Positions 1 to 64,000 of a stretch of DNA of 64,000 nucleotides are shown here, one piece after another. The number at the start of each line of letters is the position of its first letter. Position 1 is the stretch's first letter. Both the position numbers and the translations under genes were made by a program. This DNA is from Enterobacteria phage vB_EcoM_IME281. Under the pieces are notes generated by a model, which had not been told where the DNA came from, did not search any database, and worked only from the letters and a program-made list of their open reading frames with translations. The stretch is from sequence record MH051913. One strand, written 5' to 3'.

Positions 1-132
1 ATTTGCCATACAAACGCTTTGAATGCTCCAATCCGTAAGAGATATGCTTTAGAGATGGCTAATTATAATGAGTATGTAAATCAAACTAAACGTAATGACC
101 TTGAAATCTTTATTAAGGAATGTAAATCATGA
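1..132 (+). CDS. 3' end of an upstream hypothetical gene (partial)
   Basis: Open frame running in from the window edge, stop at 130-132, ATGA overlap with next gene. Confidence 0.4.
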   Translation: MCHTNALNAPIRKRYALEMANYNEYVNQTKRNDLEIFIKECKS

Positions 133-419
133 ATAAAATTGAAATTGAAATCCCAGAACACAACGACGAGAAATCTGCAGAAAAGGCTATCTATGCTCTT
201 CTGAATAAAGTGAATACCATCGAACATGAATGTGAAGCTATTGCCGATAAGTATGGTATCCAATTCGGTACCGGTGATTATGGTTCAGGCCGTACATATT
301 ATCCTGTCGGTTATGAATGCTCCCAGTGGTTTAAAGATGAAATTGAAAACAACGGCGGTGAAGTTGAAAATGGTGTCGTTACAGTTGGTGCTTGGGTCTC
401 CTCTTCGGCAATGTGCTAA
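129..419 (+). CDS. small acidic protein, tandem paralog family member 1 (C-terminal W-x-SSS-x-x-C)
   Basis: 96-aa ORF with AAGGA SD; shares ADKY core and C-terminal GAWVSSSAMC with four neighbours. Confidence 0.7.
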   Translation: MNKIEIEIPEHNDEKSAEKAIYALLNKVNTIEHECEAIADKYGIQFGTGDYGSGRTYYPVGYECSQWFKDEIENNGGEVENGVVTVGAWVSSSAMC

Positions 420-428
420 GGAAACGCT

Positions 429-710
429 ATGATGAATGATTACCGTAAAAATAAAGAGCTGGCTGAAGCAGTAAATGATATTCATAAAGCTATTCGTCGT
501 GCTGAGGAAATTGCAGACAAATATGAGACTCATTTTAATATATACCCTGCTCGCGGTATGGGCGGTGACTATTATTCTCCTGGCGCCCTGAAAGCCGACC
601 TTGCTCACTGGGAAGAATACGGTGAAGCTCAGTACGCTATTGTAAACCAACATGATTACACTACCAGCCTAGAAAATGGTGGATGGGTATCCTCTTCTTC
701 TGAATGTTAA
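429..710 (+). CDS. small acidic protein, tandem paralog family member 2
   Basis: 93-aa ORF; SD TAAGGAA overlaps upstream stop; C-terminus GGWVSSSSEC. Confidence 0.7.
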   Translation: MMNDYRKNKELAEAVNDIHKAIRRAEEIADKYETHFNIYPARGMGGDYYSPGALKADLAHWEEYGEAQYAIVNQHDYTTSLENGGWVSSSSEC

Positions 711-719
711 GGAATTATT

Positions 720-917
720 ATGTCTCGTGAACTAGATTGTGCAATCCGTACTGCCGCGGCGGCTATTGAAAACGTTATCCAGATTTGCAAAGAAGAACGT
801 GAAGAAGCTGATATCTATATCGATGGTCAACGTGACCTGGAACGTCATATCACGCTTTATAACGGTTGTATTACTATTAGTGGTACCTCTTGGGTGTCCT
901 CCTCTTACGAATGCTAA
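720..917 (+). CDS. small acidic protein, tandem paralog family member 3
   Basis: 65-aa ORF; SD overlaps upstream stop; C-terminus TSWVSSSYEC. Confidence 0.65.
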   Translation: MSRELDCAIRTAAAAIENVIQICKEEREEADIYIDGQRDLERHITLYNGCITISGTSWVSSSYEC

Positions 918-926
918 GGAAATAAA

Positions 927-1136
927 ATGACTATTGATGAAATTGAAAAACAAATCCGTGAATTAGTACGTAAAGGTCAGTCCGTGGCTGACGAAACAGG
1001 TCAGCACTTCCACGCCGGCGGCGAAGAATATATTCCAGCTTCTAGTCCGGAATATGGCGATTACGAATGGGCCCGTGATGATTACGGTATTCCTGAAGGT
1101 GAAGGTTTCTGGTTTAGCTCCTCTATGTCTTGCTAA
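927..1136 (+). CDS. small acidic protein, tandem paralog family member 4
   Basis: 69-aa ORF; SD overlaps upstream stop; C-terminus GFWFSSSMSC. Confidence 0.65.
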   Translation: MTIDEIEKQIRELVRKGQSVADETGQHFHAGGEEYIPASSPEYGDYEWARDDYGIPEGEGFWFSSSMSC

Positions 1137-1146
1137 GGTGATAAAA

Positions 1147-1371
1147 ATGACTGATATTAATGAATTAGAAAAAGCGGCACTTGAACTGGCTGCACTGTAT
1201 AAGAAAGTAAAAGATATGGCTTCTGCTCAGGATTTTGGTGTTGAGCTCGACGATTATGACGGTGAAGTTCGTCTCGAAGATTGGCTGAATAGTTCTTGTT
1301 ATGGTGAAGAAGCTGGTCGTACCTTCGTTGCTCGTGCCGATGGTAAAATCTGGTACCCAAGCTCATGCTAA
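1147..1371 (+). CDS. small acidic protein, tandem paralog family member 5 (degenerate C-terminal motif)
   Basis: ATG at 1147 after AAGGTG SD (track ORF starts earlier at 1054); C-terminus KIWYPSSC. Confidence 0.6.
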   Translation: MTDINELEKAALELAALYKKVKDMASAQDFGVELDDYDGEVRLEDWLNSSCYGEEAGRTFVARADGKIWYPSSC

Positions 1372-1592
1372 AATTGAAAAAACGATACATTCGTAAAATA
1401 AATGGTCTTCGCGATTATGCCAAAGGTTGGCCACTAAGTATTATTATGGCTGATAGACACCCACGTTATAATACTGAGATGACTTATTACAAAAAGTACG
1501 ATTCATATTGTCGGTCTAAAGCGGGTCGTTTAGATGGTTCTTATGAGGACTATTTTGGTAAAAAACCTACTCGTGTTTCGTTAGGAAAATAA
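1365..1592 (+). CDS. hypothetical basic protein
   Basis: 75-aa ORF, codon usage consistent with neighbours. Confidence 0.4.
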   Translation: MLKLKKRYIRKINGLRDYAKGWPLSIIMADRHPRYNTEMTYYKKYDSYCRSKAGRLDGSYEDYFGKKPTRVSLGK

Positions 1593-1622
1593 TTTAACCA
1601 CATGGATGTGATAGGAGGACTT

Positions 1623-1952
1623 ATGCATAAAGATTCAGTATTCAAATATCTTTTGAAAACAGATAAAGAATTCTATATGAATGGGCAAGCTTTCTTGTTC
1701 GTTCGTGGTAAACGTGAGATGTTTTACAAATGCGACCTCTCAATGCACCATCATATGTATCACACCCATGGCGAGCCTATACTGGGGTTCTCTGGTGACG
1801 AAACTAGACGTATAGCTATGTACTACGACCATTTTAAGCTCAATGATTGTGGTGACAACGCTTTGGTCTGGAATCCATCTTGGCGTCGTTGGGATACGGT
1901 AGACAACGATAAATTATTTTTAGAATATTGCAGAAGTGATGTACAGCTCTAA
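1623..1952 (+). CDS. hypothetical protein
   Basis: ORF; AGGAGG SD 6 nt upstream of internal ATG at 1623. Confidence 0.5.
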   Translation: MHKDSVFKYLLKTDKEFYMNGQAFLFVRGKREMFYKCDLSMHHHMYHTHGEPILGFSGDETRRIAMYYDHFKLNDCGDNALVWNPSWRRWDTVDNDKLFLEYCRSDVQL

Positions 1953-1995
1953 AAATACGTGTTACTATTACCCTACACAAACATGAGGAGAACAT

Positions 1996-2235
1996 ATGTG
2001 GTATTACGCTCCGATGTCCGATAAGTCTAATGAACCGGTACGCATTACTCGTGCCAAGTTTAAAAAGATTTATGGCTTTGCTTATAAGAAGTCTGATTAC
2101 GGTGTTCGTTTTGAAGATGCTCACTGTATCAATGATCCTTATGCAGAAGAAATCTCTAATGAGATAATTCCTATCGTTGAGAGTAATTCCAATGATATGT
2201 GGGAATTACATAATACTTACGTTGCCGAAATTTAA
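1996..2235 (+). CDS. hypothetical protein
   Basis: 79-aa ORF with GAGGAG SD. Confidence 0.55.
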   Translation: MWYYAPMSDKSNEPVRITRAKFKKIYGFAYKKSDYGVRFEDAHCINDPYAEEISNEIIPIVESNSNDMWELHNTYVAEI

Positions 2236-2254
2236 GTTTACTGAGGAAAATATT

Positions 2255-3214
2255 ATGATGCTAGTTATTGGTTCTCGTGCACTGCACCACGCAGGTCTGA
2301 TTGAAAATAAGTATATCGAAAATTCTGATTGGGATTTCATTGCCGACCAAGGCTCATGGAACCACTTTAAAGCTCGGATGTTCGGCGCCCATGTACACGT
2401 TGACAATCCTGATGTTCAGGCTTTCAAATGTATGCATAATGGTAAAGAAACCTATTTCGAAGCTTATATCGTCCGTGCCCTGACTAATGTACGAGAAATT
2501 ACCGGTGAGCTCCAAGATGAAGACTACACCTCAAGCTATCGTCTCCTGAAATATGCTGAAAATCATATTAAAAAGGACCGTCTTACAGGTTTCTATTGGG
2601 CGACGCCTGATATCTGTCTGGCTATCAAAACCTCTCATCGTTTCCTGAAGAATAATCCGTTCTTCTTGAAAACTATGTCCCACATCAAATACCTTCGTAA
2701 TAAAGGTATCACCCTGAATGAAGAACTCCGGGAAATTATGCTGCAACGTCAAAAAGAAACGTTGAGCTATTCCCATCCTAAATTGGATGTAAACAAATCA
2801 TCGTTCTTTAATGATACCATTTATACGCTAGACCATGACTCCATCCATGAAGCAGTAGCATTGGCAGGGCGTCCTGCATATACCTTTTATATGAAGGAAG
2901 GTTCTGAAGTCATGACCTCTCGTGAGAAGTTCGAGGCTTTGCCTGAAGCTATTAAATTGGCTGGTGTGTATGAAGAAACTTGTGTCCTGGCACTAGAACG
3001 TTCACAGGTTCCTAATGACTTCAATATTTCACCATCATTAAGTTTCTATATGGCTCTTGAGAAAGTGTGTACCTCAATCACTTCAGGTTGGTTCCGTGAG
3101 TACGCCTGGGAAAACTACCAAGCTGTGGTTAATATGTACAAGACTTTAGGTGAAAACGACTACATCAAACGATTCCAAGACAACCATCATTTAATTCGTC
3201 CTTTCGAAAAATAA
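2255..3214 (+). CDS. hypothetical protein (319 aa)
   Basis: Long ORF; TGAGGAAAATATTATG initiation context; weak GS...D-x-D motif, function not assignable. Confidence 0.7.
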   Translation: MMLVIGSRALHHAGLIENKYIENSDWDFIADQGSWNHFKARMFGAHVHVDNPDVQAFKCMHNGKETYFEAYIVRALTNVREITGELQDEDYTSSYRLLKYAENHIKKDRLTGFYWATPDICLAIKTSHRFLKNNPFFLKTMSHIKYLRNKGITLNEELREIMLQRQKETLSYSHPKLDVNKSSFFNDTIYTLDHDSIHEAVALAGRPAYTFYMKEGSEVMTSREKFEALPEAIKLAGVYEETCVLALERSQVPNDFNISPSLSFYMALEKVCTSITSGWFREYAWENYQAVVNMYKTLGENDYIKRFQDNHHLIRPFEK

Positions 3215-3226
3215 TTGCACAAAACA

Positions 3227-3264
3227 GTGTACAAGGTCTATAGGTGTGATACTATAGACCTATC
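3227..3264 (+). promoter_or_regulatory. early promoter cassette (sigma70-type, PeSL-like)
   Basis: GTGTAC-N17-TG-a-TACTAT then TAGACCTATCAA box; 9-bp inverted repeat AGGTCTATA/TATAGACCT. Confidence 0.6.
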
Positions 3265-3292
3265 AAAACAACAGAGTGAAATGGAGAATAAA

Positions 3293-3508
3293 ATGAAACT
3301 TTCTAACCAAGCAATCAACATGTTAAACGAAGTTCGTGCAGCTGGTGCTAAATGCCTGATGGTTAACACTCGTGACGGTGACCTTCGTCAAGCATTTGGT
3401 GAATTGAAATCTGCTGACCTGGTTAAATGTTCAGTTGGTATTGGTAACGCACTTCGTGTATCCTTATCCCCTAAAGGTAAAATGTACTTTTCAACAAAAA
3501 GTAAGTGA
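3293..3508 (+). CDS. hypothetical protein
   Basis: ORF downstream of early promoter cassette; GGAG SD lies inside the upstream ATG so second ATG preferred. Confidence 0.55.
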   Translation: MKLSNQAINMLNEVRAAGAKCLMVNTRDGDLRQAFGELKSADLVKCSVGIGNALRVSLSPKGKMYFSTKSK

Positions 3509-3518
3509 GGAAAATATT

Positions 3519-4208
3519 ATGAACGGCCCGAAAACTTTTAATTCTCAAGCTCGTGCAGTCGGTGGTTTTGCTCAAGATATCAGTAATGATATGATTAAAA
3601 ATGAGCCTATGTTCTTTAATTGTGATGCTTATTTTGCTCATAAACACGGCGGTCCTATTACTCGTAGCTTTATTGAAAACCTGCCTGAAGATTGGCAATG
3701 TGGCCCTGATATTGTATTTGATTCCCGTGTACACATGTTAATGCCTGGCTGGTACCCTGCAATTCCAGGCTTCCACCATGATGATGTACCACGCCCGGAT
3801 ATTCCGGTCGGTCAACACTTTATTACCGCAGGGCAACCTGATTATGATAATCCTCGTTACCATTCTGAACATATTCTTGGTCTTGTTAACGCTGATGTGT
3901 GTCCTACCCATTTTGCAACCGGAACTGCACAGTTCAGTCGGATTCCTGAAGGCGAACTTATCTATCGCCAGTGGCATAAAGAAGTTCTGGAAAAAATTGA
4001 GTCCAATGAATTAACCAAGTGGGATGCTCCTGACCGCACGTTACTCCAGTTTGATTGGCAGACATGGCATACAGGTTCTCGTGCAGTAAGTAATGGGTGG
4101 CGCTGGTTTGGTCGTGTGTCTCGTAATACAGACCGTGTTAAAAAGATTACAAATGAAATCCGCGTTAATGCTCAAGTATATCTGGAATTCCCTATGGAGG
4201 GCTGGTAA
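3519..4208 (+). CDS. hypothetical protein (229 aa), His/Asp-rich
   Basis: ORF with GAGGAAAATATTATG context; function unknown. Confidence 0.7.
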   Translation: MNGPKTFNSQARAVGGFAQDISNDMIKNEPMFFNCDAYFAHKHGGPITRSFIENLPEDWQCGPDIVFDSRVHMLMPGWYPAIPGFHHDDVPRPDIPVGQHFITAGQPDYDNPRYHSEHILGLVNADVCPTHFATGTAQFSRIPEGELIYRQWHKEVLEKIESNELTKWDAPDRTLLQFDWQTWHTGSRAVSNGWRWFGRVSRNTDRVKKITNEIRVNAQVYLEFPMEGW

Positions 4209-4795
4209 TGGCCCTTTATGAACCTGGTTGTATGGGTATTGATACAAACTTCATCCGTCGGTCGGAAAATGCTGGAATTATTATCCCAAGTGGTGAGACT
4301 ATGATTATTAAAAAGTCCTGGCGAAATATAGATGACGGTGATGAAGGAATTTCAGCCAGTACAATAGATTGGTCAGGTTGTACTGCCGAAATGAAACAGC
4401 TTTTAATTGAGGAATATAAAATGGGCTATATCGTAAACGGCTGGCAAGCGGAACCACATAAAGAACAGACTCCAGACCCATTGATTTGTTATAGCAAAAA
4501 ATACGGCTTCCGTGCATGGAGTGATGAATACGACAAATTGGTGAGTTCTAGATTCTATGTTTGGATGGGTATATTATTTTTCCCACTCCTAGGGTTTTTC
4601 CTGACAACAGATAATGACCTGCCTATTTGTGTATTCGCTTCAGCGATGTCTGCTGCTATCTTAGGTCTTATCGCATCATTTTTATGGACATCGGTTATCG
4701 AAGTACCTTTTCGTATTTCTAAAGTTAAAAAGGTATATGATGATATCACTAAGAAAAATACATTAAACTCTTTTATTAAGGAATGTCGTAAATGA
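4208..4795 (+). CDS. hypothetical membrane protein
   Basis: 195-aa ORF with C-terminal hydrophobic segments; ATGG overlap with upstream stop. Confidence 0.65.
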   Translation: MALYEPGCMGIDTNFIRRSENAGIIIPSGETMIIKKSWRNIDDGDEGISASTIDWSGCTAEMKQLLIEEYKMGYIVNGWQAEPHKEQTPDPLICYSKKYGFRAWSDEYDKLVSSRFYVWMGILFFPLLGFFLTTDNDLPICVFASAMSAAILGLIASFLWTSVIEVPFRISKVKKVYDDITKKNTLNSFIKECRK

Positions 4796-5028
4796 GCATT
4801 GCAATTTATATTAAATCTGAGTCATGTGATTCATATCTATATTCCTATGATACCGGAACATCAGAAGAGAAAATTAAAGAAGACTTAGAAAGCGATATGG
4901 ATATGTTCTGTCCTATTGGTGACTATATGCTTCAAGTGTCTGATAGTGAAAGTCCATCATCAGAAAATAGACTTCAAATTATTATGCAAGATATTTTTAA
5001 ACAATCATGGGAACGAGACGATGGGTAA
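4792..5028 (+). CDS. hypothetical acidic protein
   Basis: 78-aa ORF, overlaps nudE start. Confidence 0.45.
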   Translation: MSIAIYIKSESCDSYLYSYDTGTSEEKIKEDLESDMDMFCPIGDYMLQVSDSESPSSENRLQIIMQDIFKQSWERDDG

Positions 5029-5470
5029 GAAAGCTAAGGAATTATCGGCAGGTATTTTATTCATGACCGTTGATAAAGAACTGGTCATGGGCCGTGTAAC
5101 AGGCTCTCGTAATCCAGAGAACATGCGTCATAAATGGGACATTCCTAAAGGTCATGTCGAACCAGGCGAAGAGCCTATTCAAGCGGCAATGCGTGAAACC
5201 GAAGAAGAGATTGGATTCACAGCATACGATCCTGCATTCCTGAAAGACCTAGGTGAGTTCAAATATTCAAGCAATAAGAATCTACATCTGTTCTTATATA
5301 CAGTGCCTGTGGAACACGAGCAGTTCAAGGATTGCAAATGTACGGCTTACCATACGTTCCCTGATGGTCGTACTATTCCTGAATTCGATGCGTTCGCCTT
5401 GATTAAACGTCCGCAATGGGAATATGTCATGGGTAAGTCGATGTTTAAGGTTTTAGATTCGCTCTTTTGA
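5021..5470 (+). CDS. nudE: Nudix hydrolase
   Basis: Nudix box GHVEPGEEPIQAAMRETEEEIGF; sits immediately upstream of lysozyme as T4 nudE does; start at MGKKAK not track start 4916. Confidence 0.85.
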   Translation: MGKKAKELSAGILFMTVDKELVMGRVTGSRNPENMRHKWDIPKGHVEPGEEPIQAAMRETEEEIGFTAYDPAFLKDLGEFKYSSNKNLHLFLYTVPVEHEQFKDCKCTAYHTFPDGRTIPEFDAFALIKRPQWEYVMGKSMFKVLDSLF

Positions 5471-5478
5471 TATAAATA
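5471..5478 (+). promoter_or_regulatory. late promoter (gp55-dependent) for lysozyme
   Basis: Exact TATAAATA 22 nt upstream of e start codon. Confidence 0.75.
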
Positions 5479-5498
5479 CCTCCTATACTCAGGAGGTA
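5477..5498 (+). promoter_or_regulatory. SD-sequestering hairpin at lysozyme translation start
   Basis: TACCTCCT-atactc-AGGAGGTA; 3' arm is the SD. Confidence 0.7.
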
Positions 5499-5500
5499 TT

Positions 5501-5995
5501 ATGGATATTTTTGATATGTTACGTCAAGACGAAGGTCTTGATTTAAATCTTTATAAAGACACTGAAGGTTATTGGACTATTGGTATTGGCCAGTTAGTTA
5601 CCAAGAACCCATCTAAAGATGTTGCTCGTGCTGAACTTGATAAGCTTATGGGCCGAGTTTGTAATGGTCGTATTACTATGGCTGAAGCCGAACAACTCTT
5701 TAACCGATCGGTTGAAAATGCTCGTAGAGCTATTCTGCGTAATCCTAAATTGAAACCTGTTTACGATGTATTGGACGAAGTTCGTCGTTGTGCTTTAATT
5801 AACATGGTCTTCCAAATGGGTGAAGCAGGTGTAGCAGGGTTCACTAACTCTTTACGTATGCTCCAACAGAAACGTTGGAACGATGCGGCAGTTAACCTGG
5901 CTCAATCCCGTTGGTATAAACAAACCCCTAATCGTGCTAAGCGCGTGATTTCAACATTTAAAACAGGTACTTGGAAAGCATATGAAAACTTATAA
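5501..5995 (+). CDS. e: endolysin (T4 lysozyme)
   Basis: 164 aa, collinear with T4 lysozyme ([13 protein letters not shown]...[10 protein letters not shown]); late promoter and SD hairpin upstream. Confidence 0.97.
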
Positions 5996-6380
5996 TGAAT
6001 TTATCGCAGAGAATGTAGTTCCTGCATCTAAAGAACTTCTGGCGATGTTTGAATCAGAAGAATTCACCGAAGAACTGAACGAGAACCTGACCCAGGCCAC
6101 TCCTCAGGTTATTCGCGTTCGTAATGCCCTTCAGACTGGCATGCAGGCTCGTGTATCTAAGACTATGAAGCTGGCATTCACTACTTCTAAGAACGAAGAC
6201 TATGGCGATGGTATCGCTATGAACACCGGACAGTATTATGTTGAGTGGAATGGCGAAACCGGTACTGCTAAGATTCGTCAGACACGTGCCGCTGGTGGCA
6301 AAATGCTGGACGTTAAATTGAACGTTAAAGAGAAAGACGTCGCAGCTTTGTTTAAGAATTGGATGAAAACTTACAAATAA
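5982..6380 (+). CDS. internal (capsid-packaged) protein with N-terminal capsid targeting sequence
   Basis: Begins [10 protein letters not shown], the CTS seen on T4 internal proteins; position between e and denV. Confidence 0.7.
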
Positions 6381-6430
6381 GTTTACTTCTCCTGTAGGCA
6401 TGATACTATAGACCTATCAACTACAGGAGA
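6381..6430 (+). promoter_or_regulatory. early promoter cassette (PeSL-like) upstream of denV
   Basis: GTTTAC-N17-TACTAT with TG; inverted repeat CTCCTGTAG...CTACAGGAG places SD in 3' arm. Confidence 0.7.
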
Positions 6431-6438
6431 TTAAAAAA

Positions 6439-6855
6439 ATGACTCGTATCAACCTTACCTTAGTATCTGAATTGGCTGACCAACACTTAATGGCTGAATA
6501 TCGTGAATTACCACGTGTTTTCGGTGCAGTTCGTAAGCATGTTGCTAACGGTAAACGTGTTCGTGATTTTAAAATCAGTCCTACTTTTATCCTTGGCACA
6601 GGCCATGTTACATTCTTTTACGATAAGCTCGAATTTTTACGTAAGCGACAAATTGAGCTTATAGCCGAATGTTTAAAACGTGGTTTTAATATCAAGGATA
6701 CTACGGTCCAGGACATTAGTGATATTCCTCAGGAATTCCGTGGTGATTATGTTCCTCACGAAGCTTCTATCGCTATTTCACAAGCCCGTTTAGACGAAAA
6801 AATTGCACAGCGCCCTACCTGGTACAAACATTATGGTAAGGCTATTTACGCTTAA
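6439..6855 (+). CDS. denV: endonuclease V, pyrimidine dimer DNA glycosylase
   Basis: 138 aa, collinear with T4 endonuclease V ([28 protein letters not shown]...). Confidence 0.95.
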
Positions 6856-6897
6856 TTAAATCCGTGATAGAATACTTCTATCAACTTAAGGAATAAT

Positions 6898-7197
6898 ATG
6901 AAAACTTATCAAGAATTTATTACAGAAGCCAAAGCCCCTAAAGCATTTCAAATTGGAGTCCAAGGCACTTTAGACCAAGAATATGTTGACGCTATTGTAG
7001 CAAGCCTCGGTAAACAAGGTGTACAAGTGGATTTGGTTGATTTTACTAAAGGCAACACTTTTAATATTGTTACATCTAAAGGCTCTTTAGCTAAAGTTAA
7101 AAAGGCCTTTGGTGTAGCCCAAGCATACGAAATCGACCACTCTGAATTAGAAAATAAAGGTCGCCAGAATACAATTAAAGGTTCTGGTTCTTTCTAA
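6898..7197 (+). CDS. internal protein with capsid targeting sequence
   Basis: Begins MKTYQEFITEA (CTS motif); 99 aa. Confidence 0.65.
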   Translation: MKTYQEFITEAKAPKAFQIGVQGTLDQEYVDAIVASLGKQGVQVDLVDFTKGNTFNIVTSKGSLAKVKKAFGVAQAYEIDHSELENKGRQNTIKGSGSF

Positions 7198-7293
7198 TAA
7201 AGGCAAGCCGACCCTCTCCTCATGAACGTCGCGTCCTCTGAGTGATGGACCTTTCCCTACCTGTAATAAGGTCGAGCCCAAGTGCGGTAAAGG

Positions 7294-7322
7294 GTTTACA
7301 TACGGATACATGGATGAATTAT
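7294..7322 (+). promoter_or_regulatory. possible early promoter
   Basis: GTTTAC-N17-AATTAT; weaker -10. Confidence 0.35.
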
Positions 7323-7356
7323 GTGCCAAGGAACGGCCCCTCTACTGGAAACCACT

Positions 7357-7884
7357 ATGAAATTTTTAACTCCCATTTATCTAACCTTAATGCACGCCTT
7401 CGCTGAACGCGCCATTGAACGTTTAGACTCGGACCAATATACCTGGTACGAACCCACTTCAAGAATGCAAGAGTTTGGTACTCTTCGACTTGACGGCGGG
7501 CGTCAAACAGGTAAAACAAGTGCCCTTGCCCAGTTCGCAGCTGATTGGGTTTCCAAGGGTAATGATGTGATTGTTATGTCAAGTTCTTCGCATCGCTCAC
7601 GAGAAATCTGTAATATAATAAAAAGGGTTTCTAAGGCCCAACCGCACCTTCAAGTAGAAGGTCCTGGGTTTGTTGTATATGATACCGTGCGTTCATTTTT
7701 AGACGAAGACAACTTCCATAAGTATCGTGGTCTATCAGTTACTCGATTATTGATTATTATCGAAGAGCCAATGCGCCTTCCATCGATGGATAAGTTCTAT
7801 GAAGCTTACCAGGTAATGATTAACAAATTTATGTGCCAGGGTTCTAAACCTCTGCCACTGTTCTTTGTGATAGGAATGCAATGA
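7357..7884 (+). CDS. hypothetical P-loop NTPase
   Basis: Walker A-like GGRQTGKTS; start taken at MKFLTPIY; weak promoter upstream. Confidence 0.55.
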   Translation: MKFLTPIYLTLMHAFAERAIERLDSDQYTWYEPTSRMQEFGTLRLDGGRQTGKTSALAQFAADWVSKGNDVIVMSSSSHRSREICNIIKRVSKAQPHLQVEGPGFVVYDTVRSFLDEDNFHKYRGLSVTRLLIIIEEPMRLPSMDKFYEAYQVMINKFMCQGSKPLPLFFVIGMQ

Positions 7885-8177
7885 TGACTGATGAAGAGCT
7901 TTTTGAGTTCTGCTATTTCTCACGTAAGGTTCGAAGAGAGGACCTTACTGCAAATTTCGAATATGCTTATTTCTATCCATTAGAGTATGTATTCATGTCA
8001 GGGCCCTTTAAGGGCTCTCGTTTTAGATGTCATGCCCCAAGCATCCGATTAATGAAACAGGTTCCTTACTTCACTCTCGAGTTCATCTCTGGGCCGTGTA
8101 AGGGTATTATTACTCGCAGTCTCTTGACGTATGACCAAGAGATTCATATGATTTCTGACTGGAAAAAATATGTCTAA
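7881..8177 (+). CDS. hypothetical protein
   Basis: 98-aa ORF, ATGA-coupled to upstream gene. Confidence 0.5.
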   Translation: MMTDEELFEFCYFSRKVRREDLTANFEYAYFYPLEYVFMSGPFKGSRFRCHAPSIRLMKQVPYFTLEFISGPCKGIITRSLLTYDQEIHMISDWKKYV

Positions 8178-8388
8178 ATTGACTATTGAAGGTTCTGAAG
8201 AAGTTCTGAAGATGTTTGTTGACTGGTTCCACGAGCAAGGCGAACAAGGCTTTATGGAATGTTGGGGCGGCGGCCAATGGAATGGTAAAGAAATTGTTTA
8301 CCCGACCACGTATATCTCTGTTAGTGGTGGATATGATGGCCTTCGTTTTGTAGAATATGATATTGCATCTGATGAGGAAGTAAAATGA
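8170..8388 (+). CDS. hypothetical protein
   Basis: 72-aa ORF, overlapping coupled start. Confidence 0.5.
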   Translation: MSKLTIEGSEEVLKMFVDWFHEQGEQGFMECWGGGQWNGKEIVYPTTYISVSGGYDGLRFVEYDIASDEEVK

Positions 8389-8663
8389 TTGAAGATATCA
8401 AAGGTTACAAGCCGCATACCGACGATAAAATCGGTAAAGTGAATGCCATTAAAGATGCTGAAGTTCGATTAGGCTTAATCTTTAAAGCATTAGAAGAAGA
8501 ATACGTTGAAGCCTTTACATGCTCAGGTGTCGATAAAATGAGTGATGAAGAATTCGACCTCACTCATGAACGTCTCGCCCAGATTCGTACGGCAATCGAA
8601 CGCTTGAAAGAAGCATCCATGTGGGCCTGTCGTTCCGTTTTCCAACCTGAAGAAAAATACTAA
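8385..8663 (+). CDS. hypothetical protein
   Basis: 92-aa ORF, ATGA overlap. Confidence 0.5.
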   Translation: MIEDIKGYKPHTDDKIGKVNAIKDAEVRLGLIFKALEEEYVEAFTCSGVDKMSDEEFDLTHERLAQIRTAIERLKEASMWACRSVFQPEEKY

Positions 8664-8668
8664 AAGCA

Positions 8669-8718
8669 GTTTACATCTCCTGTAGACGTGGTACTATAGA
8701 CCTATCAACTACAGGAGA
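8669..8718 (+). promoter_or_regulatory. early promoter cassette (PeSL-like) upstream of regB
   Basis: GTTTAC-N18-TACTAT; same CTCCTGTAG/CTACAGGAG inverted repeat as at denV. Confidence 0.7.
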
Positions 8719-8725
8719 TTACAAA

Positions 8726-9184
8726 ATGTCAGAAATTAATTCAGAAGTATTCATCCGCCGCAACAAATTACGTCGTCAGTTCGAAACCGAATTTCGTGAA
8801 CTTAACGCGTCCATCAAAAAAGCCGCCATTAAGAGCGGTGTCCCAGCTTTCTTTATTAAGTACTCTAATCACTTGTTGGACCGTGCTATCCAACGTGAAA
8901 TTGACGAAAAATATGTTTTCTCTTTGTTCAAGAAGCTCCATAACCATGTTAAAGAAATCCATGAATTTTTAATCCAGGAGCCTCTTCCTGACATAGAATC
9001 TGAAATTGTCCCAGGTAAAGTGTATCGTCCACTGCGTCTCGAGATTACTGATAAAACCTTATGGTTGGGTATGACCGTAGATCGTAAACATCCTGATAAA
9101 GGATATTCATTAAAATGTCGTATGGCATTTGTTAACTCTAAACGTTTAGAAGGTAAAACCAGCACGAAAGTAATCTATCTTTAA
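8726..9184 (+). CDS. regB: RegB endoribonuclease (cleaves GGAG in early mRNAs)
   Basis: 152 aa collinear with T4 RegB (EVFIRRNKLRR...HLLDRAIQREIDE...RLEITD); early promoter cassette upstream. Confidence 0.9.
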   Translation: MSEINSEVFIRRNKLRRQFETEFRELNASIKKAAIKSGVPAFFIKYSNHLLDRAIQREIDEKYVFSLFKKLHNHVKEIHEFLIQEPLPDIESEIVPGKVYRPLRLEITDKTLWLGMTVDRKHPDKGYSLKCRMAFVNSKRLEGKTSTKVIYL

Positions 9185-9196
9185 TAATGAGGTCTC

Positions 9197-9736
9197 ATGA
9201 AAAAAGTATTAGCCACTTTACTATTGACAGTTAGTATGTCTGCCTATAGCGTAGAGCCTACTTTCAGTAATGAACAACTCGATAATTTACATTATGCGTA
9301 TGCTTTCGGTGAACAATACCAAAAGTCGGGAAAGTTCAAAGAAAACCCTAATCAAAAAGGATTAGGATATATAATGGCCGGATTATTATGGCAGGAATCA
9401 TCTGCTGGAATTAATCAAGGTTTAAATAAAGATAAGCACCATGCTTATGGCATGTTCCAAAATTACTTGCCTACGTTAAGAAGTCGTGTTAAACAGGTAG
9501 GTTGGAAGATGTCAGACAAAGAAATAATCCGTATGGTCCAAAAACGACAGAACAGTGCCTCTTGGGCCTACATTGAGCTGTCTTATTGGATTGATGTTCA
9601 CAAAGGTGACCTGAGAAAAGCGATTGCTTCTTATAATGCGGGCTGGAATGTCAAAGCAGGCAGTAAATATGCTTCCGAAGTTCTAGAAAAGGCCAATTAC
9701 CTAAAATCTAAAAAGATGTTTGAGGCGGTGTATTAA
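9197..9736 (+). CDS. secreted lytic transglycosylase-like (SLT domain) protein
   Basis: Signal peptide; SLT motifs LWQESS and AYNAG; position matches T4 vs.1. Confidence 0.65.
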   Translation: MKKVLATLLLTVSMSAYSVEPTFSNEQLDNLHYAYAFGEQYQKSGKFKENPNQKGLGYIMAGLLWQESSAGINQGLNKDKHHAYGMFQNYLPTLRSRVKQVGWKMSDKEIIRMVQKRQNSASWAYIELSYWIDVHKGDLRKAIASYNAGWNVKAGSKYASEVLEKANYLKSKKMFEAVY

Positions 9737-10093
9737 ATGATTAAGCAGATGACTATAGCGCTTATGTTGATTGCTCCGGGAGTATTAGCGTCACAAGTTG
9801 ATGATAGTAATAATTCAATTGTCGAGTATGCTACCCGTACAGCAAAAGATTATTGTCATCCGAGTAATACTGAATGCATTATCGAATTCAGTTCAAAAAT
9901 CACAGCTGCTTTTAAAGATGGCCAGAATGACGTAGAGCATCGCCGAATGAAAGAGAAAACTCTTTCTAAAAGATACGAGCAACGTCTAAACGTTACTGAA
10001 TGTATTCCATCTGATAAAAAGTACAAAGAAATGTGCGCGTCTATGGTAGACAGACTCGTTGATTCATACAATCGAGGATTAAATTCTAAATGA
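9737..10093 (+). CDS. hypothetical secreted protein
   Basis: N-terminal signal peptide-like segment; 118 aa. Confidence 0.5.
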   Translation: MIKQMTIALMLIAPGVLASQVDDSNNSIVEYATRTAKDYCHPSNTECIIEFSSKITAAFKDGQNDVEHRRMKEKTLSKRYEQRLNVTECIPSDKKYKEMCASMVDRLVDSYNRGLNSK

Positions 10094-10569
10094 TTATTGA
10101 TTATATTAAGGGCGATATTGTCGCCCTATTTCTCCAAGGTAATATTATTGCACACGGGTGCAACTGTTTCCACACAATGGGTTCTGGCGTAGCCGGACAG
10201 TTGGCAAAGGCTTATCCAAAAGTTTTAGAAATAGATAAAACCTCTACTGAATATGGTTCTCGTGATAAATTAGGCAATATGTCTATTGTTTTTAAACATA
10301 AGCCTACAGGTTTTGGCATGTGCTATAACTTGTATACGCAATACGAACCAGGCCCTAATCTTGATTATGGCGCTTTAGTAAATTGTATGATAGAATTAAA
10401 TCTACAAGCAGAAACCCTTTTGTTTAAACCAAGAATTTATATCCCTCGCATTGGTTGTGGTATTGCAGGTGGAGATTGGGAAAAGGTTTCTAAATTAATC
10501 AACATGTTTACTCCTGACATTGATCTGATAGTGGTGGATTATGAAAGCCCATTACCCGCATCCGTTTGA
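10090..10569 (+). CDS. macrodomain protein (ADP-ribose binding / hydrolase fold)
   Basis: Macro motifs NIIAHGCNC..MGSGVAGQLA and IPRIGCGIAGGDWEKV. Confidence 0.75.
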   Translation: MIIDYIKGDIVALFLQGNIIAHGCNCFHTMGSGVAGQLAKAYPKVLEIDKTSTEYGSRDKLGNMSIVFKHKPTGFGMCYNLYTQYEPGPNLDYGALVNCMIELNLQAETLLFKPRIYIPRIGCGIAGGDWEKVSKLINMFTPDIDLIVVDYESPLPASV

Positions 10570-10753
10570 CCCTAAAAACAAAGCGGAAATTATTCGACGC
10601 TGGACCGAAACTCGAGTAACTAAATGTCCTATAAAAAGTCAACACAACACCGATAAATGGTATATTGGCGAATATGTTGAATATACTTTTATAGATAAAA
10701 ATAAACGTAAACAGCACGTAGAAGAATATTGCTTAAAGGTACAATGGTTATGA
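10541..10753 (+). CDS. hypothetical protein
   Basis: 70-aa ORF overlapping macrodomain 3' end; uncertain. Confidence 0.35.
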   Translation: MKAHYPHPFDPKNKAEIIRRWTETRVTKCPIKSQHNTDKWYIGEYVEYTFIDKNKRKQHVEEYCLKVQWL

Positions 10754-10956
10754 GCCAAGCCCGAATTCTTAAAACGGCTAAATGTGAAAAATGCGAATGG
10801 CCAGTAATCGCAGCTTTATGCAACGATGAAATGGAATGTGAATTTGATTACTGGTGGTACTGTTCTAATAAAGGATGTTCTAATCATAAGGGTGAAGGTT
10901 TTCATTCTGGTTATTGTGAACATCCTAAATTTGTGCGATATGGTGAACCTAAATGA
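10729..10956 (+). CDS. hypothetical Cys-rich (likely Zn-binding) protein
   Basis: Multiple CxxC-like pairs (CEKCEW...CSNKGCSNH...CEH). Confidence 0.5.
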   Translation: MLKGTMVMSQARILKTAKCEKCEWPVIAALCNDEMECEFDYWWYCSNKGCSNHKGEGFHSGYCEHPKFVRYGEPK

Positions 10957-11126
10957 GTTTGAGTAAAGAACAAAAAGATAAATTGTTTGAGCTTATCCAT
11001 GAGCTCATGGAACTTAATACAGAATGTGAATTTGATAACTCTCTAGACTGGGATTGGCATGCTGGTGAAGAAGATGAGTTTTCTAAAAAGGAAAATGAAT
11101 TAATTGCTTATGTAAATAGTCTTTAA
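10953..11126 (+). CDS. hypothetical small acidic protein
   Basis: 57-codon ORF (not in track), ATGA-coupled. Confidence 0.4.
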   Translation: MSLSKEQKDKLFELIHELMELNTECEFDNSLDWDWHAGEEDEFSKKENELIAYVNSL

Positions 11127-11135
11127 GAAGGTAAT

Positions 11136-11708
11136 ATGGCTCAACTTTATTTTCACTATGCTGCAATGAATTCTGGGAAAACTGCTTCATTGCTAACAGC
11201 CGCTCATAACTACAAAGAACGCGGTATGGGCGTACTCCTTTTAAAGCCTGCGATAGACAATAGAGAATCAAGCCATAGCATTTCATCTCGTATAGGGATT
11301 AGCCAGGAGGCTAATGCAGTGACTCCGGATATGGACCTATACGAGTTCTATCGTTGGGCTGAATCTCAAAAAGATATCCACTGTGTATTTGTGGATGAAG
11401 CACAGTTCTTAGAACCGGCACAGATAAAACAACTGGCGAAGATAGTAGACAATTATAATGTTCCAGTTATGTGCTATGGGCTAAGAACTGATTTTCAGGG
11501 TAAACTGTTTCCTGGCTCTGCTGAATTACTCGCTACAGCAGATAAACTCGTTGAGTACAAAGGTGTGTGCCACTGTGGCCGTAAAGCTACTATGACTGCT
11601 AGGGTCCAAGATGGTATCGCAATTAAGGACGGCGCCCAAGTTTCTATAGGTGGCAACGATTCTTACGTGTCATTGTGCAGGAAGCACTGGATAGAAATAA
11701 CGAGTTGA
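11136..11708 (+). CDS. tk: thymidine kinase
   Basis: P-loop NSGKTAS, Zn-ribbon CHCGRKAT; collinear with T4 Tk. Confidence 0.95.
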   Translation: MAQLYFHYAAMNSGKTASLLTAAHNYKERGMGVLLLKPAIDNRESSHSISSRIGISQEANAVTPDMDLYEFYRWAESQKDIHCVFVDEAQFLEPAQIKQLAKIVDNYNVPVMCYGLRTDFQGKLFPGSAELLATADKLVEYKGVCHCGRKATMTARVQDGIAIKDGAQVSIGGNDSYVSLCRKHWIEITS

Positions 11709-11715
11709 GGGTACT

Positions 11716-11994
11716 ATGGACCTAAATTCAAAGATTTTAATTCTAGCGTTCGCTGTGGCTATTTCTTACATTGTTCTTTCGCCTATCATGGATGATGCGG
11801 CTTACAAAAGAGAGATAGAAGTTGTAGCAGCGACGTATAATGCTAATAATAAAGAATGCCCTAATAAAAATGGAATGGATTTAATTAAAGCACATTATAT
11901 GCTTTCCATTACCTCGCCTATACAGAGGAATTGGGTTGAATATAATTTTAACGACGTGTTCTATTCTTATTGTCGTAAGCTTAAAAAGCTATAA
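11716..11994 (+). CDS. hypothetical membrane protein (position of T4 rI.-1)
   Basis: N-terminal TM segment; 92 aa; between tk and rI. Confidence 0.5.
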   Translation: MDLNSKILILAFAVAISYIVLSPIMDDAAYKREIEVVAATYNANNKECPNKNGMDLIKAHYMLSITSPIQRNWVEYNFNDVFYSYCRKLKKL

Positions 11995-11997
11995 ATA
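11990..11997 (+). promoter_or_regulatory. late promoter upstream of rI
   Basis: Exact TATAAATA. Confidence 0.5.
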
Positions 11998-12087
11998 GTA
12001 ATACTAACCGTAGAGCTTTAGCTTTTGGTAATCGCTATCGGTTAAGGCCGAAAGGCAAATTCGTATAAAATAACAAAGGACTTTTGT

Positions 12088-12381
12088 ATGGGTATTTTCC
12101 GTACAGTGGCTTGTATCCTTATGATTGGATGTTTAAGCCCAACATCTTCACTAGCAAACAAATCCGACCCTAAATTGATGGACGCCTTTGCTAGTAGTGC
12201 GATGCCAGTTTATGCGCAAATGAGTAAACCTAGTGTAAAGGCCTCCGAAGACTACTGGGCTTATGTAACTGCTTCTTGGAAAATTTCAAATTGCAATACA
12301 ATAGAGTCTTGCTCGATTGAAGGTCGGGCTATCGGAGAACGATACGCTAAACTAATGAAGGTAGATGATGAAATTCAATGA
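12088..12381 (+). CDS. rI: RI antiholin-like lysis inhibition protein
   Basis: 97 aa, N-terminal signal anchor, C-terminal C..C-I-E-x-x-A-x-x-YA..M pattern as in T4 RI; adjacent to tk; TATAAATA upstream. Confidence 0.65.
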   Translation: MGIFRTVACILMIGCLSPTSSLANKSDPKLMDAFASSAMPVYAQMSKPSVKASEDYWAYVTASWKISNCNTIESCSIEGRAIGERYAKLMKVDDEIQ

Positions 12382-12751
12382 TTTCGTACTTAGTCGAGGG
12401 ACTGAAGTAGATTCTTATATTGGTTGGCTGTTGGTTTCTTTAGCCTATTTTAAGTCAGCCCATTTGGAAACCAAAAGCTATGCAAGACACAAAGCATATG
12501 ACTTCTATTATACAGAAGTTCAAGGACCACTAGACCAGTTCAGTGAACAGTATTTAGGATTTAGTGGCAAAGAATATAAAGCATCACTACCATCTGCTTC
12601 AGAACTGCCTAAAGACCCCATAGATTTTCTTGATGAACTTATTAAAGCGTCTGATAAAATCTACAAAAATCTTCCTAAGGCCATCCAATCGACTTTGGAC
12701 GACATCACTGGTGTCTTTTACCAGACTAAGTATTTGTTAACGTTAGAATAA
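12365..12751 (+). CDS. hypothetical protein (position of T4 rI.1)
   Basis: 128-aa ORF followed by intrinsic terminator. Confidence 0.5.
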   Translation: MMKFNDFVLSRGTEVDSYIGWLLVSLAYFKSAHLETKSYARHKAYDFYYTEVQGPLDQFSEQYLGFSGKEYKASLPSASELPKDPIDFLDELIKASDKIYKNLPKAIQSTLDDITGVFYQTKYLLTLE

Positions 12752-12754
12752 TCA

Positions 12755-12784
12755 AAGGTCTCACTTCGGTGGGACCTTTTTTCG
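12755..12784 (+). terminator. intrinsic terminator
   Basis: AAGGTCTCAC-UUCG-GTGGGACCTT then T-run. Confidence 0.7.
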
Positions 12785-12791
12785 TTTAGGT

Positions 12792-12845
12792 GTTTACTTC
12801 CTCTAGGAACGTGATACTATAGACCTATCAACTAATGAGGAGAAC
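12792..12845 (+). promoter_or_regulatory. early promoter cassette (PeSL-like)
   Basis: GTTTAC-N17-TACTAT-AGACCTATCAACTAATGAGGAG. Confidence 0.7.
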
Positions 12846-12848
12846 AGT

Positions 12849-13085
12849 ATGAAACTTACAAGTACTACGGTTTCATTGGAATATGAAATCAATAACCGCC
12901 TCCTTGAGATTAAGATATTCGACGACCGAAGTATCTTTGCTGACTACCGAGGGTACAGAATTCGCCTAGAAAAGGACGAGCTCAAGGAACCACGGCTCCT
13001 TAAAGACACATTAAAGGGATGTGGGTGTAAGCTGAAGACCACTCAAGCCCAAGAATTAATTTCTACTATCAACAAATACTGGTGA
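12849..13085 (+). CDS. hypothetical protein
   Basis: ORF downstream of early promoter cassette, GAGGAG SD. Confidence 0.55.
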   Translation: MKLTSTTVSLEYEINNRLLEIKIFDDRSIFADYRGYRIRLEKDELKEPRLLKDTLKGCGCKLKTTQAQELISTINKYW

Positions 13086-13089
13086 TATT

Positions 13090-13272
13090 ATGTTAACTAC
13101 TGAACAGATTGAGAAAATTATTAAACTCGCCCAGCATATTGAAAACGCATCCAATGACCTAGCTGTTGAATATTGCGAAGGTTATTCATATTCTGGAATA
13201 GAGCAGTGTAAACGAGATTTGGCTAATTCTAAAGCGGCCTTGGTTGAGTATCTTAATGAGTTGAAAGCATAA
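13090..13272 (+). CDS. hypothetical protein
   Basis: 60-aa ORF. Confidence 0.4.
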   Translation: MLTTEQIEKIIKLAQHIENASNDLAVEYCEGYSYSGIEQCKRDLANSKAALVEYLNELKA

Positions 13273-13393
13273 TGGCTGATGGCACAGGAGCCTGAAGATG
13301 ATTTACTATCTTGAACCTTGGGCTTGGTCAACAATGATTATAGGCCCTATTTTAATCGGTTTATTCTTTTCATGGTTAGTGAGGAAATTGTAA

Positions 13394-13591
13394 ATGTTAT
13401 ACGATCCAAATGGTTGTTCTGAAGATGGTGTGATTGCCCTTTTAGCAGATGTTGAAGAATCTGACGATGACGTCTTTGTTAAAGATTGGGAAGAAAAAGG
13501 TGGAATCACGCTCCAACAAGAAAATGATATGATTTGTCTGAATGCAGACCAAGTCGAAGAGCTTTATAGTATTTTAAAACATAACCGTTGA
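13394..13591 (+). CDS. hypothetical acidic protein
   Basis: 65-aa ORF with GTGAGGAAATTGTAAATG context. Confidence 0.5.
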   Translation: MLYDPNGCSEDGVIALLADVEESDDDVFVKDWEEKGGITLQQENDMICLNADQVEELYSILKHNR

Positions 13592-13601
13592 GGAATAGAA
13601 A

Positions 13602-14162
13602 ATGATTATTGAAACAACTGAATTGTTTGGCGAACTGTCCGCTGAAGTAGTTAATAACGCAATTGAGCTTTCACAAGAAGACGATAAAATCGTACTGACT
13701 ATCGCTGATATTAAACCGCTTTATGATTTAATGGTTTTAGATAGACACGATTATCTTAACGGTCGGGCTAGTGCTCCTATCGATATCAATGATGATATGT
13801 TTGCCTATATCTATAAAAATGAAACCGGGTTTAATCTGGAAAATGGTATTGAATGTCTGAGCATCAGCGATTCTGATAAATTCTTTGATTGTATTTTCAA
13901 ACTGTTCCAGGAAGAATGCAAGCCGGAAGTTGAATGGAAAGTCCCTGGCCAAGATGCCGTGATTCGTTCTAGTGAAACCTTTGAAGGTGATGAAGAAGAA
14001 CTGAATTATGATACTGAATTAACCGTGTATCAACATCAGGGCCGTGATTTGTTATCCTTGACCCAAAGACACGATGGTGAAAGTGAAGTGGTATTTACTA
14101 AAGACGAACTAAAAGTTTTAGTCTCTTATCTGAACTCTGTTATCCCAACTATGAACTCTTAA
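13602..14162 (+). CDS. hypothetical acidic protein
   Basis: 186-aa ORF with GAGGAA SD. Confidence 0.6.
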   Translation: MIIETTELFGELSAEVVNNAIELSQEDDKIVLTIADIKPLYDLMVLDRHDYLNGRASAPIDINDDMFAYIYKNETGFNLENGIECLSISDSDKFFDCIFKLFQEECKPEVEWKVPGQDAVIRSSETFEGDEEELNYDTELTVYQHQGRDLLSLTQRHDGESEVVFTKDELKVLVSYLNSVIPTMNS

Positions 14163-14172
14163 GGAAAATATT

Positions 14173-14631
14173 ATGATTATGATTATCAATGCAAACTCTT
14201 GGCACGCTAAACTTCATGACCGTTTTTATGACAGTCATTCTCGACCGCACTCTTTATGTGCTTACTTCTGGAAAATGGTTTGGGCTTGTTTTGCTTGTGC
14301 TGTTGTTGCAGGTAGTACGCTTTTTGGATTAACTGTTGCAGGTGTTGGTGTATTAGAGCATTTCTTTGTATTAAGTACCCCTGTTCTGTTGAGTCTAGGG
14401 TTTGTTTTAGGATTGGTTGCAATAGCTCTTATTATTGCGCTATCCATTGGTTTGGCATTCGGTGCGATGAATTTACACGCATGGTATGATGCCCGTAGAG
14501 AAGAAAAGGAATGGCAACGTATTCAAGCTGAGCGTGAAGGCCGAGAAACTAAAGAAAACATCGTTATTCAATACATTAAAGCTCGTAAATCTAAGGTCTG
14601 TCCGGTAATCCACTTCGAGGACAAAGAATGA
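14173..14631 (+). CDS. hypothetical membrane protein
   Basis: Two hydrophobic helices; 152 aa. Confidence 0.55.
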   Translation: MIMIINANSWHAKLHDRFYDSHSRPHSLCAYFWKMVWACFACAVVAGSTLFGLTVAGVGVLEHFFVLSTPVLLSLGFVLGLVAIALIIALSIGLAFGAMNLHAWYDARREEKEWQRIQAEREGRETKENIVIQYIKARKSKVCPVIHFEDKE

Positions 14632-15638
14632 GAACAGTTATGAAAGGCTACTTCGGTAGTCACCTTTATGGAACAAGTACTCCAGAATCTGATGTTGATT
14701 TTAAAGAAATCTTTGTTCCACATCCGCGTGATATTCTGTTAGGTACGGCTATGAACCATACCAACCTGAATACGAATAACACTGCTTCCAAAAACACTAA
14801 AGATGATGTTGACCACGAGCTTTACAGCCTGAAATATTTCTTTAAACTGGCGGCAGATGGCGAAACCGTTGCTCTGGATATGCTCCACACTCCACCTGAA
14901 ATGGTGGTTAAATCTGATTTACCTGGTGTATGGAAATTTATCCAAGACAATCGTTCTCGGTTCTATACGACTAACATGAAAGCCTATTTAGGGTACGTCC
15001 GTAAGCAAGCTTCTAAATATGGTGTTAAGGGTTCTCGACTAGCTGCACTGCGTGGTGTACTGGCTATTGTTAACCAGATTCCTGAACAGTGGGTCGATTA
15101 TCAAGAAGGAATCCCTGATAGACTTCGTCGTACTAAGGTAGAAGATATCAAACACAGACTCCCTGAAAATGAGTTCTGTGAATGGGTATTCCATAACCAT
15201 GAGAAAACAGGTCCGCAAACGTTCTATACTGTTCTAGGACGTAAGTACCAAACTACTTTGTCTTTAATCGAGCTCAAGCAATCTCTGAATAAGCTCGATG
15301 CTGAATATGGTGAACGTGCCCGTAAAGCTGAAGCTAACGAAGGTATTGACTGGAAAGCTCTGAGCCATGCTTATCGGGCTGGGTATCAATTGTTGGAAAT
15401 CTACCAAACAGGCGACCTGGTATTCCCATTGCGCGAAGCCTCTATCATTAAGCTGATTAAGGCCGGTGAACTTCCATTTAAAGAGGTCCAAGAACTTCTT
15501 GAAGACACTGTTGATTTAGTCGAAGTACTGGCTATCCAGGCTCATAAGAACGGTATGCCTGCTAAGGTAGATATGAAGTTCTGGGACAAGTTTGTTGAAG
15601 AGGTATACCTTGACAACCACAACTCTTATTATCGATAA
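14628..15638 (+). CDS. predicted nucleotidyltransferase (Pol-beta-like fold)
   Basis: hG[GS]-x10-D-x-D motif FGSHLYGTSTPESDVDF near N-terminus; 336 aa. Confidence 0.6.
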   Translation: MRTVMKGYFGSHLYGTSTPESDVDFKEIFVPHPRDILLGTAMNHTNLNTNNTASKNTKDDVDHELYSLKYFFKLAADGETVALDMLHTPPEMVVKSDLPGVWKFIQDNRSRFYTTNMKAYLGYVRKQASKYGVKGSRLAALRGVLAIVNQIPEQWVDYQEGIPDRLRRTKVEDIKHRLPENEFCEWVFHNHEKTGPQTFYTVLGRKYQTTLSLIELKQSLNKLDAEYGERARKAEANEGIDWKALSHAYRAGYQLLEIYQTGDLVFPLREASIIKLIKAGELPFKEVQELLEDTVDLVEVLAIQAHKNGMPAKVDMKFWDKFVEEVYLDNHNSYYR

Positions 15639-15645
15639 CGAAGAA

Positions 15646-15834
15646 ATGAAGGTCTTTTTATCATATGGAAGACCCCATAAAACCCGACGTTGGTATCTTG
15701 AAGCTGTCTGTAAAGAAACCGGACGTCGAGTCAATATCAAGTACGTGTGCAAACCTACGCCTAAACAGACAAGACAATTTGTTAACTGGGCTATAAATGA
15801 TATACGCTTCCATAATTTTTGGAGCGCAATTTAG
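15646..15834 (+). CDS. hypothetical small basic protein
   Basis: ORF followed by intrinsic terminator. Confidence 0.4.
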   Translation: MKVFLSYGRPHKTRRWYLEAVCKETGRRVNIKYVCKPTPKQTRQFVNWAINDIRFHNFWSAI

Positions 15835-15856
15835 GAACCTTCGGGTTCCTTTTTTG
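15833..15856 (+). terminator. intrinsic terminator
   Basis: AGGAACC-UUCG-GGTTCCT then TTTTTT. Confidence 0.75.
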
Positions 15857-15874
15857 GGTTTAGTGCAAAAAAGA

Positions 15875-15910
15875 GTTTACACCCTCGTAGAGCATGTTAT
15901 TATGGACCTA
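15875..15910 (+). promoter_or_regulatory. early promoter cassette (PeSL-like)
   Basis: GTTTAC-N17-TATTAT-GGACCTATCAA. Confidence 0.6.
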
Positions 15911-15940
15911 TCAAATCTACTGAGTGAAATGGAGAATATA

Positions 15941-16921
15941 ATGTTAACTATCAAAATCAACAAAGGTATCTATCGCGGTAATGTAATCTCCGGTACGTTC
16001 ATGAGTTCAGGTAAAACCTGGTTCCCTAATAAAATTCATGAATCCGAAGCTCACCTCGGTGATGGTAAGGTATTTGTACAGATTGATGGTGTTGAACGTG
16101 GTGTATGGGTGTTCAAATGTGACGTTGAAATGGAAGGTGCTGAAGCTCCTGCAATGGTTACTGAATCCGCTGAAGAAATGAAACATCGCATCAACAAACG
16201 TTTTAAAGTAATGAACATGATGACTAACGGAATCATCGATGGTAAAATTCGTTCCCTTATCATCTCTGGTGCCGCAGGTATTGGTAAAACTTATTCTTTG
16301 GATAAAGCATTACAGAATGCCCACGAAAATGAAACTATCGAATATAAATCAATCAACGGAAAGATTAGTGGAATCGGTCTTTACGAGCAGCTTTGGAATA
16401 ACCGCGGCCCTAATAGTGTTCTTCTTATCGATGATGTTGATGTATTCTCTGATATGGATATCCTGAACCTGTTAAAAGCAGCATTGGATACCGGTGAAAA
16501 ACGTAAGGTGTGCTGGAGCACTTCAAGTTCTTATCTCGATGATAAAAATATCGATAAAGAATTCGAATACGAAGGCACCATCGTGTTCATCACCAACGTT
16601 GATATTGACCGTGAATTAGAGCGTGGAACTAAACTTGCTCCGCACCTCCAGGCTTTAGTATCTCGTTCAGTTTACTTAGACCTCGGAGTTCACTCTAACG
16701 AAGAGATTATGGTTCGTGTTGAAGACGTTATCCTGTCCACTGATATGATGCAAAATCGAGGTCTGACCGATGCTGAGACTTATCAAGCACTGGCATGGAT
16801 GAAGGCTAATGTATCTCGTCTTCGTAACGTATCATTACGTACAGCTCTTTATCTGGCGGACTTCATTGCCACCGATAAAAATGACTGGAACGAAATTGCT
16901 GAAGTTACACTTCTGAAATAA
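15941..16921 (+). CDS. predicted P-loop ATPase
   Basis: Walker A SGAAGIGKT, Walker B LLIDDVD; early promoter upstream. Confidence 0.6.
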   Translation: MLTIKINKGIYRGNVISGTFMSSGKTWFPNKIHESEAHLGDGKVFVQIDGVERGVWVFKCDVEMEGAEAPAMVTESAEEMKHRINKRFKVMNMMTNGIIDGKIRSLIISGAAGIGKTYSLDKALQNAHENETIEYKSINGKISGIGLYEQLWNNRGPNSVLLIDDVDVFSDMDILNLLKAALDTGEKRKVCWSTSSSYLDDKNIDKEFEYEGTIVFITNVDIDRELERGTKLAPHLQALVSRSVYLDLGVHSNEEIMVRVEDVILSTDMMQNRGLTDAETYQALAWMKANVSRLRNVSLRTALYLADFIATDKNDWNEIAEVTLLK

Positions 16922-16930
16922 AGGTGAATT

Positions 16931-17272
16931 ATGTTTGAACAATTTATTTACAATCTTTATAAAGCAGGTTTGGCCCATCGTGATGCCATGAAACAGTCCG
17001 TCGAGGACTATGATAAAGAAGTTATCGACGGATATACTAATAGAGTTTATAAAACAGATTGTGAAGAAGGAGATTACAAGAGACTGCTCTTGGCTGCGAA
17101 GACCCAGGCCTTAATAAATCTAGACCGTAAGCAGGTAAAGTTGGCAGGCGACTTCCGAGGTGAACTCTGCGCCATCAGGAATGAATATCGCATTCGTATT
17201 GAACATCAACGGAAACCTAATACCCAATCAGCGTGGTTTAGTGGACATGCCGGTGAAAAAAGTTTCTATTAG
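16931..17272 (+). CDS. hypothetical protein
   Basis: 113-aa ORF. Confidence 0.5.
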   Translation: MFEQFIYNLYKAGLAHRDAMKQSVEDYDKEVIDGYTNRVYKTDCEEGDYKRLLLAAKTQALINLDRKQVKLAGDFRGELCAIRNEYRIRIEHQRKPNTQSAWFSGHAGEKSFY

Positions 17273-17274
17273 TT

Positions 17275-17323
17275 GTTTACATCTCCAGTAGAAATGATAC
17301 TATAGACCTATCAACTACTGGAG
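17275..17323 (+). promoter_or_regulatory. early promoter cassette (PeSL-like)
   Basis: GTTTAC-N17-TACTAT; inverted repeat CTCCAGTAG/CTACTGGAG (compensatory variant of denV copy). Confidence 0.7.
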
Positions 17324-17329
17324 GTTATC

Positions 17330-17854
17330 ATGAACGCTAAAGATATTTTTTCACTGATTAATTTTAACAATGGTAATTTCAAATCTGAAAAACAAAGCAA
17401 GTTCTTTAACGACGTTGCTTGTGGTAATGAGATTACCGTATCTGGAGGAGAGATTTACAAAAGCCGTTGGAACTGGATTGTTGTCATTGATTCAGTTGGT
17501 ATTGTAGAGCTCTATAAAAACACTAACAAAAAACGTACTCTTCACTGGAGTCGTGAAACCAATCAAGCTTATCAAGCTGAACGTAACAAACGTTTAATGC
17601 CTACCGAATCTGACCTGGCAAACGTTAAATCTGATATCGCTTATTTCGATAATCTGATTGCCGAGGAACAAGCGGTTATTGATAAGTTTGATGAAATCAA
17701 AGCTTGTAAAGAGATTCCTGAATTCATGCGGGAATCAGTAAATGAACAGTACGCCCTCACTTCAGGTCGTATCGAGCAGTACAAATCACAACGAGCTGAA
17801 CGCCAAGCTCTGCTTCAGAAATTTGAAGAGCGTTTAAAGACGGTTCTCGCATAA
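17330..17854 (+). CDS. hypothetical protein
   Basis: 174-aa ORF downstream of early promoter cassette. Confidence 0.6.
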   Translation: MNAKDIFSLINFNNGNFKSEKQSKFFNDVACGNEITVSGGEIYKSRWNWIVVIDSVGIVELYKNTNKKRTLHWSRETNQAYQAERNKRLMPTESDLANVKSDIAYFDNLIAEEQAVIDKFDEIKACKEIPEFMRESVNEQYALTSGRIEQYKSQRAERQALLQKFEERLKTVLA

Positions 17855-17880
17855 ACGCTTTATACCAAGGATGGTATAAT
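17855..17880 (+). promoter_or_regulatory. possible middle-type promoter (MotA-box-like + TATAAT)
   Basis: aCGCTTTA then 12 nt then TATAAT. Confidence 0.4.
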
Positions 17881-17917
17881 GGTTCTAGGTTCTTAATTAC
17901 TTACTGAGGAAATTATT

Positions 17918-18763
17918 ATGTCACAGGCAATTAATCAAATTCGTTCTGAAGTTAAAAAAGTTGTTAAATTTGGTCGTATTCCTAGTTCTAAAGAAGTGGT
18001 TGAAAAGGTCCTATATATGATGTGGGACAAGTTCAATGTTTGTACTGTTAAAGATGACTTCACTAAAATCTTTGACAAGACTAAAGGTTCGTTTACGTTA
18101 GAAGACCGAGTCATGAAAACCCTTCGTAAAACGGGTATGTTGTCTCGTGCTAATGCCAAAATTATTCTTAAAAATTATAACAAAGGCTACGACCTCTATG
18201 GTCGTTTAATCCCGGCGATGTCATTTGATGAAGTTGTTCAAGACCTTCATGCCAACCAACGACGTCTACTGGCGCTTGGCGCTCGACTTGCAAAAGGTCA
18301 AGATAAGCAAATGCCATTTAAGACTAATGGTTCGGGTGATTGGATTATCTTTAATATTGTTAACCACCCTGGAAATGAAAATGAGTACACCATTTCAACT
18401 TTTAGTGGTTGCCAATATGACAACTGGAAGTTCCATCTGCGCTTGGCCCTATCTGAATTAGAACAACACAGTGTTCTTAGTTTTGGTGATGCTGAAACTG
18501 GAGTAGGTCAACGTATTAAACTTTATAAAATTAAAGACCTGGCTGAAGAGCATTCAGAACAAGCTCCTAAAATGGAACCTGTACCAGTGCGAAGCAATGA
18601 GAAACATCAAGCCCAGATTGAGTATTTTAGCAATTTGCTTACTTGCTTGAATGTTACAATCCAACAACAAGATGATGAGATTTTCCGACTCTCTGGTCTG
18701 AATGCCAAAGCTAAGGCTGAACGCCAGAAATATATCGATATCCTAAATCTTCTTAAGGATTAA
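17918..18763 (+). CDS. hypothetical protein
   Basis: 281-aa ORF; promoter-leader duplicated at 25690-25770. Confidence 0.6.
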   Translation: MSQAINQIRSEVKKVVKFGRIPSSKEVVEKVLYMMWDKFNVCTVKDDFTKIFDKTKGSFTLEDRVMKTLRKTGMLSRANAKIILKNYNKGYDLYGRLIPAMSFDEVVQDLHANQRRLLALGARLAKGQDKQMPFKTNGSGDWIIFNIVNHPGNENEYTISTFSGCQYDNWKFHLRLALSELEQHSVLSFGDAETGVGQRIKLYKIKDLAEEHSEQAPKMEPVPVRSNEKHQAQIEYFSNLLTCLNVTIQQQDDEIFRLSGLNAKAKAERQKYIDILNLLKD

Positions 18764-18847
18764 TTATGGAATGGCTCGCTGTTCTTGGATATGTAATCGT
18801 AGCCACGGGTGTTCTGAGGCTAATTTTCTCAAACATTGTAGGTTAAT

Positions 18848-19063
18848 ATGGAAATCTTAGGTTTTATTCTCCTTTACTTTGTGCTAGGATTTATGACGAC
18901 CTTTATCATTCATAAATCAGGTGATTGGAATCCAATCGAAATTGAATCAAGCTATGATGCAGTATTCATTACACTAGTATGGCCCCTACTTTGGGTTGTT
19001 TTGGTCATTATGATGGTGTTTTGGCCTATTGCTAAATTCTATGAAAAATTATTTGGACTTTAA
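18848..19063 (+). CDS. hypothetical membrane protein
   Basis: 71 aa, two hydrophobic segments. Confidence 0.5.
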   Translation: MEILGFILLYFVLGFMTTFIIHKSGDWNPIEIESSYDAVFITLVWPLLWVVLVIMMVFWPIAKFYEKLFGL

Positions 19064-19064
19064 T

Positions 19065-19946
19065 ATGAACATTAAAACACGTAAAGAATACTCTATATAC
19101 GACCATGACACTACTCGTCGTATCGCTATTGACCGGTTAGCAGACTTTGGTTATATTTGTAATGGTAATTATACTTATGGCGTAGGACGTAAAGGAACTT
19201 ATATCGGTTCTTTGAACGATTATTGCCGTTGCCCAGCCCACCTGTTTGGTGCAACATTGCGGGCTAATATCAAAGACCTCTTGGCTACCGCAGGACGTAT
19301 TTCTACGGTTCCTGTTAATATCAAAAGTATTAATTTTACGGCTCGTAACCTAGTCATTAATATTCTGCCTGATGGTATTCAAGTTCGTTTCCGTCCCACC
19401 TCAAAAGGCAATAAAGCCCTTCGTGAAGCATTCGAAACCTTATTCAGGGAAGCAATGACTCGTATTAAGGCAGTAGAATCATATAAAGTTACAACCGATG
19501 AATATGCCGATTGTTCTGGGCGAGCAGATGCAGTTTATTTTAATGTTAAACTAGCTCGCGAATATCTTTTATCTTATGCCCCTTATCAACCCCAACAAAA
19601 GGACCCACAAATGGAACGTCGTATATCTATCGCTACCTCTACAGTATCATGTGACAGTGTAGGCCAGTATGCAGCCTATGACAAATTCAAAACCACTGCT
19701 GTGCCTAGTCCATTCAATTCCGAACCATATCATTGGAAAATTAAACCTGATAATTCTTTGGTTGTTACTAACCCTACGATGAAACCTATTGAGACCTATT
19801 ATGCAGATAGCATTCAGGAATCAATCCACCGTTTAAATGGTCAGATTGAAGATGAGAAAAAGAGCATTCAAGACGTATTGACCCGCATCAAGAATATGGA
19901 AAACCAGCGTGACAAGCTCAGCGCGGCACTATTAGCTCTAAAATAG
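19065..19946 (+). CDS. hypothetical protein with C-terminal coiled coil
   Basis: 293-aa ORF. Confidence 0.6.
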   Translation: MNIKTRKEYSIYDHDTTRRIAIDRLADFGYICNGNYTYGVGRKGTYIGSLNDYCRCPAHLFGATLRANIKDLLATAGRISTVPVNIKSINFTARNLVINILPDGIQVRFRPTSKGNKALREAFETLFREAMTRIKAVESYKVTTDEYADCSGRADAVYFNVKLAREYLLSYAPYQPQQKDPQMERRISIATSTVSCDSVGQYAAYDKFKTTAVPSPFNSEPYHWKIKPDNSLVVTNPTMKPIETYYADSIQESIHRLNGQIEDEKKSIQDVLTRIKNMENQRDKLSAALLALK

Positions 19947-19947
19947 T

Positions 19948-19977
19948 GTTTACATCCAAGGACGGATGGAGTATAAT
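19948..19977 (+). promoter_or_regulatory. early promoter
   Basis: GTTTAC-N18-TATAAT. Confidence 0.6.
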
Positions 19978-20005
19978 CCTTTTATCAACTACTGAGGAGA
20001 ATATC

Positions 20006-21016
20006 ATGACCCGTACTGAATACATCAATGCCTTTACTAAGTATATCACTGACAATACCCCTCCATTAACACCGTATGAGGTGATAGTTTCTAATATCAA
20101 TAAATGGGTAGACCAAATTGATAAAGCATTATCCAATTGTTTCAAAGATGAAATCGAAAAGATTGCAGGCCGTTTGTTTATTTCTGATATCGTAGATACA
20201 TTTAAAGGTTCTCGACTGCTTTCACGGTTGGTCAATAAGGATATCCTTTCAGAGTTTGGCAAAGAGAAACACCCAGGTTCCAGCCACGTTGTTAGCTACC
20301 AATGGTTTGGTGATGTTTTAAAAAGCTATATCAAAATGAAAGGTACCGACCCTAAGGGCTTATTTCCTTTACGTTGGGCCGGTGAATTTAAGGCTAACTC
20401 CGCATTAATTCTAAAAGCAGCAACCAAAACCTTTGTAAAGGGTGATTGTCGTACTATCCACCCTATGGCTGATGGCATGATTAAAACAAACAACTATAAA
20501 GGGAAGGTGCTTATTTCTATTATTTGGTCGCCTAGTTGGAAACCTAAAGAAGTTGAAGTTTCGAAATACCAAGATATTTCCTACAATACCCTGAATATTG
20601 TAGAACAAGCTTTAGCTTTGATGGATACAGTAGAGAAATATGAGATTCAAGAAATCAACCACCACTTAGGCTGGAAAGGATATGAAGTTTTAGTAACAGT
20701 TCGCGAAATCAAATGCCCTGTTCCAAAAACCGACGCTGAAATTTACCAAGAAAAATGTGAGGAAATTGTGAACACTGATAAAGAGCCTGCAACCTTAGAA
20801 GACTTGATTGATGAGCTGAATGGCCCAAGGCTACTGGCCTGTGCACCAATTACTAAATCCAAGCCGCCAGAAGTAGTTGCTCTGGAAAAAGCATATAAAG
20901 ATGCCCTTGCTATCAACAAAAAACTGACCGGACAATATACTGCTGCCAAGAAACTTTGGGAAGAGTCTACCAATCGTCTGGATAAACTGGAACAAGCCCT
21001 GGAGCTGTTGAAATGA
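20006..21016 (+). CDS. hypothetical protein with C-terminal coiled coil
   Basis: ATG at 20006 after GAGGAG SD and early promoter. Confidence 0.6.
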   Translation: MTRTEYINAFTKYITDNTPPLTPYEVIVSNINKWVDQIDKALSNCFKDEIEKIAGRLFISDIVDTFKGSRLLSRLVNKDILSEFGKEKHPGSSHVVSYQWFGDVLKSYIKMKGTDPKGLFPLRWAGEFKANSALILKAATKTFVKGDCRTIHPMADGMIKTNNYKGKVLISIIWSPSWKPKEVEVSKYQDISYNTLNIVEQALALMDTVEKYEIQEINHHLGWKGYEVLVTVREIKCPVPKTDAEIYQEKCEEIVNTDKEPATLEDLIDELNGPRLLACAPITKSKPPEVVALEKAYKDALAINKKLTGQYTAAKKLWEESTNRLDKLEQALELLK

Positions 21017-21234
21017 AATACCAATTAGCTGACGATATTGACCAAACTATTCCTGATTGGAATGCTGTTATTAAAATTGTCGAACGTCGTGAAAAAGCTT
21101 CTAAGAATGTTCCAAACTGTCCTATGTGTGGAACTGAACAGGTCCAGTTGGTTCAATGGCGCCATAATCCGCTTCAGTATAAATGCCGCCATTGTAAACA
21201 CCGATTTGAGCGAGACGAAAATGGCAAAGCGTAA
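21013..21234 (+). CDS. hypothetical zinc-ribbon protein
   Basis: CPMCG...CRHCKH. Confidence 0.5.
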
Positions 21235-21457
21235 AGAATATGTAGAGGCCGCCGATAAGGCGGTTCGTGAACTTACTCTGGCTTATTATAAAGAGCATGG
21301 TAAATTCCCGGACAGTTATTCAGTATTGAAATCTGCTTTAACTCGTTCATATAATAATATGCGTTCAGAAGTTTATGATATTATGGACAAACATAAAGAA
21401 CAAACCGGTCAATACCCGGATTATACTGAGACCTTCAAACAAGTATTAGGAATTTAA
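21221..21457 (+). CDS. hypothetical protein
   Basis: 78-aa ORF from MAKRKEY. Confidence 0.45.
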
Positions 21458-21458
21458 A

Positions 21459-21722
21459 ATGTTTAAAATTTATGGTTATGATTCAAATATTCATCGTTGT
21501 GTTTTCTGTGATAATGCTAAACGTTTTTTGGATGTTAAGAAACAACCTTACGAATTCATCAACGTTATGCCAGAAAAAGGTGTGTTTGATGATGAGAAGA
21601 TTGCTCAACTCCTGGCTGCACTTGGTCGCGAATCTCAAATCGGTTTGACTATGCCGCAAGTATTTGCCCCTGACGGAACTTCTATTGGTGGCTTCGACCA
21701 ACTGCGAGAATATTTCAAATGA
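21459..21722 (+). CDS. nrdC: glutaredoxin (thioredoxin-like) for ribonucleotide reductase
   Basis: 87 aa collinear with T4 NrdC (MFKIYGYDSNIHRCVFCDNAKR...GGFDQLREYFK). Confidence 0.9.
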   Translation: MFKIYGYDSNIHRCVFCDNAKRFLDVKKQPYEFINVMPEKGVFDDEKIAQLLAALGRESQIGLTMPQVFAPDGTSIGGFDQLREYFK

Positions 21723-21880
21723 TTGAATTAATGTTGGGTATTTTGTATCTTATCATTGGCATTGGTTATGCTAAGACCTTAGCTAAATTGGATGATTCCG
21801 GTGATTTTTGTGGGTGGTTGACGTCTATGATTTGTTGGCCTTTATTTCTGGTTGGTGCTTCATTCTGGAACTTCAAATGA
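21719..21880 (+). CDS. hypothetical small membrane protein
   Basis: 53-codon hydrophobic ORF, ATGA-coupled to nrdC. Confidence 0.4.
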   Translation: MIELMLGILYLIIGIGYAKTLAKLDDSGDFCGWLTSMICWPLFLVGASFWNFK

Positions 21881-22053
21881 CCGAATTTGATACAGCTTAT
21901 GAAACCTGCGCAGGAGAGTTTGATACTCCTGCCCCTAGTAAAGAAACCGTATTGGCAAATCTCCCGGTTTGGTTAAAAGAAGAAGCCAACGAATGGGGCT
22001 GGACTGATACCTGTGTACGTGACCAACTATTTGAATTTATGGCGGAGTTATGA
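21877..22053 (+). CDS. hypothetical acidic protein
   Basis: Coupled ORF starting MTEFDTAY. Confidence 0.45.
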   Translation: MTEFDTAYETCAGEFDTPAPSKETVLANLPVWLKEEANEWGWTDTCVRDQLFEFMAEL

Positions 22054-22358
22054 TTGAATTAAATGAACAGACTATTTTTCTAGGTGATGGTACTGAAGAT
22101 GACCTGGAATATAAACTATACGAGTATATGGTTTGGTTGGCTAAAGCAGAAGGTATTGACTTTGTTGTGGCTAATCCATATGGCGAGAACACCGTTGTAA
22201 TCGGTGGCACTGCTTATGAAGTCCAATGGCAATACGTTGGGCTTGAATCTGAAGAATTTGAAGAAGATGAACATGGTGATTGGCATCCAATCGGTCCTTG
22301 GTATTGGGAAGACGGTGAACCCGATTTTGAAGTATCAAGTTGGTGGCGTGACCATTAA
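22050..22358 (+). CDS. hypothetical acidic protein
   Basis: 102-aa ORF. Confidence 0.5.
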   Translation: MIELNEQTIFLGDGTEDDLEYKLYEYMVWLAKAEGIDFVVANPYGENTVVIGGTAYEVQWQYVGLESEEFEEDEHGDWHPIGPWYWEDGEPDFEVSSWWRDH

Positions 22359-22474
22359 GCCCTGGTATACCGCTCGATGGGAAACCGTCGAGCCAGAGGA
22401 ACCGGTTTACAACGATTCCGAAATAGATTATAATGAACCTTCAAACAATGATTTAATCGATATGGAGTTTGGAT

Positions 22475-22648
22475 ATGAGTACCAAAATTGAAGTTGGCCG
22501 TCATAAAGGCCGTCTGATTGAACATTCACTTTACGAATTGTCGGATTCCCGTAAGTTACCTGATGAAGAATCTGCTTTAATTTTTGCTGCAGCCGATTAT
22601 ATTCATTGGCTTGAAGCTCAACTTCGCTTTTCCGATGAGGCCTTCTGA
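22475..22648 (+). CDS. hypothetical protein
   Basis: 57-codon ORF not in track, ATGA-coupled to next gene. Confidence 0.4.
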   Translation: MSTKIEVGRHKGRLIEHSLYELSDSRKLPDEESALIFAAADYIHWLEAQLRFSDEAF

Positions 22649-22950
22649 TGAATTTATTTGAATTTGAAGGTAAAACTGTTCGTATTACTGAAGAAGATGT
22701 CGACCATTATGTTGACTGGCCTGAATTAAACGGCAATCGCGGTTTTGAGTCAGGCGAGCTCTGTGAAGGTGCTGAAGTTAAAATCTTGAAGGTGGAGATT
22801 TCTCCATGGGGCAATCCTGAAATCATTGGCGTAACTGCTATCGAATTCAATGGTAAGGTATACGAATACACTAAAGAAATGTTTGAAGATACTAAAGCTT
22901 CATTCTGGTGTTTTTGGACTAACGATGATAATGAATTTGAGGTCGCATGA
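22648..22950 (+). CDS. hypothetical acidic protein
   Basis: 100-aa ORF. Confidence 0.5.
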   Translation: MNLFEFEGKTVRITEEDVDHYVDWPELNGNRGFESGELCEGAEVKILKVEISPWGNPEIIGVTAIEFNGKVYEYTKEMFEDTKASFWCFWTNDDNEFEVA

Positions 22951-23132
22951 AAACTGCATTAGTCTATACCGAAAAGTTAAATGGTGACAAAGTCTGGAAA
23001 CTTCTTATTAAAGGAAGTCCTACCGACCAGTTTATGGCCACCTGTATTGGATTGTATACTCGTCCTACTAAAAAGATGATTCGTCAATTTAAACGGTTAC
23101 ATCGCTCGTTTTATAGTACATTCGAAAAATAA
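22947..23132 (+). CDS. hypothetical basic protein
   Basis: 61-aa ORF. Confidence 0.4.
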   Translation: MKTALVYTEKLNGDKVWKLLIKGSPTDQFMATCIGLYTRPTKKMIRQFKRLHRSFYSTFEK

Positions 23133-23138
23133 TAAATA
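23131..23138 (+). promoter_or_regulatory. possible variant late promoter upstream of gene 49
   Basis: AATAAATA (one mismatch to TATAAATA). Confidence 0.3.
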
Positions 23139-23162
23139 CCCTTATCTAATACAGGTAAGGGT
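23138..23162 (+). promoter_or_regulatory. SD-sequestering hairpin at gene 49 start
   Basis: ACCCTTA-loop-TAAGGGT; 3' arm contains the AAGGG SD. Confidence 0.55.
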
Positions 23163-23167
23163 TTATT

Positions 23168-23641
23168 ATGTTGTTGACTGGTAAATTATACAAAGAAGAA
23201 AAACAAAAACTTTATGATGCACAGGATGGTAAGTGTTTAATCTGTACCCGTGAATTAAACCCTGATGTTCAAAGCAACCACCTTGACCATGACCACGAAT
23301 TAAACGGGCCAAAAGCTGGTAAGGTTCGTGGGTTACTATGCAACCTGTGTAATGCCGCAGAAGGACAAATGAAGCATAAGTTTAACCGCTCCGGTCTTAA
23401 AGGTCAAAACGTTGACTACCTCGAATGGTTAGAGAATTTGCTTGTCTATCTGAAATCTGATTATACTGAAAACAATATCCATCCTAATTTCGTTCCTGAT
23501 AAAACCAAAGAGTTCAGTAGATTAGGTAAGGAAGAAATGATTGCTGAAATGCTTTCACACGGAATGACTTATAATGAATCTGACACAAAGAAACAAATGG
23601 TCGATTCATTTAAAAAACAACTGAGGAAATCGCTTAAATGA
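23168..23641 (+). CDS. 49: endonuclease VII (Holliday junction resolvase)
   Basis: 157 aa collinear with T4 endo VII (MLLTGKLYKEEKQK...HLDHDHELNGPKAGKVRGLLCNLCN). Confidence 0.95.
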   Translation: MLLTGKLYKEEKQKLYDAQDGKCLICTRELNPDVQSNHLDHDHELNGPKAGKVRGLLCNLCNAAEGQMKHKFNRSGLKGQNVDYLEWLENLLVYLKSDYTENNIHPNFVPDKTKEFSRLGKEEMIAEMLSHGMTYNESDTKKQMVDSFKKQLRKSLK

Positions 23642-23735
23642 TTAATTTTTATGCCTTAACCGAATCTATGAACGATATTATCCGGCGCATGGGTGTTGAG
23701 TATCCTGCTCAATGGTTATTTGTTGTAACTAATAC

Positions 23736-23963
23736 ATGGACTATCGTATGAATAAATTTCGTAATGCTGCTTCTGATATCCTGGCCAATATTACATTTGT
23801 CCTGTTTATTGTGTGCCTTTTAATCCTGGTTATCCCATTTGGATTGCTGTTCGTTATTATTGGTGCATTGAGTACTGAAAAGGGTCTTGAAGAGTCTGAG
23901 TTCGACAAACGAATCCAGGCTGTTCATAGTGTTATTTCTAAAATGATGAAGGTGAAAGAATGA
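23736..23963 (+). CDS. hypothetical membrane protein
   Basis: 75 aa with TM helix. Confidence 0.5.
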   Translation: MDYRMNKFRNAASDILANITFVLFIVCLLILVIPFGLLFVIIGALSTEKGLEESEFDKRIQAVHSVISKMMKVKE

Positions 23964-24256
23964 AACGTTTTGAAGAGTATGTAGCTTTGAATTGGACCGC
24001 ATGGGACAAGTTCGGTAATGACTGGTACTTCCATGACTGTGACCTGAACCCTGAATTCTTTAAAGGTAAGGAAGACGACCTTAAGGACATCTATGCTCTG
24101 TCAGAGATTCATGGTATTAAACCAACGGTTTATTTCTCTTTTGATGACACGGGTTTCCTTATCCAGATTTACGTCCCATACGGAACTAATGAAGACGAAG
24201 TTATCAAAACTTGGGACTACCAAGGAGTTATTTCCTGTGGACCAAAAGTTAACTAA
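23960..24256 (+). CDS. hypothetical protein
   Basis: 98-aa ORF. Confidence 0.5.
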   Translation: MKRFEEYVALNWTAWDKFGNDWYFHDCDLNPEFFKGKEDDLKDIYALSEIHGIKPTVYFSFDDTGFLIQIYVPYGTNEDEVIKTWDYQGVISCGPKVN

Positions 24257-24554
24257 AATTGAGATTTACGGTATCCCTGAGACAGTCATGCGCTGTCCAG
24301 GGTGCATTGCAGTTCTATCGCTCCTAAATTCCCTTTCTATCCAATATACTTTCTATCCTGTGATTAACCAGACGCCGTCAGGCGCAGTATATGATAAGCC
24401 TCTTATAGTATCATTGGCCAAACGTGCCGGCTTCAAGAGCTTAGCTATACGCTATCCTGTAATCTTTGTTGATAATAAGAAAATAGAAAATATTCCTGCC
24501 TTCAAATCCCTTTTGATTGAGCTTGGCTATGACCGAGATTTAATTGAAGATTAG
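24237..24554 (+). CDS. NrdH-like glutaredoxin (CPGC redox motif)
   Basis: GTG start 9 nt after AAGGAG; IYG...CPGC thioredoxin-fold motif. Confidence 0.5.
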   Translation: MDQKLTKIEIYGIPETVMRCPGCIAVLSLLNSLSIQYTFYPVINQTPSGAVYDKPLIVSLAKRAGFKSLAIRYPVIFVDNKKIENIPAFKSLLIELGYDRDLIED

Positions 24555-24555
24555 T

Positions 24556-24607
24556 GTTTACTTCCTCTCCTCACGTGTTATAGTCTATCCTATCAACACA
24601 TGAGGAG
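24556..24607 (+). promoter_or_regulatory. early promoter cassette (PeSL-like)
   Basis: GTTTAC-N17-TATAGT; inverted repeat CTCCTCACGTG/CACATGAGGAG. Confidence 0.65.
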
Positions 24608-24613
24608 AACATT

Positions 24614-24790
24614 ATGACTATCCAAGATAAAGAAATTAAAGTCAACCAGTATTATTCAATCAACGGCAAAGCTGTTCTAGTAACTGAAATATCTAGCCTA
24701 GACGTGTGGTATACCATAATTGACCTTAATATTAAAATGATTTGTGACCGTGGTGTATTTTGTTCGATAGCTAAGGAAATTAAATTATGA
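24614..24790 (+). CDS. hypothetical protein
   Basis: 58-codon ORF downstream of early promoter cassette. Confidence 0.45.
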   Translation: MTIQDKEIKVNQYYSINGKAVLVTEISSLDVWYTIIDLNIKMICDRGVFCSIAKEIKL

Positions 24791-25041
24791 GCCTGAAATT
24801 GCATTCAATGAAAAATGTCATCACCCTTAATCTGGATGATGAGCGCCTAATTTTTCTCACCGTCACTGATAAGAATATTGAAATTGCAAATGGTCCTAAG
24901 ACTTATTGCTGTCCTGTTAAGAATTGGAAGCATGTAACCTTTTTGACCCTGACCGACCGTCTGAAAGACCTTAAGTTGGATTTGGATATCAAAGACATCC
25001 AGTACATTAAAAACCTTATTGGATACAAACTGTTGAGGTAA
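24787..25041 (+). CDS. hypothetical protein
   Basis: 84-aa ORF. Confidence 0.5.
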   Translation: MSLKLHSMKNVITLNLDDERLIFLTVTDKNIEIANGPKTYCCPVKNWKHVTFLTLTDRLKDLKLDLDIKDIQYIKNLIGYKLLR

Positions 25042-25043
25042 CT

Positions 25044-25337
25044 ATGGGTAAAACTATCCGTCGTAAAGAATTGCCATCTAGAGATTTTAATTGCATTGCT
25101 AGACGTAAAGCACCTGATGGCGTATCGGAAGAAACTTTGAATGAAAATATCTTCCGGTCAGATAAATGGAAACGCTTTAGCGGCGTTGATTCTGAAGTTA
25201 AGAATGAAATGAACCGCCAACTTCGTAAAGAAGTGAGAAAACTGAAAAAAGATGTTTACAGCGACGATGAACCTGATTACAATACTTCTCATCGAGTTGC
25301 AAAACGTAAATCAAACGAATGCTATCGTTACAGCTGA
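25044..25337 (+). CDS. hypothetical basic protein
   Basis: 97-aa ORF. Confidence 0.5.
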   Translation: MGKTIRRKELPSRDFNCIARRKAPDGVSEETLNENIFRSDKWKRFSGVDSEVKNEMNRQLRKEVRKLKKDVYSDDEPDYNTSHRVAKRKSNECYRYS

Positions 25338-25344
25338 GGAAAAT

Positions 25345-25476
25345 ATGAATATCAAACGTATGCTTTTTAAACAAGGATTATACACTTTAAATGTTACTCC
25401 AAAAGGCGATACGACTAAGTGGTCAGTAAATGACTGGATTAAATTTATTGATGAAAATGGCAACTGGAAAATTTAA
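25345..25476 (+). CDS. hypothetical small protein
   Basis: GAGGAAAATATG context. Confidence 0.4.
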   Translation: MNIKRMLFKQGLYTLNVTPKGDTTKWSVNDWIKFIDENGNWKI

Positions 25477-25677
25477 ATGAATCCTGAATCTAAATTATCA
25501 CAACGAATTGCTGAAGCCCGTCGTCAGTTCTTTGAAAATATGATAGCTCAAGGTATTGATGACGAAGTTTTTCTAAACTGGTTTTGGAATAACAAATATT
25601 CAAAATGCGCAGGAGCAATATTAATATCAGCCGCAATGATGTATGAAGGTTGGAAAGGTGCATTAGCACAAAAATAG
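25477..25677 (+). CDS. hypothetical protein
   Basis: 66-aa ORF. Confidence 0.45.
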   Translation: MNPESKLSQRIAEARRQFFENMIAQGIDDEVFLNWFWNNKYSKCAGAILISAAMMYEGWKGALAQK

Positions 25678-25706
25678 TTTACAAACTCTTGGGACCAGAG
25701 TATAAT
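25677..25706 (+). promoter_or_regulatory. early promoter
   Basis: GTTTAC-N18-TATAAT; inverted repeat GGGACCA/TGGTCC around -10. Confidence 0.6.
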
Positions 25707-25746
25707 GGTCCTATGGATTATAAATTTTTAAACTGAGGAAATTATT

Positions 25747-26076
25747 ATGTCACAAGCTATTAAAAACGTACTGAACTCTTTCGCTTTCGATAAAGTTAAT
25801 GAACTGATGAAAACTGGCTTTGTAACTCCTCAGGTTCTTGACCAATGGGTTGCTGAACTGTTACCAATCATGCACTCTAAAGACCAAAAAATTGGTAAGA
25901 ACGGTATTCGTGAAATCCTGGTTCAATATATTCTCGACGAGTTTGATGTGGCCGCCTTTGGTGTCGAATCTAAAGCTTGGCAGCCAGGTGAAATCACAGA
26001 CAAAACCATCCGTCGTATGAAGAATCAACGTAAGAAAAAATTCGTTGACCTGAAAATTGTTAAGGCAGCTAAATGA
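25747..26076 (+). CDS. hypothetical protein
   Basis: 109-aa ORF; leader and first codons identical to gene at 17918. Confidence 0.55.
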   Translation: MSQAIKNVLNSFAFDKVNELMKTGFVTPQVLDQWVAELLPIMHSKDQKIGKNGIREILVQYILDEFDVAAFGVESKAWQPGEITDKTIRRMKNQRKKKFVDLKIVKAAK

Positions 26077-26321
26077 GTAATTTGCCTGAAGATGTATCGG
26101 TTATAATAGTCCTTAAAGCTTTAGCCGGTTTCCAACGTACCCCTATGATGAATAATAGTGAAACCATTATAAAAGCGGCTAATATGCTAAGTGGAAGTCA
26201 TCGCGATTTCAGGATATTTCCTATAAGCTCTAAGACCACTTATATGAAAATGCCCGATCCTAAAATAGCTTGGGATGAAGGCATGACATTAAATGAATTT
26301 GAGGATTATTTAAATGATTAA
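26073..26321 (+). CDS. hypothetical protein
   Basis: 82-aa ORF. Confidence 0.5.
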   Translation: MSNLPEDVSVIIVLKALAGFQRTPMMNNSETIIKAANMLSGSHRDFRIFPISSKTTYMKMPDPKIAWDEGMTLNEFEDYLND

Positions 26322-26580
26322 AATAAAACTCTCTAATTACGATAAAAACTTGGAAATGATTGCTATGAAAGAAGAACTCCTGAATGATGTCCGCTTTACA
26401 GGTTATGCAGTCCAATTTAATGGTGATGGGGCTCTCCAGATTGAAGGTGGCCACTTTATTATCGAATATGAATTTAAACGGTACTGGCTATACGCTAAAG
26501 ATGAAGTTGGCGGTATTGATTACGTCGATGAGTTTGATAATCTTGATGATGCATTAGAAGGAGCTCGATTCCTACAATGA
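26314..26580 (+). CDS. hypothetical acidic protein
   Basis: 88-aa ORF. Confidence 0.5.
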   Translation: MIKIKLSNYDKNLEMIAMKEELLNDVRFTGYAVQFNGDGALQIEGGHFIIEYEFKRYWLYAKDEVGGIDYVDEFDNLDDALEGARFLQ

Positions 26581-26840
26581 AACCCATATCCACCACCCTC
26601 GCTTATGAAGGTCTCGGATTTTTCTTAATAGATAACTGTATGGATGTTGAGTTTGTTTGTGGTGAGACTTCTTTAGTATGGAAGTCTCATATTTCCAAAT
26701 ACAACCATCGGGATTATCCGGAACTTTTTAAAGAATTTTGCGGATATATGTCCGAACATGGATGTACTGATACAATTTCTTATCCCGAGTTCATACAAAT
26801 CCTTGAAACAGTATTTAAGGCTTATTGCTTACTCCGTTGA
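26577..26840 (+). CDS. hypothetical protein
   Basis: 87-aa ORF. Confidence 0.5.
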   Translation: MKPISTTLAYEGLGFFLIDNCMDVEFVCGETSLVWKSHISKYNHRDYPELFKEFCGYMSEHGCTDTISYPEFIQILETVFKAYCLLR

Positions 26841-26875
26841 TGCTTTAAACGGGTCTCCAAATACTATGATATAAT
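26841..26875 (+). promoter_or_regulatory. possible middle-type promoter upstream of gene 55
   Basis: MotA-box-like TGCTTTA followed at 13 nt by ATACTA/TATAAT. Confidence 0.45.
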
Positions 26876-26906
26876 AGACCTATGATTTGAGTTATCTGAG
26901 GTAACA

Positions 26907-27464
26907 ATGACCGAAATTAAACTGACTAAAAATAACTATGTAAATAATAAGGAGCTTCTGAAAGCCATTACCCAGTGGAAAACAGAACTCCGAGAAAATA
27001 CCGACCCTAATAAAATAGTTCGTCAGAACGACGTTATCGGCTTGGCTATTATGCTCATTGCTGAAGGCCTTTCTAAGCGTTTCAACTTCTCCGGATATAC
27101 CCAATCTTGGAAGCAAGAAATGATTGCTGATGGAATCGAAGCCTCTATTAAAGGTCTTCATAACTTCGACGAAACAAAATACGACAACCCACATGCATAT
27201 ATCACTATGGCTTGTTTTAATGCCTTTGTTCAGCGTATCAAGAAAGAACGTAAAGAAATGGCAAAGAAATACAGCTACTTCGTCCATAACGTTTATGACG
27301 CCAATGACGACGACATGGTAGGTATCGCAGATGAAACTTTTATCCAGGATATTTACGACAAAATGACTCAGTATGAAACCTCTTTAGTTAAAGCGCTAGG
27401 GTCTGATAAGAGCGCCGAATCTAAAGTTGGTGAGCTGGATTTTTTATATGGAACTCAAGATTAA
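26907..27464 (+). CDS. 55: late-transcription sigma factor gp55
   Basis: 185 aa collinear with T4 gp55 (NYVNNKELL...[42 protein letters not shown]). Confidence 0.93.
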
Positions 27465-27675
27465 CCTGGTAGGCCTTTTAGAAGAAGTAGATGGAGAGTA
27501 TTCGGCAATTCCTTATGTTCTTAAAATGTATCTTAAGGATATTGCCAAGCTTCCTATTGTAATAGACCCAAAACACCCTGATTCGGTAGAAATTAAAGCT
27601 GAAAAAGGAACATTAACTTATAACTATCACGTTACCGACGAAGATTTTTATATAAAACTGAATTACAAGGATTAA
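27448..27675 (+). CDS. hypothetical protein
   Basis: ORF overlapping gene 55 end; start uncertain. Confidence 0.4.
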
Positions 27676-27676
27676 T

Positions 27677-27988
27677 ATGCAAAGCACCGACATTTCTCAA
27701 TTGACCGAAGAGCAAATTGAAGAAGCCCAGAAGCGTTTAGAAGAGAATAATGCTAAAGAAGCCGCTTCTCAAGCTGCCAAAATTCTTAAAAAGAATGCCC
27801 GTGAAATTAAGCGTCTTAATACACACGCACAGGGCGCTGTTCTCGAAAACAATTTCGAAGCTTACAAATATGCTATAATTAAATTACGTGGTATTTACCG
27901 TCAACCAACTACTGACGAAATCGTTAGAGTTATGTGGGAAACTACGCGTAAACAGATTTGGGAAATTATCAATGGCGCTAGTAAATAA
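27677..27988 (+). CDS. hypothetical protein
   Basis: 103-aa ORF. Confidence 0.55.
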   Translation: MQSTDISQLTEEQIEEAQKRLEENNAKEAASQAAKILKKNAREIKRLNTHAQGAVLENNFEAYKYAIIKLRGIYRQPTTDEIVRVMWETTRKQIWEIINGASK

Positions 27989-28172
27989 ACCCTTTAAACG
28001 GCTTCTTATTGGAGCCGCCTTCAGACTTCGCTCATACGGTAATATTTGTATTAAGCAGACTGAAACCGAATATAAAATGGTTGGGCAGTATTCCGATGAA
28101 ATTTTTCGGATTGAGCCTGTAGCCAAGGTTTGGGTTGATTCACATCAACTTAAGAAGTGGTGGCAACGATGA
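27972..28172 (+). CDS. hypothetical basic protein
   Basis: ORF from MALVNK. Confidence 0.4.
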   Translation: MALVNKPFKRLLIGAAFRLRSYGNICIKQTETEYKMVGQYSDEIFRIEPVAKVWVDSHQLKKWWQR

Positions 28173-28191
28173 TAACATGGACAGGTGGCTA

Positions 28192-28283
28192 ATGAAAGAC
28201 GAACATCCGGATTTTTAAGCTATGAATGACGAATACGAAAAAGTTTAAGAGGTTTTATGAATGACGAATTCGATGGATTTTGA
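28192..28283 (+). repeat. three tandem ~30-bp direct repeats, each an 8-codon mini-ORF (MKDEHPDF, MNDEYEKV, MNDEFDGF)
   Basis: Direct reading: atgaaagacgaacatccggatttttaa / atgaatgacgaatacgaaaaagtttaa / atgaatgacgaattcgatggattttga. Confidence 0.6.
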
Positions 28284-28434
28284 TAAGATTAAATCTGACA
28301 AAAATGAGATGATACTTAAATTTGAAGCTGCTCGTATTAAAGCGGAAAATGAAGGTACTATTACCTATAAGCCTATCAAGTTCAGGTCTTCTCATGAACC
28401 TCTGTATGGCGTATTAATTGGTAAAGGAGCTTAG
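28261..28434 (+). CDS. hypothetical small protein
   Basis: 57-codon ORF overlapping third mini-ORF in another frame; terminator follows. Confidence 0.35.
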   Translation: MTNSMDFDKIKSDKNEMILKFEAARIKAENEGTITYKPIKFRSSHEPLYGVLIGKGA

Positions 28435-28446
28435 GCTCCTTTTTTG
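28425..28446 (+). terminator. intrinsic terminator
   Basis: AGGAGC-ttag-GCTCCT then TTTTT. Confidence 0.65.
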
Positions 28447-28488
28447 CTTTATATTCGGATGATAAAATGAACCAACTGAGGAGAACAT

Positions 28489-28632
28489 ATGGAATTACTT
28501 TTAGGATATGTCGTGTTATTCATGGCATTCTACACATTCACACGAGCCTGTTGGATAGGATTCTTTTCTACTCCTGATGGGTTCATCTCAATAATTTTAT
28601 TTTGCATTGCGATAACGGTGCTCGGCTTATGA
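28489..28632 (+). CDS. hypothetical small membrane protein
   Basis: 47-codon hydrophobic ORF with GAGGAG SD, ATGA-coupled to gene 47. Confidence 0.4.
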   Translation: MELLLGYVVLFMAFYTFTRACWIGFFSTPDGFISIILFCIAITVLGL

Positions 28633-29651
28633 AAATATTAAACACTGGTGACTGGCACCTTGGAGTGAAGGCCGATGATGTGTGGGTACAAAATATCCAA
28701 CGTCAAGGTATCCAAGACGCTATCAATTATTCTAAAGCAAATGGTATTACCGTGTGGATTCAATACGGTGATATCTTTGACGTTCGTAAAGCAATTACCC
28801 ATAAGTGTATGGAATTCGCTCGCGAAATCTCTGATTTGCTTAAAGCTAATGGCATTACCATGTATACCATTGTTGGTAATCATGATATGCACTACAAAAA
28901 TACCTTGACTCCTAACGCAGCTTCTGAAGTTCTGGGTAAATATGACCATATCAAGGTTATTGAGAAACCTACTACGGTTAACTTTGATGGCACCGAAATT
29001 GATTTGATTCCATGGATGTGTGAAGAAAACACTACTGATATCATGGACCATATCAAAAATACCACAGCAGATTTCTGTATTGGACATTGGGAATTAAATG
29101 GTTTCTATTTCTATAAAGGAATGAAATCTCATGGTTTAGAACCTGATTTCCTTAAAAAGTATAAGCAAGTTTGGTCAGGTCACTTCCACACTATTTCTGA
29201 TGCAGCAAACGTCAAGTACATTGGTACTCCATGGACCCTTACTGCAGGTGATGAGAACGACCCTCGTGGTTTCTGGATTTTCGATACCGAAACTCATAAA
29301 ATGGATTTCATCATTAATGAAACCTGTTGGCATCGTAAGATTCATTATCCTAACGAGACTATCGATTACAAAGATTTTACAAATATCGCAGTTCGTGTTA
29401 TAGTCGATAAAATCGATGACGGTCTTACTAAGTTCGAATCAGAGCTTGAAAAGGTTGTTCACTCTTTACGTATTGTGTCTAAGGTAGATAATAGTGTTGA
29501 TATCGATGATTCTGAAGAGGAAGACGAAGTTAAATCCCTCTTGGATATGATGTATGATTATATCGATGCCCTTCCTGATGGCCACACTGAAGCCGATGTT
29601 AAAGCCCTTAAGACTATGGCTGCACAACTTTATAATGAGGTTACACGATGA
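28629..29651 (+). CDS. 47: recombination endonuclease subunit gp47 (Mre11/SbcD-like)
   Basis: Calcineurin-like phosphoesterase motifs GDWHLG, GNHDM, GHFH; synteny with gene 46. Confidence 0.9.
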   Translation: MKILNTGDWHLGVKADDVWVQNIQRQGIQDAINYSKANGITVWIQYGDIFDVRKAITHKCMEFAREISDLLKANGITMYTIVGNHDMHYKNTLTPNAASEVLGKYDHIKVIEKPTTVNFDGTEIDLIPWMCEENTTDIMDHIKNTTADFCIGHWELNGFYFYKGMKSHGLEPDFLKKYKQVWSGHFHTISDAANVKYIGTPWTLTAGDENDPRGFWIFDTETHKMDFIINETCWHRKIHYPNETIDYKDFTNIAVRVIVDKIDDGLTKFESELEKVVHSLRIVSKVDNSVDIDDSEEEDEVKSLLDMMYDYIDALPDGHTEADVKALKTMAAQLYNEVTR

Positions 29652-29911
29652 CTTTAGATGAATTCAAAAAATCGGGACTTGAACTGGAACACGACTGTAT
29701 AGTTATTGATGATGATGGTCAACCTAGTACAATTAAGTTCTGGTTTGAAGCCGTGAGCACTCGTGATACCGGCGAGCTTATTAAAGTTTATGTTGCTACC
29801 GATTGGGCTGTAGAATTTAGCTTTAATGTAATGGTAGATGATACTCCAGAAACATTAATTCATATGGCTGAATCATGCATCAAGGATGCTTATAACGATG
29901 AAGACTTTTAA
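29648..29911 (+). CDS. hypothetical acidic protein
   Basis: 87-aa ORF between 47 and 46. Confidence 0.5.
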   Translation: MTLDEFKKSGLELEHDCIVIDDDGQPSTIKFWFEAVSTRDTGELIKVYVATDWAVEFSFNVMVDDTPETLIHMAESCIKDAYNDEDF

Positions 29912-31580
29912 GTTAAAGAAAGTAACGTATAAAAATATTATGTCGGTCGGGCAGCAGCCCATTACAATCCAACTTGATAAGGTCCAAAAGACCTTAGTCA
30001 CTGGTAAAAATGGTGCAGGGAAATCAACATTCCTTGAAGCTGTAACATTTGCTCTGTTCGGTAAGCCTTTTCGTGATGTTAAGAAAGGGCAGTTGATTAA
30101 CTCAAGTAACAAGAAAGACCTTTTGGTCGAACTGTGGATGGAATATGATGTCAAAGAATACTATATCAAACGCGGGCAAAAACCCAACGTTTTTGAAATC
30201 TCTTGTGACGGTGAACGTCTTGATGAATCTGCCAGCAGTAAAGACTTCCAAGCGGAATTTGAACAGCTTATCGGAATGTCCTACGCAAGCTTCAAACAAA
30301 TTGTCGTACTCGGCACAGCTGGATATACCCCTTTTATGGGCCTATCCACTCCTGCAAGAAGAAAACTCGTCGAAGACCTCTTAGAGGTTTCCGTATTAGC
30401 GGATATGGATAAGTTGAACAAATCTTTGATTCGTGAGACTAATAGCCAAATCCAAGTAATAGACGTTAAGCAAGATTCTATTACCCAACAAATTAAAATT
30501 TATAATGACAACGAAGAACGCCAACGTAAATTATCTGGCGAGAACGCGGCCCGTCTACAATTAATGTATGATGAGCTCGTTAAAGAAGCCAGGACTGCGA
30601 AGGCGAGCATAGAATCCCTGACTGATGAATTACTCAATGTTATCGTAGATGATGACCCTAGCGATTCCATGAGTGACCTGAGTAATAAAGGATTTGCAAT
30701 CAAAAATGATATGGCAACCTTTACAAAGGTGGTTAAGTTATACGAAACCGGTGGTCACTGCCCTACGTGTATGCAAGGGTTAGAAGAGCATGGTAATATC
30801 CTTACTAAAATTAAGGATAAAAACTTTGAGCTTCAAAAATCTTTGGATAAGATTAATGAGCAATACCAAGAGCTCAAGCTCATTAAAGACCAAGTAACCG
30901 AACAACGCAATAAAGCATTGGCTATTAAATCTCAGATAGCTACTCATAAGCAGCAAGCCATTACTGCTGTAGAGAAAGCCAAAAAGGTTAAGGTATTAAT
31001 TGACCAAGCGGCAGCTGAGTTCGTAAGTAATGCCGAAGAGATTGCTGCGCTTCAAGCAGAGCTTGATAAAATCGTCTCTACCAAATCGTCCTTGGTAATG
31101 GAAAAATATCATCGTGGAATTCTGACAGAAATGTTGAAGGATGCAGGTATTAAAGGTTCCATTATTAAGAAATACATTCCTATCTTTAATAAGCAGATTA
31201 ATTCTTATTTGAAGATTATGGAAGCGGACTACGTCTTTACCCTAGACGAAGAATTCAATGAGACGATTAAATCACGTGGACGTGAAGACTTTAGTTATGC
31301 TTCATTTTCACAGGGTGAGAAAGCACGTATTGATATCGCACTACTTTTTACCTGGCGTGATATTGCTGAAAAAGTCAGTGGAGTCCACATTAGTACATTA
31401 GTGTTGGATGAAGTTTTTGATGGAGCAGTTGACGCTGAGGCTGTTAAGGCGATTGCAAGTATTCTTAATAGTCTTGAAGACAGTAATGTTTTTATAATCA
31501 GCCACAGGGACCATGACCCTCAAGCATATGGTCAGCATTTACAAATGAAAAAGGTTGGTCGATTTACAATTATGGAATAA
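29898..31580 (+). CDS. 46: recombination endonuclease subunit gp46 (Rad50/SbcC-like ATPase)
   Basis: Walker A GKNGAGKST, coiled-coil middle, C-terminal signature/Walker B LVLDEVFDG; 560 aa. Confidence 0.92.
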   Translation: MKTFKLKKVTYKNIMSVGQQPITIQLDKVQKTLVTGKNGAGKSTFLEAVTFALFGKPFRDVKKGQLINSSNKKDLLVELWMEYDVKEYYIKRGQKPNVFEISCDGERLDESASSKDFQAEFEQLIGMSYASFKQIVVLGTAGYTPFMGLSTPARRKLVEDLLEVSVLADMDKLNKSLIRETNSQIQVIDVKQDSITQQIKIYNDNEERQRKLSGENAARLQLMYDELVKEARTAKASIESLTDELLNVIVDDDPSDSMSDLSNKGFAIKNDMATFTKVVKLYETGGHCPTCMQGLEEHGNILTKIKDKNFELQKSLDKINEQYQELKLIKDQVTEQRNKALAIKSQIATHKQQAITAVEKAKKVKVLIDQAAAEFVSNAEEIAALQAELDKIVSTKSSLVMEKYHRGILTEMLKDAGIKGSIIKKYIPIFNKQINSYLKIMEADYVFTLDEEFNETIKSRGREDFSYASFSQGEKARIDIALLFTWRDIAEKVSGVHISTLVLDEVFDGAVDAEAVKAIASILNSLEDSNVFIISHRDHDPQAYGQHLQMKKVGRFTIME

Positions 31581-31597
31581 GCCTCTTATTGAGGCTT
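31579..31597. terminator. bidirectional hairpin between convergent gene 46 and HNH gene
   Basis: AAGCCTC-ttatt-GAGGCTT overlapping both stop codons. Confidence 0.5.
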
Positions 31598-32323
31598 CAT
31601 TTTACAGTTATCGAAATGCCAACGATTCATATTACCGGAATTCCCTTGTTTACCACAATGAGGGCATTCTACCTTCTTTTCTGATTTTTTGCGTCCGTTA
31701 GGATTTTTCTTACAAAAAACTTTATGAGCCGCAATAACACAGGATTTTCCTGAAAGGCCACAGAATTCACATTCCACAATTTTATGGACCATGTTTTCTA
31801 GGCCTTTCTTTATTTTTAATTTTTGCTCTTCAGATATAGAGCGGTCTACTTTATTAGGGCCTTTAGGACAGTTATCGAAATGCCATCTGTTCATATTGCC
31901 TACCAATCCAGTTTTGCCACAGTGTGGACAGGTAACTCTAGGCTTTTTTAAAGCGGAAATTGACATTTTCTTTCTGGTTTCTTCCGAGAATTCTTTATCC
32001 TTTTGGGCTTCTGAATTCTTACGACGAAGCCATCCAAATAATTTATTTTTAGACCTATCAGCTTTTGGTGAGCTAACTGTCATCATTCTTGCTGCATAGA
32101 CTAACGATGCGTTATCTGGATGGATTTTAACTAACAACTGGTGAGCCAAGTAATGTTCTTCAGGTGTTAAGTCTACCAAGTTTAAAGCGTCATCCGTCCC
32201 ACCCATGCATTGTGGTATAATGTGATGACGTTCTTTATAGGTAGTTAAATTTCTATTAACTGCTCGTTGAATAAGCTTTTCGTATATTGATTTATAATTC
32301 ATTATCAAATCCTTATTTGACAC
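31586..32323 (-). CDS. free-standing HNH homing endonuclease with C-terminal zinc-finger repeats
   Basis: HNH core HHIIPQCMGGTDDALNLVDLTPEEHYLAH; three CPHCGK..GNMNRWHFDNC-like repeats; only sizeable minus-strand gene. Confidence 0.85.
   Translation of the reverse strand: MSNKDLIMNYKSIYEKLIQRAVNRNLTTYKERHHIIPQCMGGTDDALNLVDLTPEEHYLAHQLLVKIHPDNASLVYAARMMTVSSPKADRSKNKLFGWLRRKNSEAQKDKEFSEETRKKMSISALKKPRVTCPHCGKTGLVGNMNRWHFDNCPKGPNKVDRSISEEQKLKIKKGLENMVHKIVECEFCGLSGKSCVIAAHKVFCKKNPNGRKKSEKKVECPHCGKQGNSGNMNRWHFDNCKMKPQ
31586..32323 (-). mobile_element. HNH homing endonuclease gene inserted between genes 46 and 45
   Basis: Opposite orientation to all neighbours; HNH family typical of T4 mob genes. 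Confidence 0.7.
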
Positions 32324-32345
32324 AGCGACCGATAAAGATATTTAT

Positions 32346-32540
32346 ATGGCTTCCAATTTTATAACAGGCCAGCATTTGTTGGCCGTTCCAGAAATAAAGA
32401 GATATGTTTTAGTTAACAACTTCTCTGGAGACGAACATCTTGTTACTGAAGATTATCTCCAAAATGCTTTTAAGTCAGAATATGTTACAATCATGTCAAA
32501 TAGAAATCCAGCATGGTTTGTCTATGAGTACTTTGATTAA
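32346..32540 (+). CDS. hypothetical protein
   Basis: 64-aa ORF. Confidence 0.5.
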   Translation: MASNFITGQHLLAVPEIKRYVLVNNFSGDEHLVTEDYLQNAFKSEYVTIMSNRNPAWFVYEYFD

Positions 32541-32542
32541 AT

Positions 32543-32566
32543 TGCTTTAAAATATTGATTTATAAT
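32543..32566 (+). promoter_or_regulatory. possible middle-type promoter upstream of the gene-45 module
   Basis: TGCTTTA then 11 nt then TATAAT. Confidence 0.5.
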
Positions 32567-32596
32567 ACATTTACCAACTAAATGAGAGAAAATATT

Positions 32597-33016
32597 ATGT
32601 TTGCTACTTCTAATGGCGTTACCGTTAAAGATATCCAAGTTAAAACCATCCGTACTGATTCCAACCCACATAATCAGAACCGTATCCGTAAATCATGGGT
32701 ACTGAATATTGATACCGACTCTGCACGCCGACTGCAGTCTCTTCCACAAGAAACCAAGTTTATGCTGTACAGTATCATCGATAATGATGTATCTGATAAG
32801 TGGATTGAAATCATGCGTAAACACTTTAAAGATTCTTTGGCTGCAGGTGCTAAACTTGTTATCGACCGCGACGGTTCTGAACGTTTAGAAGATGATTATT
32901 GCGTCGACCCTGATGAGCAGTTGCTTGAAGCCGGTTCTATTATTGCTTCCAAGATTCCAGAGTATATTGAATCTCTGCCTGAATCAATCCGTAAACAAAT
33001 GATCGTAATTGCTTAA
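32597..33016 (+). CDS. hypothetical protein (possibly RNA polymerase-binding RpbA by position)
   Basis: ORF from MFATSNG after GAGAGAAAATATTATG; middle-type promoter upstream. Confidence 0.5.
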   Translation: MFATSNGVTVKDIQVKTIRTDSNPHNQNRIRKSWVLNIDTDSARRLQSLPQETKFMLYSIIDNDVSDKWIEIMRKHFKDSLAAGAKLVIDRDGSERLEDDYCVDPDEQLLEAGSIIASKIPEYIESLPESIRKQMIVIA

Positions 33017-33041
33017 TAATTTGACTTGATAAGGAAACATT

Positions 33042-33740
33042 ATGAAATTCTCTAAAGAAACCCTGAACATTCTTAAAAACTTCTCTGGTATTAACCCAGG
33101 CATTATGCTTAAACCAGGTAACACCATTCTGACCCGATCTGTTACCGGTGCAAGTTATGGTGAAGCTACTGTAAGTGATACCTTCGATATCGAAGCAGCA
33201 ATCTATGATTTGAATGGCTTCTTAAGTATTCTGTCTTTGGTATCGGAAAGTGCTGAAGTTTCGGTAAGTGAAGACCAAACAACATTAATTATTAAAGACC
33301 AACGTTCAACAATTAAGTGGCCTATTGCCGACCCAAGCACAATCGCATTCCCAAGTAAAGCTATTCCGTTCCCTGTGGCCGAAGTTATTTTCGACCTGAA
33401 AGCCGAAGATTATCAACAGTTGATGCGTGTGTCCTCTGGTCTGAGTATTGATACATTTGCAATCACTGTAGACGATGGTAAAATTGTTATCAACGGTTAT
33501 AAACAAGTCGACGATAAAGAATTAACTCGCCCATTGTATTCTCTGGTCGTGGCCGACCATGATGGTCCTGACTTTAAGTTCATCATTAACAAAACCAATA
33601 TGAAAATGATGCCTGCTGATTATCATGTGTTGTTATGGGCGCGCGGTGAAGGTCAGGATGCTCGATTTGCAGCTAAGTTTGAAGGTACACAAGCTTCTTA
33701 TGTATTAGCTATGGAAGCAGGCTCAAGCCACTCGTTCTAA
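33042..33740 (+). CDS. 45: sliding clamp gp45
   Basis: 232 aa collinear with T4 gp45 (IYDLNGFL...KIVINGY...FEG..A.YVLA.EA). Confidence 0.93.
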   Translation: MKFSKETLNILKNFSGINPGIMLKPGNTILTRSVTGASYGEATVSDTFDIEAAIYDLNGFLSILSLVSESAEVSVSEDQTTLIIKDQRSTIKWPIADPSTIAFPSKAIPFPVAEVIFDLKAEDYQQLMRVSSGLSIDTFAITVDDGKIVINGYKQVDDKELTRPLYSLVVADHDGPDFKFIINKTNMKMMPADYHVLLWARGEGQDARFAAKFEGTQASYVLAMEAGSSHSF

Positions 33741-33746
33741 AGCATA

Positions 33747-33763
33747 GGGAGGAATTTCCTCCC
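33747..33763 (+). terminator. stem-loop after gene 45 (weak terminator or processing/stability element)
   Basis: GGGAGG-aattt-CCTCCC with a short T tract. Confidence 0.4.
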
Positions 33764-33801
33764 TTGGAGTATAATGTAAAAACAAACCTGAGGAAATTAA
33801 T

Positions 33802-34761
33802 ATGCTTACAGTAAATAATAATGAATTCATGTGGGAACAGAAATATCGTCCAGGTACTTTATCTGAATGTATTCTGCCTGCTCATGATAAAGAAACTCTC
33901 CAAGCCATTGTTAATAAGGGCCTAATCCCTAACATTATCCTAGTCTCTGCTTCACCAGGCACAGGTAAAACTACCGTGGCTAAAGCATTGTGTGCTGATA
34001 CAAATTCAGACATGTTGTTTGTTAACGGTTCCGACTGTCGTATTGATTTCGTTCGTAACGAACTTACTCGTTTTGCATCTTCTAAATCTATCGAAGGTAA
34101 ACGTAAGGTAATTGTTATTGACGAATTCGACCGTGCTGGTGTTGCTGAAGCTCAACGCCACCTTCGTTCATTCTTAGAGGCCTATTCCTCAAACTGTTCT
34201 GTAATTATTACAGCAAACAATATTGATGGTATCATCGGTCCACTTCAATCCCGTTGTCGTGTAATTAAATTTGGTGAAGCCACTCCAGCTGACCAAACAG
34301 CCATGATGAAAGAAATGATTCATCGTGCCGTAGCAATTTGTAAAAACGAAAATATCGAAGTCGAAGACCTTAAAGTTATTGCGGCTTTAGTTAAACAAAA
34401 CTTCCCTGACTTCCGTAAAACAGTTAACCAACTGGACCGTTATTCCTCAAGTGGTAAAATCGATACAGGCATTTTGAGTATTGTAATGAATACCAATTCG
34501 CCTATTGATGAAGTAGTGGCTGCACTGAAAGATAAAAACTTTAAAGAACTCCGTGCATTAGCTCCTCGTCATGTCAATGATTATGCCAACTTTATTATGG
34601 CATTGGCTAACGAACTCTATGGTAAATTGCCTGGACCAAGCATTGTTAGAATGTATGAAATCATCGGTGAAAATAACCAATACCATGGTATTGCTGCTAA
34701 CCCAGAAATTCACCTGACTTATCTGTTTATCCAACTTGCTCTGGAGCTCCAATGGCTATAA
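33802..34761 (+). CDS. 44: clamp loader large subunit gp44 (AAA+)
   Basis: Walker A SPGTGKTT, DEFD Walker B; 319 aa as T4 gp44. Confidence 0.93.
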   Translation: MLTVNNNEFMWEQKYRPGTLSECILPAHDKETLQAIVNKGLIPNIILVSASPGTGKTTVAKALCADTNSDMLFVNGSDCRIDFVRNELTRFASSKSIEGKRKVIVIDEFDRAGVAEAQRHLRSFLEAYSSNCSVIITANNIDGIIGPLQSRCRVIKFGEATPADQTAMMKEMIHRAVAICKNENIEVEDLKVIAALVKQNFPDFRKTVNQLDRYSSSGKIDTGILSIVMNTNSPIDEVVAALKDKNFKELRALAPRHVNDYANFIMALANELYGKLPGPSIVRMYEIIGENNQYHGIAANPEIHLTYLFIQLALELQWL

Positions 34762-35324
34762 GTCTTTTTGATGATGACGTTGAACTGAATGAACATGAAG
34801 TTGCTTGGAAACAACGTAACGACGCTGCTATTCAAGCCTTAGCCGATTCATTTAAAGAAAAGGCTGAAAACGAATTGTTTGCCATTATGAACGATATCAC
34901 ATACGGTAAAAAACAACGTAACTTGGCTCAATCGGAAAACTATAATCAATTTTGGCTAGATAATAGTTTGAGCCAACACGTAGATTGCATTATGCAAGCC
35001 GCGATGGTTAACTGTCTTAAACTTGATGACCAAAGTCACTTCAATTATCTTTTACATGCTGTTCCCAAGGGTAAGAGATTTGGTAAATGGGCTAAGGCCC
35101 ATGATGATGAAGTTAGTGTAGTTTTTATTACTCGTTTATTGATGAAATACCATTCAATTAATAATGATGACGCTTATCGTTATCTCGAGACTTATAAAAT
35201 TAAAGGCCATCTTCCAGCAATGCTTAAGAAGATGAAAGGGTTGGTTACGGACGAGTTCCTGAAATCCGTAACTAAAAATGTGAAAGAACAAAAAGACTTG
35301 AAAAAGAAAGCATTGGAATGGTAA
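34752..35324 (+). CDS. 62: clamp loader small subunit gp62
   Basis: 190 aa ORF overlapping gp44 stop, between 44 and regA as in T4. Confidence 0.8.
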   Translation: MAISLFDDDVELNEHEVAWKQRNDAAIQALADSFKEKAENELFAIMNDITYGKKQRNLAQSENYNQFWLDNSLSQHVDCIMQAAMVNCLKLDDQSHFNYLLHAVPKGKRFGKWAKAHDDEVSVVFITRLLMKYHSINNDDAYRYLETYKIKGHLPAMLKKMKGLVTDEFLKSVTKNVKEQKDLKKKALEW

Positions 35325-35330
35325 ATTAAA

Positions 35331-35693
35331 ATGATTGAAATTACTCTGAAACAACCTGAAGACTTTTTGAAAGTGAAAGAGACCCTGACTCGTATGGGTA
35401 TCGCTAATAATAAAGAAAAGAAACTATATCAATCCTGTCACATTTTGCAAAAGCAAGGACGGTATTATATTGTCCACTTTAAAGAGATGTTGCGTATGGA
35501 TGGCCGCCAGGTAGATATCGATGGTGAAGACTACCAACGTCGTGATTCTATCGCCCAGCTTCTTAAGGATTGGGGACTTATTGATATAGTAGACGATTCT
35601 GAATTGTTCGAAATTACTAATAATTTCCGTGTCATTTCCTTTAAACAGAAAAATGACTGGGAACTATTGTCTAAGTATACGATTGGTAATTAA
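35331..35693 (+). CDS. regA: translational repressor RegA
   Basis: 120 aa collinear with T4 RegA (MIEITLK.PEDFLKVKETLTRMGIANNK...QSCHILQK). Confidence 0.93.
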   Translation: MIEITLKQPEDFLKVKETLTRMGIANNKEKKLYQSCHILQKQGRYYIVHFKEMLRMDGRQVDIDGEDYQRRDSIAQLLKDWGLIDIVDDSELFEITNNFRVISFKQKNDWELLSKYTIGN

Positions 35694-35694
35694 T

Positions 35695-35910
35695 ATGATT
35701 CTTGAAATTGAAACGTGTGAACGTCTTAAAGAGGTGTATGGGCTTTCACCAACTCAAACTGTTTTTGACCTTTCCGAAGAGCTCCAAATAGAATTTCAAA
35801 AGGACCACCATAAGTTACTACATCCAGGTCAGCAAGTCTTCCAGGCTATGATTAAAACTAAAGACGAAGATGGCAATCCGACTATTAAACGCTTGACAAT
35901 AGAAATTTAA
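35695..35910 (+). CDS. hypothetical protein
   Basis: ORF between regA and 43, followed by terminator. Confidence 0.5.
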   Translation: MILEIETCERLKEVYGLSPTQTVFDLSEELQIEFQKDHHKLLHPGQQVFQAMIKTKDEDGNPTIKRLTIEI

Positions 35911-35913
35911 GCA

Positions 35914-35935
35914 AAGGGACTTCGGTCCCTTTTTG
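35914..35935 (+). terminator. intrinsic terminator upstream of gene 43
   Basis: AGGGAC-UUCG-GTCCCT then TTTTT. Confidence 0.7.
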
Positions 35936-35992
35936 GAGTATAATGATTCATCAACAAATAAAAGACAATCACTCGTCTATAAAGGAAATGAA

Positions 35993-38704
35993 ATGCAAGA
36001 ATTCTATTTGACAGTCGAACAAATCGGTGATAATATTCTCGAACGTTACATCGATAAAAATGGTAACGAACGTAGTCGTGAAGTTCCTTACAAGCCTACA
36101 ATGTTTATGCATGCTAACCCAGAGCAAGCCGTAAAATATATTGACATCTACGGTAAGGGCTGTGTTAAGAAAGAATTCGATTCAATGCGCGATGCTTCTC
36201 AGTGGATGAAGCGCATGGACGATATGGGTCTCGAAGCCCTTGGTATGGACGACTATAAATTAGCCTATTTGTCTGATACCTATCGTAAAGAAATCAAGTA
36301 TGATTCTTCCAAGATTCGTATTGCTAACTTCGACATCGAGGTAACATCCCCTGATGGATTCCCTGAACCTGCCCAGGCTAAACATCCTATCGATGCCATT
36401 ACTCACTACGACTCGATTGATGATAAATTCTATGTATTTGACCTTTTAGTTTCACCTTACGGTACGGTCGAAGAGTGGTCGATTAAAATCGCTGAGAAAC
36501 TCCAAGACGAAGGTGGTGACGAAGTTCCACAAGAAATCATTGACAAAATCGTTTATCTTCCGTTTAATTCTGAAGAAGAAATGATGCTTGAGTATCTGAA
36601 TTTCTGGCAACAGAAAACTCCTGTGATTTTGACTGGATGGAACGTTGAATCATTTGACGTGCCATACGTTTATAACCGTCTGAAAAATCTGTTTGGTGAG
36701 AACACTGCTAAGCGATTAAGCCCACATCGTAAGACTCGTGTTAAAGTTATCGAGAATATGTACGGTGTTCGCGAAATTATTACACTGTTCGGTATCTCTG
36801 TTCTGGATTATATCGACCTTTATAAAAAATTCAGCTTTACTAACCAGCCTTCTTATTCTCTGGATTATGTTTCTGAATATGAATTGAAAGTAGGTAAGTT
36901 GAAATATGATGGTCCTATCTCCAAGTTACGTGAGACGAACCACCAACGATATATTTCCTATAACATTATCGACGTATATCGTGTTGTGCAGATTGATATG
37001 AAACGCCAGTTCATTCTTCTTAGTCTGGACATGGGTTACTATGCCAAGATGCAGATTCAGTCGGTGTTCAGTCCAATTAAGACTTGGGACGCTATTATCT
37101 TTAATAGCCTTAAAGAACAGGGTAAAGTTATTCCTCAGGCCAAATCGCATGCGGTTCAACCTTATCCAGGTGCTTTCGTTAAGGAACCTATTCCTAACGC
37201 GTACAAATATGTAATGAGTTTCGACCTTACATCTCTGTACCCGAGTATCATTCGACAAGTGAATATAAGCCCAGAGACCATCGCAGGCACATTCGCCAAC
37301 GCACCGATACATGAATATATTGCCGGAACTGCTCCGCGTCCTAGCGACACCTACAGTTGCTCTCCTAACGGCATGATGTACTATAAAGACCGTGACGGTG
37401 TGATTCCTACAGAAATCACGAAGGTGTTCTTACAGCGTAAAGAACATAAAGGTTATATGCTTGCAGCTCAACGTAATGGTGAGTTAATTAAAGAAGCATT
37501 AGAAAATCCTAATCTGTCTGTTGATAGTCCACTGGATATCGATTATCGTTTCGACTTCTCTGACGAAATCAAAGCTCAGATTAAAAAATTGTCAGCATCT
37601 TCTTTAAAAGAAATGTTGTTCAAAGCCGAACGTACTGAAGTCGCAGGTATGACTGCTCAGATTAACCGTAAGTTGCTTATCAACTCCCTTTATGGTGCAC
37701 TTGGTAACGTATGGTTCCGTTACTATGACCTCAGGAACGCAACTGCAATCACATTGTTTGGTCAAATGGCCCTCCAATGGATTGAACGTAAGGTTAACGA
37801 ATATCTGAATGGCGTGTGCAAGACTGAAAACCAGAAGTTCGTGCTCTATGGTGATACTGACTCCATTTATGTTAAGGCTGACGCAATCATCAATAAAGTA
37901 GGCGAAGACAAATTCCGTGATACCAACCATTGGGTAGACTTCTTAGATAAATTTGCACGTGAACGTATGGAACCGGCTATTGATGCAGGCTTCCGTGAGA
38001 TGTGCGAATACATGAACAACAAACAGCACTTGATGTTCATGGACCGAGAAGCTATCGCTGGTCCTCCGCTTGGTTCTAAAGGTCTTGGTGGATTCTGGAC
38101 AGGCAAGAAACGTTATGCACTGAACGTTTGGGACATGGAAGGTACTCGTTATGCCGAACCACACTTGAAAATCATGGGTCTCGAAACTCAGAAATCAAGT
38201 ACGCCTAAAGCGGTTCAGAAAGCACTGAAAGAATGTATCCGTCGTATGCTTCAAGAAGGCGAGGCTTCTTTGCAAGAATATTTCAAACAGTTTAATAAGG
38301 AATTTAACGAATTAGACTATGTAAGCATTGCTGCAGTATCCAGTGCTAACAACATCGAGAAATATAATGAAGGCGGATTCCCTGGTTCTAAATGCCCGTA
38401 CCACATCAAAGGTTGCTTAGCTTACATGCGTGCTTCTGCTGGTGATTTGACTATGCCTCGTATCGTTGATGGTGAAAAGGTATATGTACTGCCACTTAAA
38501 GAAGGCAACCCGTTCGGTGAAGCTTGTATGGCATGGCCGTCAGGTATTGAACTTCCGATTCAGATTCGTGACCAAGTCCTCCGTTGGATGGACTACAACG
38601 TACTGTTCCAAAAGACCTTTATCAAACCTCTGACCGGTTTTACTGAGTCTGCTAAAATCGACTACGAGAAAAAAGCAACATTATTTGACATGTTTGACTT
38701 TTAA
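35993..38704 (+). CDS. 43: DNA polymerase gp43 (family B)
   Basis: Exo motifs FDIEV, YNIIDV; pol motifs SLYPSI, YGDTDS; starts MQEFYLTVEQIG (track start 35933 is upstream in-frame). Confidence 0.97.
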   Translation: MQEFYLTVEQIGDNILERYIDKNGNERSREVPYKPTMFMHANPEQAVKYIDIYGKGCVKKEFDSMRDASQWMKRMDDMGLEALGMDDYKLAYLSDTYRKEIKYDSSKIRIANFDIEVTSPDGFPEPAQAKHPIDAITHYDSIDDKFYVFDLLVSPYGTVEEWSIKIAEKLQDEGGDEVPQEIIDKIVYLPFNSEEEMMLEYLNFWQQKTPVILTGWNVESFDVPYVYNRLKNLFGENTAKRLSPHRKTRVKVIENMYGVREIITLFGISVLDYIDLYKKFSFTNQPSYSLDYVSEYELKVGKLKYDGPISKLRETNHQRYISYNIIDVYRVVQIDMKRQFILLSLDMGYYAKMQIQSVFSPIKTWDAIIFNSLKEQGKVIPQAKSHAVQPYPGAFVKEPIPNAYKYVMSFDLTSLYPSIIRQVNISPETIAGTFANAPIHEYIAGTAPRPSDTYSCSPNGMMYYKDRDGVIPTEITKVFLQRKEHKGYMLAAQRNGELIKEALENPNLSVDSPLDIDYRFDFSDEIKAQIKKLSASSLKEMLFKAERTEVAGMTAQINRKLLINSLYGALGNVWFRYYDLRNATAITLFGQMALQWIERKVNEYLNGVCKTENQKFVLYGDTDSIYVKADAIINKVGEDKFRDTNHWVDFLDKFARERMEPAIDAGFREMCEYMNNKQHLMFMDREAIAGPPLGSKGLGGFWTGKKRYALNVWDMEGTRYAEPHLKIMGLETQKSSTPKAVQKALKECIRRMLQEGEASLQEYFKQFNKEFNELDYVSIAAVSSANNIEKYNEGGFPGSKCPYHIKGCLAYMRASAGDLTMPRIVDGEKVYVLPLKEGNPFGEACMAWPSGIELPIQIRDQVLRWMDYNVLFQKTFIKPLTGFTESAKIDYEKKATLFDMFDF

Positions 38705-38706
38705 GT

Positions 38707-38750
38707 GTTTACATACCACATGGAACGTGGTAGTATCCTTCCTATCAACT
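38707..38750 (+). promoter_or_regulatory. early promoter cassette (PeSL-like) upstream of imm-like gene
   Basis: GTTTAC-N18-TAGTAT then CCTATCAACTACATGAGGAA. Confidence 0.6.
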
Positions 38751-38766
38751 ACATGAGGAAATTATA

Positions 38767-39003
38767 ATGGAAGCTTTAATCGTTAGTGCTGGTGTTTTAG
38801 GATTCGGTTCTCTGGTTATTATGTTCATTGGTTACTTTTTACCATGGATTCTGGCCCTTCTGCGAGGCACTCGTAGCAATGTCGGAATCTTCTTCCTTAA
38901 TCTCCTGTTAGGGTGGACGATGATTGGTTGGGTAGTGGCTTTAATCTGGGCTATCGTCGCTGAACGTAAATCAAACGCACAAATCATTATCGTTAAACAA
39001 TGA
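38767..39003 (+). CDS. superinfection immunity (Imm)-like membrane protein
   Basis: 78 aa, two TM helices, LLGWTMIGWVVALIWA motif; directly downstream of gene 43 as T4 imm. Confidence 0.6.
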   Translation: MEALIVSAGVLGFGSLVIMFIGYFLPWILALLRGTRSNVGIFFLNLLLGWTMIGWVVALIWAIVAERKSNAQIIIVKQ

Positions 39004-39137
39004 AGATAATTATTTTATTTCTTATAATGGCTGCCTTTACCGTTTATTGGGCAGTGGCAATTCCTCCAATGATTCCAACATTAATCATGGGATGGATTAT
39101 TCTTATAGCACAAATTAAGTATAACTGTTTTAATTGA
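39000..39137 (+). CDS. hypothetical small membrane protein
   Basis: 45-codon hydrophobic ORF, ATGA-coupled. Confidence 0.35.
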   Translation: MKIIILFLIMAAFTVYWAVAIPPMIPTLIMGWIILIAQIKYNCFN

Positions 39138-39144
39138 GGATATT

Positions 39145-39645
39145 ATGAAAAAGTTAATTATCGCAATGAGTATGCTCCTATCAGGTTGCGCAGTCCAATA
39201 TGGTGATGCAGTTTCTGCTGATGAAGTTGGTAAAGCTCGTATCGCAGCTGAACAGAAACAATTCGACGGCGAAATGAAATTCCGTGCCGGTTCTGGACTT
39301 GTGTACACCCGAGCTAATAATCAATGTGGTAATAACTGTGCAAAATATGCTCAAAGGGAAATCGAATTCCAACGTGAACAAGAGTCTAAGCGTGAAGCGG
39401 TACTAGCCAAACACCAGGCAGAAATGAAGCGCCAAGATGATTTGTACAAAAAGCAGAAACTGTATGCCATGTGTGTAAACCATATCAATCTACAGATTTC
39501 TGTCCACGAGGCTCGTTATTACGAAATGCTCGAAACCGAGAGCTTCGATAAGGCTCGTGATTATAAGAAACAAATCAACAAGCTTAAGACCAAAGTGCCT
39601 GCTGCAGTAGAACAGTGCATGGAATACGGTAAAGATAAGATTTAA
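39145..39645 (+). CDS. predicted lipoprotein
   Basis: Signal peptide with lipobox LLSGC; 166 aa. Confidence 0.6.
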   Translation: MKKLIIAMSMLLSGCAVQYGDAVSADEVGKARIAAEQKQFDGEMKFRAGSGLVYTRANNQCGNNCAKYAQREIEFQREQESKREAVLAKHQAEMKRQDDLYKKQKLYAMCVNHINLQISVHEARYYEMLETESFDKARDYKKQINKLKTKVPAAVEQCMEYGKDKI

Positions 39646-39706
39646 GCAATAGAAATTTATTAAAAAATAGTGTATAATGTACCTACATTCACTTGAGGAA
39701 CAGATA

Positions 39707-41380
39707 ATGAAAAAGGTTGTTATTTTAGGCGCAGGTCTTGGCTCACGGTTGTATCCAATTACTAACGAAATCCCAAAGGTATTGGTTAACTACAAACAAC
39801 ATACGGTATTAAAACATTTGTATGATTTGTATAGTAACCAATCAGATGAAATTATTCTGGTTATTCACAGCAAATTTAACGACCTCGTTAAAGGCTATAT
39901 TAAATCCATTAACATGATTACTGGTGATAAGCCTAAATTCACTATTCGTAACGTTGATGTTGCTAATGGTTCAGCTCATGCTATCGATTGCATTGCCGAA
40001 GATATCATTGGCCATAATGTCCTGTTTAACTGGTGTGACATCATTCCTATCGGTCATAAAGTTGAATGGGGTAACGACTATTGTTATACCTATGGAACTG
40101 ACTGTCGCTTTACATTTGAAGAACCGTACTTACGTGAAATTGGTACCGGTGGCGGTGTAGTTGGTTTGTATCAGGTAGCCAATTGGACAGGTTTCGACCG
40201 TTCTAATTATGGCGAAGACCTTGCTGATAACCTGGATTCAATGGTCTATTTGACTGAACGTAAACTGGATTTTGTAGTTGATGTCGGTGACAAATTGAAA
40301 CTTGCCAAGGCCCATGAAGATTCTGAAATTAACCGTGAATTTAATAAATTAGAGTTCACCGAGAATCTGGCTATTAAAGTACCAACTAACGAATTAGGTA
40401 AAGAAATTCAATCTAAAGAAATCAATTGGTATAATTCTATTGATTCTGAATTCGTTCCTAGCATTGTAGACTTTTCTCCAGGCGAATTCATTAAAATGGA
40501 ACGTATCTTTGGTCGTACCATGGCAGATGCCTACCGGTTTATGTCCAAAGAAACTAAAGTCCTCATGGTTTATAAGGTCATTAGTGCATTACGTTCATTC
40601 GGTGGAACTATCGATAACCCGTCCGATGAGCAGTGGTATTCCGATGTTAAGAAAGAAGTATTGGACAAGGTCCTTATTCGTAATGCTTCTATTGCCGGAT
40701 TGATTGAAGGCTTTGCTCCACAGGGCATTACCCATGTTAACGATTTCAAAGTAGGCGACCCCGAAAAACTTCTCCGCCATGCACTAGAAATTCTGTCCGA
40801 ACATAAAGAACCGTACCAACTTATTCACGGCGACCCGCACTACAGTAATATTATGTTGTCGGATGAAGGTGATATTAAAATCATCGACCCGCGTGGTTAT
40901 TTTGGTAATAGTTCTAAAGGCCCTGCGATTTATGATGAAGCTAAGGTGCTTTATTCTATCGATGGCTATGACAAATTTAACTCAGACCCTCTATGGGGTG
41001 GATTAACTCGTAACGGAACCCGTGTATTCGTTGATATCGAAAAGGTTATGCCTTTAGACGATATTCCTATGTGCACATTTAAGCACAAGCTCTGGATTGC
41101 TGTTATTTGGATGGCTCTGGCAGGTTACTTTAAGAATAACCCTCTGAAAGCTCTGGGTGCTTATTATAACGGTTTGTATCAACTGAGTGTGCTGCTTAAG
41201 CGGCATCCTCGTAAGCGTAAGCTTATCACAGGTGAATTTGTCGATGAAGTTCGTGACCCTATCACGGCTCAAATTATTACTCGTTGCCCTGATAAGTGGG
41301 TTTTGCTTGACCAGGAAACTGGTGTAAAATATAAACCTACAGGTTCTACTGAACTCCACAAACAATGGAAGAAAATTTAA
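39707..41380 (+). CDS. bifunctional sugar-phosphate nucleotidyltransferase / kinase (NTP-transferase N-domain, APH/ChoK-like kinase C-domain)
   Basis: N-terminal GAGLGSRLYPITNEIPKVLV (G-x-G-x-R-L-x-P-x-T..PK); C-terminal Brenner motif IHGDPHYSN and IIDPRG. Confidence 0.75.
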   Translation: MKKVVILGAGLGSRLYPITNEIPKVLVNYKQHTVLKHLYDLYSNQSDEIILVIHSKFNDLVKGYIKSINMITGDKPKFTIRNVDVANGSAHAIDCIAEDIIGHNVLFNWCDIIPIGHKVEWGNDYCYTYGTDCRFTFEEPYLREIGTGGGVVGLYQVANWTGFDRSNYGEDLADNLDSMVYLTERKLDFVVDVGDKLKLAKAHEDSEINREFNKLEFTENLAIKVPTNELGKEIQSKEINWYNSIDSEFVPSIVDFSPGEFIKMERIFGRTMADAYRFMSKETKVLMVYKVISALRSFGGTIDNPSDEQWYSDVKKEVLDKVLIRNASIAGLIEGFAPQGITHVNDFKVGDPEKLLRHALEILSEHKEPYQLIHGDPHYSNIMLSDEGDIKIIDPRGYFGNSSKGPAIYDEAKVLYSIDGYDKFNSDPLWGGLTRNGTRVFVDIEKVMPLDDIPMCTFKHKLWIAVIWMALAGYFKNNPLKALGAYYNGLYQLSVLLKRHPRKRKLITGEFVDEVRDPITAQIITRCPDKWVLLDQETGVKYKPTGSTELHKQWKKI

Positions 41381-41763
41381 TGTCGCATCGAGTAGAAAAT
41401 AAGCCACATTTATGTTTTGATATCGATAACACAATCACGATTTGGAACCATGACCGTGATTATGAGAACTTTAAACCGGACACCGAAATGGTGTCCATGA
41501 TTAATAAGCTTTATGATGAAGGGTACGAGATTACATTATTCACTGCCCGCGGCATGACTTCATGTGGCCCAGGTCGAATCTTGGTTGAAGTAGTTCCTGC
41601 ATTGGTTAAGAACCTTGAAAAGATTGGATTGAAATATCATAATCTGCTTACGCATAAGCCGAGTTATACTTTTATCATCGATGACCGAGCAATCCGTCCT
41701 GACCACTTTAAAGAAATGGTTCGTGAAGGAACTCTTGATAGTTATAAGGCCTATCATCCATGA
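41380..41763 (+). CDS. HAD-superfamily phosphatase
   Basis: HAD motif I CFDIDNTIT; 127 aa; TAATG coupling to upstream gene. Confidence 0.65.
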   Translation: MSHRVENKPHLCFDIDNTITIWNHDRDYENFKPDTEMVSMINKLYDEGYEITLFTARGMTSCGPGRILVEVVPALVKNLEKIGLKYHNLLTHKPSYTFIIDDRAIRPDHFKEMVREGTLDSYKAYHP

Positions 41764-42296
41764 ATCCAAAAATCATTGTTATAGACGGCCCGGATAATTC
41801 CGGGAAGTCCACTTTAATTAAAAATCTGTTATCCAATAAGAAATACCGCCTTATTGATTTTCCTAAAAAGATTAATGGCAAGTGTATTTCATTAGGAACT
41901 GATAACGATAAGGCTTTAGTTGAAACTCTGTATAAGTTTTTAGACCCTAATTTCGTTTATATCCTTGACCGTGGTTATCCAAGTAATATTGTTTACTCAG
42001 GATTCCTTCGTGGTGAAATGGACCCTTATGTAGAACTGGAAGATTGGAAAGGGTTTAAATCCGAATTTAACGTTATCGAGGTTATTTTAACTCGCAATCC
42101 ATTAGACGAAGACTTCGAAGACGACCTTATTAAATTAACCAAAGATGAGTTCAACCTAACTATCCGGCAATACGAAACATGTTTTGAAAACGTGTTTAAA
42201 ATCTTAAATCATGACGGCCATAATAATTTGCTTAATGTTGATATGGTAGAATTAAAACGTCTGAACGAATATATTGAAAATAAGGTGAATAAATGA
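41760..42296 (+). CDS. P-loop kinase (nucleotide/nucleoside kinase-like)
   Basis: Walker A IDGPDNSGKSTL at N-terminus as in thymidylate/deoxynucleoside kinases. Confidence 0.6.
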   Translation: MNPKIIVIDGPDNSGKSTLIKNLLSNKKYRLIDFPKKINGKCISLGTDNDKALVETLYKFLDPNFVYILDRGYPSNIVYSGFLRGEMDPYVELEDWKGFKSEFNVIEVILTRNPLDEDFEDDLIKLTKDEFNLTIRQYETCFENVFKILNHDGHNNLLNVDMVELKRLNEYIENKVNK

Positions 42297-42991
42297 AACA
42301 CATTACCGCTGTTAGTTTTGAAAATGCATTTAAACAAATGAACGAAGAAATCCTGGAAGCTCCACAGTTTGCAGTTGATTCTCGTATCGGACGTTGTTAT
42401 GAAATTGGTTCTGCTTCGGTAGAAGTACTGGATGCAAGCACCTATAAATTCACCGACCCACGTATCAATCGTATTAGTTATGAATATGCCGAATCCTTTT
42501 GGAAATTTATGATTTCTGGTGGTACTGACGCTGCCGAAGCATTTAAGGAATACCCTAATGTTGCTAAGTTCATTGATAAGCCGAAAAGTGATGTATTGCC
42601 TGCAAACTTCAACACTTTCTATGGACCTCGAATTGTGGCCCAACTCCCAGCCCTACTTAAAGAGCTTAAAGAAAAGGCTAACTCGCGAAGAGTTGTGTTC
42701 CAGATTCTCCAAGAACAAGACCAAGCCCTCCTTGATTCTGACGAATCCTTAGAATATCCTTGCACCGATTCGGTAACGTATTATATTCGTGACGGACGTT
42801 TGTATGCACACACCCATATGCGTTCACAAAACTGCGCCGTTGTTATGCAGCTGGATTTCTATCTGCAGGGTAAACTGATGGCATTTATTGCTGAACAGTG
42901 TGGTGTCGGTTTAGGTACATATTCCCACACCATGGTAAGTGCACACGTGTTTGAACGTGATTTTGACTACGTCCGAGGTTTCCTGAAATGA
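42293..42991 (+). CDS. 42: dCMP hydroxymethylase-like enzyme (thymidylate synthase fold), divergent
   Basis: Catalytic Cys context YPCTDSVTYYIRD and MRS..; Asp in QLDFY at the dCMP-specificity position; position of T4 gene 42. Confidence 0.75.
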   Translation: MKHITAVSFENAFKQMNEEILEAPQFAVDSRIGRCYEIGSASVEVLDASTYKFTDPRINRISYEYAESFWKFMISGGTDAAEAFKEYPNVAKFIDKPKSDVLPANFNTFYGPRIVAQLPALLKELKEKANSRRVVFQILQEQDQALLDSDESLEYPCTDSVTYYIRDGRLYAHTHMRSQNCAVVMQLDFYLQGKLMAFIAEQCGVGLGTYSHTMVSAHVFERDFDYVRGFLK

Positions 42992-43881
42992 GTTTGTTTA
43001 TCGTTCCTATTTTCAGTATGCGTAGTTACGAAACAGGTGAATATGCCGTCCTTAAGGACGGCAATTTTCAACTCCATTTAAATCGTGCTCGTCCAGGTGA
43101 TTATCTGGCTTATCCTAGAAATTCGAGCGATATCAAAGAATGCATTGAATTATTCCCAGAACTGAATTTCGTACCACTTTGGTATAAAGAAAATGCTTAT
43201 GAAACCCGTAAACATTTCTGGTCTGAAAATGAGTTTGTAGTCGATTCACTAATCGAATACTATGATTGCTCAGGACTGGTGACCGATATCACCGGTTATG
43301 ATGGTGCTCATACTGTACAATTCAACTTTAATATCACAATGGACCCTGAAGTTCCTCGTTATTATATCGACGAGTTCATTGATATTGATGTGGCTTCAGT
43401 TGAACGTTCACTTTATACTACAGTCTTGAATCAATGCCAGAAAGACGTCCTGGTGTCACGAGGTGCATCCTCTGATAAGATTTTTGTAGACCAAAAGGTA
43501 ATTAATCCTGCAGTAATTGAGCGTTACTCTGAAGGTCTAGCGCCTATTAAAATTGATGGTATTTTCCATCCATTCCGTATTTCGGATAAGTGTTATCAAT
43601 TCGAAAGAGTTGTAGACCAAGCTGCCGCTGAAGGTGCTCGTCTTTATATCACCGACCCTAATGATTCATTTAAGCGCGAAGACTATCGTCCTGATGTAGA
43701 GATTATTAAATTCAAACCGAGTAAGGTTGAATATTATCAAATTCTGAAATCAAGACCACATATCATTTATCATGAGAACCCAGGTTTAGTATTCCATCCT
43801 GGTCTGGCTGAATTCATTTATTTCGGTGCCAATATTCATTCTGAATACGAAATGCCACGTTATGAGGACGTAGTATGCTAG
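42988..43881 (+). CDS. hypothetical protein (candidate DNA sugar transferase by position)
   Basis: 297-aa ORF where T4 has beta-glucosyltransferase; no motif recognised by eye. Confidence 0.6.
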   Translation: MSLFIVPIFSMRSYETGEYAVLKDGNFQLHLNRARPGDYLAYPRNSSDIKECIELFPELNFVPLWYKENAYETRKHFWSENEFVVDSLIEYYDCSGLVTDITGYDGAHTVQFNFNITMDPEVPRYYIDEFIDIDVASVERSLYTTVLNQCQKDVLVSRGASSDKIFVDQKVINPAVIERYSEGLAPIKIDGIFHPFRISDKCYQFERVVDQAAAEGARLYITDPNDSFKREDYRPDVEIIKFKPSKVEYYQILKSRPHIIYHENPGLVFHPGLAEFIYFGANIHSEYEMPRYEDVVC

Positions 43882-44006
43882 GTCCTCTATTGCTTTTTAT
43901 AGGTTTGGTATTATTCTCTTTCGGAGCCTTGCTATTATTAGTGTGGCTCGAGAAACGAGAAGTTCGGAAGATAGTCGATAAGGCTATCAACCGAGGAATT
44001 AAGTAA
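43875..44006 (+). CDS. hypothetical small membrane protein
   Basis: 43-codon hydrophobic ORF overlapping upstream stop. Confidence 0.35.
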   Translation: MLGPLLLFIGLVLFSFGALLLLVWLEKREVRKIVDKAINRGIK

Positions 44007-44083
44007 TGCTGTAGCTGTGAAGTGATATAATTACCCTATCTTAAAACGTGAGAAAAATATAATGATGCCTATGGAAAAATATA

Positions 44084-45256
44084 ATGTCTGATTTAAAATC
44101 CCGTTTGATTAAAGCTTCTACTTCTAAAATGACTGCCGACCTGACCAAATCTAAATTGTTTAATGGTCGTGACGAAGTTCCTACTCGTATTCCTATGCTT
44201 AATATTGCATTGGGTGGTGCGTTGAATGCAGGCTTACAATCAGGTTTGACAATCTTTGCTGCACCGTCTAAACACTTTAAAACGTTGTTTGGATTAACTA
44301 TGGTTGCGGCATATATGAAGAAATATCCAGACGCAATTTGCTTGTTCTATGACTCTGAGTTCGGTGCTTCAGAATCTTATTTCCGTTCAATGGGTGTTGA
44401 CCTGGAACGTGTAGTTCATACGCCAATCCAGTCAGTCGAACAACTGAAGGTTGACATGACCAACCAATTAGAAGAAATTACTCGTGGTGAAAAGGTTATT
44501 ATCTTTATCGACTCCATCGGTAACACTGCTTCTAAGAAAGAAACCGAAGATGCTTTGAACGAGAAAGTTGTAGGTGATATGACTCGTGCTAAGTCTCTGA
44601 AATCTCTGTTCCGTATCGTAACACCTTATCTGACTATCAAGGATATTCCTTGCGTAGCAATTAACCATACGGCTATGGAAATTGGTGGAATGTATCCTAA
44701 AGAGATTATGGGTGGCGGTACTGGTATTCTGTACTCTGCTTCTACCGTATTCTTTATCTCTAAACGTCAGGTTAAAGATGGTACCGAGCTCACTGGTTAT
44801 GACTTCACCCTGAAGGCCGAAAAATCTCGTACTGTTAAAGAGAAATCAACGTTCCCAATTACTGTGAACTTTGAAGGCGGTATCGACCCGTTTAGTGGTC
44901 TGCTCGAAATGGCTACTGATATCGGTTTTGTCGTGAAACCTAAAGCCGGTTGGTATAATCGTGCATTCCTTGACGAAACCACGGGTGAAATGGTTCAAGA
45001 AGAAAAAGCATGGCGTGCTAAAGCTACCGATTGCGTTGAGTTCTGGGGACCGCTGTTTAAACATGCTCCGTTCCGTGAAGCAATCGAGAATAAGTATAAG
45101 CTCGGTGCAATTAATTCTATTAAAGAAGTTGACGATGCAGTGAACGACCTTATTAACTCTCGTGTCTCTAAGAACGTTGCTGTTAAATTAGGTGGAAATA
45201 CCCAAAGCGCCGCTGATATCGAAAACGATTTAGAAGAGATGGATTTAGATGACTGA
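44084..45256 (+). CDS. uvsX: RecA-like recombinase UvsX
   Basis: 390 aa collinear with T4 UvsX (MSDLKSRLIKASTSK...LFYDSEFG...KETEDALNEKVV.DMTRAKS.KSLFRIVTPY). Confidence 0.95.
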   Translation: MSDLKSRLIKASTSKMTADLTKSKLFNGRDEVPTRIPMLNIALGGALNAGLQSGLTIFAAPSKHFKTLFGLTMVAAYMKKYPDAICLFYDSEFGASESYFRSMGVDLERVVHTPIQSVEQLKVDMTNQLEEITRGEKVIIFIDSIGNTASKKETEDALNEKVVGDMTRAKSLKSLFRIVTPYLTIKDIPCVAINHTAMEIGGMYPKEIMGGGTGILYSASTVFFISKRQVKDGTELTGYDFTLKAEKSRTVKEKSTFPITVNFEGGIDPFSGLLEMATDIGFVVKPKAGWYNRAFLDETTGEMVQEEKAWRAKATDCVEFWGPLFKHAPFREAIENKYKLGAINSIKEVDDAVNDLINSRVSKNVAVKLGGNTQSAADIENDLEEMDLDD

Positions 45257-45578
45257 TTTATCTGATTTAGATAATTTTGTTAAAGACACTGAAGAGGGTC
45301 CTAGTGACCCTCGTTATTATGAGAAATCGTTAGATATAATCCGTAAGTCAATGGGTTCGGTTAAGCAGGAAATTATGCTTACTTTACCCGATGGCACTGC
45401 TCACATCGTTTATGTGATGAATATTGTTATTGAGAAAGATGGAAAAGTGTCGGTTGATTTCGGAACGCCTTCCGAAGACCGAAAAGAAGAGCTAGCGCTT
45501 CATGTAGAAAAATGTGTTACAATGCAAATACAAGAAGAACTGGATAAAATTAAATCTAAGAGGTGGTGGAAGTGGTAG
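45249..45578 (+). CDS. hypothetical protein (position of T4 gene 40)
   Basis: 109-aa ORF between uvsX and 41. Confidence 0.5.
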   Translation: MTDLSDLDNFVKDTEEGPSDPRYYEKSLDIIRKSMGSVKQEIMLTLPDGTAHIVYVMNIVIEKDGKVSVDFGTPSEDRKEELALHVEKCVTMQIQEELDKIKSKRWWKW

Positions 45579-47002
45579 AAACTATTTTGGCTCAACTGCT
45601 AGGCAATAGTGATTATTTCACTAAGGTCTGGCCTTATATGAATGATTCTTATTTTGACCAGGGTCCGGCAAAGACCCTTTTCAAAGAAATCAAAAAACAT
45701 GTCAATGAATATAATGCGGTGCCTTCTAAAAATGCTTTGAGTATTGCATTAGATAACAGCACCCTTTCAGAAGTTGAACATCAAGGAGCTAAAGAGCTTT
45801 TAAATTCTCTGAATGCAGGCCCTGAAGACCAAGAATGGTTGGTTAAAGAGACAGAGAAATATGTTCAGAAGGCAGCGATGTATAATGCCACTTCAAAAAT
45901 TATTGAAATTCAAACTAATGCAGACCTTCCGGTTGAGCAACAAAATAGAAAACTCCCAGGTATTGGTGCTATTCCAGATATCATGCGTGATGCATTATCG
46001 ATTTGTTTCGATTCTGAATTAGGCCACGACTGGATGGATGACTATGAAGAACGTTTTAAAAGTTATTCTGATAAAGCCTGTAAGGTTCCATTCCGTCTTA
46101 ATATTCTGAACAAGATTACTAAGGGTGGCGCTGAGTTTGGTACTGAAAACGTATTGTTGGCAGGAACAAACGTAGGTAAGTCTCTTGGACTGTGTTCATT
46201 GGCTGCTGATTACCTTCAATCAGGTTATGATGTTCTTTATATCTCCATGGAGATGGCAGAGGAAGTATGTGCTAAGCGTATCGATGCTAACCTTCTGGAT
46301 GTATCACTGGATGATATCGATGATGGTCACGTCTCATGGCCTGAATATAAAGCTAAGATGGATAAGTGGCGTTCAACTGCTACTTTAGGTCGTTTAAAGA
46401 TTAAACAGTACCCTACTGGTGGTGCTAATGCCGATACATTCCGTGCATTATTAAACGAATACAAGCTCAAACAAAACTTTGTCCCACAGGTCGTTATCGT
46501 CGACTACCTGGCCATCTGTGCATCTTCTCGTACGAAAGTTTTCTCTGAAAACAGTTACGGATTGATTAAGATGGTTGCTGAAGAACTACGTGGGCTTGCA
46601 GTAGAGAAGAAATTATTGCTGTGGACGGCAGCCCAGACTACTCGTGGTGCGAACGTTGCAGCCGAAATCGATATGGCCGATATTGCTGAATCTTTTGGTA
46701 TTGCACATACTGCAGACTTCATGTTAGGTGTGGTCGAGACAGAAGAGTTTGCTCAGATGGGTATGCAAATGGTTAAGCAGCTTAAATCTCGTTATGGTGA
46801 TAAGAGCTACTACAACAAATTTAAGATTGGTGTTAAGAAAGGAAACCAGCGTTGGTATGAAGTTGAAGACGATTCCAACCCAGGCCCTGTGAACACCGTT
46901 CGTGAGGCTACAGGTGAAATGAATCGCCAAGCTGAAGTCAATCGCCAGACACGTGTTAATAGAAGTGATTTAGACGATTTAGCAGCATCTATCAAATTTT
47001 AA
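45563..47002 (+). CDS. 41: replicative DNA helicase gp41 (DnaB-like)
   Basis: Walker A GTNVGKS, LYISMEMAEEVCAKRIDANLLDV; collinear with T4 gp41. Confidence 0.95.
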   Translation: MVEVVETILAQLLGNSDYFTKVWPYMNDSYFDQGPAKTLFKEIKKHVNEYNAVPSKNALSIALDNSTLSEVEHQGAKELLNSLNAGPEDQEWLVKETEKYVQKAAMYNATSKIIEIQTNADLPVEQQNRKLPGIGAIPDIMRDALSICFDSELGHDWMDDYEERFKSYSDKACKVPFRLNILNKITKGGAEFGTENVLLAGTNVGKSLGLCSLAADYLQSGYDVLYISMEMAEEVCAKRIDANLLDVSLDDIDDGHVSWPEYKAKMDKWRSTATLGRLKIKQYPTGGANADTFRALLNEYKLKQNFVPQVVIVDYLAICASSRTKVFSENSYGLIKMVAEELRGLAVEKKLLLWTAAQTTRGANVAAEIDMADIAESFGIAHTADFMLGVVETEEFAQMGMQMVKQLKSRYGDKSYYNKFKIGVKKGNQRWYEVEDDSNPGPVNTVREATGEMNRQAEVNRQTRVNRSDLDDLAASIKF

Positions 47003-47025
47003 GGAGCTTCGGCTCCTTTTTGTTT
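47002..47025 (+). terminator. intrinsic terminator after gene 41
   Basis: AGGAGC-UUCG-GCTCCT then TTTTTGTTTT. Confidence 0.75.
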
Positions 47026-47030
47026 TAAGG

Positions 47031-47079
47031 GTTTACATCTCCTATAGGCATGATACTATAGACCTATCAACTTGGAGAA
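47031..47079 (+). promoter_or_regulatory. early promoter cassette (PeSL-like)
   Basis: GTTTAC-N17-TACTAT-AGACCTATCAA. Confidence 0.7.
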
Positions 47080-47083
47080 CAAA

Positions 47084-47401
47084 ATGAAAACTATCGATTG
47101 TAAAGCAGAACATAAAGTGTATTACCACGGAAGTTGTAGTGATGCTAATATTGGTAATATGCTTTGTCCTCCTGAGGAAACAGGAGTTCTGTCTGAAACT
47201 GGTCGTAAGAAAAACCTGAATCGTGTATTCTTTACTGAGGATATTGGTTTGGCTAAGATTTATGCTGGACGAGCTGCTCGTTCAGTGGGAGGAGAACCTC
47301 GTCTTTATCGTGTAATTGCTCCGGTAGATGTGGTTTGTTTAAATGATACTAAAGGCGCTACGGTATATCATGCCGAATGGGCCTTCTGTGAGGAAATCTA
47401 A
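47084..47401 (+). CDS. hypothetical protein with H-G-S motif (possible minimal ART-like fold)
   Basis: ATG at 47084 downstream of early promoter cassette (track start 47072 is TTG); YYHGS...FFTED...AEWAFCEE. Confidence 0.5.
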   Translation: MKTIDCKAEHKVYYHGSCSDANIGNMLCPPEETGVLSETGRKKNLNRVFFTEDIGLAKIYAGRAARSVGGEPRLYRVIAPVDVVCLNDTKGATVYHAEWAFCEEI

Positions 47402-47605
47402 ATGTTTAAATTAGAGATCGTAGTGTTTATTGGTTGGTTTGAAAATGGTAATATGTTTACCAAAGAAACTGCGCTGGATGTTAGTGACCAAAAAATGATT
47501 GAATGGGTTACAGTGCAGTATGCAGAAGTGAATAATGCACTGGTGAAAGCCTTTGTTAATGACAATAAAGTTTTTGAATATGATGCCCGCATTGAGGAAA
47601 TCTAA
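47402..47605 (+). CDS. hypothetical protein
   Basis: 67-aa ORF; preceded by GAGGAAATCTAAATG junction repeat. Confidence 0.45.
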   Translation: MFKLEIVVFIGWFENGNMFTKETALDVSDQKMIEWVTVQYAEVNNALVKAFVNDNKVFEYDARIEEI

Positions 47606-47746
47606 ATGGAAGAAGTAGAATGTGTAGTGTGCGGCTGTTCAGTTTGTGAAGACGAAGCCGTTTTTGACGCGTATGATAATGCGACTTGTTTAGACTGTGA
47701 CAGTGAATTCGAAGAAATTGCTCATAAACATGAAGACGAGGAATAA
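47606..47746 (+). CDS. hypothetical small Cys-rich acidic protein
   Basis: 46-codon ORF CVVCGCSVCED...CLDCD; same junction repeat upstream. Confidence 0.4.
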   Translation: MEEVECVVCGCSVCEDEAVFDAYDNATCLDCDSEFEEIAHKHEDEE

Positions 47747-48043
47747 ATGAATATTCAAATTATGAAGCCTGTTAAAAGTGGCTTTTGGGACCGGTCTTTC
47801 GGTAAGCATAAGATTTATGCAGATCGTATTAACAGTCGCTGGGAACTTGTCCTTTCTCAGGAAACTAAAGGCGAAATGGATTTTGTAGAGTTCTACGAAT
47901 TCGATGTTCGTCCTACTAAGCGCCAGATTCGTCAGTGCAAAAAAGCTTTTCGTGCTTATGTTGGTGGTGAGGTTCTCCGTCGTCAACGTCGTCTGATAAT
48001 GGAATCACAGTTAGTAACTTTAGATTACGCTAAAGTAAAATAA
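47747..48043 (+). CDS. hypothetical basic protein (RPTKRQ-motif paralog A)
   Basis: 98 aa; shares VRPTKRQIRQCKKAFRAY with ORF 48832. Confidence 0.5.
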   Translation: MNIQIMKPVKSGFWDRSFGKHKIYADRINSRWELVLSQETKGEMDFVEFYEFDVRPTKRQIRQCKKAFRAYVGGEVLRRQRRLIMESQLVTLDYAKVK

Positions 48044-48045
48044 GT

Positions 48046-48098
48046 GTTTACAACGGTCTATGGTAGTGATACTATAGACCTATCAACTAATGAGGAGT
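48046..48098 (+). promoter_or_regulatory. early promoter cassette (PeSL-like)
   Basis: GTTTAC-N18-TACTAT-AGACCTATCAACTAATGAGGAG. Confidence 0.7.
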
Positions 48099-48103
48099 TA
48101 AAA

Positions 48104-48397
48104 ATGAAAAAGTTATTAATCGCAGCAATCCTTACAGTAGCATCATGTGGCACAGCTCCAGTTACAGCTGGGTTGGATAAAGACCTTTGTGAATGGTCTA
48201 TGACTGCAGACCAAGAATCAGTTGAACATCAGATTTATGCTGATATCATGAACATCACTAAACGTGACCGTCCTGATATGGTTAAAGAAGTATCCGACCA
48301 ATTGGCTTCTAGCGGTGTTATGCAGTATAACTATGTTCTGTACTGTGATGCTAATTTCGATAACAAAAATATCGTTAAAGAGGTGACAGGTGAATAA
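48104..48397 (+). CDS. secreted/lipoprotein, spackle-like by size and position
   Basis: Signal peptide with lipobox-like VASC; 97 aa; lies in the 41-61 interval where T4 sp is. Confidence 0.5.
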   Translation: MKKLLIAAILTVASCGTAPVTAGLDKDLCEWSMTADQESVEHQIYADIMNITKRDRPDMVKEVSDQLASSGVMQYNYVLYCDANFDNKNIVKEVTGE

Positions 48398-48830
48398 GAT
48401 TAACAGAAATTTGGTTATCAAAAAACTTCGTTGTAAAAATCCAAATGCCCAGGCATACAGAATGTATTGGAGCGACGACCATCAATACCTGGGTTATTTT
48501 ATTGTTGATAGCGATGATAGGATTGTATTTGCCCATAAACTTCTTAATAGAGAATTAAACCACTGGCAAGAACTTATTGCTGTTAAGTCTAAATTATTTT
48601 CGCGCAATACAATACACCAATTGGTTTATTTTTTCGCTGATGGTTTTCCTGACAAGGTTGAATTTGAAGGATTCGAATTTAAAGATATCCTCCCGGACAA
48701 TGAATTTAACGACTGCGTTAATATGGATATCCCTAGCAAGTATATCAAAAACAGTCTGTTGAAAATTCTGGAAGCTCCGGTTTATTCAATCGACGACCAG
48801 ATTTTTAATGCCTTTATGAATCGAGGTTGA
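48390..48830 (+). CDS. hypothetical protein
   Basis: 146-aa ORF. Confidence 0.5.
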   Translation: MNKINRNLVIKKLRCKNPNAQAYRMYWSDDHQYLGYFIVDSDDRIVFAHKLLNRELNHWQELIAVKSKLFSRNTIHQLVYFFADGFPDKVEFEGFEFKDILPDNEFNDCVNMDIPSKYIKNSLLKILEAPVYSIDDQIFNAFMNRG

Positions 48831-48831
48831 T

Positions 48832-49053
48832 ATGTTTGTTTTAACTCAATTCTCTAAAGCGGTATATGGTTACTCTTGTCAGTGGGAAGTCTTTATTGAT
48901 TCTCCTTCACCTAAGTATGGTGTTTTTGGACGAGTAACTACTCAAGCTTATGTTGCACGGCCAACTAAGCGCCAGCTTCGTAAACTTAAAAAGGCCCATC
49001 GTCAACTGATTAAAAGAAGGGAACAATATGAGTGCAATGTGTACGGGCTCTAA
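48832..49053 (+). CDS. hypothetical basic protein (RPTKRQ-motif paralog B)
   Basis: 73 aa; VARPTKRQLRKLKKAHRQ. Confidence 0.5.
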   Translation: MFVLTQFSKAVYGYSCQWEVFIDSPSPKYGVFGRVTTQAYVARPTKRQLRKLKKAHRQLIKRREQYECNVYGL

Positions 49054-49219
49054 GATTTCTGTATTCGAGTTGTTCGAAGAATATGAAATCGTATCAAAAG
49101 ACCAAGAAGCTATCCATGTTATTGCTGATGATGGTGTGACCTGGATTATCCCACTTTACCACGAAGATACGTACGAAGTCACTGACGCCAACGGTGACAA
49201 AGCTATTTTCGTAATATAA
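49028..49219 (+). CDS. hypothetical acidic protein
   Basis: 63-aa ORF. Confidence 0.45.
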   Translation: MSAMCTGSKISVFELFEEYEIVSKDQEAIHVIADDGVTWIIPLYHEDTYEVTDANGDKAIFVI

Positions 49220-49222
49220 ATA
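49215..49222 (+). promoter_or_regulatory. late promoter
   Basis: Exact TATAAATA upstream of small ORF 49236. Confidence 0.5.
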
Positions 49223-49235
49223 AGGCCAGGAGCCT

Positions 49236-49397
49236 ATGAAATCTTTTAAAGAAGTTATGAACGAAGATATGGTCGCAGGCGATGCTGGTGGAAATCCATC
49301 TAATATTGCCTCCGGAACTACCTCAGGCGCAGTCGTCAACAAAGGGCCTGAACAAATCCCATCTAAAAAGCGTAAAGAAAAATCCGAAAACGAATGA
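49236..49397 (+). CDS. hypothetical small protein downstream of a late promoter
   Basis: 53-codon ORF with AGGAG SD, TATAAATA 14 nt upstream of SD. Confidence 0.4.
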   Translation: MKSFKEVMNEDMVAGDAGGNPSNIASGTTSGAVVNKGPEQIPSKKRKEKSENE

Positions 49398-49435
49398 TAT
49401 AATGGCTCTATTAATTTAGAGCCCAAGGAAAAATA

Positions 49436-50464
49436 ATGTCATATGTCGATAGAGAATTTGCTGTACGTGCCTTGAATTACCAACCTAAATTCAGACAAGT
49501 AACTGGTAGTGATTTTAAATTAAATTGTCGTTGTCGTGTATGCGGTGACTCCCAAAAGGATGAGAACAAAGCTCGTTTTTGGGCCTATCCGGCCAATGAC
49601 GGTTCCATTATGTTGCATTGTTTTAACTGCGACTATTCAGCAGGAATTAAGAAGTACCTATATGAATATGAGCCTGATTTATATCGCGAATATATTCTTG
49701 AGAAACATAAAGAGCAATCGTTCGGGAGACAAGCTGCACCTAAGGTGGAGATATCTGAAAAAATTAAAGCTAAGATGCCTGTCATCGAAAAGCTTAATTT
49801 CTGCGAACGATTAGATAGAATGCCGAAGGACCATCCTATTATCAAATATGTGACGCTGCGTTGCATTCCTGAAAATAAATGGAATCGACTATGGTTTACT
49901 AAAGAATGGCCTGCATTGGTTAACTCAGTTAATCCAGGGACCTATTCTAAAGAAATGCCTGAGCCTCGTTTGGTTATTCCTATTTTCAATAAGGATAAAC
50001 AAATAGAAAGTTTCCAGGGTCGAGCTTTACGTAAAGATGCTCCACAAAAATATATTACAATAAAAGCTCATGACCAAGCTACAAAAATATATGGAATGGA
50101 TACGGTTGATGAACGTCAATTGGTATGGGTTATGGAAGGACCGATTGATTCTTTATTTGTCCCTAATGCCATAGCAATTACTGGCGGGTCTTTGGACTTG
50201 GCTATGGTTCCATGTAAAGAAACTCGTGCTTGGGTAATGGACAATGAACCCCGTCATCCTGACACAATTAAGCGTATGCAACGATTAGTTGATGCCGGCG
50301 AAAGGGTCCTATTCTGGGACAAGGCTCCATGGCCTTCTAAAGATATAAATGATATGGTTATGAAAGATAAAGCTGATATAAATGATATATTGGCGTATAT
50401 GAAAGCTAATATAGCCCAAGGTCTAATGGCAAAAATGAGGCTTTCAAAATATTCTAAAATTTAG
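49436..50464 (+). CDS. 61: DNA primase gp61
   Basis: Zn-finger CRCRVCGDSQKDENKARFW...CFNCDY; 342 aa as T4 gp61. Confidence 0.93.
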   Translation: MSYVDREFAVRALNYQPKFRQVTGSDFKLNCRCRVCGDSQKDENKARFWAYPANDGSIMLHCFNCDYSAGIKKYLYEYEPDLYREYILEKHKEQSFGRQAAPKVEISEKIKAKMPVIEKLNFCERLDRMPKDHPIIKYVTLRCIPENKWNRLWFTKEWPALVNSVNPGTYSKEMPEPRLVIPIFNKDKQIESFQGRALRKDAPQKYITIKAHDQATKIYGMDTVDERQLVWVMEGPIDSLFVPNAIAITGGSLDLAMVPCKETRAWVMDNEPRHPDTIKRMQRLVDAGERVLFWDKAPWPSKDINDMVMKDKADINDILAYMKANIAQGLMAKMRLSKYSKI

Positions 50465-50661
50465 ACAGGAACTCCGCTAAAGAATCCAATTATGCTTAAT
50501 ACGTGTTCCATTGTAACCGCTGGTAAAATTACCCCTTGGCTAGCGGCTACAGGAACTACTAAAAGATTCCAAAGGAATACGTCTAGCGCAAGAAAACCTA
50601 ACATCATTTTCTTGTCTTTCTTTTCAGCCAATTTCCAGATTTGGTAAAAAATACTACCCAT
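50461..50661 (-). CDS. hypothetical small membrane protein (minus strand)
   Basis: 66-aa ORF, strong AGGAGG SD 6 nt upstream on minus strand, lies in otherwise noncoding gap. Confidence 0.5.
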   Translation of the reverse strand: MGSIFYQIWKLAEKKDKKMMLGFLALDVFLWNLLVVPVAASQGVILPAVTMEHVLSIIGFFSGVPV

Positions 50662-50755
50662 GTTATCCTCCTGTTAAATTAATATTTATTCGCTTTAATC
50701 TAGCAGTTTATAATTATCTAACTTACTAACAAATGAATTGATAAGGAAAAATATA

Positions 50756-51277
50756 ATGGCTCATTTTAATGAATGTTCTCAACTGATTGCCGGTGCCGAT
50801 AAAGCTGAAGAAGCTTATTTTAATGCTCTGATTCACGAAGATAAAGACCCTCTGCAGGTTATGCTTGATATGCAGAAATCTTTGCAGGTTCGTTTAGCTA
50901 AAGATAAGCCTGAATATAATCGTCATCCTGATGATTTGGCCACTGCGGGTGAAGTTGTCGATTGGCTTCGCAACCAGAAAGATTATATTGATGACGAATT
51001 CCGTGAACTTATGACTTCTCTTGGTGGTATGAGCAATGGTGAAAAAGATGCATCTGCAGTATGGAAGCCTTGGAAAGCTCAACATGCTGAACGTCGTGAA
51101 ACCCTGATTAACGATTTGTCTCCTGAAGACCAGCTCGAAATTAAATTCGAAATGATTGATATTCTGCACTTTGTTCTGAATATGTTCCAGGGTCTTGGAC
51201 TGACCGCTGAAGAAATCTTTAAACTGTATTACCTGAAAAATGCCGAGAACTTTGCTCGTCAAGACCGAGGTTATTAA
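50756..51277 (+). CDS. 56: dCTP pyrophosphatase gp56
   Basis: 173 aa collinear with T4 gp56 (MAHFNEC...DPLQVMLDMQ...EIFKLYYLKN.ENFARQDRGY). Confidence 0.93.
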   Translation: MAHFNECSQLIAGADKAEEAYFNALIHEDKDPLQVMLDMQKSLQVRLAKDKPEYNRHPDDLATAGEVVDWLRNQKDYIDDEFRELMTSLGGMSNGEKDASAVWKPWKAQHAERRETLINDLSPEDQLEIKFEMIDILHFVLNMFQGLGLTAEEIFKLYYLKNAENFARQDRGY

Positions 51278-51279
51278 GT

Positions 51280-51287
51280 TATAAATA
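51280..51287 (+). promoter_or_regulatory. late promoter for soc
   Basis: Exact TATAAATA ~30 nt upstream of soc ATG. Confidence 0.7.
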
Positions 51288-51318
51288 CACCTGTAATTAA
51301 ACAACAAAGGAGTTAATT

Positions 51319-51552
51319 ATGGGTGGTTTCGTTAATATCAAAACCTTTACACATCCAGCTGGTGAAGGTAAAGAAGTTAAAGGTGTTGAAGTATCTGTCC
51401 CGTTTGAAATCTATTCAAACGAGCATCGTATTGCGAATGCACACTATCAGACATTTCCTTCTGAAAAGGCGGCATACACTACTGTAGTAACTGATGCAGC
51501 CGATTGGCGAACTAAGAACGCGGCGATGTTTACGCCTACCCCAGTAGTTTAA
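51319..51552 (+). CDS. soc: small outer capsid protein Soc
   Basis: 77 aa; GFVNIKTF...AHYQTFPSEKAAY as in T4 Soc; TATAAATA late promoter upstream, terminator downstream. Confidence 0.9.
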   Translation: MGGFVNIKTFTHPAGEGKEVKGVEVSVPFEIYSNEHRIANAHYQTFPSEKAAYTTVVTDAADWRTKNAAMFTPTPVV

Positions 51553-51557
51553 TTATA

Positions 51558-51581
51558 AGGAACCTTCGGGTTCCTTTTTTG
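51558..51581 (+). terminator. intrinsic terminator after soc
   Basis: AGGAACC-UUCG-GGTTCCT then TTTTTT (same hairpin sequence as at 15833). Confidence 0.75.
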
Positions 51582-51590
51582 GTTTTAAGG

Positions 51591-51620
51591 GTTTACTTTC
51601 TAAGAAGGTTATGTTAAGAT
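51591..51620 (+). promoter_or_regulatory. possible early promoter
   Basis: GTTTAC-N18-TAAGAT with TG. Confidence 0.45.
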
Positions 51621-51648
51621 GGTCTCTTATCTTATAGAGGAGAATGCT

Positions 51649-51858
51649 ATGTTAAATCGTTGGATTAAACCAAATAAAACTTTAGATGAAATTATCGCTA
51701 ATCATGTATTGAAAAAGTACTTCTATACGCCTTGGTATACCGAAGTTATTGTCCATTCATTTATGATGCATGAAGACGGTTCTATCGAATTTAATGCCGA
51801 AATCCGTCACGAGACTGATGATATTGATAAAGTTGAATTTAAACGAGGTTTCCTATGA
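51649..51858 (+). CDS. hypothetical protein
   Basis: ORF from MLNRWIK after AGAGGAGAA SD and early promoter. Confidence 0.5.
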   Translation: MLNRWIKPNKTLDEIIANHVLKKYFYTPWYTEVIVHSFMMHEDGSIEFNAEIRHETDDIDKVEFKRGFL

Positions 51859-52172
51859 TTCGTTGGCTTAAGAATTTTTTCAAGACCAAACCTGGTGAAG
51901 GGGTGGTTCCTATCTCAGGTCTGAAGGAATATGTTTATGTGGGCGATGGTATGATGGAAGAAGTTATACGGCAACCTGAAAAAGCAGGTAATGTGGGCCT
52001 GGGTGCCCTTCCTTTGAATTCTAAAAAGTTTAAAGAACATTTAGAAGCTCGTCGCACAAGCCATATTGATAGTACTCCTATTATGGTTGCGGCTGCTGTT
52101 AGTTCATGGACCGGCGATTCGTCTTATTCTGACTCAGGAAGCTGCGGCTCATCGTCCGGCTCGTGTGATTGA
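51855..52172 (+). CDS. hypothetical protein
   Basis: 105-aa ORF. Confidence 0.5.
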   Translation: MIRWLKNFFKTKPGEGVVPISGLKEYVYVGDGMMEEVIRQPEKAGNVGLGALPLNSKKFKEHLEARRTSHIDSTPIMVAAAVSSWTGDSSYSDSGSCGSSSGSCD

Positions 52173-52372
52173 TGAAACCTTTATCATGGCTTAAAGATTG
52201 GCTAGACCGTCCTGGTGATTATCTTGATGACGGGTGGTTGGACCAAGCTAATGCAGAAATGAAACGCGAGTCCGAAGAATGGATTCTTAAAGGTATCCGT
52301 GAAGAACGCGAAAAGAAATTAGAACGCGAAGCTCTTAGAATTATGCGTGACATCTATGGGGATAAATCATGA
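52169..52372 (+). CDS. hypothetical protein
   Basis: 67-aa ORF. Confidence 0.45.
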
Positions 52373-52536
52373 CTACTGAAGAGGCCGAAAAACAAGCTAA
52401 AGAGGCACTGGATTTGCTTCTTAAAATTGGTAGTAAAATGATGGAAGAAAACGAGAAATACATCCAAGAAAATAAAATTCCGGATGGTCCTTTAGTAGGT
52501 AAACTAAAAAGAGGAAAATATAATGAAAGTCTATGA
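52369..52536 (+). CDS. hypothetical protein
   Basis: 55-codon ORF not in track, coupled. Confidence 0.4.
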
Positions 52537-53011
52537 ACTCGAATTCCATGTACGTGATTCTGCCGGACAAACGCGTCCTTATGATGCTACGGTGTGTCTT
52601 ATCTTTGTCGACAATGGTATGAATTCTATAACCCAGTTAGAAACACGATTAAAAGATATTAAGCTGCCAGAAAATATTATGATGAAGGCGTATCATAATA
52701 AAAATGTTGATGTTGCTGAAGGTTGTCCTTTTAGCCTGGCTGAAGCATTACATATCAAGGGTTATCGCCATCCGGACCCGGATGGCGAAGGAACAATGGA
52801 CATTTTCTATAAAGATACCGATAGAATGTCCAACGAACGTCTTAAAGGTCGTACTTATCTTATTTCCGCTACCGAAGACCTTATTGAAGTTGAACGTCAG
52901 ATTTGGAAGCACTTTGATATTGGATTGCGCTTTACCATGACTGAAGACGCTATTCGTGATGCTAAGGTACGAGCTCGTATGTACGAGTACGGTCCTATCG
53001 GTGGTTACTAA
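52523..53011 (+). CDS. hypothetical protein
   Basis: 162-aa ORF. Confidence 0.55.
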
Positions 53012-53199
53012 TGGACTTATTTGATATGTTTGTCATTCCGGACCCTGAGCCTGAAACAACTCAGGAGCCGCCTGTTGACCTTGTCAACGAACTTGATATG
53101 ATTATACGGAAGCATGGTTTTAAGTTGCCTAAAGAGGTCCTTAGTGACCTTGCTTCTTATTACTTAGACCCTCCACCCTGGGCTCCTTGGGTAAAATAA
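53011..53199 (+). CDS. hypothetical protein
   Basis: 62-aa ORF. Confidence 0.45.
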   Translation: MDLFDMFVIPDPEPETTQEPPVDLVNELDMIIRKHGFKLPKEVLSDLASYYLDPPPWAPWVK

Positions 53200-53201
53200 A
53201 G

Positions 53202-53253
53202 TTTTACACCTCCTCCCTTCATGTTATAATGACCTCTAAATCACTGGAGGTCA
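53202..53253 (+). promoter_or_regulatory. early promoter with SD-sequestering hairpin upstream of mod-like gene
   Basis: TTTTAC-N17-TATAAT; hairpin TGACCTC...GAGGTCA contains the SD. Confidence 0.6.
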
Positions 53254-53254
53254 T

Positions 53255-53824
53255 ATGAACATCGAACAAAAATGTCTTTATCAAGACCGAATCAATTCCA
53301 AATTTTCAAAATCTGAACAAGCCTTGTTAGAGAAATGTCTGGATGCCAAAAAGGACCCTAACTTCCATTACGACCTTGACAAACTGGTTCGTAAGCATGT
53401 TACTTCGGCCGTTCCCGTAGAGTTGTATCGTGGGATTACCACCAGAGAACTTGAGCAATTAGAGCTCCTTTCAGTAGGATGTCAATGGTCTCCTGGTCGA
53501 GTTACTTCTTTTAGTACACAATACTCTCAGGCTCGTCAGTTCGCAGGGTCATGGGAATATGGAACCAAAACCATTTTAAGTCTCAGGAATGCACCCTTCA
53601 TTTTTGACTACTACAATCATGCTATCGACCTTGTTCTTGCAGGGAATGTAGACGAACTCGAAATAGATGAAACCCGTATTGACCTCTATGATATGGTTGA
53701 AACTGAATGTGAGTTCATGGTCTCTAGTCTATCGCGATTTGAGATTGTGGAAATCGAAACTATCAAAAGAGACCCATATGACATCGAGTACAAAATAATT
53801 CATTTAAAAATGTTATATTTTTAG
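53255..53824 (+). CDS. ADP-ribosyltransferase, ModA/ModB-like
   Basis: R-S-E triad candidates LYRGIT, SFST, ECEFMV; position between soc and dda as T4 modA/modB. Confidence 0.7.
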   Translation: MNIEQKCLYQDRINSKFSKSEQALLEKCLDAKKDPNFHYDLDKLVRKHVTSAVPVELYRGITTRELEQLELLSVGCQWSPGRVTSFSTQYSQARQFAGSWEYGTKTILSLRNAPFIFDYYNHAIDLVLAGNVDELEIDETRIDLYDMVETECEFMVSSLSRFEIVEIETIKRDPYDIEYKIIHLKMLYF

Positions 53825-53875
53825 TTTACAGGCAAGGATGCTTATGTTACTATCTTTCTATCAACTGAGGAGAAT
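53824..53875 (+). promoter_or_regulatory. early promoter cassette (PeSL-like)
   Basis: GTTTAC-N18-TACTAT then TCTATCAACTGAGGAG. Confidence 0.65.
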
Positions 53876-53878
53876 AAT

Positions 53879-54493
53879 ATGTTATATCCAAGCCATAAAT
53901 TAGCAGAATTTATCAACAATGCCAAATGCGATGATTTCCGTGAGAATACTCAGATAGAAATTGATGAGGTGTATTCTGATTTAGAACAGAGCACGCTCTG
54001 GCAGTGTATGGAAAATAAACCTGATTCTATCCAGGAAACTCTGAACAAAATTATTCGTAAGAACCTGACTTCTGTAGTGCCTGATAAGCTCTATCGCGGT
54101 ATATCTAAAAAGACCCTGAAGTATCTAGAGTCCACAATGTGTGTGGGTGCGGTAATTGAATTCGACCGTGTGATGAGCTTCTCTAAAGACTTCAACGTAG
54201 CAAGGAATTTCGCATCTTATAACTTCTACGGCACATTTAATATCTTTTGTATTAATGATGCGCCATTTGTGTACAATTATCAGGAAGAAATCTTTAAAAT
54301 GTTATGTGCTGCGCCCCCTGAAGAGTTCCCAGGCGCATTTCCTGAATCTACACGTGTAGCAAACTTACAATTAATTAATGATGAAGATGAGATGATGTTC
54401 CCTGCGGGAACTACGCTGCGCGTAGACTCTATTGAGAGAAATCCTAAATGGAATAATTACACCATTTGGAATCTTTCCGTTCTTTCTTACTGA
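53879..54493 (+). CDS. ADP-ribosyltransferase, ModA/ModB-like paralog
   Basis: LYRGIS, SFSK, EDEMMF; tandem paralog of the preceding gene. Confidence 0.7.
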   Translation: MLYPSHKLAEFINNAKCDDFRENTQIEIDEVYSDLEQSTLWQCMENKPDSIQETLNKIIRKNLTSVVPDKLYRGISKKTLKYLESTMCVGAVIEFDRVMSFSKDFNVARNFASYNFYGTFNIFCINDAPFVYNYQEEIFKMLCAAPPEEFPGAFPESTRVANLQLINDEDEMMFPAGTTLRVDSIERNPKWNNYTIWNLSVLSY

Positions 54494-54562
54494 ACCACCC
54501 GGTTTAATTGAAAGGCAAAGTCCTTGATTCATTATACCGTTGAAAATTTAAAGCAAAAAAGT

Positions 54563-54600
54563 GTTTACTTTATCAAGCAACATGATACTAGACCTATCAA
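54563..54600 (+). promoter_or_regulatory. early promoter cassette (PeSL-like)
   Basis: GTTTAC-N17-TACTAG-ACCTATCAACTA (one-base deletion relative to consensus). Confidence 0.6.
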
Positions 54601-54629
54601 CTAATCGTCCGTAAGATGAGAAAAATATC

Positions 54630-55379
54630 ATGCCTACTATTAAAACTAACGATGAATTTGAGTTAAAGGTTTACAACCGCCGCAAACACACCAAAGCTTC
54701 TGCTTATAAACGTGGTAAGGACTTCAATCTGTCTAGTAAATATGTTCGTAGACTTCTCGAACAAAAAGTGTGCGCTTATTCAGGCGAGTACTTTGATGAA
54801 AATTCAGTTAATGATAAGATTTCATTTGAACGTTTTAACAACGATATCGGCTATATTGAGGGTAATGTAATCCCAGTTAAAGTTAAGTATAACAGCTTAC
54901 GTGCCGATTTGTCCCTTGATGAACTGAAACGTGCTCAGACTCGTTTAGCAGTTCGTATTTCAGGTAGTTCTAAAATGCCTAATAGTTTTAAAGTTACCCC
55001 TGATAATTATTATAAAATCCGTAAAATCGTTAAAAATATAAAAGATACCCAAAGAGGTCTTAAAAAACGTGAAAAACGTCTTAAAGACCTTATTAAATCA
55101 GGAGCTACTGATAAGACTCCTTCTGTTATCGCAGTTAAGGCCCGTATCCACGGTTCTAATGCTTCAATCGGTACTATGGAAAAAGGTCTTAAATCTTTAA
55201 TTGGTGGACCTGACTGGCGTGTCAAGTTTAAATTGTCTGAAGCAGAAACGCGTTACGATATGTATGATAAAATTATTCAAGGTCTGGAGCGTTTAGAACA
55301 CCTTTCTTTTATTGACAAATTGAAGTTGAAAAAAGGTCTTCCGCTGAATGCTTCAATTTTTTCACTGATTAGAGGTTAA
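54630..55379 (+). CDS. hypothetical basic protein (Srd-like by size and position)
   Basis: 249-aa ORF downstream of early promoter; between mod-like genes and dda. Confidence 0.45.
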   Translation: MPTIKTNDEFELKVYNRRKHTKASAYKRGKDFNLSSKYVRRLLEQKVCAYSGEYFDENSVNDKISFERFNNDIGYIEGNVIPVKVKYNSLRADLSLDELKRAQTRLAVRISGSSKMPNSFKVTPDNYYKIRKIVKNIKDTQRGLKKREKRLKDLIKSGATDKTPSVIAVKARIHGSNASIGTMEKGLKSLIGGPDWRVKFKLSEAETRYDMYDKIIQGLERLEHLSFIDKLKLKKGLPLNASIFSLIRG

Positions 55380-55380
55380 C

Positions 55381-55680
55381 GTGATGTACTATGCATACGT
55401 ATTGGTTCACAAGGACAAAGACGGGTATGAAATTCCGTTAGAAGATGCCGGTGAAGTGACTTTGTATTCGACAAAGATTGGGGCTGACACTGCTTTAGAG
55501 GCTTATGAAATCTCAACAAAAAGATATCTTCGGCTTGGACGCCTTGAAACAGTGTGCACGCCAAGAAAGTGGTGGTTTGATAAGTGGGAAACTAAAACAG
55601 TTTTTCCTACCAAAGAACGGGCCCGAGAATTAAAATTGATTTTAGACACTTTATATGTTAAGCGAGTAAAATTGGCATGA
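55381..55680 (+). CDS. hypothetical protein
   Basis: 99-aa ORF immediately upstream of dda. Confidence 0.5.
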   Translation: MMYYAYVLVHKDKDGYEIPLEDAGEVTLYSTKIGADTALEAYEISTKRYLRLGRLETVCTPRKWWFDKWETKTVFPTKERARELKLILDTLYVKRVKLA

Positions 55681-57008
55681 TTACATTTGAAGACTTGAAT
55701 ATCGGGCAACGGACGGCCTTTAAAGAAATCATTGAAGCTATTAAACGACGTAAGGGCGAATGGATTACATTGAATGGTCCTGCAGGTACAGGTAAAACGA
55801 CCCTTACTAAATTTATCCTTGACCACTTAGTCAAGAATGGCGAACTCGGAGTTATTTTGACCGCACCTACACACGCGGCCAAGAAGGTATTGTCGAAACT
55901 CGCAGGCCAAGAAGCATCGACAATCCACCGAATCTTAAAGATTAACCCGACTACATACGAAGACCAGGATATTTTTGAACAACGTGAAGCTCCTGACTTG
56001 AGCAAATGTAATGTTCTTGTGGTCGACGAAGGCTCAATGATTGACGGCAAGCTGTTTAAGATTATCGAAGCTTCGGTTCCACCATGGTGCACTGTACTAG
56101 GGATTGGCGACCGAGCACAGTTACAACCTGTAGAACCAGGAAGTGATGGAAGCCCTCAGTTGTCTCCATTCTTTACTCATCCTAAAATTAAACAGCTGCA
56201 CCTTACTGAAGTAATGCGTAGTAATGCTCCCATCATTGAGGTTGCTACTGAAATCCGTAATGGTGGATGGTTCCGAGATTGTATATTCGAAGGTCACGGT
56301 GTCCATGGTTTTAAATCTCAAACGGCTTTAAAAGATTTTATGATGAATTATTTTTCCATCGTAAAAGATGCCGATGCCTTGTTTGAGAATAGGATGTTTG
56401 CTTATACAAATAAATCAGTTGAAAAACTGAATAGTATTATTCGTAAAAAGCTTTATGAAACCGATGCGCCTTATATCAAGGGCGAAATCCTCGTGATGCA
56501 AGAGCCTTTTATTAAGGAACTTGAATACGACGGTAAGAAATTCTCTGAAACCATTTTTAATAACGGCCAGATGGTTCGTATTTTAGATGTGAACCACACC
56601 TCATTGTTCTTGTCTGCCAAGGATGTAGGCACTCGCCAGATGATTAATTACTGGGACCTCCAGGTTGAATCTGTTGATGAGGATGACGAGTACTATGTAG
56701 AACACTTGAAAGTTATTGATGAGGCTTCAGTTGAGAAGTTCCATTATTTCTTGGCTAAGGTGGCTACTGAGTACAAGGCTATGCGTGGAACTGGTAAGAA
56801 ACCTAAGTGGGCTGATTTCTGGAAAGCTAAGCGAATGTTCACTAAGGTTCGAGCTCTTCCGGTGAGCACTGTTCATAAATCACAGGGTCTTACTGTCCAA
56901 AACAGTTTCATCTATACTCCGTGCATGCACATGGCAGATGCCAATTTAGCTTCACAGCTGGCTTATGTTAGTATTACCCGTGCTCGTACTGATGCCTATT
57001 ATGTTTGA
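55677..57008 (+). CDS. dda: SF1 DNA helicase Dda
   Basis: Walker A GPAGTGKTT, Walker B VVDEGSM; 443 aa. Confidence 0.93.
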   Translation: MITFEDLNIGQRTAFKEIIEAIKRRKGEWITLNGPAGTGKTTLTKFILDHLVKNGELGVILTAPTHAAKKVLSKLAGQEASTIHRILKINPTTYEDQDIFEQREAPDLSKCNVLVVDEGSMIDGKLFKIIEASVPPWCTVLGIGDRAQLQPVEPGSDGSPQLSPFFTHPKIKQLHLTEVMRSNAPIIEVATEIRNGGWFRDCIFEGHGVHGFKSQTALKDFMMNYFSIVKDADALFENRMFAYTNKSVEKLNSIIRKKLYETDAPYIKGEILVMQEPFIKELEYDGKKFSETIFNNGQMVRILDVNHTSLFLSAKDVGTRQMINYWDLQVESVDEDDEYYVEHLKVIDEASVEKFHYFLAKVATEYKAMRGTGKKPKWADFWKAKRMFTKVRALPVSTVHKSQGLTVQNSFIYTPCMHMADANLASQLAYVSITRARTDAYYV

Positions 57009-57015
57009 GGAAAAT

Positions 57016-57255
57016 ATGATTAAAGTAACTAAAGACCAATTTTATAAGTTGAAATTCGAGACGGAATATATTATTAAGGTCAACCCAGACGATACAAATA
57101 TCCGTGGCAAGGCTCATAAGGTCTTGCATTCACTTAAAGAGATTGAAAGTGATTTTATTGCAGTGCAAAAACTGATGGACGACAATATCTCTTCGGTTTA
57201 TATTGAAGACTATACTGTTGGCCAAATCCGAGACCTTATGAGGTACGTTAAATGA
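57016..57255 (+). CDS. hypothetical protein
   Basis: ORF from MIKVTKDQ after GAGGAAAATATG. Confidence 0.5.
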   Translation: MIKVTKDQFYKLKFETEYIIKVNPDDTNIRGKAHKVLHSLKEIESDFIAVQKLMDDNISSVYIEDYTVGQIRDLMRYVK

Positions 57256-57926
57256 AAGATATAATTATTGACTTCGAAACCTTTGCCACTACCCAAAATG
57301 CAGCAGTTATAGACCTCGCCGTAATTGCTTATGACCCCAATCCAGAGGTAGTAGAATCGTTTGAAGAGCTTACTCAACGCGGCCTTCGTATTAAATTCGA
57401 TTTGGCTTCTCAACGCGATAAACGTCTGTTCTCTAAAAGCACATTGCAATGGTGGAAAGAACAAGGACCTGAAGCACGTAAAAACCTGGCTCCGTCCGAA
57501 ATTGATGTGAGTACTTCTATCGGCATTGGTAATTTCCTGGAATACTGCCGTAAAAACGAAGTGGACCAATGGAAATCGCAGATGTGGTGCCGCGGAATGT
57601 CCTTTGACTTTCCAATCTTAGTGGACCTTATTCGCGATGCTTATCGTTCTGAAGGTGTTCCTGAGAACGAAATCGATACCACTAAGTTGGAACCGGTTAA
57701 ATTCTGGAACCAACGTGATATCCGCACGGCCATTGAAGCCTATTCATTGACGCGTGGATTAAGCATGTGCCCTCTGCCTAACGGAACATTGAATGGCTTT
57801 GTAGCCCATGACTCTATCCATGACTGTGCTAAGGATATCTTGATGCTGAAATATGCCCAACGATATGCTTTAAACCTGGAAGATGTTCCTGAGAATCCGG
57901 ACCCATTAAGTGTAAAAAATCGATAA
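57252..57926 (+). CDS. dexA: exonuclease A (DnaQ-like 3'-5' exonuclease)
   Basis: IIDFETF exo motif I; CRGMSFDFPILVDLIRD and FVAHDSIHDCAKD as in T4 DexA. Confidence 0.88.
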   Translation: MKDIIIDFETFATTQNAAVIDLAVIAYDPNPEVVESFEELTQRGLRIKFDLASQRDKRLFSKSTLQWWKEQGPEARKNLAPSEIDVSTSIGIGNFLEYCRKNEVDQWKSQMWCRGMSFDFPILVDLIRDAYRSEGVPENEIDTTKLEPVKFWNQRDIRTAIEAYSLTRGLSMCPLPNGTLNGFVAHDSIHDCAKDILMLKYAQRYALNLEDVPENPDPLSVKNR

Positions 57927-57930
57927 AAGT

Positions 57931-57982
57931 GTTTACTTCTCCTCATGACATGATATTATCTACCCTATCAACATGAGGAGAA
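57931..57982 (+). promoter_or_regulatory. early promoter cassette (PeSL-like)
   Basis: GTTTAC-N17-TATTAT; perfect 11-bp inverted repeat TTCTCCTCATG/CATGAGGAGAA. Confidence 0.7.
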
Positions 57983-57986
57983 CAAA

Positions 57987-58496
57987 ATGAAAATTTATCG
58001 AGTTGAGTCATCGTTCAGTATCTTAGATGATGGAAACGCTATCACAATACGACGAGACCTCTGTACCCAAATGACCCCGTATAGAAGTACAACAGACTCA
58101 TGGAGTGAAGGCTGGTTATTAGAAGTAGGTTTAGACAGACCTATTTTTAGACATCATCATAGCATTAATAAAAATATCCCACTACCAAGTCAAGATAAGT
58201 TGCTGGTAGAAAATTCTAATAAAACCATTAGAACTAAGTGGAAACGACCTGATTATGAAGGCTGCGACGATTATATTCCAGGCTGGTTTGTTAACCTCTA
58301 CCATTTTGCTTTTGCCAGTGAGTATGATATGATGCGCTGGTTCACTCGTGAAGAGCGTAAAGAATTATCTTCTAAAGGATTCTATCTTGCTGTTTACGAA
58401 ATACCTGAAGATGAGGTTGTCATTGGTGGCCGCCAAGTAATGTTCCGCAAATCCTATGCCGAACTCGTAGATTTTATTGAATTGAGAACAATATGA
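57987..58496 (+). CDS. hypothetical protein
   Basis: 169-aa ORF downstream of early promoter cassette. Confidence 0.55.
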   Translation: MKIYRVESSFSILDDGNAITIRRDLCTQMTPYRSTTDSWSEGWLLEVGLDRPIFRHHHSINKNIPLPSQDKLLVENSNKTIRTKWKRPDYEGCDDYIPGWFVNLYHFAFASEYDMMRWFTREERKELSSKGFYLAVYEIPEDEVVIGGRQVMFRKSYAELVDFIELRTI

Positions 58497-59041
58497 AATT
58501 TAATTACAACCCTAAATACACCCCGAATCCGGCAGCTAAACTGATTGATTTTGATGTTTTAAGCACTTATGTATGCCCTGTTAAACCACTGGAAATTAAG
58601 GAAACCACTATGACTACTCAGACTATCGAAATCGGCAAAACCTACAAACTGGTTGAACCTGAAATTAAAACTAAGGCCTTGATTTCTGGTTATAAAACTC
58701 TGACTGATGTTTTTGGCGAAGGCGAATTTATTGTTGAAGAATTCGCCAAAAGTGAGTGGTTTGACAAATCTTACGTCATCCACGGTCGCCGGTTAGATAA
58801 TAACAAAATAGAGAAAAACCTGGTTTATGAAGATGAGTTCATCCTGTTCCAAGAAGTTGAAGAACAAGGCCCTACCGACCTGTTGTGTGCTGCTGTGGCT
58901 ATCCGTCGTCCTTTTGATAATCCTATCTGTGGTTGGGTAACAGACCAGTGGATTGAAGATGGTGTTGAACTCCTGAACGTTGTACATGCTGGTGATTTTA
59001 GCATAGTACCTCGTAGTGCAGTGGTTAACGTATTGAATTAA
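58493..59041 (+). CDS. hypothetical protein, paralog pair member A (shared TDQW[IV]E[DG]GV C-domain)
   Basis: 182-aa ORF. Confidence 0.55.
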   Translation: MKFNYNPKYTPNPAAKLIDFDVLSTYVCPVKPLEIKETTMTTQTIEIGKTYKLVEPEIKTKALISGYKTLTDVFGEGEFIVEEFAKSEWFDKSYVIHGRRLDNNKIEKNLVYEDEFILFQEVEEQGPTDLLCAAVAIRRPFDNPICGWVTDQWIEDGVELLNVVHAGDFSIVPRSAVVNVLN

Positions 59042-59043
59042 TA

Positions 59044-59079
59044 GTTTACTTTATCGAGAGCCATGTTATAATGGCTCTC
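59044..59079 (+). promoter_or_regulatory. early promoter
   Basis: GTTTAC-N17-TATAAT; 9-bp inverted repeat GAGAGCCAT/ATGGCTCTC flanks -10. Confidence 0.6.
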
Positions 59080-59114
59080 ATGGATTATAAACCTTTAACC
59101 AAGAGAGAAAAATT

Positions 59115-59681
59115 ATGATTACTATTTCCGATATCGGCAGTATCGTTCGTGTATCCAAAAAGTCTCGTTCAAAAGCTGCGGGCAGTTTAGTTGAAGTTGT
59201 TAGCATCCAACTTAAAGAAGGTGACAGTGAAGAAAATTATGAAGTAAAAGTTCGTATCATTCCTAAAAATCGCCAGACTGAAACTCAATTCGGTTATGTG
59301 CGTGCTAAATTCTTGGAATCGACTGAATTTACCGGGTACATCGCTCCTGTAGTTGAAGAAGTTGAATCCCATGATGGGTATGTATGTGAAAGCAATGATA
59401 TCCGTGGCGTAGTAGCTCAAGACGTTGAAACTATCGACCAGTCCCATGTTGGCGTTGATTTCAAATGGAAATTAGGTCGAGGAGTGTGTTTTAATACTCC
59501 TAAACCGTTCAAATATGTTGACGAACCTTTTGGTACTTACGAAACCAGTAGCATGTCTGGTTACATCACAGACCAGTGGGTTGAAGGTGGCGTTAAGCTC
59601 TATAACATCGTGTTCCTTGGAACCTTTAAGGTTGTTCCTGAAAGCTTTATTGTTGAATATGCTAACATTCACCGTGCATAA
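59115..59681 (+). CDS. hypothetical protein, paralog pair member B
   Basis: 188-aa ORF; C-terminal ITDQWVEGGVKLYNIVF matches member A. Confidence 0.55.
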   Translation: MITISDIGSIVRVSKKSRSKAAGSLVEVVSIQLKEGDSEENYEVKVRIIPKNRQTETQFGYVRAKFLESTEFTGYIAPVVEEVESHDGYVCESNDIRGVVAQDVETIDQSHVGVDFKWKLGRGVCFNTPKPFKYVDEPFGTYETSSMSGYITDQWVEGGVKLYNIVFLGTFKVVPESFIVEYANIHRA

Positions 59682-59694
59682 AGTTTAAAAAATA

Positions 59695-59745
59695 GTATAC
59701 AATACGGTAGGGTAGTGATACTATTTACCCTATCAACAAATGAGA
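59695..59745 (+). promoter_or_regulatory. early promoter cassette (PeSL-like)
   Basis: GTATAC-N18-TACTAT then TTTACCCTATCAA; inverted repeat TAGGGTA/TACCCTA. Confidence 0.55.
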
Positions 59746-59755
59746 GGAAAATAAA

Positions 59756-59974
59756 ATGGCTAAAGTTACTGTGAACTCGACTCGTGAAGAATTTGAAGAT
59801 GTTCTGTTCAACCCTGATTTAATCGTGGTTCAAAAGGAACATTCTGATACGTTTTCTCATTTATCGTCGGTTTATGTATACGAAAATCAAGGTGATAAAA
59901 ACCCTATCTATGCAGTGTTCCGTGAAATCACTGCTGAAGGCACCGACTTCTGGAAGGAAACTTACAATGCTTAA
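59756..59974 (+). CDS. hypothetical protein
   Basis: 72-aa ORF downstream of early promoter. Confidence 0.5.
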   Translation: MAKVTVNSTREEFEDVLFNPDLIVVQKEHSDTFSHLSSVYVYENQGDKNPIYAVFREITAEGTDFWKETYNA

Positions 59975-60404
59975 TCAAGAACTCGAATTTGAAAAAGGTA
60001 AATGGTACTATTTTAAAGATGACGCTGCAGAAGCTGAATTCCGTAAGCTGAATGCCCATAATATTAGGAATCCTGATAATTCTAGCTTAGCCGATATTAT
60101 TGTCAATGCTGAAGGGTTTTGCCCTGTTAGATTAGCGGCAGGTTATGTGATGAACGTGGACTTGGCTTATGGTGATAACATTGATATGGTTTTATATCCA
60201 AGCGAGCGTAAATTCTTTACGGAAATGGTTGTAGTTGACAGTGAAGACGAATGGGCCGAAGATGGTTTTTCTGAAGACGAAGACCAGTCTGAAGATGCAG
60301 CCCCATCTGAACCGAGTGATTTCCCTTTGACTAAAATCACTATCTCTAATAATTCTGAAGCCTGGACTGTTTACCAGATGCTGAAAGCGCACTTTAAGGA
60401 ATAA
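59967..60404 (+). CDS. hypothetical acidic protein
   Basis: ORF from MLNQELEF. Confidence 0.5.
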   Translation: MLNQELEFEKGKWYYFKDDAAEAEFRKLNAHNIRNPDNSSLADIIVNAEGFCPVRLAAGYVMNVDLAYGDNIDMVLYPSERKFFTEMVVVDSEDEWAEDGFSEDEDQSEDAAPSEPSDFPLTKITISNNSEAWTVYQMLKAHFKE

Positions 60405-60405
60405 T

Positions 60406-60582
60406 ATGCCACTTTATGATTACAAATGCCAATCCGAAGACTGTGCAAAAGAATACGAAAAAATCAAGAAAATCTCTGAAAGAGATAATGATGTTTGCCC
60501 TGATTGCCATCGGCCGGCTGTTCGGCTAGTTTCAGCTCCTAAACATGTTAACGGCGGGTTCTATGACCTGCTAACTAAGTGA
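60406..60582 (+). CDS. FmdB-family zinc-ribbon protein
   Basis: MPLYDYKCQSEDCAKEYE...CPDCHRP pattern. Confidence 0.55.
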   Translation: MPLYDYKCQSEDCAKEYEKIKKISERDNDVCPDCHRPAVRLVSAPKHVNGGFYDLLTK

Positions 60583-60588
60583 GAAATT

Positions 60589-60849
60589 ATGAAATATGTT
60601 AATCGTTCTATTGCGGCTCTTGTACTAGCAGTTTCGTTGGTTGGTTGTACTGATGCTGATAATGCTGTTAAAGTTTTGAATGCAAACGGGTTCGATCAGG
60701 TCCAAATCACAGGTTATAGCTTGTTTGGATGTTCTGAAGATGACTTCCAACGTACAGGATTCATTGCTGTAGGTCCTACAGGTAAAACTGTTAAGGGTAC
60801 CGTGTGCTCAGGATTACTGTTTAAAAACTCTACTATTCGATTCGAATAA
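60589..60849 (+). CDS. predicted lipoprotein
   Basis: Signal peptide with lipobox LVGC; terminator follows. Confidence 0.55.
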   Translation: MKYVNRSIAALVLAVSLVGCTDADNAVKVLNANGFDQVQITGYSLFGCSEDDFQRTGFIAVGPTGKTVKGTVCSGLLFKNSTIRFE

Positions 60850-60868
60850 GGGCTTCGGCCCTTTTTTT
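60849..60868 (+). terminator. intrinsic terminator
   Basis: GGGC-UUCG-GCCC then TTTTTTT. Confidence 0.7.
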
Positions 60869-60898
60869 GTTTACGCTCCAATAAAGCCATGATATAAT
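60869..60898 (+). promoter_or_regulatory. early promoter upstream of GIY-YIG endonuclease
   Basis: GTTTAC-N18-TATAAT with TG. Confidence 0.6.
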
Positions 60899-60921
60899 CT
60901 TCATAAATTAAAGGAGGATGT

Positions 60922-61599
60922 ATGTTTATAGTTTACTTGACGATTTATTCCGGAGACAAATTACCTCCATTTTATATAGGTTCGACTAGCCTAGAAAAAC
61001 ATTTAAACGGATACCACGGCTCCGTAAAATCTAAAAAGTACCAAGAGATTTACAAGTCTGAATTGGCTGCCCATCCTGAGCTTTTCGATAGTTTGATAGT
61101 TGAAGAATTCGAGACAAGAGAAGAAGCTACTAAAGCGGAGTATAAGTATCAAGTCCTTAATAATGCGGCTAAATCTGATTTATTTTTTAATAGAGCAACT
61201 GCAGCACCTAAAGGATTTTTCGGCTCCGACGTTAGTAAAGAAAACAATCCTTTCTTTAACAAACATCATTCTCATGAAACTATAAAAATCCAATCAGGCC
61301 TTAAATTAGGTGAACTTAACCCTATGTATGGGATTAAACGCCCTGAACATTCCAAAGCAATGGCTAAAGAAAACAACCCTTTCTTTGGTAAGAAACATAC
61401 AGACGAGGCCTTAATCAAATGCGGTCTTAAAAATCGTAAAAGCCCTGTTTGGGAATATGAATCCGCTTTAGAAGATTTATGGTTAGAATTAGATAAACCT
61501 AAACTGGCTAAATTCATGAAAGAAAGTATTAAACGTGGATTTCCTGAAGGGTCCTATAAAAATATTTTAAAACAATTCGAGAGAAAACATAATGATTGA
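60922..61599 (+). CDS. GIY-YIG homing endonuclease (Seg-like) with NUMOD3-type repeats
   Basis: GIY-YIG core VYLTIYSGDKLPPFYIGST; three NP[FM][FY]GK repeats. Confidence 0.85.
   Translation: MFIVYLTIYSGDKLPPFYIGSTSLEKHLNGYHGSVKSKKYQEIYKSELAAHPELFDSLIVEEFETREEATKAEYKYQVLNNAAKSDLFFNRATAAPKGFFGSDVSKENNPFFNKHHSHETIKIQSGLKLGELNPMYGIKRPEHSKAMAKENNPFFGKKHTDEALIKCGLKNRKSPVWEYESALEDLWLELDKPKLAKFMKESIKRGFPEGSYKNILKQFERKHND
60922..61599 (+). mobile_element. free-standing GIY-YIG homing endonuclease gene abutting gene 39
   Basis: Own early promoter; 3' end overlaps start of topoisomerase gene by 8 nt. Confidence 0.65.
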
Positions 61600-63412
61600 T
61601 AATAAAATTGAAATGCTTTCAGATAAGGAACACGTTCTTAAGCGTCCTGGAATGTACATCGGAAGTGTATCATTTGAAGACCATGAACGATTTCTTTTCG
61701 GCGAGTTTACCAAAGTACGGTATGTAGCGGGTGTTCTTAAATTAGTTGATGAAATCATCGATAACTCAGTTGATGAAGCTATTCGTACTAATTTTAAGTT
61801 TGCCAACAAAATTTCAGTAAGCATTGATTTAAGTTCTAATAAGGTTACTGTAGAAGATAATGGCCGTGGTATTCCTCAAGCTCTAGTGGTTACTCCTGAA
61901 GGTGAAGAAATCCCAGGACCCGTCGCGGCTTGGACAAAAACCAAGGCAGGCGGTAACTTTGGTGATGACTCTGAACGTGTTACCGGTGGTCAAAACGGTG
62001 TCGGTTCCAGTTTAACAAATATATTCTCTGTGATGTTTACAGGCACAACTTCTGATGGTAAATCTGAACTTATTGTTAACTGCTCTAATAACGCTGAAAA
62101 CGTTTCTTGGAAATCAAAGCCATCTAAAACTAATGGAACCAAAGTAGAATTTGTACCTGATTTTAGCCACTTTGAAATGAACCAATTTGAAAAAATTTAT
62201 CAAGATATTACCATTGACCGACTTCAAACCTTAGCAGTCATTTATCCTGATATTGAATTTAAATTTAATGGTAAGAAAATCCAAGGGTCGTTTAAAAAAT
62301 ACGCCAAACAGTTCGACGAAGAGTGCATTATCCAAGAACAGGACAATTGTTCGATATCTATAGGACGCTCTCCTGATGGATTCCGACAATTAACGTACGT
62401 GAACAATATTCATACTAAAAACGGTGGTCACCACGTTGAATGTGTTATGGATGATATTTGTGACGAGCTTATCCCACAAATTAAGCGTAAGTTTAAAATT
62501 GAAGTAACCAAAGCCCGTATTAAAGAATGTTTAACGATGCTGATGTTTGTGCGAAGCATGAAAAATATGCGATTCGATTCCCAGACTAAAGAACGTCTAA
62601 CATCGCCGTATGGTGAAATTCGTTCGCATATTCAGTTAGATTCTAAAAAACTAGCTAAATCCATATTAGCTAATGAAGCTGTGTTGATGCCTATTATTGA
62701 GGCTGCATTAGCACGTAAGCTCGCTGCTGAAAAGGCTGCCGAAACAAAAGCTGCTAAGAAAGCTTTGAAAGCCAAGGTCCATAAGCATATTAAAGCCAAT
62801 ATGTATGGCAAAGATGCTGATACGACTTTATTCCTTACGGAAGGTGATTCTGCAATGGGTCCTTTCATTGAAGTTCGTAATAAAGACCTCCAAGGTGGTT
62901 ATCCGTTACGCGGAAAGGTTATGAATACCTGGGGTATGACTGCTGCCGATATCATGAAGAACAAAGAATTGTTTGATATCTGTGCAATCACTGGACTGGT
63001 TATTGGTGAACCTGCAGATAAAACCAACTATCGTAATATCGCTATCATGACTGACGCCGATGTGGATGGTACTGGTTCGATTTATCCTTCGTTATTAGCT
63101 TTCTTTAGTCAGTGGCCGGAATTGTTTGAACAGGGACGAATTCGTTTCTGTAAGACTCCTGTAATCATTGCTCAGGTTGGTAAAGAACAGGAATGGTTCT
63201 ATGATGTACCTAGTTATACCAAAGCTAAGGACTCTCTACCTAAGCATTCTATTCGTTATATTAAAGGACTCGGTTCTCTTGAGAAGGCTGAATACCGTCG
63301 AATGATTCAAGACCCTAAATTCGATGTAGTTCAATTACCTGAAGATTGGAAAGACCAGTTCGAAATGCTCCTTGGAAACGACCCACAGCTGCGTAAGGCT
63401 TGGATGTCATAA
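61592..63412 (+). CDS. 39: DNA topoisomerase II large subunit (gp39 fused with gp60 region; GyrB-like ATPase + TOPRIM)
   Basis: GHKL ATPase motifs (EDNGRGIP, GGQNGVGSS), TOPRIM EGDSA; 606 aa continuous ORF. Confidence 0.93.
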   Translation: MIDNKIEMLSDKEHVLKRPGMYIGSVSFEDHERFLFGEFTKVRYVAGVLKLVDEIIDNSVDEAIRTNFKFANKISVSIDLSSNKVTVEDNGRGIPQALVVTPEGEEIPGPVAAWTKTKAGGNFGDDSERVTGGQNGVGSSLTNIFSVMFTGTTSDGKSELIVNCSNNAENVSWKSKPSKTNGTKVEFVPDFSHFEMNQFEKIYQDITIDRLQTLAVIYPDIEFKFNGKKIQGSFKKYAKQFDEECIIQEQDNCSISIGRSPDGFRQLTYVNNIHTKNGGHHVECVMDDICDELIPQIKRKFKIEVTKARIKECLTMLMFVRSMKNMRFDSQTKERLTSPYGEIRSHIQLDSKKLAKSILANEAVLMPIIEAALARKLAAEKAAETKAAKKALKAKVHKHIKANMYGKDADTTLFLTEGDSAMGPFIEVRNKDLQGGYPLRGKVMNTWGMTAADIMKNKELFDICAITGLVIGEPADKTNYRNIAIMTDADVDGTGSIYPSLLAFFSQWPELFEQGRIRFCKTPVIIAQVGKEQEWFYDVPSYTKAKDSLPKHSIRYIKGLGSLEKAEYRRMIQDPKFDVVQLPEDWKDQFEMLLGNDPQLRKAWMS

Positions 63413-63454
63413 TAAATACGTACGGTACATGAGTACCGTATAAAAGGAGACTTT

Positions 63455-63616
63455 ATGAGAAAGTACTGGGTTACGCTCGTCACAGGTGAATATGGTTATC
63501 TCTGGACAGATACACGTCCTCTTTTTGCCGAGTACGTTACTATCACAGTTGAAACATGGGACGGCGAAGTTTACCAAACCCGTGGTCAAGTTTATAGAGT
63601 CGATTCAAGCAACTAA
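63455..63616 (+). CDS. hypothetical small protein
   Basis: 53-codon ORF with AAGGAG SD, terminator downstream. Confidence 0.45.
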   Translation: MRKYWVTLVTGEYGYLWTDTRPLFAEYVTITVETWDGEVYQTRGQVYRVDSSN

Positions 63617-63620
63617 TTAA

Positions 63621-63638
63621 GGGCCGCAAGGCCCTTTT
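63621..63638 (+). terminator. intrinsic terminator
   Basis: GGGCC-gcaa-GGCCC then TTTT. Confidence 0.65.
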
Positions 63639-63642
63639 CGGG

Positions 63643-63672
63643 GTTTACAACAGATTAAAAGTGTGATACGAT
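63643..63672 (+). promoter_or_regulatory. early promoter
   Basis: GTTTAC-N18-TACGAT with TG. Confidence 0.5.
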
Positions 63673-63690
63673 TCTCTAAGAGGTGAGAAT

Positions 63691-64000
63691 ATGATTATGC
63701 AAGATAATAGTATAGTGAACACTGACAACTTGGCTTTGTCTTTTATGGAGACGGCAATTCGCAATTGTAAAGACGAAGGAGTAGTGATTACAAGCGGCAA
63801 GGGACTAGAATATCTCAAGGCTGTAAAATCTATTGCCTTAAAGATTAAAGATAACCAGGCGCTCTCTCCTATTGTCCAGGAAAAGGTTCTAGAGATATTG
63901 TATCGCCACAGAGAGCACAAAAGTACAATGGGTTCTATGAGAAGAATTCTGGCTGAACTGGGTTCTACCAGAGAATATGTTCAACATGAGGTAGTTAAAA
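63691..64000 (+). CDS. hypothetical protein (5' part, runs off window)
   Basis: ORF after early promoter and GAGGTGAGAATATG context; no stop before window end. Confidence 0.5.
   Translation, partial: MIMQDNSIVNTDNLALSFMETAIRNCKDEGVVITSGKGLEYLKAVKSIALKIKDNQALSPIVQEKVLEILYRHREHKSTMGSMRRILAELGSTREYVQHEVVK

Follow-up and report, generated by a model that had tools for sequence, protein, structure and literature searches.

The gene that occupies the gene-42 slot of this phage very probably encodes a flavin-dependent dCMP C5-hydroxylase with a thymidylate synthase (TS) fold, i.e., a 5-hydroxy-dCMP (5hodCMP) synthase of the AfhB type. This assignment, made from the protein sequence, departs from the preliminary description of the locus, in which the protein was taken for a divergent dCMP hydroxymethylase; the presence of Asn at the position of Asp169 in E. 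coli ThyA (D169N), together with 80% identity to characterized enzymes, places it in the dCMP 5-hydroxylase branch. The features of the hydroxylase family that were found are: identity to verified homologues; the D169N substitution; the trio of the Cys, the Asp and an acidic side chain where ThyA has L143; the TS fold; and a genomic context comprising the cassette together with a dCTPase and a dNMP kinase. By analogy with its homologues, the protein would convert dCMP to 5hodCMP with the help of a bound flavin and with O2 as the oxygen source.

The window (the whole stretch of 64,000 nucleotides that was analysed) is from a JS98-like coliphage of the T4 type (genus Dhakavirus). Over the region 38700-44100 it shares 99.6% identity with Escherichia phage UP19 and 98.2% with JS98, and the hydroxylase protein is 100% identical to JS98 orf39. 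The gene runs on the + strand from an ATG at 42293 to a TGA at 42989-42991 and falls in the interval from gene 43 (DNA polymerase) to uvsX, which in T4 holds imm, gene 42 and beta-gt. Its translation contains both YPCTDSVTYYIRD and HMRSQNCAVVMQLDFY, in agreement with the letters quoted earlier, and matches Pfam PF00303 (thymidylate synthase) with E=3.6e-13. The gene overlaps with the kinase gene upstream of it and with the gene for a 297-aa protein downstream of it, in each case through a stop and a start codon that share the letters ATGA. Because of these overlaps at both ends, the genes form a tightly (translationally) coupled operon. When the region 38600-44200 was scanned for promoters and terminators, the counts were no higher than in shuffled sequences. 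The imm gene, downstream of gene 43, forms the left border of the cassette (Table 1).

Table 1. Features of the window discussed in the text; functions are predicted.
Feature	Position	Strand	Remarks
imm, superinfection immunity protein	38767..39003	+	Pfam PF14373 (E=5e-18); JS98 annotation
AfhE-like bifunctional sugar-activating enzyme	39677..41380	+	N-terminal nucleotidyltransferase, C-terminal APH-type kinase
HAD-type sugar phosphatase, AfhF-like	41365..41763	+	61% identity to RB69 gp51; PHROG 1238
TMPK-like nucleotide kinase	41760..42296	+	PHROG 761 thymidylate kinase (E=1.5e-39)
5hodCMP synthase (AfhB-like, TS fold)	42293..42991	+	232 aa
Putative first DNA arabinosyltransferase (ara-GT 1)	42988..43881	+	297 aa; PHROG 3891
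gp56 dCTPase/dUTPase	50738..51277	+	Pfam dUTPase_2; position matches JS98 gene 56

The neighbouring genes resemble those of the arabinosylation pathway of RB69 and HY126. The AfhE-like protein is 41-45% identical to RB69 gp53 and gp52, matches PHROG 4098 with E=5e-268, and carries Pfam domains NTP_transferase (residues 13-110) and APH (residues 356-427); translation probably begins at the ATG near 39707 (MKKVVILGAG...). It is predicted to act as an Ara5P 1-kinase and UDP-arabinofuranose pyrophosphorylase. For the AfhF-like protein, which matches the NCBIfam capsule-biosynthesis phosphatase model TIGR01689 with E=1e-14, a value below the curated cutoff, the predicted reaction is the conversion of Ara-1,5-bisphosphate to Ara-1-P. 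In HY126, AfhE and AfhF together convert arabinose-5-phosphate to UDP-arabinofuranose (summarised in PMC13326640). The TMPK-like kinase has a P-loop (GPDNSGKST) in its translation and shares 38% identity with RB69 gp45. The 297-aa protein, which gave no Pfam match, is 70% identical to RB69 gp47 and 65% identical to gp46; in the RB69 sequence, an error of sequencing has divided a single gene into gp46 and gp47, and the product of this gene has been proposed to be the first DNA arabinosyltransferase (PMC13326640). JS98 also encodes the gp1 dNMP kinase, td, frd, cd, alc, denA and denB. Outside the cassette, gp56 supplies dCMP and clears dCTP from the pool.

In a BLASTP comparison with T4 gp42, the hydroxylase protein showed 25% identity over 159 aa, and the alignment ran from the Cys motif through MRS...D without gaps. 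The alignment of the catalytic core noted earlier was thus reproduced, with an ungapped core in which C157 and D188 pair with C148 and D179 of T4. The core proteins of the window are far closer to their T4 counterparts (gp43, 61%; UvsX, 67%; gp41, 65%), so that the excess divergence of this protein from T4, also noted earlier, is real. High identity to RB69 gp42 had been named as an observation that would undo this divergence estimate. RB69 has no T4-type gp42, and its counterpart is ORF048c/gp48, to which the protein from the window is about 80% (79-80%) identical over 231 aa without gaps. The identities between the window and RB69 are 79% for this enzyme, 84% for gp43, 90% for UvsX and 68% for gp41. 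The divergence from T4 therefore stands, while the idea of an unusually divergent gene does not hold within its own phage group, given the 80% identity to RB69 gp48. The distance from T4 does not come from rapid evolution of a gene-42 orthologue. The low identity and the placement in a separate clade (see below) argue against orthology to T4 gp42, and in a sequence search of the PDB, T4 gp42 (E=1.5e-4) was a weaker match than many TSs or MilA, a CMP 5-hydroxymethylase (E=4e-13).

The closest matches in the PDB were 9IQU, 9IQC and 9IR2 (E=2e-125), with 185 of 231 residues (80%) identical to 9IQU, the AfhB of phage HY126. A structure of the protein predicted by AF2 (pLDDT 87, pTM 0.85) gave 9IQC (TM 0.96, rmsd 1.5) and 9IQU as the top Foldseek matches, consistent with a shared fold. 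The entry titles read 'phage HY126 dCMP hydroxylase-AfhB with substrate dCMP' and 'Monooxygenase dependent on riboflavin with dCMP and FAD'; these entries were released on 2025-07-16, and the homologue crystal contains dCMP and FAD. The HY126 AfhB structures (9IQC, 9IQU, 9IR2) are reportedly from work by He et al. that appeared in Nat Chem Biol in 2026. Conversion of dCMP to 5-hydroxy-dCMP has been described for RB69 gp48 and for Acinetobacter phage DLP3 gp80 (Lee et al., NAR 2026, PMC13326640). Expression of RB69 gp48 in E. coli gave 5hodC, with 18O taken from 18O2, and the preparations of gp48 and DLP3 gp80 were yellow owing to a loosely bound flavin, FMN in the case of gp48 (PMC13326640). 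Flavin binding and O2-dependent formation of 5-hydroxy-dCMP have thus been demonstrated for RB69 gp48, DLP3 gp80 and HY126 AfhB (PMC13326640). In addition, RB69 DNA carries arabinose that is ether-linked to 5-hydroxycytosine, and not to hydroxymethylcytosine as reported in 2018 (PMC13326640).

Both in pairwise and in multiple alignments, C157 of the query protein aligns with T4 C148 and ThyA C146, and D188 (in QLDF) aligns with T4 D179 (in RNDY) and E. coli ThyA N177. The further correspondences (ThyA residues in brackets) are Glu154 (L143), Arg177-Ser178 (R166-S167), Asn180 (D169), Val184 (G173) and His218 (H207), and Trp80 and Trp83 of ThyA are replaced by Ala91 and Ile94. With the query and E. 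coli ThyA 17% identical, their MAFFT alignment is unreliable in its N-terminal part, around R21 and E58, and that part was given no weight. The presence of Asp at the position equivalent to T4 Asp179 and ThyA Asn177, which the preliminary description had noted, was borne out, as a proper alignment showed no Asn there. Because Asp occupies this position, dCMP is the expected substrate; the earlier prediction of dCMP rather than dUMP agrees with the substrate of the 80%-identical homologues, known both from experiment and from the crystal.

A protein acting on dUMP, be it an additional thymidylate synthase or a hydroxymethylase or hydroxylase of dUMP, would fit the Pfam and PHROG matches to the TS family and the RefSeq product name 'thymidylate synthase'. 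Such an activity is exceedingly improbable in view of the following: the N177 position holds Asp instead of Asn in all of the homologues examined (120/120); the NCBIfam TS equivalog models gave scores of 20-62 bits against cutoffs of 108-427; genuine td and frd genes are found elsewhere in JS98; and the crystal of the 80%-identical homologue holds dCMP. The protein also carries D188 and N180 and lacks the C-terminal folate-closing tail, at variance with ThyA and Td.

The catalytic Cys and the Asp179 equivalent are common to the gp42 and hydroxylase families and therefore do not discriminate between them. A highly diverged orthologue of the T4-type dCMP hydroxymethylase, which makes 5hm-dCMP from CH2-THF and water, is another candidate. 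This reading draws on the TS fold, the catalytic Cys, the Asp at N177 and the acidic residue at the L143 position, all as in T4 gp42, on the location of the ORF in the gene-42 slot, and on several GenBank records labelled dCMP hydroxymethylase. It is nevertheless very unlikely. Identity to T4 gp42 is only 25%, against 80% for two enzymes that were demonstrated to hydroxylate rather than to hydroxymethylate, and the sequence of the protein is nearer to that of MilA than to that of T4 gp42. The folate-binding Asp169 is replaced by Asn180, within the motif MRSQN, whereas T4 gp42 keeps Asp171 at this position, and Trp80 and Trp83 are lost. Furthermore, the RB69 DNA modification, formerly given as arabinosyl-hmC, has been re-determined as arabinosyl-5-hydroxy-C.

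The absence of glucosyltransferases for hmC also speaks against a hydroxymethylase. When the window and 168.7 of the 170.5 kb of JS98 were searched by tblastn with T4 and PG7 beta-gt and PG7 beta-alpha-gt, no glucosyltransferase homologue was found. Over the same sequences, T4 gp42 detected this ORF only, PG7 gp42 detected it and td, and no second TS-like modification enzyme was found; the alpha-gt slot of JS98, from gene 47 to gene 55, is empty. The tblastn results and the empty slot thus leave this ORF as the only candidate for a cytosine-C5 modifying enzyme in the phage.

Asn at the position of ThyA Asp169 has been proposed to be diagnostic of 5-hydroxylases (Lee et al., PMC13326640). Residues E154, C157, N180 and D188 are invariant in 120 of the 120 homologues examined (49-99% identity), in which Gly173 is replaced by Val, and Trp80 and Trp83 by small or aliphatic residues. 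In an alignment of 14 sequences, Asn (MRSQN) is present in the query and in the proteins of RB69, Serratia 92A1, Shewanella Thanatos-2 and Acinetobacter Acj61, and also in one metagenomic relative and the Rhizobium/Agrobacterium Pootjesviridae enzymes. Asp is kept in E. coli ThyA, T4 gp42, Karamvirus PG7 gp42, whose gene adjoins a beta-gt (beta-glucosyltransferase) gene, and three other phage TS-like enzymes, two of them recorded as hydroxymethylases (pyrimidine or dCMP) and the third as a thymidylate synthase; the motif is MRSND in all of these phage proteins. A phylogeny of TS-fold enzymes, which the preliminary description had put forward as a check, did not favour a gp42-type enzyme: in a neighbour-joining tree, the query groups with the D169N enzymes (72% bootstrap), and T4 and PG7 gp42 form a clade of their own (100%). 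Deep nodes of this tree have bootstrap values of 1-22%, too low to order the branches of Bacteroides, Maribacter, the siphovirus and T4.

For the dCMP 5-hydroxylase, the following course of the reaction may be envisaged. Arg132/Arg133, Arg177 and Ser178 would hold the phosphate of dCMP, and Asp188 would read the N3/N4 face of the cytosine, so that dCMP rather than dUMP would be the substrate. Addition of the Cys to C6 is a step of all TS-family enzymes; here Cys157 would add to C6, rendering C5 nucleophilic. C5 would then attack an O2-derived oxygen on a loosely bound reduced flavin (FMN/FAD), in place of the methylene of CH2-THF, and elimination of Cys157 would release 5-hydroxy-dCMP. The flavin would occupy the folate site of TS, where the residues in contact with folate, Asp169, Gly173, Trp80 and Trp83, have become Asn180, Val184, Ala91 and Ile94. 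From TS chemistry we infer how the electrons would move and what each residue would do. Subsequently, 5hodCMP would be phosphorylated by the gp1 dNMP kinase and the host NDK, and the polymerase would incorporate the modified nucleotide in place of dCTP, which gp56 would destroy. The 5-OH group would finally be arabinosylated by the 297-aa glycosyltransferase (GT) from UDP-arabinofuranose, the donor being provided by the AfhE-like and AfhF-like enzymes.

The divergence of the gene had been explained earlier in two ways, i.e., by its arrival with the adjacent cassette through horizontal transfer, or by altered specificity. The second suggestion pointed in the right direction, although the substrate is dCMP as had been predicted, and it is the chemistry that differs, hydroxylation instead of hydroxymethylation. 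As to the first, no sign of a recent transfer was seen. The GC content is 0.36-0.42 across the cassette vs 0.36-0.43 in the flanks, and identity to RB69 is like that of the core proteins; on these two observations, recent horizontal transfer of the cassette was rejected. In addition, the hydroxylase family is widespread, occurring in many genera of Straboviridae with hosts in Escherichia, Klebsiella, Enterobacter, Serratia, Yersinia, Edwardsiella, Acinetobacter and Shewanella. We regard the hydroxylase as an old alternative to gene 42 in this slot, not orthologous to it and inherited together with the arabinosylation genes; an ancient swap of one TS-family enzyme for another at this locus, in either direction, is likely. 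Dhakavirus was not mentioned when the BASEL phages, reportedly used by Mahler et al. in a 2025 study in Cell Host Microbe, were checked for a member of this genus; Bas47 (AlbertHofmann) is a Mosigvirus-type relative with 80% identity to the query.

The Dhakavirus cluster is a reduced version of that of RB69 and HY126, and for this reason the final DNA modification may differ even with a dCMP 5-hydroxylase in place, being, for example, strictly mono-arabinosyl-5-hydroxycytosine or built from another pentose donor. We consider the chances of such a difference to be about even. Consistent with it, homologues of RB69 gp55 (arabinose-5-P isomerase), gp50 and gp3 (second ara-GT) were missing from the window and from 168.7 of the 170.5 kb of JS98, and the sugar-activating enzyme has only the 41-45% identity to that of RB69 given above. 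A precedent is Thanatos, a phage of Shewanella with only one syntenic ara-GT and with mono-arabinosylated DNA (PMC13326640). On the other hand, the question concerns downstream steps only and does not affect the identity of the hydroxylase. Moreover, E. coli makes Ara5P via KdsD/GutQ (KDO pathway), and since the host can supply this compound, the sugar could stay the same without a phage isomerase. By analogy with Thanatos, we predict that Dhakavirus DNA contains mono-arabinosyl-5-hydroxycytosine, with Ara5P from the host KDO pathway. A broader proposal, to which we give slightly less than an even chance, is that of a naturally minimal pathway consisting of the hydroxylase, the AfhE-like enzyme, the phosphatase, the kinase and a single GT, without a phage arabinose-5-P isomerase, which may depend wholly on host KdsD/GutQ and would then yield strictly mono-arabinosyl-5hoC or another sugar in this genus. 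If this is true, the minimal pathway possibly has a defence-evasion profile unlike that of the Mosigviruses.

Work published in 2025-2026 already covers this enzyme family, the reaction, one crystal structure and the residue that is diagnostic, and Lee et al. name Dhakaviruses among the carriers of the syntenic cluster (PMC13326640); the finding is therefore already known. Its main use is the correction of annotations, as GenBank and RefSeq label the gene mostly as 'thymidylate synthase' or 'dCMP hydroxymethylase', and no model in NCBIfam release 20 captures the hydroxylase. What looked like a divergent orthologue represents a different enzyme chemistry on the same fold, and a single residue, Asn vs Asp at ThyA position 169, separates 5-hydroxy-C from 5-hydroxymethyl-C phages. 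The current labels mispredict the DNA chemistry of Dhakavirus candidates for phage therapy, which bears on restriction and type IV sensitivity, on cutting or sequencing with standard enzymes, and on the CRISPR engineering of these phages.

Among known systems, HY126 AfhB and RB69 gp48 are the closest to the query. They share with it 80% identity over the full length without gaps, the E/C/N/D signature, the slot between gene 43 and uvsX, and the neighbours ara-GT 1, TMPK-like kinase, AfhF-like phosphatase and AfhE-like bifunctional enzyme, and they are of similar length (234-238 aa vs 232 aa). They differ in that: HY126 and RB69 belong to the genus Mosigvirus, whereas the query is from a Dhakavirus; the kinase gene lies upstream of the hydroxylase gene in Dhakavirus but downstream of the GT in RB69 and HY126; and the Dhakavirus cluster, unlike theirs, has no arabinose-5-P isomerase, gp49/gp50 or second arabinosyltransferase.

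T4 gp42 (PDB 1B5E/1B5D/1B49) is like the query in its TS fold, the covalent Cys (C148/C157), the cytosine-specifying Asp (D179/D188), the acidic residue at the position of ThyA L143 (D145/E154), the absence of the TS C-terminal tail, and its genome position. However, it keeps the folate residues Asp171 (ThyA D169) and Trp82 (ThyA W80), where the query has Asn180 and Ala91, and it uses CH2-THF to make 5hm-dCMP, while the family of the query uses flavin and O2 to make 5ho-dCMP. The best non-phage match is the Streptomyces enzyme MilA (5JNH, 5B6D; TM 0.86). Like the query, MilA acts on a cytosine nucleotide, and it has Asp at both the N177 and the L143 positions. It is, however, a folate-dependent hydroxymethylase that prefers the ribonucleotide, it is only 24-25% identical to the query, and it has Asp at position 169 (MRAND) and about 90 extra C-terminal residues. 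Finally, the 5hodCMP synthases of Pootjesviridae (RL38J1 gp216 type; P9VFCI, Atu_ph04), of which the Rhizobium phage RL38J1 enzyme makes 5hodC (PMC13326640), fall into the same group of the tree as the query at about 29-34% identity and share with it MRSQN, EYPC, LPxNFxxFYGPRI and the Asp at N177; they are found in a context of hexose (galactose/glucose) glycosylation, whereas the context of the query is that of arabinose.

Identical or near-identical copies of the hydroxylase gene, which is assigned as a 5hodCMP synthase, carry varying labels in the databases ("thymidylate synthase", "dCMP hydroxymethylase", "deoxycytidylate 5-hydroxymethyltransferase" or "hypothetical protein"), and the protein reached no NCBIfam model at or above that model's own cutoff. 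The 5hodCMP synthase family is systematically mis-annotated in public records. Among the proteins of the surrounding arabinosylation cassette, the TMPK-like kinase shows just 38% identity to its counterpart in the Mosigvirus RB69, far below the values for the hydroxylase (79%), the putative arabinosyltransferase (GT; 65-70%) and the phosphatase (61%).

The longest ORF of the sugar-activation gene begins at the ATG at 39677 (N-terminus MYLHSLEEQIMKKVV). In JS98 (Dhakavirus) the gene is annotated from approximately 10 codons further on, at MKKVVILGAG, which is also where the matches to PHROG and Pfam begin; the internal ATG near 39707 is probably the true start. Between this gene and the superinfection immunity gene imm lies the PHROG 1754 ORF, while RB69 has its arabinose-5-phosphate isomerase in that place. 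The N-terminus of this ORF, MKKLIIAMSMLLSGC, resembles a lipoprotein signal peptide with a lipobox, and its product is possibly an envelope or superinfection-exclusion protein.

Features discussed in the text
Feature	Coordinates	Strand	Length (aa)	Basis or location
DUF7235 / PHROG 2351 ORF	19029-19946	+	305	nrdC.4-nrdC.6 region
PHROG 1435 ORF	19946-21016	+	356	nrdC.4-nrdC.6 region, adjoins preceding ORF
PHROG 1754 ORF	39145-39645	+	166	PHROG match
Sugar-activation gene	39677-41380	+		longest ORF
TMPK-like kinase	41760-42296	+		
Hydroxylase	42293-42991	+	232	
seg-like homing endonuclease ORF	60922-61599	+	225	GIY-YIG + NUMOD3 motifs
Gene 39	61592-63412			

The two ORFs of the nrdC.4-nrdC.6 region were checked as candidates for additional glycosyltransferases, and nothing in favour was found. 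Directly upstream of gene 39, with a small overlap, is the seg-like ORF; as JS98 lacks a gene at the matching site, this ORF appears to be a mobile insertion specific to the strain.

No homologues of RB69 gp55 (arabinose-5-phosphate isomerase), gp49/gp50 or gp3 (second arabinosyltransferase) were present in window positions 38700-44100 or JS98 loci L003, L011, L012 and L014, where the Dhakavirus arabinosylation cluster has a single GT. These absences, together with the lone GT, lead us to predict that the Dhakavirus pathway relies on host arabinose-5-phosphate, and that Dhakavirus DNA would be mono-arabinosylated. Compared with that of RB69, the Dhakavirus cluster is a reduced version.

Follow-up and report, generated by a model that had tools for sequence, protein, structure and literature searches.

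The interval between the helicase gene 41 and the primase gene 61 of T-even phages is an experimentally established counter-defence hotspot. The functions of three of its products, Dmd, TifA (61.4) and AdfA (61.2), have been shown experimentally and the concept of a 41-61 island is in place (PMC9391042, PMC11257639). The tifA gene, 61.4, encodes an inhibitor of ToxN, and the T4 dmd-tifA genes are transcribed from an early promoter (PMC9391042). Because the interval is such a hotspot, its uncharacterised genes are good candidates for counter-defence factors. One of them has already attracted a computational prediction: an ADP-ribosyltransferase (ART) paired with Dmd in enterophages was proposed as a putative phage toxin-antitoxin system (Iyer et al. 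2022, Viruses 14:1977, PMC9503650).

Here, we examined this interval in Enterobacteria phage vB_EcoM_IME281 (sequence record MH051913), a Dhakavirus and JS98-like T-even coliphage that is 97% identical to phage EcWhh-1, using a window of 64,000 nucleotides in which all positions below are counted. We favor a model, to which we assign a probability of roughly 0.6, in which this interval represents the T-even anti-toxin-antitoxin and exclusion island in its Dhakavirus (JS98-type) form, with a first gene, ORF1, encoding an autonomous early effector that would use NAD+.

Genes and transcription signals of the 41-61 interval

Nine small ORFs on the plus strand are flanked by gp41 and gp61, with the following features:

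45563-47002, gp41 (helicase)
47001-47028, plus strand, intrinsic terminator after gp41, a GGAGC-TTCG-GCTCC stem (47001-47018) plus a T run
47032-47059, plus strand, early-type sigma-70 promoter TTTACA-N16-TG-n-TACTAT (consensus match) upstream of ORF1, dmd, the zinc-ribbon gene and tifA
47084-47401, plus strand, ORF1, 105 aa, minimal ADP-ribosyltransferase-fold protein of the JS98 gp034/RB69 orf040c family (phrog_2110)
47402-47605, plus strand, Dmd, 67 aa (Pfam Dmd 5e-20; 58% identity to T4 Dmd)
47606-47746, plus strand, putative zinc-ribbon protein, 46 aa (phrog_13952 at 1.9e-29)
47747-48043, plus strand, ORF4, TifA (gp61.4) homologue 1, 98 aa (Pfam DUF7279 2e-16)
48047-48075, plus strand, early-type promoter TTTACA-N17-TG-n-TACTAT (consensus match) upstream of sp
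48104-48397, plus strand, Spackle (Sp), 97 aa (Pfam T4_Spackle 1.6e-42)
48390-48830, plus strand, ORF6, 146 aa, GTG start, in the AdfA (gp61.2) slot (phrog_8539)
48832-49053, plus strand, TifA/DUF7279 paralogue 2, 73 aa (Pfam DUF7279 9.5e-19)
49028-49219, plus strand, ORF8, acidic, 63 aa, RB69 orf033c family (phrog_3249 at 5.9e-34; annotated in JS98 and EcWhh-1)
49215-49222, plus strand, T4-type late promoter consensus TATAAATA, read from the sequence
49236-49397, plus strand, gp61.1, 53 aa (81% identity to T4 gp61.1)
49436-50464, gp61 (primase)

An earlier sequence-only reading of this DNA had placed nine small ORFs between 41 and 61, and all are present at or beside the positions it gave. 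Each has its own PHROG family (E 1e-25 to 1e-91), and their retention and, for the most part, annotation in JS98, EcWhh-1 and AnYang mark them as genuine genes rather than chance ORFs. All genes of the interval have orthologues among those already described from JS98-like phages. A search of 46900-50800 against Rfam returned no RNA family. The same reading had likened the interval to the T4 dmd, sp and 61.x region; the likeness holds on comparison, although Dmd, both TifA homologues and the protein with an AdfA tail had gone unrecognised.

The terminator and the two early-type promoters had also escaped that reading. The promoters before ORF1 and sp are near-identical, with the same hexamers, and the one before sp is conserved in T4, JS98 and EcWhh-1. 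A late promoter just before the 53-aa ORF had been noted there, and the consensus TATAAATA does lie 14 nt 5' of the gp61.1 ATG. The two early promoters would define two transcription units, one carrying the ART, Dmd, zinc-ribbon and TifA genes and the other Sp, ORF6, the second TifA and ORF8, with the late promoter 5' of 61.1. We envision the island as a cluster of small early genes whose products would each disable one weapon of the host or of a rival phage.

The assignments of Dmd, TifA and Sp are firm. Dmd scores 72 bits against PF17587 (cut-off 27) and matches solved Dmd structures (PDB 5i8j, 2e-21; also 5hy3); by orthology it would act as an antitoxin mimic that blocks the RnlA and LsoA RNases. 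The two TifA homologues score 60.1 and 67.5 bits against DUF7279 (cut-off 24.5) and share a central basic cluster, RPTKRQ[IL]R..KKA.R. The first is 38% identical to T4 gp61.4 and has a T4-like C-terminal extension, and the second is 35% identical both to T4 TifA and to ORF4; by analogy with their T4 orthologue both are predicted to block ToxN-type RNases. The 46-aa product encoded between Dmd and the first TifA is acidic and Cys-rich, with the pattern CxxCxCxxC...CxxC, and a gene for the same zinc-ribbon family lies directly 3' of the ART gene in four phage loci where Dmd is missing from that place.

The ORF at 48104-48397, suspected earlier to be spackle-like from its 97-aa length and signal peptide (MKKLLIAAILTVASCGTAPVTA), is on sequence grounds a true Spackle orthologue. 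It scores 144.5 bits against PF25676 (cut-off 27), is 69% identical to T4 Sp along its full length (97 of 97 residues), follows 61.4 as in T4, and aligns over residues 23-97 with the solved mature Sp chain (PDB 7cn6; also 6x6o). By orthology, Sp would enter the periplasm and block the gp5 tail lysozyme of superinfecting phages, thereby causing superinfection exclusion. A lipobox-like string, LTVASC, raised the possibility of a lipoprotein, which we rejected because T4 Sp carries LTVASC too and its solved mature chain begins at residue 23. At the end of the interval, gp61.1 is equivalent to the C-terminal portion of its longer counterparts in other T4-like phages (150-164 aa), with 80% identity to residues 111-155 of one that is 164 aa long.

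Fold and active-site-type motifs of ORF1

ORF1 has an ADP-ribosyltransferase fold. A fold search recovers the split beta-sheet architecture of ARTs, and the structural comparison that the sequence-only reading had proposed as its own check came out in its favor. The assignment rests on this search and on relatives of ORF1 that pass the Pfam Arr-ms model, against which they score 24-31 bits; sequence-only links to solved structures are marginal, with a single-sequence match to Arr at E 0.7 and no match of the family profile to the PDB at E <= 10. The prediction of an ART is not new, having been made for this family by Iyer et al. (PMC9503650), whose p0068-family ART is most likely ORF1; we matched the two by description. 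Some GenBank records also label ORF1 homologues "putative ADP-ribosyl transferase". Our literature searches found no experimental work on p0068, on Arr-like phage proteins or on the ART of Dhakavirus or Mosigvirus.

The motifs noticed earlier, YYHGS and FFTED..Y, are present as Y13-Y14-H15-G16-S17, F49-F50-T51-E52-D53 and Y60. To gauge their conservation we used 109 domains of the ORF1 family, clustered at 50% identity. H15 and G16 of the strand-1 His-Gly-[Ser/Thr] motif, an NAD+ contact, occur in all 109, with Thr (96 domains) or Ser (13) at position 17. The aromatic pair is similarly constant, with F49 in 107 domains (Tyr in the other two) and Y60 in 108, at a spacing of exactly 11 (F49-x10-Y60), the first aromatic being Phe and not Tyr as in Y-x10-Y. 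Altogether H15, G16, [ST]17, E38, R41, F49, T51 and Y60 are invariant or nearly so.

What the family lacks is the strand-5 Glu, Asp or Gln of the H-Y-[EDQ] clade: across the 109 domains no acidic residue in the neighborhood of strand 5 is conserved. The counterpart of Arr D84 (N87/D88) is Asp in 31, Lys in 14, Ala in 11 and Asn in 9, and no other acidic residue C-terminal of G70 is invariant. The earlier comparison with an H-Y-E class core was right as to the ART fold and unsupported as to the Glu. In addition, the Tyr it cited is the second aromatic of the F49-x10-Y60 pair, and the nearest relatives are Arr and Tpt1, not the classical toxins. Tpt1/KptA (PDB 9ld3, 7kw9) is in fact an equally good or better structural match to ORF1 than Arr, but has a two-lobe architecture that ORF1 does not share. 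The N-terminal RNA lobe of Tpt1 carries an Arg-His-Arg-Arg catalytic tetrad; this lobe cannot be present in ORF1, because 105 aa leave no room for a second domain. The anti-CRISPR ART AcrIF11 (PDB 6kyf) is 19% identical to ORF1 with no relation at the sequence level, and is narrowly distributed, whereas the ORF1 family extends across Straboviridae.

ORF1 as a proposed effector and its relation to Dmd

The ORF1-family ART is present in 608 phage records, including 116 of Klebsiella, 68 of Acinetobacter and 62 of Aeromonas phages. Compared with Acinetobacter phages it is more conserved (68-75% identity) than its neighbors gp41 (55-58%) and gp61 (53-60%). Elsewhere the domain is fused in a portal-2H phosphoesterase protein and embedded in large proteins with ART-PolyVal, NUDIX, GNAT, Toprim, CHAP or LPD23 domains; we count the portal and polyvalent-protein fusions in favor of use as an effector. 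No constant partner gene emerged when neighbors within 2.5 kb were clustered across 69 loci. The most recurrent ones (one family upstream, two downstream, and Rnl2 nearby) are limited to a Slopekvirus/Karamvirus/Aeromonas group, and Pfam searches of the immediate neighbors in four distant genera detected neither Dmd nor a macro, NADAR or other informative domain.

These distributions bear directly on the proposal of Iyer, Burroughs, Anantharaman and Aravind (2022) of a type II toxin-antitoxin pair carried by the phage, with the ART as a toxin, perhaps acting on RNA, and Dmd as the antitoxin that would bind and neutralise it besides host RnlA and LsoA. The arrangement they took as a pair is found here and in close relatives, in the same phage groups they described: the ART gene is immediately upstream, its stop at 47401 abuts the Dmd start at 47402, and both genes would be transcribed from the single consensus-match promoter at 47032-47059. 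Tight packing, with abutting or overlapping start and stop codons, is seen at the other junctions of the interval too, so this adjacency by itself carries little weight. Among 65 IMG/VR loci, Dmd lies directly 3' of the ART in 10 and within 4 kb in none of the other 55, as judged by tblastn and by a profile derived from closely related sequences, which could miss a very divergent Dmd. It was not detectable beside the ART in Slopekvirus, Lazarusvirus, Ishigurovirus or Bragavirus, and eight enterobacterial phage loci have the ART in the same 41-61 slot with no Dmd nearby. Conversely, at least about 380 Escherichia phage records contain Dmd without the ART, as does T4 in its 41-61 interval. The host ranges of the two genes are largely different: nearly all of the 797 phage records with Dmd come from Escherichia, Shigella, Yersinia or Salmonella, and the ART hosts Klebsiella, Acinetobacter and Aeromonas are missing from the ten most frequent Dmd host groups. 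The two genes thus do not show conserved co-occurrence, and no reversal enzyme of the macro, NADAR or ARH type is adjacent. In other genera the ART is followed by small overlapping ORFs (45-58 aa) that could be non-homologous antitoxins and would then speak for some form of the proposal. However, the low linkage, the largely different host ranges and the conservation of the ART above gp41 and gp61 disfavor an obligate pair, and we consider a toxin-antitoxin relation unlikely.

The missing strand-5 acidic residue raises a different concern, as ORF1 could on this evidence be a weak enzyme or no enzyme. A catalytically dead ART fold might serve as a sponge or decoy for NAD+, ADP-ribose or an ADPr-derived immune signal, or bind a host protein; the very small size of the protein (105 aa) and the Phe in place of the first Tyr fit such a role, and phages are known to use small proteins that sequester ligands. 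We nevertheless regard it as distinctly unlikely. The H-G-[ST] motif and the aromatic pair are invariant, as are the loop residues E38 and R41, which ORF1 has in common with Arr (E-x-G-R), and this invariance points to chemistry more than to binding alone. Activity persists in some ARTs that lack the acidic residue, for example the H-Y-I PARPs and the H-H-h clade, and the fusions to NUDIX and 2H phosphoesterase domains suggest that ADPr-containing products are generated. The kinship with Arr invites a further reading, in which ORF1 would be a genuine orthologue of Arr and shield the infected cell by ADP-ribosylating rifamycin-like antibiotics. All named sequence matches of ORF1 are to Arr, and Arr-family ARTs of actinophages have been discussed (PMC9503650), but the match is to an N-terminal portion (positions 1-59 of 99 in Pfam Arr-ms, 3-62 of 131 in the NCBIfam model, residues 14-72 of the 143 of Arr-ms itself) and the scores of 17.5 bits against PF12120 (cut-off 25) and 16.1 against NF033144 (equivalog cut-off 130) fall short. 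ORF1 is also shorter than Arr (about 140 aa; PDB 2hw2/9iaf), whose full-length architecture it does not share, the equivalent of Arr D84 is not conserved in the family, and Tpt1 is at least as good a structural match. Antibiotic resistance would moreover be of little use to a lytic phage in a 25-minute cycle, and we consider orthology to Arr highly improbable.

We therefore return to ORF1 as an autonomous early effector. Autonomy is argued for by the linkage to Dmd in 10 of 65 loci, the four genera without an adjacent Dmd, the differing host ranges and the lack of a constant neighbor. We envision a scenario in which a minimal NAD+-binding ART fold of the Arr/Tpt1-like branch is made within minutes of infection, binds NAD+ through H15-G16-S17 and the F49/Y60 pair, and transfers ADP-ribose to a target conserved across Gammaproteobacteria. 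The early-type promoter directly 5' of the gene we count in favor of the early timing. Positioned at the head of the island and present in more than 600 T4-like phages of Escherichia, Klebsiella, Acinetobacter, Aeromonas and other hosts, the ART is the most attractive candidate in the interval. Its substrate, once found, would place a fourth ART, of a different clade, beside Alt, ModA and ModB of the T-even phages, and would also settle the toxin-antitoxin idea.

ORF6, AdfA and the T4 island

ORF6, whose GTG start overlaps the 3' end of sp, is composed of a folded beta-rich body (residues 1-99) and a flexible tail. Its last 14 residues are identical to those of T4 AdfA, with five synonymous and no non-synonymous differences in the DNA, and its family and AdfA are found as alternatives in the same slot directly 3' of sp. 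The whole protein falls short of the AdfA model (PF23813; 16.1 bits, cut-off 27), the match being limited to residues 132-146 and profile positions 197-211. In hhalign comparisons the probability is 97.4% with the tail and 5-16% without it, and outside the shared tail the homology is statistically weak (P about 0.002-0.004). As the tail-less comparison is not significant by probability, we rejected filing ORF6 as AdfA. The body does align weakly, in register, to both halves of AdfA, and at 146 aa ORF6 is about the size of one half of that protein (208-219 aa); it also carries a 17-residue insert, SKYIKNSLLKILEAPVY. A Foldseek search of BFVD with the ORF6 model found only unnamed phage proteins of 118, 157 and 212 aa, at 23-24% identity. 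Most likely, ORF6 is related to the DarT-binding AdfA but has one module, with a presumed anti-defence role, and the shared tail may bear on how anti-DarT specificity evolves.

A bolder combination of these ideas, which we put forward as a speculative and rather unlikely one, would make ORF1 an unusually conserved minimal ART class with a non-canonical site, formed by H-G-S, the F-x10-Y pair and the invariant E38/R41 loop with no strand-5 acid. Its substrate, as for its nearest structural relatives Tpt1 and Arr, would be a non-protein molecule ADP-ribosylated on a phosphate or hydroxyl group, with RNA or DNA ends and small-molecule immune signals as candidates. If true, such an ART would equip T4-like phages of many hosts with a general early counter-defence. 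Alongside it, ORF6 would be a single-module AdfA relative that uses the conserved flexible tail as a common docking peptide and is directed to a different DarT-type toxin by its swapped body.

The comparison with described systems is clearest for T4 itself, whose anti-toxin-antitoxin island (dmd, tifA (61.4), sp, adfA (61.2) and 61.1) occupies the same place between 41 and 61. The order of dmd, tifA, sp and 61.1 is the same here and the early promoter before sp is conserved. The interval of the present phage differs in the addition of the ART, the zinc-ribbon ORF, the second TifA paralogue and ORF8, and in the replacement of AdfA by the 146-aa ORF6, with which the tail alone is unambiguously shared. 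With the p0068-family ART and Dmd pair of Iyer et al., it has in common a computationally predicted ART fold encoded immediately upstream of Dmd; our linkage survey does not support an obligate toxin-antitoxin relation between the two.

The interval between genes 41 and 61

The 2.45-kb interval between the helicase and primase genes is packed by nine + strand ORFs with hardly any spacer. Each has its own PHROG family (E 1e-25 to 1e-91) and is kept in related genomes, and we therefore take all nine, as counted in an earlier sequence-only reading, to be real genes. The interval is 97% identical in Escherichia phage EcWhh-1 and 90-94% identical in JS98, IME08, WG01 and other members of Dhakavirus, a genus in the Straboviridae, Tevenvirinae. 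What that reading observed is confirmed and its interpretation is supported: orthologues of T4 dmd, 61.4, sp and 61.1 are present, the sp orthologue being its spackle-like protein, and a late promoter does precede the 53-aa ORF. The promoter calls listed below are consensus matches, which do not in themselves prove activity.

Features of the interval and its flanks
45563-47002, gp41 helicase, left flank; uvsX and gene 40 lie upstream
47001-47028, terminator hairpin and T run immediately after gp41
47032-47059, early-type promoter before ORF1 (TTTACA, 16-17 nt, TG-n-TACTAT; consensus match)
47084-47401, +, ORF1, 105 aa, predicted ADP-ribosyltransferase (ART)
47402-47605, +, Dmd; Pfam 5e-20, 58% identity to T4 Dmd, PDB 5i8j at 2e-21
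47606-47746, +, acidic 46-aa ORF with six Cys; PHROG family
47747-48043, +, TifA copy 1; DUF7279 2e-16, 38% identity to T4 gp61.4
48047-48075, early-type promoter before sp (TTTACA, 16-17 nt, TG-n-TACTAT; consensus match)
48104-48397, +, Spackle; Pfam 1.6e-42, 69% identity to T4 Sp across all 97 residues, PDB 6x6o 1.7e-40
48390-48830, +, ORF6, 146 aa
48832-49053, +, TifA copy 2, 73 aa; DUF7279 9.5e-19, 35% identity to T4 gp61.4
49028-49219, +, 63-aa ORF; PHROG family
49215-49222, late promoter TATAAATA, 14 nt ahead of the 53-aa ORF (ATG start)
49236-49397, +, gp61.1, 53 aa; 81% identity to T4
49436-50464, gp61 primase, right flank

The promoters before ORF1 and sp are near-identical to each other, and the latter is kept in T4, JS98 and EcWhh-1. 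As orthologues, Sp, Dmd, TifA and gp61.1 are unremarkable, and the whole cluster has annotated orthologues in JS98-like phages. The alignment of Spackle to the mature-chain entry 7cn6 begins at residue 23. Since gene 61.4 is tifA, encoding a ToxN inhibitor (PMC9391042), and both 47747-48043 and 48832-49053 belong to DUF7279, this phage has two TifA paralogues, which are 35% identical and have in common the basic cluster RPTKRQ-R--KKA-R.

Several of these genes vary among relatives. TifA copy 1 retains a T4-like C-terminal extension (…QLVTLDYAKVK) that is repeatedly being lost among close relatives, since EcWhh-1 has TAG for CAG in the window and JS98 a 48-nt deletion (alignment A6 of the window with the fetched loci L001 and L002). 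WG01 Dmd is just 51% identical and fDHCT2 has two dmd copies, in flanking DNA that is ~90% identical between phages; this strong allele divergence would be consistent with allele replacement in an arms race with RnlA/LsoA-type toxins. Other T4-like phages have a 150-164-aa protein at the position of gp61.1 (for example at 6455-6949 of fetched locus L015); the short gp61.1 of the window and T4 (53-54 aa) corresponds to no more than its C-terminal ~45 residues (111-155), and the TATAAATA promoter immediately precedes this short form. Beyond the primase, between gp61 and gp56, lies a hydrophobic 66-aa ORF on the - strand (50461-50661) where T4 has dam; it is hypothetical in EcWhh-1, has no Pfam match, and coincides with a change of sign in local GC skew.

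The predicted ADP-ribosyltransferase ORF1

Sequence searches with ORF1 gave weak matches only, and rifampin ADP-ribosyltransferase was the match each time: Pfam Arr-ms scored 17.5 bits (E 0.0047; cut-off 25), NCBIfam gave 0.007 and PDB 2hw2/9iaf gave E 0.7. The family profile had no match in the PDB. Structure comparison matched Tpt1/KptA (9ld3; score 8.3, 2.0 A over 75 residues, 23% identity), Arr (9iaf; 7.6), the anti-CRISPR ART AcrIF11 (6.8), diphtheria toxin (6.1), PARP15 (5.4) and DarT1 (4.8), and a Foldseek search of viral models returned a phage "Ms Rifampin ADP-ribosyl transferase" (35% identity, TM 0.71-0.79). Because of these matches we consider the ART fold of ORF1 established to the extent that prediction can do so.

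The close family comprises 120 clusters at 90% identity and 608 phage records, and searching 1.84 billion representatives with a profile yielded 244 proteins, many of them long and multidomain. Across 109 aligned domains the (near-)invariant residues are H15, G16, [TS]17, P29-P30, E38, R41, F49 (Tyr in 2), T51, A57, Y60, A61, G69-G70 and G91. A strand-1 H-G-[ST] with an aromatic pair is the NAD+-contacting signature of diphtheria-toxin/PARP-type ARTs. The ORF1 pair is F49 and Y60, exactly 11 apart; in the Arr-ms alignment H15 falls on H19 and F49 on Y49, with an E-x-G-R loop in common. The motifs quoted in the sequence-only reading are found in the protein, and its H-Y-E comparison was right in the histidine and aromatic pair and unsupported in the glutamate, because no strand-5 acid is invariant: the 109 domains vary at N87/D88, the counterpart of Arr D84 (D 31, K 14, A 11, N 9), and the C-terminal half has no other invariant acidic residue. 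The family looks closer to the H-H-h clade of Iyer et al. 2022 (PMC9503650), which holds RNA-repair and small-molecule-modifying enzymes; it also resembles PARPs without the glutamate.

ART and Dmd as neighbors

Iyer et al. described an ART-Dmd pair as a putative toxin-antitoxin (TA) system, with speculation on RNA targets for the ART, and ORF1 and Dmd agree exactly with what they describe. ORF1 homologues are named "putative ADP-ribosyl transferase" in some GenBank records, and our literature search found no experimental study of an ORF1-type ART. Among 65 IMG/VR loci that carry an ORF1 homologue, an iterated profile placed Dmd directly downstream in 10, all of them from E. coli phages whose ART shares at least 87% identity with ORF1, and found none within 4 kb in the other 55; annotated regions of four distant genera (Slopekvirus, Lazarusvirus, Ishigurovirus and Bragavirus) had no Dmd beside the ART by Pfam. 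Even in the 41-61 slot, 8 of 17 loci are without Dmd, and in these eight the acidic six-Cys ORF (a putative zinc ribbon, 47606-47746 in the window) or other small ORFs follow the ART. Dmd occurs by tblastn in 797 phage records, nearly all from Escherichia, Shigella, Yersinia or Salmonella, whereas the 608 ART records include Klebsiella (116), Acinetobacter (68) and Aeromonas (62). T4 has Dmd and lacks the ART in this interval, and no constant ART neighbor was found across genera. Because Dmd is rare beside the ART, host ranges differ and no neighbor is constant, ART-Dmd is a lineage-specific adjacency and no obligate module. This counts against the TA model, which is weakened in general and possible for the window lineage.

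We favor a reading in which the ART is an autonomous early effector, whose target and chemistry we infer. Compared with Acinetobacter phages, this phage shows 68-75% identity in the ART, against 55-58% in gp41 and 53-60% in gp61; because this constraint, unusually strong for an accessory gene, exceeds that of both flanks, it suggests a conserved target. The library protein P0185 carries an ORF1-type ART domain in a lambda-type portal protein that continues into a 2H phosphoesterase domain, and other proteins, 500-3900 aa long, combine the ART domain with ART-PolyVal, NUDIX, GNAT, Toprim, CHAP or LPD23. Iyer et al. 2017 read polyvalent-protein and head-fusion architectures as effectors injected with DNA. 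An early-type promoter (consensus match) lies immediately upstream of the ART in the window phage. Both as a fusion and as an early gene, the ART would be available to the phage as soon as infection begins.

Other arrangements deserve mention. Individual fusions are portal with 2H (P0185), ART-PolyVal with NUDIX (P0145), GNAT with Toprim (P0163), CHAP (P0147) and LPD23 (P0209), and the 2H and NUDIX partners are reminiscent of enzymes that process ADP-ribose phosphate products. The acidic six-Cys ORF (47606-47746) directly follows the ART in four Dmd-less loci (L017, L022, L024, L025) and could be an alternative partner. In Slopekvirus/Karamvirus-like and Aeromonas phages (L005, L026-L029, L033-L035, L046, L051, L059) the ART sits in another conserved block, between an unannotated 250-300-aa protein and an annotated sigma-70 decoy (Miro gp119; no Pfam match found), together with small ORFs; Rnl2 RNA ligase lies further downstream in the Slopekvirus/Karamvirus-like loci.

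ORF6, AdfA and the T4 island

The GTG start of ORF6 overlaps the end of sp, and the JS98 ATG lies three codons later; the family is narrow (37 clusters in Dhakavirus and relatives). ORF6 ends in the 14 residues SIDDQIFNAFMNRG, which T4 gp61.2 (AdfA) has at its own C-terminus with 100% identity, and outside them BLAST finds no similarity between the two proteins. Because the 14 codons differ by five synonymous and no non-synonymous changes, selection acts on the tail peptide itself. The slot after sp holds AdfA (219 aa) in some phages and a member of the ORF6 family (146 aa) in others. Profile-profile comparison with the tail gave 97.4% probability; without it, ORF6 matched the C-terminal half of AdfA only at P = 0.0017 and the N-terminal half only at P = 0.0044. 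Aligned with one another by hhalign, the two halves of AdfA gave P = 0.0004 through the stretch [FI]VK[ND]N.I (2633-3259 of fetched locus L004), which suggests internal duplication. The AF2 model of ORF6 has a beta-rich body (1-99, pLDDT 80-90) and a low-confidence helical tail. With moderate confidence, we read AdfA as two modules in tandem and ORF6 as a relative that has a single module and the AdfA tail. AdfA acts through DarT1 binding (PMC11257639), and we conjecture that ORF6 is a putative DarT-type inhibitor.

Earlier literature had predicted the ART fold of ORF1; added here are model-based structural confirmation, a set of invariant residues from which the strand-5 acid is missing, the case against an obligate ART-Dmd pair together with high ART conservation and the fusion contexts, and the AdfA-tail relation of ORF6. 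The significance is moderate, the cluster holding one worthwhile putative enzyme, ORF1. In T4, an early promoter is known to drive the dmd-tifA unit, and the region with dmd, tifA and adfA is a likely "anti-TA island" (Srikant et al., PMC9391042). The window interval is the Dhakavirus version of that island, and its order agrees with that of T4, uvsX-40-41-dmd-61.4-sp-61.2-61.1-61.

Follow-up and report, generated by a model that had tools for sequence, protein, structure and literature searches.

The window analysed here is a 64,000-nucleotide stretch of the genome of Enterobacteria phage vB_EcoM_IME281 (MH051913). It is 100% identical to Escherichia phage EcWhh-1 (MH791409), of the JS98-like genus Dhakavirus, and the locus is discussed below under the latter name. 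Between genes 39.1 and 39 lies an intact open reading frame (Table 1) whose product is labelled 'hypothetical protein' in record MH791409. As the original prediction held, this reading frame ends 8 nt inside gene 39: its last codons read CAT AAT GAT TGA, and gene 39 opens with ATG ATT GAT AAT. The overlap is also 8 nt in the orthologs of Bp7, HX01 and TG1, 11 nt in PM2 and 14 nt in pKp20. The gene 39 product is full-length, with Pfam matches to DNA_gyraseB, HATPase_c (GHKL ATPase) and Toprim and a PHROG 543 match (E 1e-280) that covers aa 1-606. The label 'N-terminal region' given to gene 39 in MH791409 is thus inaccurate.

Table 1. Coordinates, in the window, of the features of the 39.1-39 locus
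Feature	Position	Strand	Basis or remark
2.07-kb recombinant patch relative to JS98	60666..62737	+	sliding identity, mismatch positions
Intrinsic terminator hairpin GGGCUUCGGCCC with U-run, directly after the gene 39.1 stop	60848..60863	+	terminator scan
Promoter-like site GTTTAC-N18-(TG)A-TATAAT	60869..60898	+	10/12 consensus matches plus TG
Strong Shine-Dalgarno AAGGAGG, 4 nt 5' of the endonuclease ATG	60911..60917	+	read from the sequence
Seg-like homing endonuclease reading frame (predicted)	60922..61599	+	intact, 225 aa, ATG start; mechanical ORF list
Shine-Dalgarno-like GAGAGA for gene 39, 7 nt before its ATG	61579..61584	+	inside the conserved F-E-R codons of the endonuclease
8-nt overlap ATGATTGA: gene 39 ATG (61592) and endonuclease TGA (61597-61599)	61592..61599	+	
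'Type B' 5' module of gene 39 (nt 1-1146; ATPase and transducer domains)	61592..62737	+	
Gene 39, topoisomerase II large subunit, 606 aa, T2-type (39+60 fused)	61592..63412	+	

The variable slot that houses the reading frame is bounded on the left by a conserved terminator hairpin and on the right by the gene 39 ATG. The hairpin (fold of -9.3 kcal/mol, z = -2.7) is invariant across the aligned EcWhh-1, JS98, Bp7 and HX01, that is, in relatives with and without the endonuclease. The promoter-like site beyond it belongs to the class GTTTAC-N16-19-TATAAT, which by the T4 consensus is of the sigma-70/T4-early type. Where 0.12 would be expected, the window has five members of this class, every one on the + strand; they therefore represent a genuine recurrent signal class of the phage, with a predicted promoter function. 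The segment 60867-60921 has no match in any other phage record. Purine-rich equivalents of the gene 39 Shine-Dalgarno-like motif, GAGAG(A/G), stand 7-9 nt before the gene 39 ATG in Bp7, HX01, PM2, TG1 and pKp20. RNA folding around both ribosome-binding sites yields no structure more stable than shuffled sequence, and neither Shine-Dalgarno is sequestered; a sequestering hairpin, as known for some T4 endonuclease mRNAs, is thus unsupported. A Rfam scan of 60300-62000 at E<=1 gave no match.

The protein is laid out as a GIY-YIG domain (about aa 1-100; 60922-61221), a stretch of NUMOD3 repeats (about aa 105-165; 61234-61416) and a C-terminal three-helix, helix-turn-helix-like putative DNA-binding domain (about aa 172-225; 61435-61596). 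The motif VYLTIYSGDKLPPFYIGST, quoted in the original prediction, is found at aa 4-22. Three NP[FM][FY]GK repeats had also been announced; there are indeed three NP-aromatic repeats (NPFFNK, NPMYGI and NPFFGK), only the last of which fits that pattern exactly. The NUMOD3 model of Pfam is matched over two stretches (E 4.7e-11). By sequence, the call of the catalytic domain is weak. The Pfam GIY-YIG model PF01541 scores 20.2 bits (E 7.6e-4), below its gathering threshold of 22.6, and is reached at E<0.01 by just 10 of 34 homologs; a precomputed PF01541/GIY-YIG match is recorded for none of the 120 homologs listed. NCBIfam returns only a sub-threshold match to a group I intron endonuclease model (26.6 versus 56 bits). 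When phmmer and a profile of 34 sequences were run against I-TevI and other solved GIY-YIG structures, the catalytic domain stayed unmatched and the NUMOD3 segment alone was aligned. For this reason, it is motif order and predicted secondary structure that support the correspondence of residues to I-TevI.

Fold and remote homology settle the weak call. An AlphaFold2 model built with 34 homologs (pLDDT 89.6) predicts the alpha/beta GIY-YIG fold, a three-stranded sheet with flanking helices, and fold searches retrieve the I-TevI catalytic domain as the best match for the N-terminal domain, together with UvrC, Eco29kI, T4 EndoII and Slx1. The hhalign comparison with T4 SegA aligns 179 columns, beginning at the YIG motif and reaching the C-terminus, with 96% probability (E 4.9e-9); the C-terminal domain also matches SegA in BLASTP (E 6e-6) and is similar to that of SegF (E 1e-3). 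Proteins of the GIY-YIG superfamily have a catalytic Arg after the YIG element (R27 in I-TevI, R39 in UvrC), a metal-binding Glu and a structural Asn (E75 and N90 in I-TevI). In the present protein the tyrosine/glycine motif reads I-V-Y5 ... Y18-I-G20. Its Y5, Y18 and G20 are shared without exception by 34 diverse homologs, as are Y9, G11, P15, S21, Y31, G33, S37, E47, E73 and N90. E73 lies in a predicted helix (66-79) and N90 in the loop that follows it; by position and order of secondary structures, rather than by residue-level structural alignment, they are the putative equivalents of I-TevI E75 and N90. The canonical Arg has no conserved counterpart in the 34 sequences: position 26 is K or R in about 28 of them and N or A in some, and position 27 is hydrophobic or His. 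Disrupted catalytic residues had been named beforehand as an argument against an endonuclease. For the Arg this holds in part, but active SegA is also devoid of it, with D-D-L at the aligned positions, so that activity is not refuted.

Among seven orthologs dN/dS ranges from 0.09 to 0.37, with dS saturated, and from 0.04 to 0.3 in the nuclease domain (aa 1-100). The protein is maintained by selection. Collectively, the data identify a free-standing SegA-like GIY-YIG homing endonuclease, with a predicted nuclease activity; the SegA homology, the GIY-YIG fold and the position between conserved genes all agree with the family proposed at the outset. The name 'HNH endonuclease' used in RefSeq and PHROG 10820 is a misannotation, given that no HNH model of Pfam matches at E<=1 and that the fold is GIY-YIG. 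The GenBank records of TG1, KMI12, Mexia, Nispero and Merci already say GIY-YIG homing endonuclease. The literature searched contains neither a biochemical or genetic test of the protein nor an account of an endonuclease or GIY-YIG gene upstream of gene 39. The Seg family gains a new member here, at a locus that the T4 literature searched does not cover.

The gene is sporadically distributed. Full-length orthologs, with 58-100% aa identity, were found by tblastn in 32 records from at least six lineages, and all 32 lie directly 5' of gene 39. Carriers are known in Dhakavirus (EcWhh-1 and Bp7), Tegunavirus (TG1), Bragavirus (Proteus phage PM2), Mosigvirus (HX01, JM10, G2285 and AV109/114/115/116/118) and Jiaodavirus (pKp20 and ten others, i.e. 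11 full-coverage matches), and are also found among Providencia, Enterobacter and Klebsiella phages. Within each genus they form a minority (for example 11 of about 196 records in the Mosigvirus range). The slot is free of the endonuclease in JS98, FB, SF, phiR1-RT, Mineola and T4.

The empty allele shows what the insertion has changed. In JS98 the slot has no reading frame, and 66 nt separate 39.1 from gene 39. These nucleotides contain TATGCTTTA-N12-TAATAT, by T4 standards a MotA-box middle promoter, and the gene 39 Shine-Dalgarno. EcWhh-1 has neither; the early-type promoter, the AAGGAGG and the reading frame stand in their place. The early promoter that the original prediction gave to the endonuclease is real as a promoter-like site, and it arrived with the inserted DNA, but it can hardly be a private one. 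It is the sole recognisable site between the upstream terminator and gene 39 and, since that terminator lies just upstream, gene 39 would also have to rely on it. Nor is an own promoter a general property of the element, since in HX01 the endonuclease stands behind the middle promoter that serves gene 39 in the endonuclease-free Mosigvirus SF. Translation of gene 39 in EcWhh-1 would likewise rely on the GAGAGA within the endonuclease codons. A coupling of topoisomerase expression to endonuclease translation, which had been suggested as a possibility from the tight overlap, is unsupported in that form. Termination-reinitiation is possible and nothing requires it; independent initiation seems equally plausible because a conserved Shine-Dalgarno-like motif is present and is sequestered by no RNA structure.

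Comparison of the region upstream of gene 39 among relatives, the check proposed for the original prediction, uncovered co-conversion-like tracts that flank the endonuclease. Over the 8 kb compared, EcWhh-1 and JS98 are 98-100% identical outside the patch of Table 1 and 56-85% identical inside it. The patch takes in the 3' two-thirds of gene 39.1, continues across the promoter region and the endonuclease, and covers exactly nt 1-1146 of gene 39; in gene 39 itself, identity with JS98 is 56-78% in this 5' module (type B) and 98-100% in the remainder. Three other pairs of carriers and non-carriers tell a similar story. Between HX01 and SF (Mosigvirus; flanks 97-100% identical), the tract starts with the endonuclease and stops at gene 39 nt 1146; between TG1 and phiR1-RT (Tegunavirus), from the endonuclease to nt ~1100-1160; and between pKp20 and Mineola (Jiaodavirus), from the endonuclease to nt ~627. 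In both EcWhh-1/JS98 and HX01/SF the last differences fall at gene 39 nt 1143 and 1146. The left flank of the EcWhh-1 patch, in 39.1, is closest to Gaprivervirus VR5 (89%), and no donor of the patch is in the phage collection, the best matches being ~80-84% in gene 39 and the 89% of VR5 in 39.1. The patch is interpreted as a homing/co-conversion tract. Natural tracts that begin at the endonuclease in four genus pairs fit homing, without proving its direction or its dependence on the nuclease. Mosaicism in T4-like genomes is not confined to this locus; a motB patch at 59100-59300 is another example.

The co-inherited module defines two types of gene 39. Type A, with the N-terminus MIKNEIK.LSD...KRSGMYIGS, is found in T4 and in all the endonuclease-free partners of the four pairs. 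Of the seven carriers examined, six have type B, with MI[DQ]N[KN]I[EQK][MI]L[ST]...[KR]RP[GA]MYIGS, and the other one, Klebsiella phage Biddle_MM4, has a type-A-like IKNEI at its first codons (nt 4-18). Over aa 1-370, gp39 sequences cluster by presence of the endonuclease, with 80-88% identity among the carriers from Dhakavirus, Mosigvirus and Tegunavirus and ~70% between carriers and non-carriers of the same genus. The gp39 proteins of pKp20 and PM2 are 62-71% identical to those carriers in this region, in line with the shorter tract of pKp20. Over aa 385-515, clustering is by genus, and EcWhh-1 equals JS98 and HX01 equals SF at 100%. In Mosigvirus the type B module occurs only with the endonuclease. 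Identities are strictly bimodal (11 records at >=98%, 185 at <=80%, none intermediate), and the search for partial type B modules in endonuclease-free Mosigviruses found none.

Linkage of type B to the endonuclease is not absolute, as the former also occurs without the latter. The Bp7-like Dhakavirus vB_EcoM_FB combines a type B gene 39 with a JS98-type intergenic region free of the endonuclease, the junction lying exactly at the ATGATT start; it represents either the uninvaded type B state or a genome from which recombination with an empty allele has removed the element. In Gapriverviruses a type B gene 39 stands beside a different reading frame, which in VR26 occupies the same slot and belongs to the Endo VII family (PF02945, 5e-18). 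This frame is unrelated to the GIY-YIG gene, and the 39.1/39 slot is thus a hotspot for different endonuclease families. Likewise, segH/mobC and hef/mobE replace each other, according to work cited in bioRxiv 10.1101/2022.08.31.505936. Between genera, type B alleles are 88% identical to each other in aa sequence, and so are type A alleles. Therefore, the cassette lineage is old and cross-genus transfers are not recent; individual invasions, such as those of EcWhh-1 and HX01, are recent.

The explanation that we favour, with a probability of roughly 0.7, is that a free-standing SegA-like GIY-YIG homing endonuclease occupies the 39.1-39 slot and has spread by homing with co-conversion of the 5' part of gene 39. 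During co-infection with an endonuclease-free relative, the enzyme would make a double-strand break in the DNA of the relative; the likeliest place is the initial ~630 nt of gene 39 or the short intergenic region upstream. Repair would use the endonuclease-carrying genome as template, and the endonuclease gene would be copied together with the donor 5' part of gene 39, because the alleles are only ~65-75% identical over the first ~1.1 kb. The acquired type B module (ATPase/transducer) presumably has no cleavable site and would confer immunity. EcWhh-1 would descend from a JS98-like genome invaded in this way. There, the insertion would have displaced the promoter and the ribosome-binding region of gene 39, which would now be read from the endonuclease promoter and translated from the start codon that overlaps the endonuclease stop. 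Loss of the element would therefore be costly, since gene 39 would depend on the endonuclease-side promoter and the overlapping start. Displacement of promoters, marker exclusion and co-conversion are established properties of Seg and Mob genes (PMC2988022).

A target near the 5' end of gene 39 had been predicted, and the tracts bear out the direction of this proposal, if not an actual site. The four tracts intersect in the interval from the endonuclease to gene 39 nt ~627, although tract ends are erodible by later recombination and orthologs at 58% identity may differ in specificity. As a repair tract should include the break, the short intergenic region and the first ~630 nt of gene 39 in an endonuclease-free recipient are suggestive as the candidate target. 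Six positions of gene 39 (nt 43, 55, 56, 339, 343 and 593) are invariant in five type A sequences and different in all seven carriers. The group at nt 43-56, which falls in codons for IKKRSG in type A and for V/C-x-x-R-P-G in type B, may point to the target and is offered as a lead, not a result. The very first codons of gene 39 are an unreliable candidate, since Biddle_MM4 is type-A-like at nt 4-18 and yet carries the endonuclease.

Alternatively, the break could lie farther downstream by ~1.1-1.2 kb, in a highly conserved gene 39 linker (MPIIEAALARKLAAEKAAETKAAKKA, nt ~1100-1220), with one-sided co-conversion back to the endonuclease. An identical right boundary (nt 1143/1146) in two independent genus pairs, EcWhh-1/JS98 and HX01/SF, would follow naturally from such a cut, and the boundary of TG1/phiR1-RT is also at nt ~1100-1160. 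Furthermore, the MPIIEAALARKLAAEKAAETKAAKKA segment is invariant at the protein level in 10 of the 10 phages compared, which makes it the type of site that homing endonucleases prefer, and distant sites are on record for the free-standing endonucleases SegG and MobE (PMC2988022). However, the Jiaodavirus tract stops at nt ~627 and leaves nt 1100-1220 outside. The shared boundary also has a simpler account, as nt ~1096 onward is the first stretch where types A and B are similar enough to recombine. On these two grounds a distant cut is considered quite unlikely.

Doubt may also be cast on the nuclease itself. The reading frame could be a passenger or relic, inactive or repurposed (e.g. as a DNA-binding regulator of gene 39), with patches created by ordinary homologous recombination, possibly under selection for the type B allele. 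This is compatible with the missing Arg and the sub-threshold Pfam score, with the type B alleles that exist without this endonuclease in FB and the Gapriverviruses, and with mosaicism at other places such as motB; dependence of gene 39 on signals in or near the reading frame could alone retain it. Yet active SegA deviates from the GIY-YIG consensus in the same way, and an inert relic is at odds with the strong purifying selection on the nuclease domain and with the invariance of the putative active-site Tyr, Glu and Asn. Ordinary recombination, for its part, does not readily produce the same endonuclease-plus-flank pattern in four genera, always from the endonuclease onward, or a Mosigvirus module that is never seen without the endonuclease. 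A passenger or relic is thus an unlikely explanation, and homing by an active enzyme remains the preferred one.

A bolder extension of homing sees the 39.1/39 slot as a long-lived 'endonuclease plus cargo' cassette, in which unrelated homing endonucleases, such as this GIY-YIG enzyme and the Endo VII-type product of Gapriverviruses, would each drive a complete alternative ATPase-transducer module of an essential type II topoisomerase, perhaps functionally different, through many T4-like genera. It is tempting to relate this to the canonical GyrB-like KRPGMYIG of type B, where T4-type alleles have KRSGMYIG. We regard the extension as doubtful. If it were true, type B might differ in sensitivity to a host defence or inhibitor, and the endonuclease would spread an adaptive domain swap, not a neutral immune allele.

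Whatever the fate of that idea, the main value of the locus resides in unusually clean natural recombinants and in what is inherited along with the endonuclease, namely an entire domain module of an essential enzyme. The pairs EcWhh-1/JS98, HX01/SF, TG1/phiR1-RT and pKp20/Mineola allow what is probably a homing event to be followed nucleotide by nucleotide. They would illustrate that a part of an essential replication enzyme, as large as a domain, can be taken from one phage genus to another by a selfish nuclease. For specialists this is expected Seg/Mob behaviour and opens no new question. The work adds a Seg-family homing endonuclease and its locus to the catalogue of T4-like mobile elements and corrects the widespread labels 'HNH endonuclease' and 'hypothetical protein'.

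Four known systems are instructive for comparison. Site-specific cleavage by T4 SegA is established (Sharma & Hinton 1994, as reported in PMC2988022). SegA has 221 aa, against 225 aa for the present protein, and is homologous to it over ~180 columns. Both have a Seg-type GIY-YIG domain with G-Y-(H/M)-G-S and no canonical Arg, NUMOD3-like repeats and a C-terminal helix-turn-helix (GFP..SY), and both genes are free-standing between conserved genes (uvsX and beta-gt for SegA). They differ in that identity is only ~25% and that the locus, and presumably the target, is another one (uvsX for SegA); the activity of SegA is proven, whereas that of the EcWhh-1 protein is a prediction. A further comparison is with the T4 pairs SegG/gene 32 and SegF/gene 56, examples of localized marker exclusion with co-conversion, where an endonuclease gene also abuts an essential or conserved gene of DNA metabolism, the cut, there as here, presumably lies in the neighbouring gene of relatives, the flanking allele is co-inherited and the expression signals of the neighbour are entangled with the endonuclease gene (PMC2988022). 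The segF-gene 56 overlap in T4 is 11 nt. In contrast to these pairs, the present endonuclease lies upstream of the essential gene and runs into its start codon, the tract is a domain-sized module of ~1.1 kb, and the evidence comes from natural recombinants in four genera and not from crosses.

The MobA/gene 39-60 cassette of T4 concerns the same gene, since MobA is a homing endonuclease that targets the topoisomerase large subunit (bioRxiv 10.1101/2022.08.31.505936). MobA, however, is an HNH enzyme inserted in the 3' part (nt ~1400), where it splits the gene and brings a bypass element; the present element is GIY-YIG, precedes gene 39 and leaves it intact. The Proteus phage PM2 carries both the present element and a MobA-type element. 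Finally, I-TevI, the best structural match of the N-terminal domain, shares the modular layout of nuclease, linker and helix-turn-helix, and its DNA-binding segment RSGENNSFFNHKHS aligns with a NUMOD3 repeat. Unlike I-TevI, the present protein is not intron-encoded and has no zinc finger and no conserved R27, and similarity between the catalytic domains is below profile detection. The nuclease domain alone (aa 2-127, ~57% identity) occurs with a different C-terminus at another locus in many Tequatroviruses, which is the usual modular shuffling of such enzymes.

Expression signals of the endonuclease, the predicted SegA-like GIY-YIG gene between genes 39.1 and 39, vary among orthologs. In phages Bp7, HX01, TG1 and pKp20, a −10-like hexamer lies only 6–7 nt 5′ of the endonuclease ATG, a leaderless-like arrangement, and a Shine–Dalgarno sequence is absent before this ATG. 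In EcWhh-1, the phage matched by the window, and in PM2, the gene has a leader with a strong Shine–Dalgarno sequence, and the MFIVYL N-terminus of the protein is common to both. Collectively, these sequence features suggest two differing expression strategies. The motif GTTTAC-N16–19-TATAAT occurs five times in the window (0.12 expected), always on the + strand, and probably represents the early promoter class of EcWhh-1.

The 39.1/39 slot has other occupants. In Escherichia phage VR26 (Gaprivervirus), a 252-aa ORF adjoining a type B gene 39 (the 5′ module type mostly linked to the endonuclease) contains an Endonuclease VII domain (PF02945, E 5e-18) and is therefore an unrelated putative homing endonuclease at the same site. 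In Klebsiella phage Mineola, an endonuclease-free Jiaodavirus, the slot is filled by a 122-aa ORF that is unrelated and has no assigned function. In Escherichia phage vB_EcoM_FB, the genome is Bp7-like and gene 39 is of type B, with the endonuclease absent. A short patch of JS98 type spans the last part of 39.1 as well as the intergenic DNA, and the junction to type B falls exactly at the gene 39 ATGATT. The locus is either an uninvaded type B allele or one that lost the element precisely.

The start codon of gene 39 in Klebsiella phage Biddle_MM4 is a GTG that overlaps the stop codon of the endonuclease (AGTGATTAA); the first codons of gene 39 are like those of type A (IKNEI), the allele type of endonuclease-free partners, and the true topoisomerase start lies ~60 nt upstream of the annotated one. 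A second endonuclease can flank or split gene 39. In AV109, a 265-aa ORF with NUMOD3 and a weak HNH_4 match begins at the gene 39 stop; in Proteus phage PM2, besides the GIY-YIG gene upstream, a mobA-like gene splits 39/60.

A second small patch of difference between EcWhh-1 and JS98 (74–86% identity; 92–96% to Bp7) lies within motB, with no endonuclease nearby, and is ordinary mosaicism.

The N-terminal nuclease domain of the endonuclease (aa 2–127, ~57% identity) is found again at another locus in many T4-like coliphages. The Tequatrovirus copies are joined to a different C-terminal part and are mostly annotated as 'HNH endonuclease', as are, erroneously, orthologs of the slot GIY-YIG gene in RefSeq and PHROG 10820. 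Likewise, the EcWhh-1 record labels gene 39 'N-terminal region', but it encodes a full-length 606-aa fused 39+60 topoisomerase subunit.

Coordinates of features in the window, at relatives' loci (L-numbers, own numbering) and in database records
Feature	Source	Position	Strand
Endonuclease ATG region	Bp7	L002:3480-3515	
Endonuclease ATG region	HX01	L004:2585-2612	
Endonuclease ATG region	TG1	L008:2970-2998	
Endonuclease ATG region	pKp20	L010:2960-2998	
GTTTAC-N16-19-TATAAT	window	19948, 22405, 25677, 59044, 60869	+
252-aa ORF	VR26	L012:1736-2494	
122-aa ORF	Mineola	L014:1511-1879	
Type B locus without endonuclease	vB_EcoM_FB	L005:2963-3113	
Gene 39 start	Biddle_MM4	L013:3165-3230	
Second endonuclease	AV109	L006:4702-5499	
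Second endonuclease	PM2	L009:5202-6017	
motB patch	window	59100-59300	
Nuclease domain copy (example)	Tequatrovirus NC_054933	41053-41448	
Nuclease domain copy (example)	Tequatrovirus MZ501106	110218-110613	
Endonuclease (orthologs misannotated)	window	60922-61599	+
Gene 39 (misannotated)	window	61592-63412	+
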